In this document: positions 1-16,704 of the stretch, in pieces
Position numbering within the stretch: position 1 is the stretch's first letter
Layout of the letters: each line of letters starts with the position of its first letter
From: Promethearchaeota archaeon
Lineage (GTDB): Archaea; Asgardarchaeota; Hermodarchaeia; Hermodarchaeales; Hermodarchaeaceae
Assembly: GCA_048938385.1 (NCBI GenBank)
Contig: JBHLMG010000034.1
Location: 1-16,704, forward strand
Direction of reading: 5' to 3'
Length of the DNA stretch: 16,704 nucleotides
Notes under the pieces: model-generated
Seen by the model: the letters and a program-made list of their open reading frames with translations, nothing else
Databases searched by the model: none
Told to the model about the DNA's origin: nothing
Translations under genes and position numbers: made by a program

Positions 1-419
1 CTGTGACTGAACCCAAAGCTACTCCTGAAGTGCCGATCACACCAGAAGAACTCCCAGCTCCAGACAAACCCAAACCCAAAGTTGAAGAACCAAAACCCAA
101 AGCGAAACCCGAAGTAAAGCCTGAAGAAGTCAAGAAACCTGAACCACCCAAGGTGAAGGCTAAGGCGAAGAAGAAGGCTGAGGAAGAAGCCAAGGCGAAG
201 CCCAAGGTAGAGAAACCGAAGGCCAAGGCGAAGCCCAAGGCGAAGAAGAAGGCTGAGGAAGAAGCCAAGGCGAAGCCCAAGGCGAAGAAGAAGGCTGAGG
301 AAAAGCCCAAGGTAGAGAAACCGAAGGCCAAAGAAAAGGCCAAGGCGAAGAAAGCGACGAGTAAGGCGAGTAAAGAAAAGGCAAAGAAATCGACCAAGTC
401 GAAGAAGGAGAAGGAATGA
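1..419 (+). CDS. 3' end of probable ribosomal protein uS3 (Lys/Glu/Pro/Ala-rich C-terminal extension; 5'-partial)
   Basis: Frame is open from the window edge to TGA at 417-419 and lies directly before uL29, the conserved position of rps3. Only low-complexity sequence is visible, so the identity rests on synteny. Confidence 0.65.
   Translation, partial: VTEPKATPEVPITPEELPAPDKPKPKVEEPKPKAKPEVKPEEVKKPEPPKVKAKAKKKAEEEAKAKPKVEKPKAKAKPKAKKKAEEEAKAKPKAKKKAEEKPKVEKPKAKEKAKAKKATSKASKEKAKKSTKSKKEKE
162..331 (+). repeat. Modular coding repeats (KAKKKAEEEAKAKPK / KPKVEKPKAK)
   Basis: Identical 46-bp copies at 162-207 and 237-282, a partial copy at 279-302, and a second 29-bp module at 198-226 and 303-331. 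Confidence 0.9.
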
Positions 420-434
420 GGAGGCGTTTAAACA

Positions 435-671
435 ATGGCAAAACTCTCGATGGCTGAGATCCGTGAAATGAGTATAGAAGAACGGGAACGGAAGCTTTCG
501 GATTTCCGTTCTGAATTAGCTAAACATCGTGCTGCAATGATGTCTGGTTCAGGGTCAGAAAATCCTGGCGCAATTGGCCTAATCCGGAAAAACATTGCCC
601 GCATCCTCACGGTCATTAACGAAGAAAAACGCTTAGCCACGATTGAGGGTCGCGAAGAGGAGGAATACTAA
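435..671 (+). CDS. rpl29: 50S ribosomal protein uL29
   Basis: EIREMS..E...KL..., ENPGAIGLIRKNIARILTV; SD-like GAGGAGG at 418-424. Confidence 0.95.
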   Translation: MAKLSMAEIREMSIEERERKLSDFRSELAKHRAAMMSGSGSENPGAIGLIRKNIARILTVINEEKRLATIEGREEEEY

Positions 672-673
672 CC

Positions 674-955
674 ATGCAGTCTTTGCCTTACCTGGCTATC
701 CAACCACTTATCGGGCTTTCCGCAACAGTCGTCCAGTCAACAAACCCTATCTTTGCCCGTGTTACAGGGCAGATAATTGACGATTCCCATGGTATGTTAA
801 CACTCCTTGATGGACTCCACAAGTACCAGATTCCCAAAGCCGCATGCATCTTTGATGTAGTCTTACCCACTGGTCAGACTGTTCGTGTAGATGGAACAAC
901 CCTCATTGGACATCCTGCAGAAAGATTAAGGAGGGCGAAAAAACTCCGATGGTAG
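674..955 (+). CDS. rnp1: Ribonuclease P protein component 1 (Rpp29/POP4)
   Basis: LIGL...V..STNP...G.IIDD...IPK...F...VDG..L.G.PAERL pattern; conserved position between rpl29 and rps17. Confidence 0.88.
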   Translation: MQSLPYLAIQPLIGLSATVVQSTNPIFARVTGQIIDDSHGMLTLLDGLHKYQIPKAACIFDVVLPTGQTVRVDGTTLIGHPAERLRRAKKLRW

Positions 956-1290
956 CTCGTAATATTGGTCTCAAGGTCAAACCACCTGAACAAGAATGCG
1001 AAGATCCGTTCTGTCCCTTTCATGGGACGCTTCCTGTCCGAGGACGCGTCATGGATGGCGTCGTAGCTAGTACCAAAATGAAAGGTACAATCACAGTGCG
1101 TCGTGACTACCTGCGATACATCAAGAAGTATCGTCGGTACTCCCGAAATCACTCCATGACAGCTGCCCACATACCTCCCTGTATCCCTGTTGAAGTTGGT
1201 GATACGGTGCGGCTCGCAGAATGTCGTCCCCTCAGTAAGACTGTTTCCTTTGTGGTTGTTGAACGCATCAAAGGCCAGGAGGACGAATAG
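949..1290 (+). CDS. rps17: 30S ribosomal protein uS17
   Basis: [37 protein letters not shown]. Confidence 0.97.
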
Positions 1291-1292
1291 CA

Positions 1293-1715
1293 ATGGTTAA
1301 ACGGGGTCGAAAATCAGCAGGGGTTTCAAAAACCCGGATAAGCCGTGGCCTTCCCACAGGTGCCCGGTTATCTGTTGCTGACAATAGCGGTGCCCGCATC
1401 GTGGAAATTATCTCCGTAATTGGCTACCATGGTCGACTTCGTCGACAACCTGCGGCTAGTGTTGCAGACATGGTCGTCGTCTCTTGTAAAGCTGGCACGC
1501 CCAAAATGCGCCGGCAGGTACTCCGCGGCATTATCGTACGGCAACGCAAACCCTATCGCCGAAAAGGCGGTCAATGGATTCGCTTTGAAGACAACGCAAT
1601 CGTCATCACCTCTGAAACTGGTGACCCCCAAGGATCTGAAATTCGAGGACCCATTGCCCGGGAAGCCGCTGAACGATGGCCTCGAATCGCCAGCGTGGCT
1701 AGCATCATAGTTTAG
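1293..1715 (+). CDS. rpl14: 50S ribosomal protein uL14
   Basis: [40 protein letters not shown]. Confidence 0.97.
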
Positions 1716-1729
1716 GAGCGATAAAAGAA

Positions 1730-2116
1730 ATGACCTCACGAAAACCCAAAAAACAACGAAAACGCCGATACACAGCGACTTGGCAGCAACGACATAAATT
1801 CCTCTCCGCGCGACTTGCCCCGGATCTAGTTGAGAAACACGGTATCCGTCAGCTTCCGATTCGCAAAGGGGACACAGTTTACATTACTCGTGGTGCTTTC
1901 CGCGATTCTGAAGGTGATGTGCAAGATGTTGACATGAAGAAGTTACGCATCCACATCGAAAACATCTCCATTGAAAAAGTCGATGGCTCAGCGATCCCCC
2001 TGCCCATTGCTCCTTCAAATGTTATGATTACTAAACTCAAAATCGATCAAACACGTCAAGCAGTCATTGATCGAAAAGCAGCAGCACGGCGTGCTCAAGA
2101 GGAGAAGGAGGAATAA
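1730..2116 (+). CDS. rpl24: 50S ribosomal protein uL24
   Basis: SRKPKKQRK, LPIRKGDTVYITRG (KOW motif), PIAPSNVMITKL. Confidence 0.96.
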   Translation: MTSRKPKKQRKRRYTATWQQRHKFLSARLAPDLVEKHGIRQLPIRKGDTVYITRGAFRDSEGDVQDVDMKKLRIHIENISIEKVDGSAIPLPIAPSNVMITKLKIDQTRQAVIDRKAAARRAQEEKEE

Positions 2117-2121
2117 GAAAA

Positions 2122-2862
2122 ATGGTAAAAGGACATCGAAGACACCTAAAACGCTTAGCCTCACCCGGTCACTGGCAAATCAAACGGAAGGTTCATCCTT
2201 TCACCATCCGTGCTAATCCAGGAGCACATGCTCTCCACGAAGGTCTACCACTTGGTGTGGTCGTCCGTGACATGCTCAACCTCACAGAAACTCTAAATGA
2301 AACAAGACGAGTCATCTCTCAAGGTCATGTCAAGGTTGATGGGAAAATCCGCAAAGATTACAAGTTCACCGTTGGCCTCATGGATGTTATCGAAATTCCT
2401 GCAGCGAAGACCCGGCTTCGTGTAATCCCAAATTCAAGCCATCACCTTCAACTTATTCCCATCCCTCAAAAGGAGCAGAATATCAAACCCTGCAAAATCA
2501 CTGGAAAAAACACCGTGAAGAAAGGCAATCTGCAACTTCACCTGCATGATGGTCGAACAATCCTCCTTCAGGTCGATGACCCTAAAACTAAGCCCAAACA
2601 TGAATACCGGACCGGAGACACGCTATTCATCAAGCTTCCCGATCAATCGATTCAACAACACATTCCTCTCAAGGAAGGGATCACAGCCGTTATCACAGGC
2701 GGTGATCACACTGGCTTTGTTGGAAAACTCGTCAAAATTGACCCAGACAATAGACTCGGTACCTTACAGGGCAAAGACGACAAGACCATCCTCACAGCCA
2801 TTCGCTATGTCTTCCCAATCGGTGAAGACACACCCCAGATTAAGTTACTGGAGGCTAGCTAA
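2122..2862 (+). CDS. rps4e: 30S ribosomal protein eS4
   Basis: HLKRLASP..W, VKVDGKIRKDYKFTVGLMDVI, QLHLHDGR, ITGGDHTG. Confidence 0.96.
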   Translation: MVKGHRRHLKRLASPGHWQIKRKVHPFTIRANPGAHALHEGLPLGVVVRDMLNLTETLNETRRVISQGHVKVDGKIRKDYKFTVGLMDVIEIPAAKTRLRVIPNSSHHLQLIPIPQKEQNIKPCKITGKNTVKKGNLQLHLHDGRTILLQVDDPKTKPKHEYRTGDTLFIKLPDQSIQQHIPLKEGITAVITGGDHTGFVGKLVKIDPDNRLGTLQGKDDKTILTAIRYVFPIGEDTPQIKLLEAS

Positions 2863-2864
2863 CC

Positions 2865-3524
2865 ATGTCAACCAAAAAGACGACGACAACAAAACCCAAA
2901 ACATCATCACAAAAAACAGCCTCAACTCCAACCAAGACCACTACTCCGCAACCCTCTAAACCAGATGTCGCTGAGAAAGTAAAAGCGAAGAAGAACAATG
3001 TTATGCGGAAAATCTTCATTTCTAAAGTTGTCGTCAACATGTCCTTAGGCGCAGGTGGAGAACCCCTCGCAAAGGCAAAAACTGTTCTTGAAGAGTTAAC
3101 TGGTCAAAAACCCGCTGATGTGCTAGCCAAACGGACTAATCGCGACTTCGGATTACGAAAAGGTGAGCCAATGGGCTGCAAAGTTACCCTGCGTGGCGCA
3201 CCAGCCAAGGACTTCGTCAAACGCGCCCTCGATGTCAAAGACTTCCGAATCCCACAAAGTGCTGTTGACCAGGCTGGGAATGTCTCCTTTGGAATCTCAG
3301 AACATATTCAGATTCCCGGAGCCAAATATGACCCCAATCTAGGAATCTTTGGCATGGATGTTTGTATCTGTACAGAACGACCAGGCTTCAGAATTAATCG
3401 ACGCCGTCGTGCCCGCCATAAAATCCCTCTTCGTCACCGAATCACACCAGAGGAAGCAATGACGCTACTCTCGACTGAACTAGGCGTTCAATTTACTCTA
3501 CCTGACCAGGAGGACGAGTACTAA
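2865..3524 (+). CDS. rpl5: 50S ribosomal protein uL5 with Thr/Lys/Pro/Ser-rich N-terminal extension
   Basis: ISKVVVN, LTGQKP, FGLRKGEPMGCKVTLRG, YDPNLGIFGMDV. SD-like GGAGG at 2851-2855 supports the upstream ATG at 2865. Confidence 0.96.
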   Translation: MSTKKTTTTKPKTSSQKTASTPTKTTTPQPSKPDVAEKVKAKKNNVMRKIFISKVVVNMSLGAGGEPLAKAKTVLEELTGQKPADVLAKRTNRDFGLRKGEPMGCKVTLRGAPAKDFVKRALDVKDFRIPQSAVDQAGNVSFGISEHIQIPGAKYDPNLGIFGMDVCICTERPGFRINRRRRARHKIPLRHRITPEEAMTLLSTELGVQFTLPDQEDEY

Positions 3525-3673
3525 TGTCAAAAGAAAAGAAACAAGGGAAAGGACACCGGACCTGCAAGCGGTGTGGAACACATCGAGCAATCATCCGAAG
3601 CTATCACATTGGCTTATGCCGACGCTGCTTCCGTGAGGTTGCGGAGGAACTTGGCTTTCGTAAATACACTTAG
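3524..3673 (+). CDS. rps14: 30S ribosomal protein uS14 (Zn-binding type), 49 aa, not in ORF track
   Basis: [49 protein letters not shown]; TAATG stop/start overlap with rpl5. Confidence 0.97.
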
Positions 3674-3687
3674 GAGTGAGAAGAGTA

Positions 3688-4080
3688 ATGCCCGTGAAGA
3701 ATCCGTTGGCTGATGCCTTTTCAACGATTATGAACCATGAATTATTACGCAAGTCAGAGGTCATCATTGCTCCTGCTTCGAAAAAAATTGGAGCAGCCCT
3801 CCGTATTATGCAACGGATGGGCTATGTAGGCGAATTTGAGTTTATTGATGATGGAAAGGCGGGGATGCTCCGTGTTGAACTCCTAGGCCGAATCAACAAG
3901 TGTGGAATAATTCGTCCACACTTTGCTGTAAAACGCCATGACTTTGAAGATTGGGAAAAACGCTTCCTGCCTTCGCGTGCCTTTGGTATTCTCATAGTGT
4001 CAACACCCAAAGGCTTCATGACACACAAGGAAGCCGTTGAACAGGGACATGGAGGTCGCCTTATCGCGTATGTTTACTAA
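3688..4080 (+). CDS. rps8: 30S ribosomal protein uS8
   Basis: [55 protein letters not shown] at 3688 is preferred over the GTG at 3676. Confidence 0.97.
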
Positions 4081-4100
4081 CTCTTGGAGAGAATGAATCA

Positions 4101-4664
4101 ATGCCCCCGAAAACAACTCACCATGAGCAATCGACTCCTATTCTGGAAGAAACCACAGTAACCGTGGAAGATCAGCTCGTAACTGTGAAGGGACCCAAGG
4201 GCGAACTCGTCAAGGATTTCAGCCATGCTGATGTCGACATCACCAAAACCCGAAACACCATCACGATATCAGTGAACTATCCTCGAAGCCGCCAATTGGC
4301 TTTAGTAAAAACCATCCTTTCCCACATCGAGAACATGATGCTAGGTGTTGTTCATGGTGTTACTTATAAAATGAAGGTGGTCTACGCACACTTTCCCCCT
4401 ACCGTCAAAGTACAAGGCGACAAACTCATCGTTGAGAACTTCTACGGCGAGAAGGCTTTTCGGAAGGCAAAGATTCTCCCTGGTGTAACTGTTACCGTCC
4501 AAGGAGATGAGGTTATTCTAGAAGGTATCGACATCGAACTTGTTGGTCAAACTGCGGCTAACATCCAACATTCTACTAAGCTACGACGAAAAGACCCTCG
4601 GAAATTCCATGATGGAATCTATGTTTACGAAAAGCAACTCGGTGAAAGATACTGGAAGATTTAG
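4101..4664 (+). CDS. rpl6: 50S ribosomal protein uL6
   Basis: VKGPKGEL, YKMKVVYAHFP, ENFYGEK, VGQTAANIQ, KDPRKFHDGIYV. Confidence 0.96.
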   Translation: MPPKTTHHEQSTPILEETTVTVEDQLVTVKGPKGELVKDFSHADVDITKTRNTITISVNYPRSRQLALVKTILSHIENMMLGVVHGVTYKMKVVYAHFPPTVKVQGDKLIVENFYGEKAFRKAKILPGVTVTVQGDEVILEGIDIELVGQTAANIQHSTKLRRKDPRKFHDGIYVYEKQLGERYWKI

Positions 4665-4685
4665 CTAACCCGGAAGTGATATGGC

Positions 4686-5132
4686 ATGAAACGAAGTAAA
4701 CGCATTGAAAAGTTGAAACAGGCATTACGGCAGAAACGGGTGCAGAACCAGCGGAAACCACAATTCCAGCGTCCCGAAAGTTCACGATATAAACGGCTAA
4801 ATACAAGCTGGCGGCGTCCGAAAGGTATCGATTCTGCAATTCGTAAGCGTGAAAAAAGTCAACCAGCTATACCCACCATTGGATATCGGAGTCCAGTCGC
4901 ACTCCGTGACTATCATCCATCTGGTTTGAAAGAAGTACTGGTCCACAATCTCAAAGAACTCGAAGGGCTCCATCCGAAAACTCATGCCGTACGCATAGCC
5001 CACCGAGTGGGTGATCGTAAACGATTAGCTATTATTGAACGAGCCGACGACCTTGGCTTACATGTCCTCAATCCCCAATTGAAATCCGAGGTGCGAGAAC
5101 TTCTCGACCTTTCCACCGAGGAAACCCTGTAG
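4686..5132 (+). CDS. rpl32e: 50S ribosomal protein eL32
   Basis: KPQFQR, WRRPKGIDS, IGYRSP, HPSGLKEVLVHN. Confidence 0.96.
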   Translation: MKRSKRIEKLKQALRQKRVQNQRKPQFQRPESSRYKRLNTSWRRPKGIDSAIRKREKSQPAIPTIGYRSPVALRDYHPSGLKEVLVHNLKELEGLHPKTHAVRIAHRVGDRKRLAIIERADDLGLHVLNPQLKSEVRELLDLSTEETL

Positions 5133-5144
5133 GTGACTCAAATA

Positions 5145-5594
5145 ATGAATGTTCGCTCCCAACGAAAATTAGCCGCACGCATGCTGAAAGTCGGACAAAA
5201 CCGCATCTGGATTGATCCAGGCCGACTAGATGATGTAGCCATGGCAATTCGTCGCGAAGATGTTAGAAGACTCATCCACGAAGGAGCGATTCGAAGCTTA
5301 CCAATTAAAGGCGTAAGCCGCGCTCGGGCGAAGGAGTTACACGAAAAACGGCGACTTGGTCTTCGTCGCGGTCACGGTAGTCGGAAAGGTAAAAAAACTG
5401 CGAAAGTTTCATCCAAAGAGCGTTGGATGCTCAAAATCCGTGCAATACGCCAGCACATCAAAACCCTACGGGCTCGACGAATTATCAAACCCCGTGATTA
5501 TCGACGATTGTATCGACTTGCTAAGGGCGGAGTATTCCCTTCAATTCGACGCGTCGATCAATACATTCAGGATCATAAAATGAAGAGGCGATAA
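5145..5594 (+). CDS. rpl19e: 50S ribosomal protein eL19
   Basis: QRKLAA..LKVG.NRIWIDP, GVSRAR, RRGHGSRKG, YRRLYRLAKGG. SD-like AGGTGA at 5131-5136 favours ATG 5145. Confidence 0.96.
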   Translation: MNVRSQRKLAARMLKVGQNRIWIDPGRLDDVAMAIRREDVRRLIHEGAIRSLPIKGVSRARAKELHEKRRLGLRRGHGSRKGKKTAKVSSKERWMLKIRAIRQHIKTLRARRIIKPRDYRRLYRLAKGGVFPSIRRVDQYIQDHKMKRR

Positions 5595-5597
5595 AAA

Positions 5598-6206
5598 ATG
5601 GCAACAGGACCTCGTTACAAAGTTCCCAATCGACGACGACGTGAAAGTAAAACGGATTACCGTGCACGACGTCGAATGGTGAGTTCAGGACGCCCTCGAC
5701 TTGTCATTCGCAAAACAGGTACACGCATCATTGTCCAAGTGATTGAAGCTCGATTAGAAGGGGATCGGTGTATATCAGCCGCCGATTCACGACAATTAAA
5801 CGACTTCGGGTGGCGCGCGGGTCTAAAGAATCTTCCCGCTGCCTACCTTACAGGCTTCCTTGCCGGGAAAAAAGCTGTGAATGCAGGTACGAACGAAGCT
5901 ATTGTCGATCTTGGACTTATTCAACCGATTTCTGGATCACGCATCTTTTCTGCTGTTAAAGGTGCTATCGATGCTGGGTTATCCATACCCTGCTCAGAAA
6001 AGATGTTTCCCCCCGAGAAACGAATACGTGGTGAGCATATTGCTGACTATGCTAAGGACCTTAGCAAAAACCAGCCTTCTACATTCGAGCGTCAGTTCGG
6101 AAAAATCTCCAAAGGCCGTGTCGATCTCACTACTATTCCTAAAATGTACGATTCCACTAAAACAACGATATCCACGAAAATTAGTTCGAGGAGGTCAACA
6201 GAATGA
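5598..6206 (+). CDS. rpl18: 50S ribosomal protein uL18
   Basis: MATGPRYKV..RRRRE.KTDY, RLVIRKT, NLPAAYLTG, KGAIDAGL, RIRGEHIA. Confidence 0.96.
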   Translation: MATGPRYKVPNRRRRESKTDYRARRRMVSSGRPRLVIRKTGTRIIVQVIEARLEGDRCISAADSRQLNDFGWRAGLKNLPAAYLTGFLAGKKAVNAGTNEAIVDLGLIQPISGSRIFSAVKGAIDAGLSIPCSEKMFPPEKRIRGEHIADYAKDLSKNQPSTFERQFGKISKGRVDLTTIPKMYDSTKTTISTKISSRRSTE

Positions 6207-6859
6207 GTCGACGCCCAAGTACCCCCCGACAGTTCGTTGCAGAAGAATGGGAACCCGTCACCAAAGTCGGGCAACAAGTCAAAGATGGCGAAATTACTTC
6301 CCTAGACGATCTCTTTCAACTAGCTCTTCCGATCAAAGAACCAGAAATCATCGATGTACTGCTTCCTGATCTCCAAGAAGAAGTCATCGATATTAACCTA
6401 GTGCAAAAACAAACGGATGCCGGCGAAAAATCCAGCTTCAAAGCCACCGTCATCGTCGGAAATGAAAATGGGTTTGTCGGAATTGGTGAGAGTAAGGCTC
6501 CTGAAATTGGACCTGCCATCAGAAAAGCCATCCTTCGTGCGAAGCTTAACATCCTCTCGGTACGTCGGGGCTGCGGAAGTTGGGAATGTGGTTGCTATGA
6601 TCCGCATTCAATTCCCTTTCAAGTTACAGGTAAAACTGGTAGCGTCCGTCTTACCCTCCTACCTGCACCCAAAGGTGTCGGATTGGTTACAGCGGATACC
6701 ATTAAAGTAGTCCTCCGGTTAGCTGGGATTCAAGATGTCTGGTCCCGAACTCGGGGACATACGAGAACTACATTGAACTTTGCTCATTCCGTCTTTAGAG
6801 CACTTCAACAAACGAATCGAATCATGACACCGCAAGACTGGACACGGAGAGAAGGATAG
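6203..6859 (+). CDS. rps5: 30S ribosomal protein uS5
   Basis: WEPVTKVG, PIKEPEIID, VQKQTDAG, RRGCGSWEC, LPAPKGVGL. Confidence 0.97.
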   Translation: MSRRPSTPRQFVAEEWEPVTKVGQQVKDGEITSLDDLFQLALPIKEPEIIDVLLPDLQEEVIDINLVQKQTDAGEKSSFKATVIVGNENGFVGIGESKAPEIGPAIRKAILRAKLNILSVRRGCGSWECGCYDPHSIPFQVTGKTGSVRLTLLPAPKGVGLVTADTIKVVLRLAGIQDVWSRTRGHTRTTLNFAHSVFRALQQTNRIMTPQDWTRREG

Positions 6860-6860
6860 A

Positions 6861-7355
6861 ATGTCAGAAAAAGAGCCCACAACTAATGCCCTCATGGTTG
6901 TTGTTCGCCTTCGCAGTGGCATCGGATTACGTCAAGATGTTAAAGACACTTTGACAATGCTGAACCTTACGCGAACCAATCATGCCATCATTATTGATAA
7001 ACGTCCATCCTATTCTGGTATGTTGCAAGTTGCAAAAGACGCAATAACCTGGGGTGAAGTCGATGTTCCGACCTTATCTCGGCTTCTTCGTAAACGAGGA
7101 CGCTTGTTGGGAAGCAAACACCTCACAGATGAATATATTGCTAACAATACTGCCTACAAGTCGATTGACGAATATGCTGCCGCCTTGGTGGCACTTAAAG
7201 AGGACATCTCAACTCTTGCAAAATTGAAGAAAGTCTTTCGACTCCATCCACCTTCTAAGGGATTCCGTGGTAGTATTAAACGAAGCTACCAACAAAAAGG
7301 TGAGTTGGGGTATCGAGGGTCCGAAATTAACGGACTTGTCCAACGTATGTCTTAA
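6861..7355 (+). CDS. rpl30: 50S ribosomal protein uL30 (archaeal long form)
   Basis: VVRLR, TL.ML.L, ITWGE, FRLHPPSKGF, GELGYRG. Confidence 0.96.
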   Translation: MSEKEPTTNALMVVVRLRSGIGLRQDVKDTLTMLNLTRTNHAIIIDKRPSYSGMLQVAKDAITWGEVDVPTLSRLLRKRGRLLGSKHLTDEYIANNTAYKSIDEYAAALVALKEDISTLAKLKKVFRLHPPSKGFRGSIKRSYQQKGELGYRGSEINGLVQRMS

Positions 7356-7387
7356 ACAATTCATTGACTGAGAAGGAGGAAAAGAAA

Positions 7388-7930
7388 ATGTCATCAGAAG
7401 ACAAAGACGAAAAAAGACGAAAACGCTGGTGGGACTCAGATTCATTTGATGACCAATTTGAAGCAATACAACGCATGTTTGAAGAACTCATGAAAATGTT
7501 CTCAGATATTGACCCTGAAGATATCTTTGGTTCAGACTCGCAAAATCATATTGAAGAGATTCTTGACCAGTTTCAGAAGAATCCGATGGTCTGGGGATTC
7601 TCTGCGACCATTGGACCAGATGGCAAGATCCGCTTAAACCCCTTTGGTAACCTTAACACAGATGGCGCATCACCCGTGGTTCGTGAAGTACGTGAGCCCC
7701 TCATCGATGTCATGGAACATGACGACGACATCGTTATCATCGCCGAACTTCCTGGCATAAAGCGTAGTGAAATTGATGTCGAAATATCGGATTACACAGT
7801 GACTATTCAGGTCAATAACCCTAAACGGAAATATGCCAAGACCCTTGACCTTCCCGCCCCCGTTAACACCGACTCGGCAAAAATCGATTACAATAATGGC
7901 ATATTAGAAATCCAAATCAAAAAACGGTAG
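7388..7930 (+). CDS. hsp20: Small heat shock protein Hsp20 (alpha-crystallin domain)
   Basis: WGFSATIGPDGK..NPFGN, REPLIDV.E, IIAELPGI, LPAPV, YNNGILEI. SD-like AGGAGG before ATG 7388; the ORF track's TTG start at 7364 is less likely. Confidence 0.92.
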   Translation: MSSEDKDEKRRKRWWDSDSFDDQFEAIQRMFEELMKMFSDIDPEDIFGSDSQNHIEEILDQFQKNPMVWGFSATIGPDGKIRLNPFGNLNTDGASPVVREVREPLIDVMEHDDDIVIIAELPGIKRSEIDVEISDYTVTIQVNNPKRKYAKTLDLPAPVNTDSAKIDYNNGILEIQIKKR

Positions 7931-7950
7931 ATTCAACGGAGATTAGAGGC

Positions 7951-8619
7951 ATGGCACAACGGAAAGAAAAACGCGTTCGTCAGCAACGTGGCAGTCGCAT
8001 GCATGGTTACGGTCGAATCGGACAGCACCGGAAAGGAGGACAACGTGGTGGAAAAGGTAAAACTGGCGGTAAGAAACACGATTGGACATATGTTACTGCC
8101 AAAGATCCTAAACGCTTTGGAAAACACGGCTTCCATCGTCATAACAAACTCCGTCAATCACACCAAACCATCAATGTCGGTGAACTTGCCACCAACCTTA
8201 GCCAATTTACTGAGGAGAAACCTTCACCAGAAGCAGGTCTCATTAAAATCGATTTGACTCCCTTAGGAGTCGAGAAAGTTCTTGGAGCTGGGCGCATTGC
8301 TATTCCCCTCATGGTCACGGCTCCCCTTTTTACACATCGAGCCGCTGAGAAAATTAAGGCAGCTGGTGGAAAAGTGAAGGGAACCATCCAAGAACCCACC
8401 AAACATCCTGCTCCCTCACTACAACCCAAACCAACAACAGCTCCGAAACCCAAACCAAAACCTAAGGCTGCTCCAAAGACCAAGGCGAAAACAAAACCTA
8501 GAGCCAAACCCAAGACCACTATCTCAAAGAAACCTACAGCCAAAAAACCTGCTAAAAAACCCGCCAAAAAACCTGCAACAAAATCAAAACGAGCGACAGC
8601 CTCAAAAGGCAAATCTTAA
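7951..8619 (+). CDS. rpl15: 50S ribosomal protein uL15 with ~80-aa Lys/Pro/Ala/Thr C-terminal tail
   Basis: RGSRMHGYG..GQHR..G.RGGKG, FGKHGF, KVLGAG, A.EKIKAAGG. Confidence 0.96.
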   Translation: MAQRKEKRVRQQRGSRMHGYGRIGQHRKGGQRGGKGKTGGKKHDWTYVTAKDPKRFGKHGFHRHNKLRQSHQTINVGELATNLSQFTEEKPSPEAGLIKIDLTPLGVEKVLGAGRIAIPLMVTAPLFTHRAAEKIKAAGGKVKGTIQEPTKHPAPSLQPKPTTAPKPKPKPKAAPKTKAKTKPRAKPKTTISKKPTAKKPAKKPAKKPATKSKRATASKGKS

Positions 8620-8669
8620 ACCACAACACAATTAAACAGAAAGAACCTTCGGCAAAGCCACATTCGCTT

Positions 8670-8685
8670 CAAACCCTATAAAAAA
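8670..8685 (+). promoter_or_regulatory. Possible internal BRE/TATA promoter for secY
   Basis: AAACCCTATAAAAAA about 30 nt upstream of the secY ATG in an 87-nt intergenic gap; motif match only. Confidence 0.35.
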
Positions 8686-8706
8686 TGAGAACATGGTGTC
8701 AACGGC

Positions 8707-10269
8707 ATGAGTCGATTTCTACGTCTTTTTCGTCCATTTGTGCGCATCATGCCGGAAGTCAAGGCACCTGACCGAAAGGTCTCATTCCGCGAAAAATTCA
8801 TTTGGACTGCGGTCATTCTTATCCTCTTCCTCGTCATGTCTAACCTCCCATTATACGGAATCAGCCCGGACTTGGGCTTCGACTACTTCTTCTGGCTCCG
8901 AACCATCCTAGCTTCTCAACGCGGCACGCTCATGGAGCTTGGGATTGGTCCAATTGTCACCGCAGGCCTCATAATGCAGCTCCTCGTGGGATCACAACTC
9001 ATCCGTGTAGATATGTCTGATCCTTACATGCGGTCACTCTATACCGGTGCACAGAAAGTACTCGCCATCTTCATGACAGCCTTCCAAACCATTGCTTACA
9101 TCTTCGCTGGAGCTTACGGAACATTTGGTTTACCAGCAGCGGATGGAGGTCTCCCTATCCCAAACGCGATTCTGGTCTTCTTTCAACTGATGTTTTCTGG
9201 TATCATCGTAATCCTCATGGACGAAACCATCCAAAAGGGCTGGGGCCTAGGCAGCGGTGTCAGCCTTTTCATTATGGCCAATGTCTGCAGCCAAATCCTG
9301 TGGGGCATGTTCTCCATCACCTTTGCTCAAAATGCTGACATCCCCGCAACTCCGCTTGGATTCGCAGGCATCATACCATACACCATAGCCAATTTCGCCG
9401 CTTGGTCCACTGTAGGGTTCCAACCACAGTATGTCCATCCCAATGGCCCAATCGCAAGCTGGTTCATATTATGGCTCAGACCTGAGAATCCAAGGGCGAG
9501 TATGCTCGGCGTCGTGACCACCTTTATCGTCTTCGTTTTAGTTATCATTGTCGAGTCGTATCGCGTGAATATACCCCTCCAATATGCACGCTACCGAGGA
9601 TTCAGAGGACAGTACCCCATCAAACTGCTCTATGTATCTAACATTCCTGTTATCTTTACACAGGCCTTATACGCTAACATCCTCTTCATCACCCAAATCC
9701 TTTGGACCAACCCTGGATTAGGTTTAGCTGATGGGACGAATCCGCTCGCTTTTTGGTTCGGGATTATCGCACGCTATACGGCTGCGGAACAAGGCAACTA
9801 CCTCATACCTGACCCCCTCACTTTCGTTTGGTTCCTCACGCCACCCACAGGGCTCGTTGAAATTCTCTACACTGAGATACCTGGATTGGGTATTATTCGA
9901 GGTGTTGGCTATGGTATCCTCCTTGTTCTCTTCTGTGCTGGATTTGCTCGGCTCTGGATTGATGTCTCGGGTATTGGACCCCGTGATATTTCCCGGCAGC
10001 TCATCGGTGCAGGTATGCAAGTTCCCGGCTTCCGTCGCTCACCCCAAGTCATCGAGAAAATCCTACAACGCTATATTCCCGTCGTTGCCGTTCTTGGCGG
10101 TATCATCATCGGCGTCCTTGCGGCCGGAGCTGACTTCCTCGGCGCCCTCAGCTCGGGCATTGGGATCCTCTTAGCCGTAGGCATACTTCGCCAATACTTC
10201 GAGATATTAGCAAAAGAGCAGTTGAGCGAGATGCACCCGATGATGCGGGGTCTACTGGGATTAGAATAG
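8707..10269 (+). CDS. secY: Preprotein translocase SecY/Sec61alpha
   Basis: GTLMELGIGPIVTAGLIMQLL, KGWGLGSGVSLFI, YPIKLLYVSNIPVI, GILLAVGI; multiple hydrophobic segments. Confidence 0.98.
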   Translation: MSRFLRLFRPFVRIMPEVKAPDRKVSFREKFIWTAVILILFLVMSNLPLYGISPDLGFDYFFWLRTILASQRGTLMELGIGPIVTAGLIMQLLVGSQLIRVDMSDPYMRSLYTGAQKVLAIFMTAFQTIAYIFAGAYGTFGLPAADGGLPIPNAILVFFQLMFSGIIVILMDETIQKGWGLGSGVSLFIMANVCSQILWGMFSITFAQNADIPATPLGFAGIIPYTIANFAAWSTVGFQPQYVHPNGPIASWFILWLRPENPRASMLGVVTTFIVFVLVIIVESYRVNIPLQYARYRGFRGQYPIKLLYVSNIPVIFTQALYANILFITQILWTNPGLGLADGTNPLAFWFGIIARYTAAEQGNYLIPDPLTFVWFLTPPTGLVEILYTEIPGLGIIRGVGYGILLVLFCAGFARLWIDVSGIGPRDISRQLIGAGMQVPGFRRSPQVIEKILQRYIPVVAVLGGIIIGVLAAGADFLGALSSGIGILLAVGILRQYFEILAKEQLSEMHPMMRGLLGLE

Positions 10270-10305
10270 GAATAGTCTAGTTTTGTGTGGACATCAGGTT
10301 GGCTC

Positions 10306-10320
10306 GAAAAGCTCTTAAGG
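10306..10320 (+). promoter_or_regulatory. Possible BRE/TATA promoter for the adk-cbf5 sub-operon
   Basis: GAAAAGCTCTTAAGG in the secY-adk gap, about 45 nt upstream of ATG 10361. Confidence 0.45.
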
Positions 10321-10360
10321 GTAGGACCGAGATTGTGCCCGCTCGTTGGTGGTCGATGCT

Positions 10361-10948
10361 ATGCAAGTACGAAAAGTAGTCGTAGTCAGCGGTGTTCCTG
10401 GCGTTGGAAAGACGACAGTCGTCACGGATGCGATACGAAAGGTCGAAGATCGACTGAATGTGTCGTTGATTACCTATGGATCGGTCATGTTTGAGATTGC
10501 AAAGAAGCAGCGCCTTGTTGAAAACAGAGATGAGGTGCGGAAACTACCCATTACGAAACAACGCGAAGTCCAAAAACTAGCAGGTGAACGGATTGCCGCG
10601 ATGAGTCGTTCTCAGGTTGTGGTTGTGGATACACACACCTTGATTCAGACTTCGGAAGGGGGATTTCTCATTGGACTACCACAATGGGTAGCAGAAGCCA
10701 TTAGACCAGCATCGCTTGTGTTGGTTGAGGCTGATCCCAAGAACATCGCATCGCGTCGTGCCAAGGATGAATCGCGAACACGAGATGAACAGCTCATTAG
10801 GAGTATAGCGATGCATCAAGAGTTATCACGGGCTGCTGCTATTGCTGTAGGAACCTTAACTGGTGCTACCGTAATGATTCTTAAGAATGTAGAGGGTAAA
10901 GCAGAAGAAGCAGCAACCGCCTTTGCTGAGTTGCTCCTGAAGGTCTGA
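10361..10948 (+). CDS. adkA: Archaeal adenylate kinase
   Basis: GVPGVGKTT P-loop, RDEVRKLP, VVDTH, GLP, RR.KDESR.RD; follows secY. Confidence 0.95.
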   Translation: MQVRKVVVVSGVPGVGKTTVVTDAIRKVEDRLNVSLITYGSVMFEIAKKQRLVENRDEVRKLPITKQREVQKLAGERIAAMSRSQVVVVDTHTLIQTSEGGFLIGLPQWVAEAIRPASLVLVEADPKNIASRRAKDESRTRDEQLIRSIAMHQELSRAAAIAVGTLTGATVMILKNVEGKAEEAATAFAELLLKV

Positions 10949-10953
10949 TAACA

Positions 10954-11571
10954 ATGCAGAATATTTTCATCGACATCGCTCTCGGACTTCGAATCGCAAT
11001 GGGTCCTTGGGCGTATCCACCTTTAGCTGCAGTAGTAGTTCTTCTCGTTAGCGTTATGATTTCTTTGATTTCGAATTTAGTGAATCGTCATTTTATCGAC
11101 TATGAACGGTTGGGTCGAGCACGACAGGAAATCAAGAAATGGCAGGATATGAAGCGTCAAGCGGAGCAGGAAACTGATCCGAGGTTGAAACGGAAGCTCG
11201 ACATGAAAGTGAAACGTCGTGAACGCTATGTTATGAAATTACAGACCGAAACTAGCAAACAGTCTTTCCTGCCAATGGTGGTCACTATTATTCCCTTCAT
11301 GTTAGTCTTCATAATTATGAATGGTATATTCGTTGACCCTTTCACCTTTCCTGGTGAAGCCATTCCTGGTCCCGTTTTGTATTCACCACTTAACTTCGCT
11401 CAAATCCTGGGCTCCTTAGGTTTGGGATTTGGGTGGCAATACGGGCAATGGCCACTGGTACCCCTTGGTGGTATGGGCCTGCTCTACATCTACTGGTACA
11501 TCATCTGCAGCTTTACCTTCAATCTTGTCATTCAGAAATTCTTAGGCACTAGTATGACCTCAGGATACTGA
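10954..11571 (+). CDS. DUF106 / EMC3-TMCO1 (Oxa1 superfamily) membrane protein
   Basis: TM helix, charged coiled coil, PMVVTIIPF..F, then YWYIICSF; conserved location after adk. Confidence 0.85.
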   Translation: MQNIFIDIALGLRIAMGPWAYPPLAAVVVLLVSVMISLISNLVNRHFIDYERLGRARQEIKKWQDMKRQAEQETDPRLKRKLDMKVKRRERYVMKLQTETSKQSFLPMVVTIIPFMLVFIIMNGIFVDPFTFPGEAIPGPVLYSPLNFAQILGSLGLGFGWQYGQWPLVPLGGMGLLYIYWYIICSFTFNLVIQKFLGTSMTSGY

Positions 11572-11590
11572 AATCAACAAGGGTGATATC

Positions 11591-12145
11591 ATGCCCCTTA
11601 CGATTACAGTCAGTGGATTACACGGAGCAGGTAAAACGACGGTGGCAAAGGCTTTAGCTGAAACTTTCAACCTTCGATATGTCTCAGGTGGTATGATTTT
11701 TCGCCAACTCGCTCAGGAAAAAGGCATCTCTTTGTCAGAACTAAGCCAAATTGCAGAAAAAGATCCTCATATCGACCAAGAAATCGATGCACGAACCCAA
11801 CAAGAAGCCGAAAAAGGAAATGTAGTAATCGACGCTTACATCGCAGGATGGATTGCACGACGTTTTACTGACTTGAAAATCTACCTTCACGCCCCACAGG
11901 ATGTGAGAGCCCTACGCATTGCAACGCGTGAAAAACGGTCCATAGAAGAGGTGTTAGAAGAAACCCGGGTACGCGAGGATAGCGAGCAACACAGGTTTTA
12001 CGAGTTTTACGGTATTGATGTGTTGGATCTTCGACTCTACGATGTGGTACTAAATACTGAAAATATCAACGCGGTAGCGTCGATAGATATTTGTACTACG
12101 GCAGTGAAGGCGTACCTTGCGTCCTCCGGGACGACTATTGAATGA
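11591..12145 (+). CDS. cmk: Cytidylate kinase (archaeal type)
   Basis: ITVSGLHGAGKTT, SGG.IFRQLA.E.G, IDQEID, RIATRE, FYGID..DL..YD. Confidence 0.93.
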   Translation: MPLTITVSGLHGAGKTTVAKALAETFNLRYVSGGMIFRQLAQEKGISLSELSQIAEKDPHIDQEIDARTQQEAEKGNVVIDAYIAGWIARRFTDLKIYLHAPQDVRALRIATREKRSIEEVLEETRVREDSEQHRFYEFYGIDVLDLRLYDVVLNTENINAVASIDICTTAVKAYLASSGTTIE

Positions 12146-12198
12146 GGCTGTCGCGGCAACACGATAGCTGACTGTCAACCGGTGGAGGAACGATCTCT

Positions 12199-12474
12199 AT
12201 GAGTTTAGTTGAAGTTGGACGAGTGTGTGTAAAAACACATGGTCGTGAAACAGGGCATAAATGCGTTGTAGTTGAACGAATCGATAAGAGTTTCGTGCTT
12301 ATCACGGGACCCAAAGAGGTCACTGGCGTACGTCGCCGCAGGGCGAATGTTGATCACTTGACCCCTACTAAGAAGAAAGTGGACATTAAAGCTGGCGCAG
12401 AGGATCAAGCAGTGATGAAGGCACTGGAAGGCGCTAAACTCCAAGACTTTATGAAAGAAAAAACGGAGGAGTAA
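12199..12474 (+). CDS. rpl14e: 50S ribosomal protein eL14
   Basis: EVGRVCVKTHGRETG.KCVVV, FVLITGPK..TGVRRRR.N..HL.PT. Confidence 0.96.
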   Translation: MSLVEVGRVCVKTHGRETGHKCVVVERIDKSFVLITGPKEVTGVRRRRANVDHLTPTKKKVDIKAGAEDQAVMKALEGAKLQDFMKEKTEE

Positions 12475-12509
12475 TTCCCTAGTCCTATGGGCTGAAGAGG
12501 TCCTCGGTT

Positions 12510-13558
12510 ATGACGAAATCATGGCTACCTGCTGACAAGGAACGCAAACTCTTAACTCGCGCCGAGGACACCACTAACCCGGCTTATGGTCAGAACCCCC
12601 AGGAACGATCCATCTCTGACCTTTTGCAGGATGGGATCATCAACCTGGATAGCTTGTTCTAAAGAGTCCTTGGCTCTTTTCAAGCCCAGAAAAACCTCCT
12701 GGACCGACCAGCCATGAAGTGGTGTCCTGGGTCAAACGAATCTTGAACCTTGAACGCGCAGGTCATTCCGGTACCCTAGATCCTCAAGTTACTGGTGTTC
12801 TTCCTGTCATGTTAGGTAACGCAACAAAAATCGCAAACGCCTTACTCACCTCAGGAAAAGAATATGTCTGCATAATGCGTCTGCACCGACAGGAATCAGA
12901 GAAAAAGGTGCGCCAAGCCGTACAAGAATTTGTTGGAACCATCTATCAACGCCCTCCCCTTCGGTCCTCAGTTAAACGTCGAATCCGAACTCGCGAAATC
13001 TACTACATAGAGATTCTTGAAATTGAGGATCAGAATGTCTTATTTCGTGTCGGTTGCCAAGCTGGCACTTATATCCGGAAATTGGTCGCTGATATCGGTA
13101 CGGTGTTGGGCGGTGGCGCGCACATGGCAGAGCTTCGCCGTACACGAACAGGCCCCTTCAAAGAAGATGCAAGTCTAGCTACCCTTTATGATGTCATCGA
13201 TGCAGTTCATTTCTGGAAGGAAGAAAAGAATGAGCAACTCCTACGCCAATATATCTACCCTCTCGAGAATGGGGTGCAACATCTTCCCCACATCATCATC
13301 CGAGACACCGCTGTCGACGCTTTATGTCATGGGGCGAATTTAGCCGCTACTGGCGTATTATCGCTCCACGATGATATTAAAACAGGAGACACGATCGGAG
13401 TCAAGACCTTAAAAGGTGAACTGGTCGCCTTGGCAGTTGCGCAATTACCTACTCAGCAGATCCTTGAAGCCAGTTCTGGCATTGTTGCCAACACTTCACG
13501 CGTCATTTTACCTATTGGTACCTATCCTTCGATGTGGCGACGAAAATCCCGATCATAG
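12510..13558 (+). CDS. cbf5: H/ACA RNA-guided pseudouridine synthase Cbf5, two exons: join(12510..12650,12692..13558), 335 aa
   Basis: Exon 1 reads MTKSWLPADKERKLLTRAEDTTNPAYGQNPQERSISDLLQDGIINLD. Exon 2 reads KPPGPTSHEVVSWVKRIL...GHSGTLDP...RPPLRSSVKR...AGTYIRKL...ELRRTRTG and ends in a PUA domain. The exons are in different frames. Confidence 0.93.
12651..12691 (+). other. Predicted 41-nt BHB-type (tRNA splicing endonuclease) mRNA intron in cbf5
   Basis: Central helix CTGG(12645-48)/CCAG(12686-89); bulges ATA(12649-51) and AAA(12690-92); intron stem GCTTG(12652-56)/CAAGC(12681-85). Removal restores GAT-AAA-CCT-CCT (DKPP). Confidence 0.9.
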
Positions 13559-13562
13559 AATA

Positions 13563-13678
13563 TGGCGCCGCGGATGGGATTCGAACCCATGAGACCCGAA
13601 GGTCACAGGCTGTTTGGTTCTTGGTTGTAAGTGAAGCAAATTCCAGGCCTGCGCCGTAAACCACTTGGCTACCGCGGC
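13563..13678 (-). tRNA. tRNA-Ser(GGA) with a 29-nt intron at 37/38 and encoded CCA
   Basis: Reverse complement reads GCCGCGG-TA-GCC..TGG..GGC-G-CAGGC-CTGGAA-[intron]-A-GCCTG, long variable arm GACC-TTCG-GGTC, ATGGG-TTCGAAT-CCCAT, CCGCGGC-G-CCA. G73 discriminator and the long arm fit Ser. Confidence 0.95.
13612..13640 (-). other. tRNA-Ser intron (TTTGCTTCACTTACAACCAAGAACCAAAC)
   Basis: Removal gives a 7-nt anticodon loop CTGGAAA. Relaxed BHB: UGG of the loop pairs with intron CCA, with a C32-A mismatch. Confidence 0.88.
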
Positions 13679-13705
13679 TCGGCGTTCATTTCAAGCACCT
13701 TTACC

Positions 13706-13718
13706 TTTAAAGATTTAG
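13706..13718 (-). promoter_or_regulatory. Probable TATA box for tRNA-Ser
   Basis: On the - strand, TTTAAA lies 28-33 nt upstream of the mature tRNA 5' end. Confidence 0.55.
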
Positions 13719-13790
13719 TTGAAACTGTGTTCCCTTGACCTTCCAGACAGGACAGCCTCTCAAAGAACCCGATTAGAAGGGCAAGTCAAG

Positions 13791-13806
13791 CCAACACATT
13801 TAAAAG
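13791..13806 (+). promoter_or_regulatory. Probable TATA promoter for the rps13-rps4-rps11-rpoD operon
   Basis: CCAACACATTTAAAAG about 60 nt upstream of the rps13 start; SD-like GAGGTG at 13852-13857. Confidence 0.55.
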
Positions 13807-13862
13807 CGGTTCTGTATTTCGATTGCGATAGCTCATGAGCTAGTGCTATTTGAGGTGCTAAT

Positions 13863-14321
13863 TTGTCATCCTCGTATCGACATATCATCCGAGTGGCTCG
13901 GACTGACCTAGATGGAAGCTTCAAGCTCGATCAAGCACTAAGTGCTGTAAAAGGCGTCGGGCAACGGCTAGCTCGGGCTATAATTGAAGCTGCAGGTCTA
14001 AATCCCGAACAACGGGCAGGTTACATCACAGATGAAGATGTTAAAAAAATTGAAGAAGTCCTTAAAACCCCGGATAAATTTGGGATACCGCATTGGATGT
14101 TGAATCGGCAAAAAGACATGACTTCAGGGGAAAACAAACATCTCATTGGTGCAGATCTTGATTTTCAGAACAAGATGGACATCGATTATTTGATGAAAAC
14201 CAAGAATTGGCGTGGTATTCGTCACAGTCTTGGATTAAAAGTCCGTGGACAACGGACCCGCTGTACGGGCAGAAAAGGACGTACAGTCGGAGTTAAAAGA
14301 AAACGATTGAGTCCCAGGTGA
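13863..14321 (+). CDS. rps13: 30S ribosomal protein uS13 (TTG start)
   Basis: HIIRVARTDLDG, KGVG, IPHWMLNRQKD..SG, WRGIRH..GLKVRGQRT. Confidence 0.97.
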   Translation: MSSSYRHIIRVARTDLDGSFKLDQALSAVKGVGQRLARAIIEAAGLNPEQRAGYITDEDVKKIEEVLKTPDKFGIPHWMLNRQKDMTSGENKHLIGADLDFQNKMDIDYLMKTKNWRGIRHSLGLKVRGQRTRCTGRKGRTVGVKRKRLSPR

Positions 14322-14329
14322 ATCGGCTA

Positions 14330-15076
14330 ATGGGTGGAATTCGAAAACCAAAGAAGAAATATCTGCCACCGGGTCATCCTTGGCAAAAAAACCGCCTTGC
14401 TGAAGAGCTGATTTACATTGGCGAATATGGGCTGCGGAATAAACGCGAACTATGGCGTCATCGCACACTCTTGACGAGATTTCGCGGAACAGCACGAGAT
14501 TTAGTAGCACTCCCCGCAGAGGTGCGTGGAATCGGAGAGCCCCAGCTCCTTGGACGACTGAGTCGCCTCGGCCTTATTGAAGAGCATTCTCAACTGGATG
14601 ATGTTTTGAATCTCACAATTCGCGACATCTTGGAACGGCGGCTCCAAACCCAGGTCCAACGACAAGGACTTGCCAAAACTATGCACCATGCTCGGCAGCT
14701 CATAGTTCATGGTCATATCACCCTTGACGGACACCGTGTAACATCGCCTGGGATGCTTCTTTATCGAGATACTGAAAAGCGACTTGAATACGCCCCTGGA
14801 AGTCCCTATCGCACCCCCAATCACCCCGAGCTACCTAAAGGCGAAGCTGTAGCTCCCTCTCCTAAAGCTCCTGAAACTTCAAAGGACCAACCCGAAAAGA
14901 TCACGGTGAAAATCCCTAAGGTTCGGGATATCAAAGAAGTGGTCCTCAAAGACGAGGAGGACGAATCTGAGGAGCCTCATTTAGAGGAAGCAGAAGCAGA
15001 TGTACCGGAGTCAAAGAAGGAAAAGACAGCCGAGGGAAAGAAACCGAGCGAAGGAAAGAAAGAAGAGGTAAGCTGA
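14330..15076 (+). CDS. rps4: 30S ribosomal protein uS4 with charged/acidic C-terminal extension
   Basis: HPWQ, YGLRNKRELWR, LERRLQT, ARQLIVHGHI; ATG at 14330 preferred as start. Confidence 0.97.
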   Translation: MGGIRKPKKKYLPPGHPWQKNRLAEELIYIGEYGLRNKRELWRHRTLLTRFRGTARDLVALPAEVRGIGEPQLLGRLSRLGLIEEHSQLDDVLNLTIRDILERRLQTQVQRQGLAKTMHHARQLIVHGHITLDGHRVTSPGMLLYRDTEKRLEYAPGSPYRTPNHPELPKGEAVAPSPKAPETSKDQPEKITVKIPKVRDIKEVVLKDEEDESEEPHLEEAEADVPESKKEKTAEGKKPSEGKKEEVS

Positions 15077-15109
15077 TTATCCAAAGAAAATGCAGGTTGA
15101 TGATGGCTA

Positions 15110-15748
15110 ATGGCTAAGGAAAACGAGGCTTCAACAAAATCCAAGTCGGTAAGGAAGGAAAAGAAAAAGGACCCACCGGCTCAGGAGGACACCAAAGCCG
15201 AAGAAGCAGTTCCTCCAGTGGAAGAAACTACTGCTCAAGAGAAACCTGCTCCTGCTAAGAAAAGAGCTGCTAAAAAACCAGAAAAAGAAGAAGAGAAACC
15301 TCGGGGACGACGACGCACTCGGTCCAGCACTCGGCCTGCCCGCACTCCCACACCTGTTGACAGCGAGGAAAAATGGGGTGTTGCACACATTTACAGCTCT
15401 TATAACGATACGATTGTACATATTACAGATATCACAGGGGCTGAAACAATCGCCAGGGTTTCAGGTGGGATGATCGTGAGGGCAGATCGAGATGAAAGTT
15501 CACCTTATGCTGCTATGCAAGCGGCTTTTCGTGCTGCCCGAGCAGCCATGGATCGCGAAATCACTCGTGTGAATATTAAAGTTCGGGCTCCTGGTGGACA
15601 CGGTCCGAAAACGCCTGGTCCTGGGGCTCAAGCGGCTATTCGTGCTCTAGCCCGTGCAGGACTTCGAATAGGCAGAATAGAAGAAGTAACGCCAATGCCC
15701 CATGATGGTACACGACGTCCTGGAGGACGCCGAGGTCGGAGAGTCTAG
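15110..15748 (+). CDS. rps11: 30S ribosomal protein uS11 with ~85-aa charged N-terminal extension
   Basis: [48 protein letters not shown]. Confidence 0.97.
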
Positions 15749-15784
15749 TCGTTAGCAGGTAGGGCAAGATAGAGAGGTGAAAAT

Positions 15785-16704
15785 ATGAAGGTAACCATGC
15801 TTGAACAAACCGAAGATACTCTACGAGTACGCATCGAAGGTATCCGACCGGGTTTAATGAACGCCCTACGCCGAATCATTATTTCAGAAACGCCCGTGAT
15901 GGCAATCGAAGAAGTTGTCATCCTAGAAAACCAATCTCCTCTATTTGACGAAATCATCGCACATCGTTTAGGTCTTGTACCCCTCCGCACCCAGTTAGAC
16001 TTGTATACCCTCCCCGAAGATTGTACCTGTGAAGGTGCAGGATGTCACTTGTGCCAAGCAGGATTCACCATGGAGGTTGAAGCTCCTGAGGATGGCTTCA
16101 TCGCAACCACTGGAGACCTCAAACCTCAGGATCCTGAAACAGTTCCAGTAAGTGATAAAATCCCTATAGCAAAACTCGGCAAAGGTCAACGCATTGTCGT
16201 TGAAGCATATGCTCGGTTAGGCATTGGTCAAGATCACGCCAAATGGCAACCAGTTTCAACAATGGCCTACAAAATGATACCTAAGGTCAAGGTTGATACG
16301 GCAAAATGTTATGGGTGCAAAGAATGTGTTGAGGCCTGTTTTCGAAAAGTCTTCGAAATGCAGAACGAAAAAGCGGTTGTCGTTGACGAACTCAACTGCA
16401 CGATCTGCAATCTCTGTGTTGAAACCTGTGATGTACAAGCCATCACAGTAACATACGATGAAAATAGCTTCATCGTCACTATTGAGTCAACAGGTGCACT
16501 ACCACCCCAGACAATCTTTGAAAAGGGCATCGACACATTTCAGAAAAAATACAACGAACTAATTACGCTCCTACCTGGGCGTGCAGCTCCCTCAGCCAAG
16601 AAAACGCCTGCGAAAAAGAAGCCTGCAGCGAAGAAGGCGGCTGCGAAGAAGCCTGCAGCGAAGAAGGCGGCTGCGAAGAAGCCTGCAGCGAAGAAGGCGG
16701 CTGC
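15785..16704 (+). CDS. rpoD: DNA-directed RNA polymerase subunit D (Rpo3), 3'-partial, not in ORF track
   Basis: MKVTMLE...NALRRIII.ETP..AIE.V...EN.S.LFDEIIAHRLGLVPL, G.DHAKWQPV, ferredoxin-like Cys motifs, IESTGALPP. SD-like GAGGTGA precedes the ATG. No stop before the window end. Confidence 0.96.
   Translation, partial: MKVTMLEQTEDTLRVRIEGIRPGLMNALRRIIISETPVMAIEEVVILENQSPLFDEIIAHRLGLVPLRTQLDLYTLPEDCTCEGAGCHLCQAGFTMEVEAPEDGFIATTGDLKPQDPETVPVSDKIPIAKLGKGQRIVVEAYARLGIGQDHAKWQPVSTMAYKMIPKVKVDTAKCYGCKECVEACFRKVFEMQNEKAVVVDELNCTICNLCVETCDVQAITVTYDENSFIVTIESTGALPPQTIFEKGIDTFQKKYNELITLLPGRAAPSAKKTPAKKKPAAKKAAAKKPAAKKAAAKKPAAKKAA
16616..16704 (+). repeat. Perfect 30-bp tandem repeat encoding KKPAAKKAAA, about 3 copies, truncated by the window end
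   Basis: AAGAAGCCTGCAGCGAAGAAGGCGGCTGCG at 16616-16645, 16646-16675 and 16676-16704 (29 of 30 bases). Confidence 0.95.

What the first reader, a model, noticed from the sequence alone, without database searches (positions are those of the whole stretch)
12627..12701. BHB-type mRNA intron in cbf5 at a non-classical position (motif I, D^KPPGPTSH)
Seen: the cbf5 N-terminus (ATG 12510 ... GIINLD) hits TAA at 12660-62, and the conserved continuation KPPGPTSHEV resumes in another frame at 12692. The intervening 41 nt fold as CTGG/CCAG (4-bp central helix), an ATA bulge, a GCTTG/CAAGC stem and an inner AAAGAGTC/GGCTCTTT hairpin, followed by an AAA bulge. The exon side is an open loop possibly closed by CAGGA(T)GG 12627-34 / CCTCCTG 12695-701, so the motif is relaxed (BHL-like). 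Established: EndA cuts after the second nucleotide of each 3-nt bulge, which here predicts cuts after 12650 and 12691, exactly the junction that restores D-K-P-P. Known archaeal mRNA introns are rare, and crenarchaeal cbf5 introns sit in the catalytic Asp codon. That codon (GTLD, 12779-81) is uninterrupted here and this intron lies 29 codons upstream. Inference: an independent intron gain in the same gene, probably in an Asgard/TACK lineage. This would point to repeated selection for coupling pseudouridine synthase expression to tRNA-splicing activity.
Basis: partly seen in the sequence, partly recalled or inferred. Interest (0 to 1): 0.95.

Follow-up and report, generated by a model that had tools for sequence, protein, structure and literature searches.

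The report
tRNA-type intron splitting Asgard cbf5
The only gene for the RNA-modifying enzyme Cbf5 in this Hermodarchaeota (Asgard) archaeon is broken by a 41-base insert shaped like a tRNA intron, at a site different from the one cbf5 intron known in print, so the mRNA very probably has to be cut and rejoined by the tRNA-splicing enzymes before the protein can be made.

Summary
cbf5 is split into exon 1 (12510-12650, 47 codons) and exon 2 (12692-13558) by 41 nt (12651-12691). These fold into helix H (CUGG/CCAG), a 5' AUA bulge, helix h' (GCUUG/CAAGC), an apical hairpin and a 3' AAA.

Cutting after the second nucleotide of each 3-nt element gives ...NLD|KPPGPTSH..., a full-length Cbf5.

The same-site insert (38-43 nt) occurs in 13 of 13 genomes of the genus and in 4 more distant metagenome contigs. 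Stems show compensatory changes, including one exon-intron pair; loops evolve like synonymous sites, while bulges and stems are conserved.

The sister genus and about 360 other Asgard genomes are not interrupted at this site. Several other Asgard families carry the classical intron in the catalytic Asp codon instead.

The genome encodes an (alpha-beta)2 EndA with the Crenarchaea-type loop, and RtcB.

No RNA data exist, so splicing is inferred (confidence about 0.85).

The proposed outer exon helix is not conserved, so the motif is relaxed (HBh'). The "selection on cbf5" inference is weakened, because dnaG and an EF-2 paralogue of this genome carry similar introns.

I found no paper describing this site. 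This scan has already noted the same intron in three related genomes (e1-2595660, e1-2790998, e1-5395623).

The parts
12510..12650 (+). cbf5 exon 1 (47 codons, MTKSW...GIINLD)
   Evidence: Translation. DKCLD Pfam hit 2.2e-09. tblastn to the intronless Cbf5 of the sister genus ends at residue 55.
12645..12648 (+). Helix H, exon strand CUGG (Leu codon CUG plus the G of the Asp codon)
   Evidence: Paired with 12686-89 in the MFE fold. Paired in 100% of 17 sequences. L158 has CUAG/CUAG, an exon-intron double change.
12649..12651 (+). 5' bulge AUA; predicted cut after 12650
   Evidence: Unpaired between H and h' in all 17 folds. Bulge columns are 97% identical across the 13 genus genomes. The cut rule (between the 2nd and 3rd bulge residue) is from PMC2738675.
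12651..12691 (+). 41-nt intron
   Evidence: Its removal joins GAU|AAA to give NLD|KPPGPTSH. The homologous insert is 40-43 nt in 13 of 13 genus genomes and 38-43 nt in 4 metagenome contigs.
12652..12656 (+). Helix h', 5' strand GCUUG
   Evidence: Pairs with 12681-85. 3 of 5 pairs show changes on both sides (GCCCG/CGGGC, GCGCG/CGCGC, GCUCG/CGAGC, GUUUG/CAAAC).
12661..12679 (+). Apical hairpin AAAGAGUC-CUU-GGCUCUUU
   Evidence: MFE fold. 4 of 8 pairs changed on both sides among 13 sequences. The strain variant T12667C turns a U.G pair into C-G.
12681..12685 (+). Helix h', 3' strand CAAGC
12686..12689 (+). Helix H, intron strand CCAG
   Evidence: The variants CCGG and CUAG keep pairing through G.U.
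12690..12692 (+). 3' AAA (a bulge position without a closing helix); predicted cut after 12691
   Evidence: Unpaired in all folds. It is AAA in 16 sequences and AGA in L159. The cut places the third nucleotide as the first base of the Lys codon.
12692..13558 (+). cbf5 exon 2 (288 codons plus stop): motif I KPPGPTSH, TruB_N, TruB_C_2, PUA
   Evidence: There is no ATG/GTG/TTG between the upstream in-frame stop (TAG 12650-52) and 12692, and the first start is GTG 12719. Motif I therefore cannot be translated without splicing.
12779..12781 (+). Catalytic Asp codon GAT, uninterrupted (the classical cbf5 intron site)
   Evidence: Sequence. The classical position is defined in PMC2738675.

Best explanation
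The 41 nt at 12651-12691 are an archaeal splicing-endonuclease (EndA) type intron in the cbf5 pre-mRNA.

Proposed mechanism:
1. In the transcript, the last exon-1 bases CUGG pair with CCAG at the 3' end of the intron. This forms the 4-bp central helix H.
2. The 5' splice site lies in the AUA bulge between H and the intron helix h'.
3. The 3' splice site lies in an A-rich unpaired stretch on the other strand, directly after H. This is a relaxed HBh' (bulge-helix-loop) motif.
4. The (alpha-beta)2 EndA of this organism carries the Crenarchaea-type specificity loop. It cuts after the second nucleotide of each 3-nt element.
5. RtcB joins the exons and probably circularises the intron.
6. The joined mRNA encodes a 335-aa Cbf5. 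The unspliced mRNA gives only a 50-aa peptide.

Shown here: the anatomy, its conservation and covariation, the need for removal, and the presence of the enzymes. Inferred: the cleavage and ligation themselves.
For: - The junction restores NLD|KPPGPTSH exactly as in solved Cbf5 structures.
- There is no second cbf5 in the genome.
- Exon 2 has no start codon that would include motif I.
- The same-site insert occurs in 13 of 13 genus genomes, with lengths of 40, 41, 42 and 43 nt. The 42-nt ones carry in-frame stops. It also occurs in 4 further contigs at 67-72% protein identity.
- Covariation: H is 100% paired, and 3 of 5 h' pairs changed on both sides. 0 of 500 shuffles reach the score, and slid controls give at most 54% paired.
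- Selection: fourfold sites are 39.5% identical and unpaired intron positions 37%. The intron strand of H is 86%, h' 83% and the bulges 97% identical.
- EndA alpha matches the A. pernix catalytic subunit at 6e-46. The specificity loop aligns without gaps, and Tyr/His/Lys are present. A second paralogue lacks the His.
- PMC5829648 reports that Asgard EndA is (alpha-beta)2 with this loop.
- RtcB is present.
- 17 of 32 tRNA genes have introns.
- dnaG and an EF-2 paralogue of the same genome carry like introns.
- The insert stands in DNA of four runs from two studies.
Against: - No RNA data. No RNA run holding the stretch was listed, and a scan of JGI contigs found no spliced form from this genus.
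- The 3' site has no closing outer helix, so the motif is not a canonical hBHBh'. Cleavage of such a motif by this particular enzyme is untested.
- In most relatives, a U before CUGG could pair with the first A of the 3' element and lengthen H to 5 bp.
- A competing exon-1 hairpin can sequester the CUGG strand.
Confidence: 0.85

Rival explanations
1. Translational recoding: the ribosome bypasses or frameshifts over the insert, as in T4 gene 60 hopping, so no RNA splicing is needed.
For: The insert holds a stable hairpin just after the Asp codon. Lengths near 40-50 nt are in the range of known bypass gaps (own knowledge).
Against: - There is no matching take-off and landing codon: GAU before the insert, but CAG-AA before the Lys codon.
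- No stop codon follows the take-off codon directly.
- Insert lengths of 38-43 nt would need different frame shifts in different species.
- What is conserved is the H/bulge/h' geometry, including pairing between exon and intron. Bypassing has no use for that.
Confidence: 0.04
2. Split or decaying gene: the N-terminal 50-aa peptide and a C-terminal protein starting at GTG 12719 are made separately, or the gene is a pseudogene.
For: Public gene callers annotate only exon-2 ORFs of 247-310 aa without the DKCLD domain. This holds for 32 of the listed clusters at 67% identity or more.
Against: - KPPGPTSHE (motif I) lies upstream of every possible start, yet it is conserved at protein level with synonymous changes in 17 sequences.
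- Both exons are under strong purifying selection: first and second codon positions are 91% identical against 39.5% at fourfold sites.
- It is the only cbf5 copy.
Confidence: 0.04
3. Assembly or sequencing artefact: the insert is not in the real DNA.
For: None found.
Against: Independent contigs from four runs of two studies carry it without gaps. So do 13 separately assembled genomes and 4 further metagenome contigs.
Confidence: 0.01
4. The intron is spliced, but it is not an independent gain. It moved from the classical Asp-codon site or from a tRNA gene (for example the neighbouring tRNA-Ser(GGA), which shares the exon context CCUGGA) by reverse splicing or transposition.
For: - Classical-site introns of Jordarchaeia also begin AGCUU and end GAA.
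- The adjacent tRNA-Ser has CCUGGAA| before its intron, against CCUGGAU| here (lead from note e1-5477700).
Against: - nhmmer and blastn with the intron family find nothing else in the genome. The next best hit has E = 0.82, and the tRNA-Ser intron is not hit.
- The shared letters are those needed for the bulges and for pairing with CUGG.
- The nearest outgroups have no intron at either cbf5 site.
Confidence: 0.1

Closest known systems
Classical cbf5 pre-mRNA intron of Crenarchaeota (Desulfurococcales, Sulfolobales; Watanabe 2002, Yoshinari 2006, Yokobori 2009 = PMC2738675)
   Same: - Same gene and the same size class (16-44 bp there, 38-43 nt here).
- Mostly relaxed BHB motifs, with cuts between the 2nd and 3rd bulge residue.
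- The host has a heterotetrameric EndA with the specificity loop.
- The unspliced message cannot give an active enzyme.
   Different: - Position: the classical intron lies between the 1st and 2nd letter of the catalytic Asp codon. This one lies between the Asp and Lys codons of NLD|KPP, 29 codons upstream, and the classical site is intact here.
- Host: Asgard (Hermodarchaeota), not Crenarchaeota.
- Splicing of the classical intron has been shown by cDNA and enzyme assays. Splicing of this one has not.
Classical-site cbf5 introns in other Asgard lineages (Jordarchaeia and Freyarchaeota loci L094, L100, L103, L105, L109; families f7, f12, f20, f31)
   Same: Same phylum, same gene and same enzymes. 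3' bulge AAA and 5' bulge AGA.
   Different: They sit in the Asp codon (CUAG|...|AUCC). They fold as full hBHBh' with an exon-exon outer helix GGGA/UCCC. The Hermodarchaeota intron has no conserved outer helix.
Non-canonical (relaxed, HBh'/BHL) tRNA introns of TACK and Asgard archaea
   Same: Same geometry and the same EndA/RtcB pathway. 17 of 32 tRNA genes of this genome have introns.
   Different: The substrate is an mRNA coding region. The exon strand of H is constrained by codons, with Leu fixed as CUG or CUA.
HAC1/XBP1 unconventional mRNA splicing (IRE1 plus tRNA ligase/RtcB)
   Same: Endonuclease-plus-ligase removal of a short intron from an mRNA. The intron shifts the frame, and RtcB is the ligase in metazoa (own knowledge; PMC13149111).
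   Different: A different nuclease (IRE1, not EndA) and a different RNA motif. HAC1/XBP1 splicing is demonstrably regulated. No regulation is shown here.

Membership tests
Archaeal EndA-spliced (BHB-type) intron | 4-bp central helix with a 3-nt bulge on each strand | tested here: met
   H CUGG/CCAG with AUA (5') and AAA (3') directly flanking it on opposite strands. The same holds in all 17 homologues.
Archaeal EndA-spliced (BHB-type) intron | Both flanking helices h (exon-exon) and h' (intron), i.e. the strict hBHBh' form | tested here: not met
   h' is present and covaries. The proposed outer helix 12627-34/12695-701 is not adjacent to the bulge and is not conserved. The motif is therefore the relaxed HBh' form, which (alpha-beta)2 enzymes with the loop are reported to cut (PMC5829648).
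Archaeal EndA-spliced (BHB-type) intron | Cuts after the 2nd bulge nucleotide give a functional product | tested here: met
   Cuts after 12650 and 12691 give GAU|AAA = D|K and a full-length Cbf5. The same rule works in all 17 sequences.
Archaeal EndA-spliced (BHB-type) intron | Host encodes a broad-specificity EndA and the RtcB ligase | tested here: met
   Two EndA paralogues: alpha with Tyr/His/Lys and the CSL/L1 loop, and beta without the His. RtcB at 3.2e-174.
Archaeal EndA-spliced (BHB-type) intron | Spliced RNA and excised (circular) intron observed | not testable with these tools
   No RNA run was listed. No spliced contig of this genus was found in JGI contigs.
Classical cbf5 intron (orthologous intron of Desulfurococcales and Sulfolobales) | Insertion between the 1st and 2nd letter of the catalytic Asp codon | tested here: not met
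   GAT 12779-81 is uninterrupted, and the insert lies 29 codons upstream. It works like the classical intron but is not that intron.
Programmed translational bypass (gene 60 type) | Matched take-off and landing codons, and a stop right after take-off | tested here: not met
   GAU is followed by AGC. There is no GAU/GAC at the 3' end of the insert.

The most novel reading that the evidence does not exclude
cbf5 has been colonised by endonuclease-type introns at two separate sites in archaea, both represented in Asgard lineages. The Hermodarchaeota intron acts as a splicing-dependent gate on Cbf5 synthesis. A competing exon-1 hairpin (12625-12649) that sequesters the CUGG strand may tune how much message is spliced, which would make it an archaeal counterpart of HAC1/XBP1-type regulated mRNA splicing.
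Probability: 0.15. Interest if true: 0.8.

Novelty: new variant of a known kind. Interest (0 to 1): 0.6.

Why it matters
In print, splicing inside an archaeal coding sequence is documented only for cbf5 of Crenarchaeota, at one site (PMC2738675; still the only references cited in 2025).

- **A second site.** The same gene has a second, separately placed intron in the archaeal group closest to eukaryotes. It has been kept over a divergence in which synonymous sites are saturated.
- **mRNA splicing as routine.** Together with the like introns in dnaG and an EF-2 paralogue of this genome, this suggests that EndA/RtcB splicing of mRNAs is routine in some Asgard lineages. That bears on ideas about early intron and mRNA-splicing evolution.
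- **Annotation.** Public gene calls for this clade list a truncated Cbf5 without motif I and the N-terminal domain (32 clusters). This can mislead marker-gene and metabolic inference.

Tried and rejected
- **RNA evidence.** No RNA holder was listed for the stretch or for the gene. One scan of JGI metagenome contigs for the spliced junction found only distant homologues at 52-60% identity.
- **Rfam.** No family other than the neighbouring tRNA.
- **Single-sequence folding.** The fold of the 91-nt region is not better than shuffles (z = -0.64).
Not conserved.
- **Other copies of the intron in the genome, and likeness to the adjacent tRNA-Ser intron (note e1-5477700).** nhmmer and blastn found nothing.
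- **Rooting the gain.** The Cbf5 tree leaves the intronless sister genus and the intron-bearing lineages in a polytomy. Gain after the split, and gain before it followed by loss, both remain open.
- **Rejected readings.** Translational bypass, split gene, pseudogene and misassembly (see the rival explanations).
- **Not attempted.** A genome-wide de novo scan for further mRNA introns. I only checked two leads from earlier notes.

Full report
**What is in the sequence**

The frame that starts at ATG 12510 reads MTKSW...GIINLDSLF and stops at TAA 12660-62. From 12692, in another frame, the sequence reads KPPGPTSHEVVSW... to a stop at 13556-58. This second piece matches solved Cbf5 structures from residue 53 to the end (Pyrococcus 2AUS, 6.9e-111). 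It carries TruB_N, TruB_C_2 and PUA domains, and the 47-residue first piece hits the DKCLD N-terminal domain.

Removing 12651-12691 (41 nt) joins GAU|AAA and gives ...GIINLD|KPPGPTSH..., as in uninterrupted Cbf5.

In the exon-2 frame, the codons between the upstream stop (TAG 12650-52) and 12692 hold no ATG, GTG or TTG. The first start is GTG 12719. Motif I therefore cannot be translated from the unspliced message. The catalytic Asp codon GAT 12779-81 is intact, and the junction lies 29 codons upstream of it.

**The fold**

- helix H, CUGG 12645-48 with CCAG 12686-89
- a 3-nt bulge AUA 12649-51
- helix h', GCUUG 12652-56 with CAAGC 12681-85
- an apical hairpin 12661-79
- AAA 12690-92 on the other strand, right after H

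The rule for archaeal splicing endonuclease is cleavage between the second and third residue of each bulge (PMC2738675). It predicts cuts after 12650 and 12691, which is exactly the junction that restores the frame.

**Host and relatives**

Names of the closest public relatives place the window in Hermodarchaeota, an Asgard lineage. The genome held is 2.48 Mb in 51 contigs and about 90% complete.

- All 13 genomes of the same genus that have the gene carry an insert of 40, 41, 42 or 43 nt at the same place. The 42-nt versions are in frame but contain stop codons.
- The four genomes of the sister genus read NLDKPPGP without interruption.
- A protein search showed that public gene calls at 67% identity or more are nearly all exon-2-only ORFs of 247-310 residues lacking the DKCLD domain (32 clusters). 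Six clusters like the sister genus are full length or carry that domain.
- Four of the more distant truncated ones (67-72% identity, from other metagenomes) were fetched. They carry the same-site insert, 38-43 nt long.

**Covariation and selection**

Across the 17 sequences, H and h' are paired in 97.4% of cells, and H in 100%.
- One H pair changed on both sides: exon CUA with intron CUAG in L158, against CUG with CCAG.
- Three of five h' pairs changed on both sides: GCCCG/CGGGC, GCGCG/CGCGC, GCUCG/CGAGC and GUUUG/CAAAC.
- No shuffle out of 500 reaches the covariation score, and sliding the partner by one to three columns drops pairing to 54% or less.
- Among the 13 genus members, the apical hairpin has four pairs with double changes.

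Pairwise identity across the 13 genus genomes:

| Sites | Identity |
|---|---|
| Fourfold degenerate sites of exon 2 | 39.5% |
| Unpaired intron interior | 37% |
| Intron strand of H | 86% |
| h' | 83% |
| Bulges | 97% |
| First and second codon positions | 91% |

The elements an endonuclease would read are therefore under selection, and the loops are not. The motif is thus the relaxed HBh' (bulge-helix-loop) kind.

**Not an artefact, and the only copy**

Contigs from four sequencing runs of two studies span the insert without gaps or joined forms. One strain variant (T12667C) turns a U.G pair of the hairpin into C-G. The genome has no second cbf5.

**The machinery**

The genome has two EndA paralogues.
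- The 186-aa one matches the catalytic subunit of the Aeropyrum pernix heterotetramer at 6e-46. It has the catalytic Tyr, His and Lys, and a gap-free alignment through the Crenarchaea-specific loop.
- The 204-aa one lacks the His and fits a structural beta subunit.

PMC5829648 reports that Asgard archaea have this (alpha-beta)2 type with the loop that gives broad specificity. RtcB is present. ARAGORN with introns allowed finds introns in 17 of 32 tRNA genes.

**Distribution of cbf5 introns in the phylum**

I searched 400 Asgard genomes with an intronless Cbf5, and analysed about 140 loci by tblastn. Only two kinds of interruption by short inserts appeared:
- the NLD|KPP site, found only in the Hermodarchaeota lineages above
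- the classical site

The classical site is split as CUAG|...|AUCC, between the first and second letter of the Asp codon. It occurs in four other families and in loci named Jordarchaeia and Freyarchaeota. Those introns fold as full hBHBh' motifs with an exon-exon outer helix. The nearest outgroups of the Hermodarchaeota clade have neither intron.

A Cbf5 tree supports the Hermodarchaeota clade (100/99) but leaves the intronless genus and the intron-bearing lineages unresolved. The intron was therefore gained either after that split, or before it and then lost precisely in the sister genus. Either way, a separate gain from the classical intron is the simplest reading. Movement from another site cannot be excluded, but no homologous sequence exists elsewhere in the genome.

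**Context from earlier notes of this scan**

The same intron had already been noted in three related genomes (e1-2595660, e1-5395623, and e1-2790998 with an intein). My data agree. The 40-nt and 42-nt versions are, and the intein with a LAGLIDADG domain in the cbf5 of G006 is confirmed.

Notes on this same genome pointed to further mRNA introns. I checked two:
- dnaG has a 28-nt insert whose removal gives ...TEGLLGEDLD....
- An EF-2 paralogue has a 31-nt insert whose removal gives ...EEQRRGITIK....

In this lineage cbf5 is one of several interrupted protein genes, so special selection on cbf5 is not needed to explain the intron.

**Literature**

The library holds no paper with cbf5, Asgard and intron together. 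A 2025 structural paper on these enzymes still cites only the 2002, 2006 and 2009 cbf5 papers for pre-mRNA splicing. The search covers open-access papers and preprints only.

**Verdict**

The best explanation is an EndA/RtcB-spliced intron at a new site of cbf5 in an Asgard lineage (confidence about 0.85). Direct RNA evidence is missing. It works like the classical cbf5 intron but is not that intron. The idea of a regulatory coupling remains speculation.

Noticed in passing
window 13563-13678 (-): tRNA-Ser(GGA) with a 29-nt intron at the canonical position, 5 nt after the cbf5 stop on the other strand. The default ARAGORN tool missed it. Rfam and ARAGORN with introns allowed found it. Its exon context CCUGGAA| resembles the CCUGGAU| of cbf5.
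   Followed up: partly
L094:1572-1632, L100, L103, L105, L109, L027:1468-1528, L029:1446-1516, L143/L149, L145/L150, L146/L151, L153-L155: The classical cbf5 intron (between the 1st and 2nd letter of the catalytic Asp codon, roughly 20-40 nt) occurs in several Asgard families, including loci named Jordarchaeia and Freyarchaeota. It has a full hBHBh' fold. In print this site is described for Crenarchaeota only.
   Followed up: partly
L031:1-1941 (-) (G006); also G011 (L030) and G042 (L147/L148): In these genomes cbf5 also carries an in-frame insert of about 530 residues after about residue 140 of exon 2. For G006 it has Intein_splicing and LAGLIDADG domains, so G006 needs both RNA and protein splicing. 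G011 and G042 were inferred only from the same split position and a long open frame of about 840-860 aa.
   Followed up: partly
own genome G000:C23:180501-180528 (-): A 28-nt BHB-type insert in dnaG (H GCCU/GGGC, 9-bp inner stem). Its removal gives ...GQTEGLLGEDLDLRELQ....
   Followed up: partly
own genome G000:C23:40400-40430 (-): A 31-nt BHB-type insert in an EF-2 paralogue (H GGGG/CCCC, h' CGGU/ACCG). Its removal gives ...DYLEEEQRRGITIKSANI....
   Followed up: partly
window 12625-12649: RNAalifold on the wider alignment prefers an exon-1 hairpin (12625-30 with 12644-49, and 12632-34 with 12640-42). It competes with the intron for the CUGG strand. It shows only one-sided changes and lies wholly in conserved codons, so its reality is open.
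   Followed up: no
window 12667: The strain variant T>C in contigs of a second study (runs X5, X6) converts the U.G pair 12667-12673 of the apical hairpin into C-G.
   Followed up: no
L162:1952-2951, L163:526-1043: Two JGI metagenome contigs of distant archaea (52-60% identity). Their cbf5 match is split near the catalytic Asp, probably further classical-site introns.
   Followed up: no
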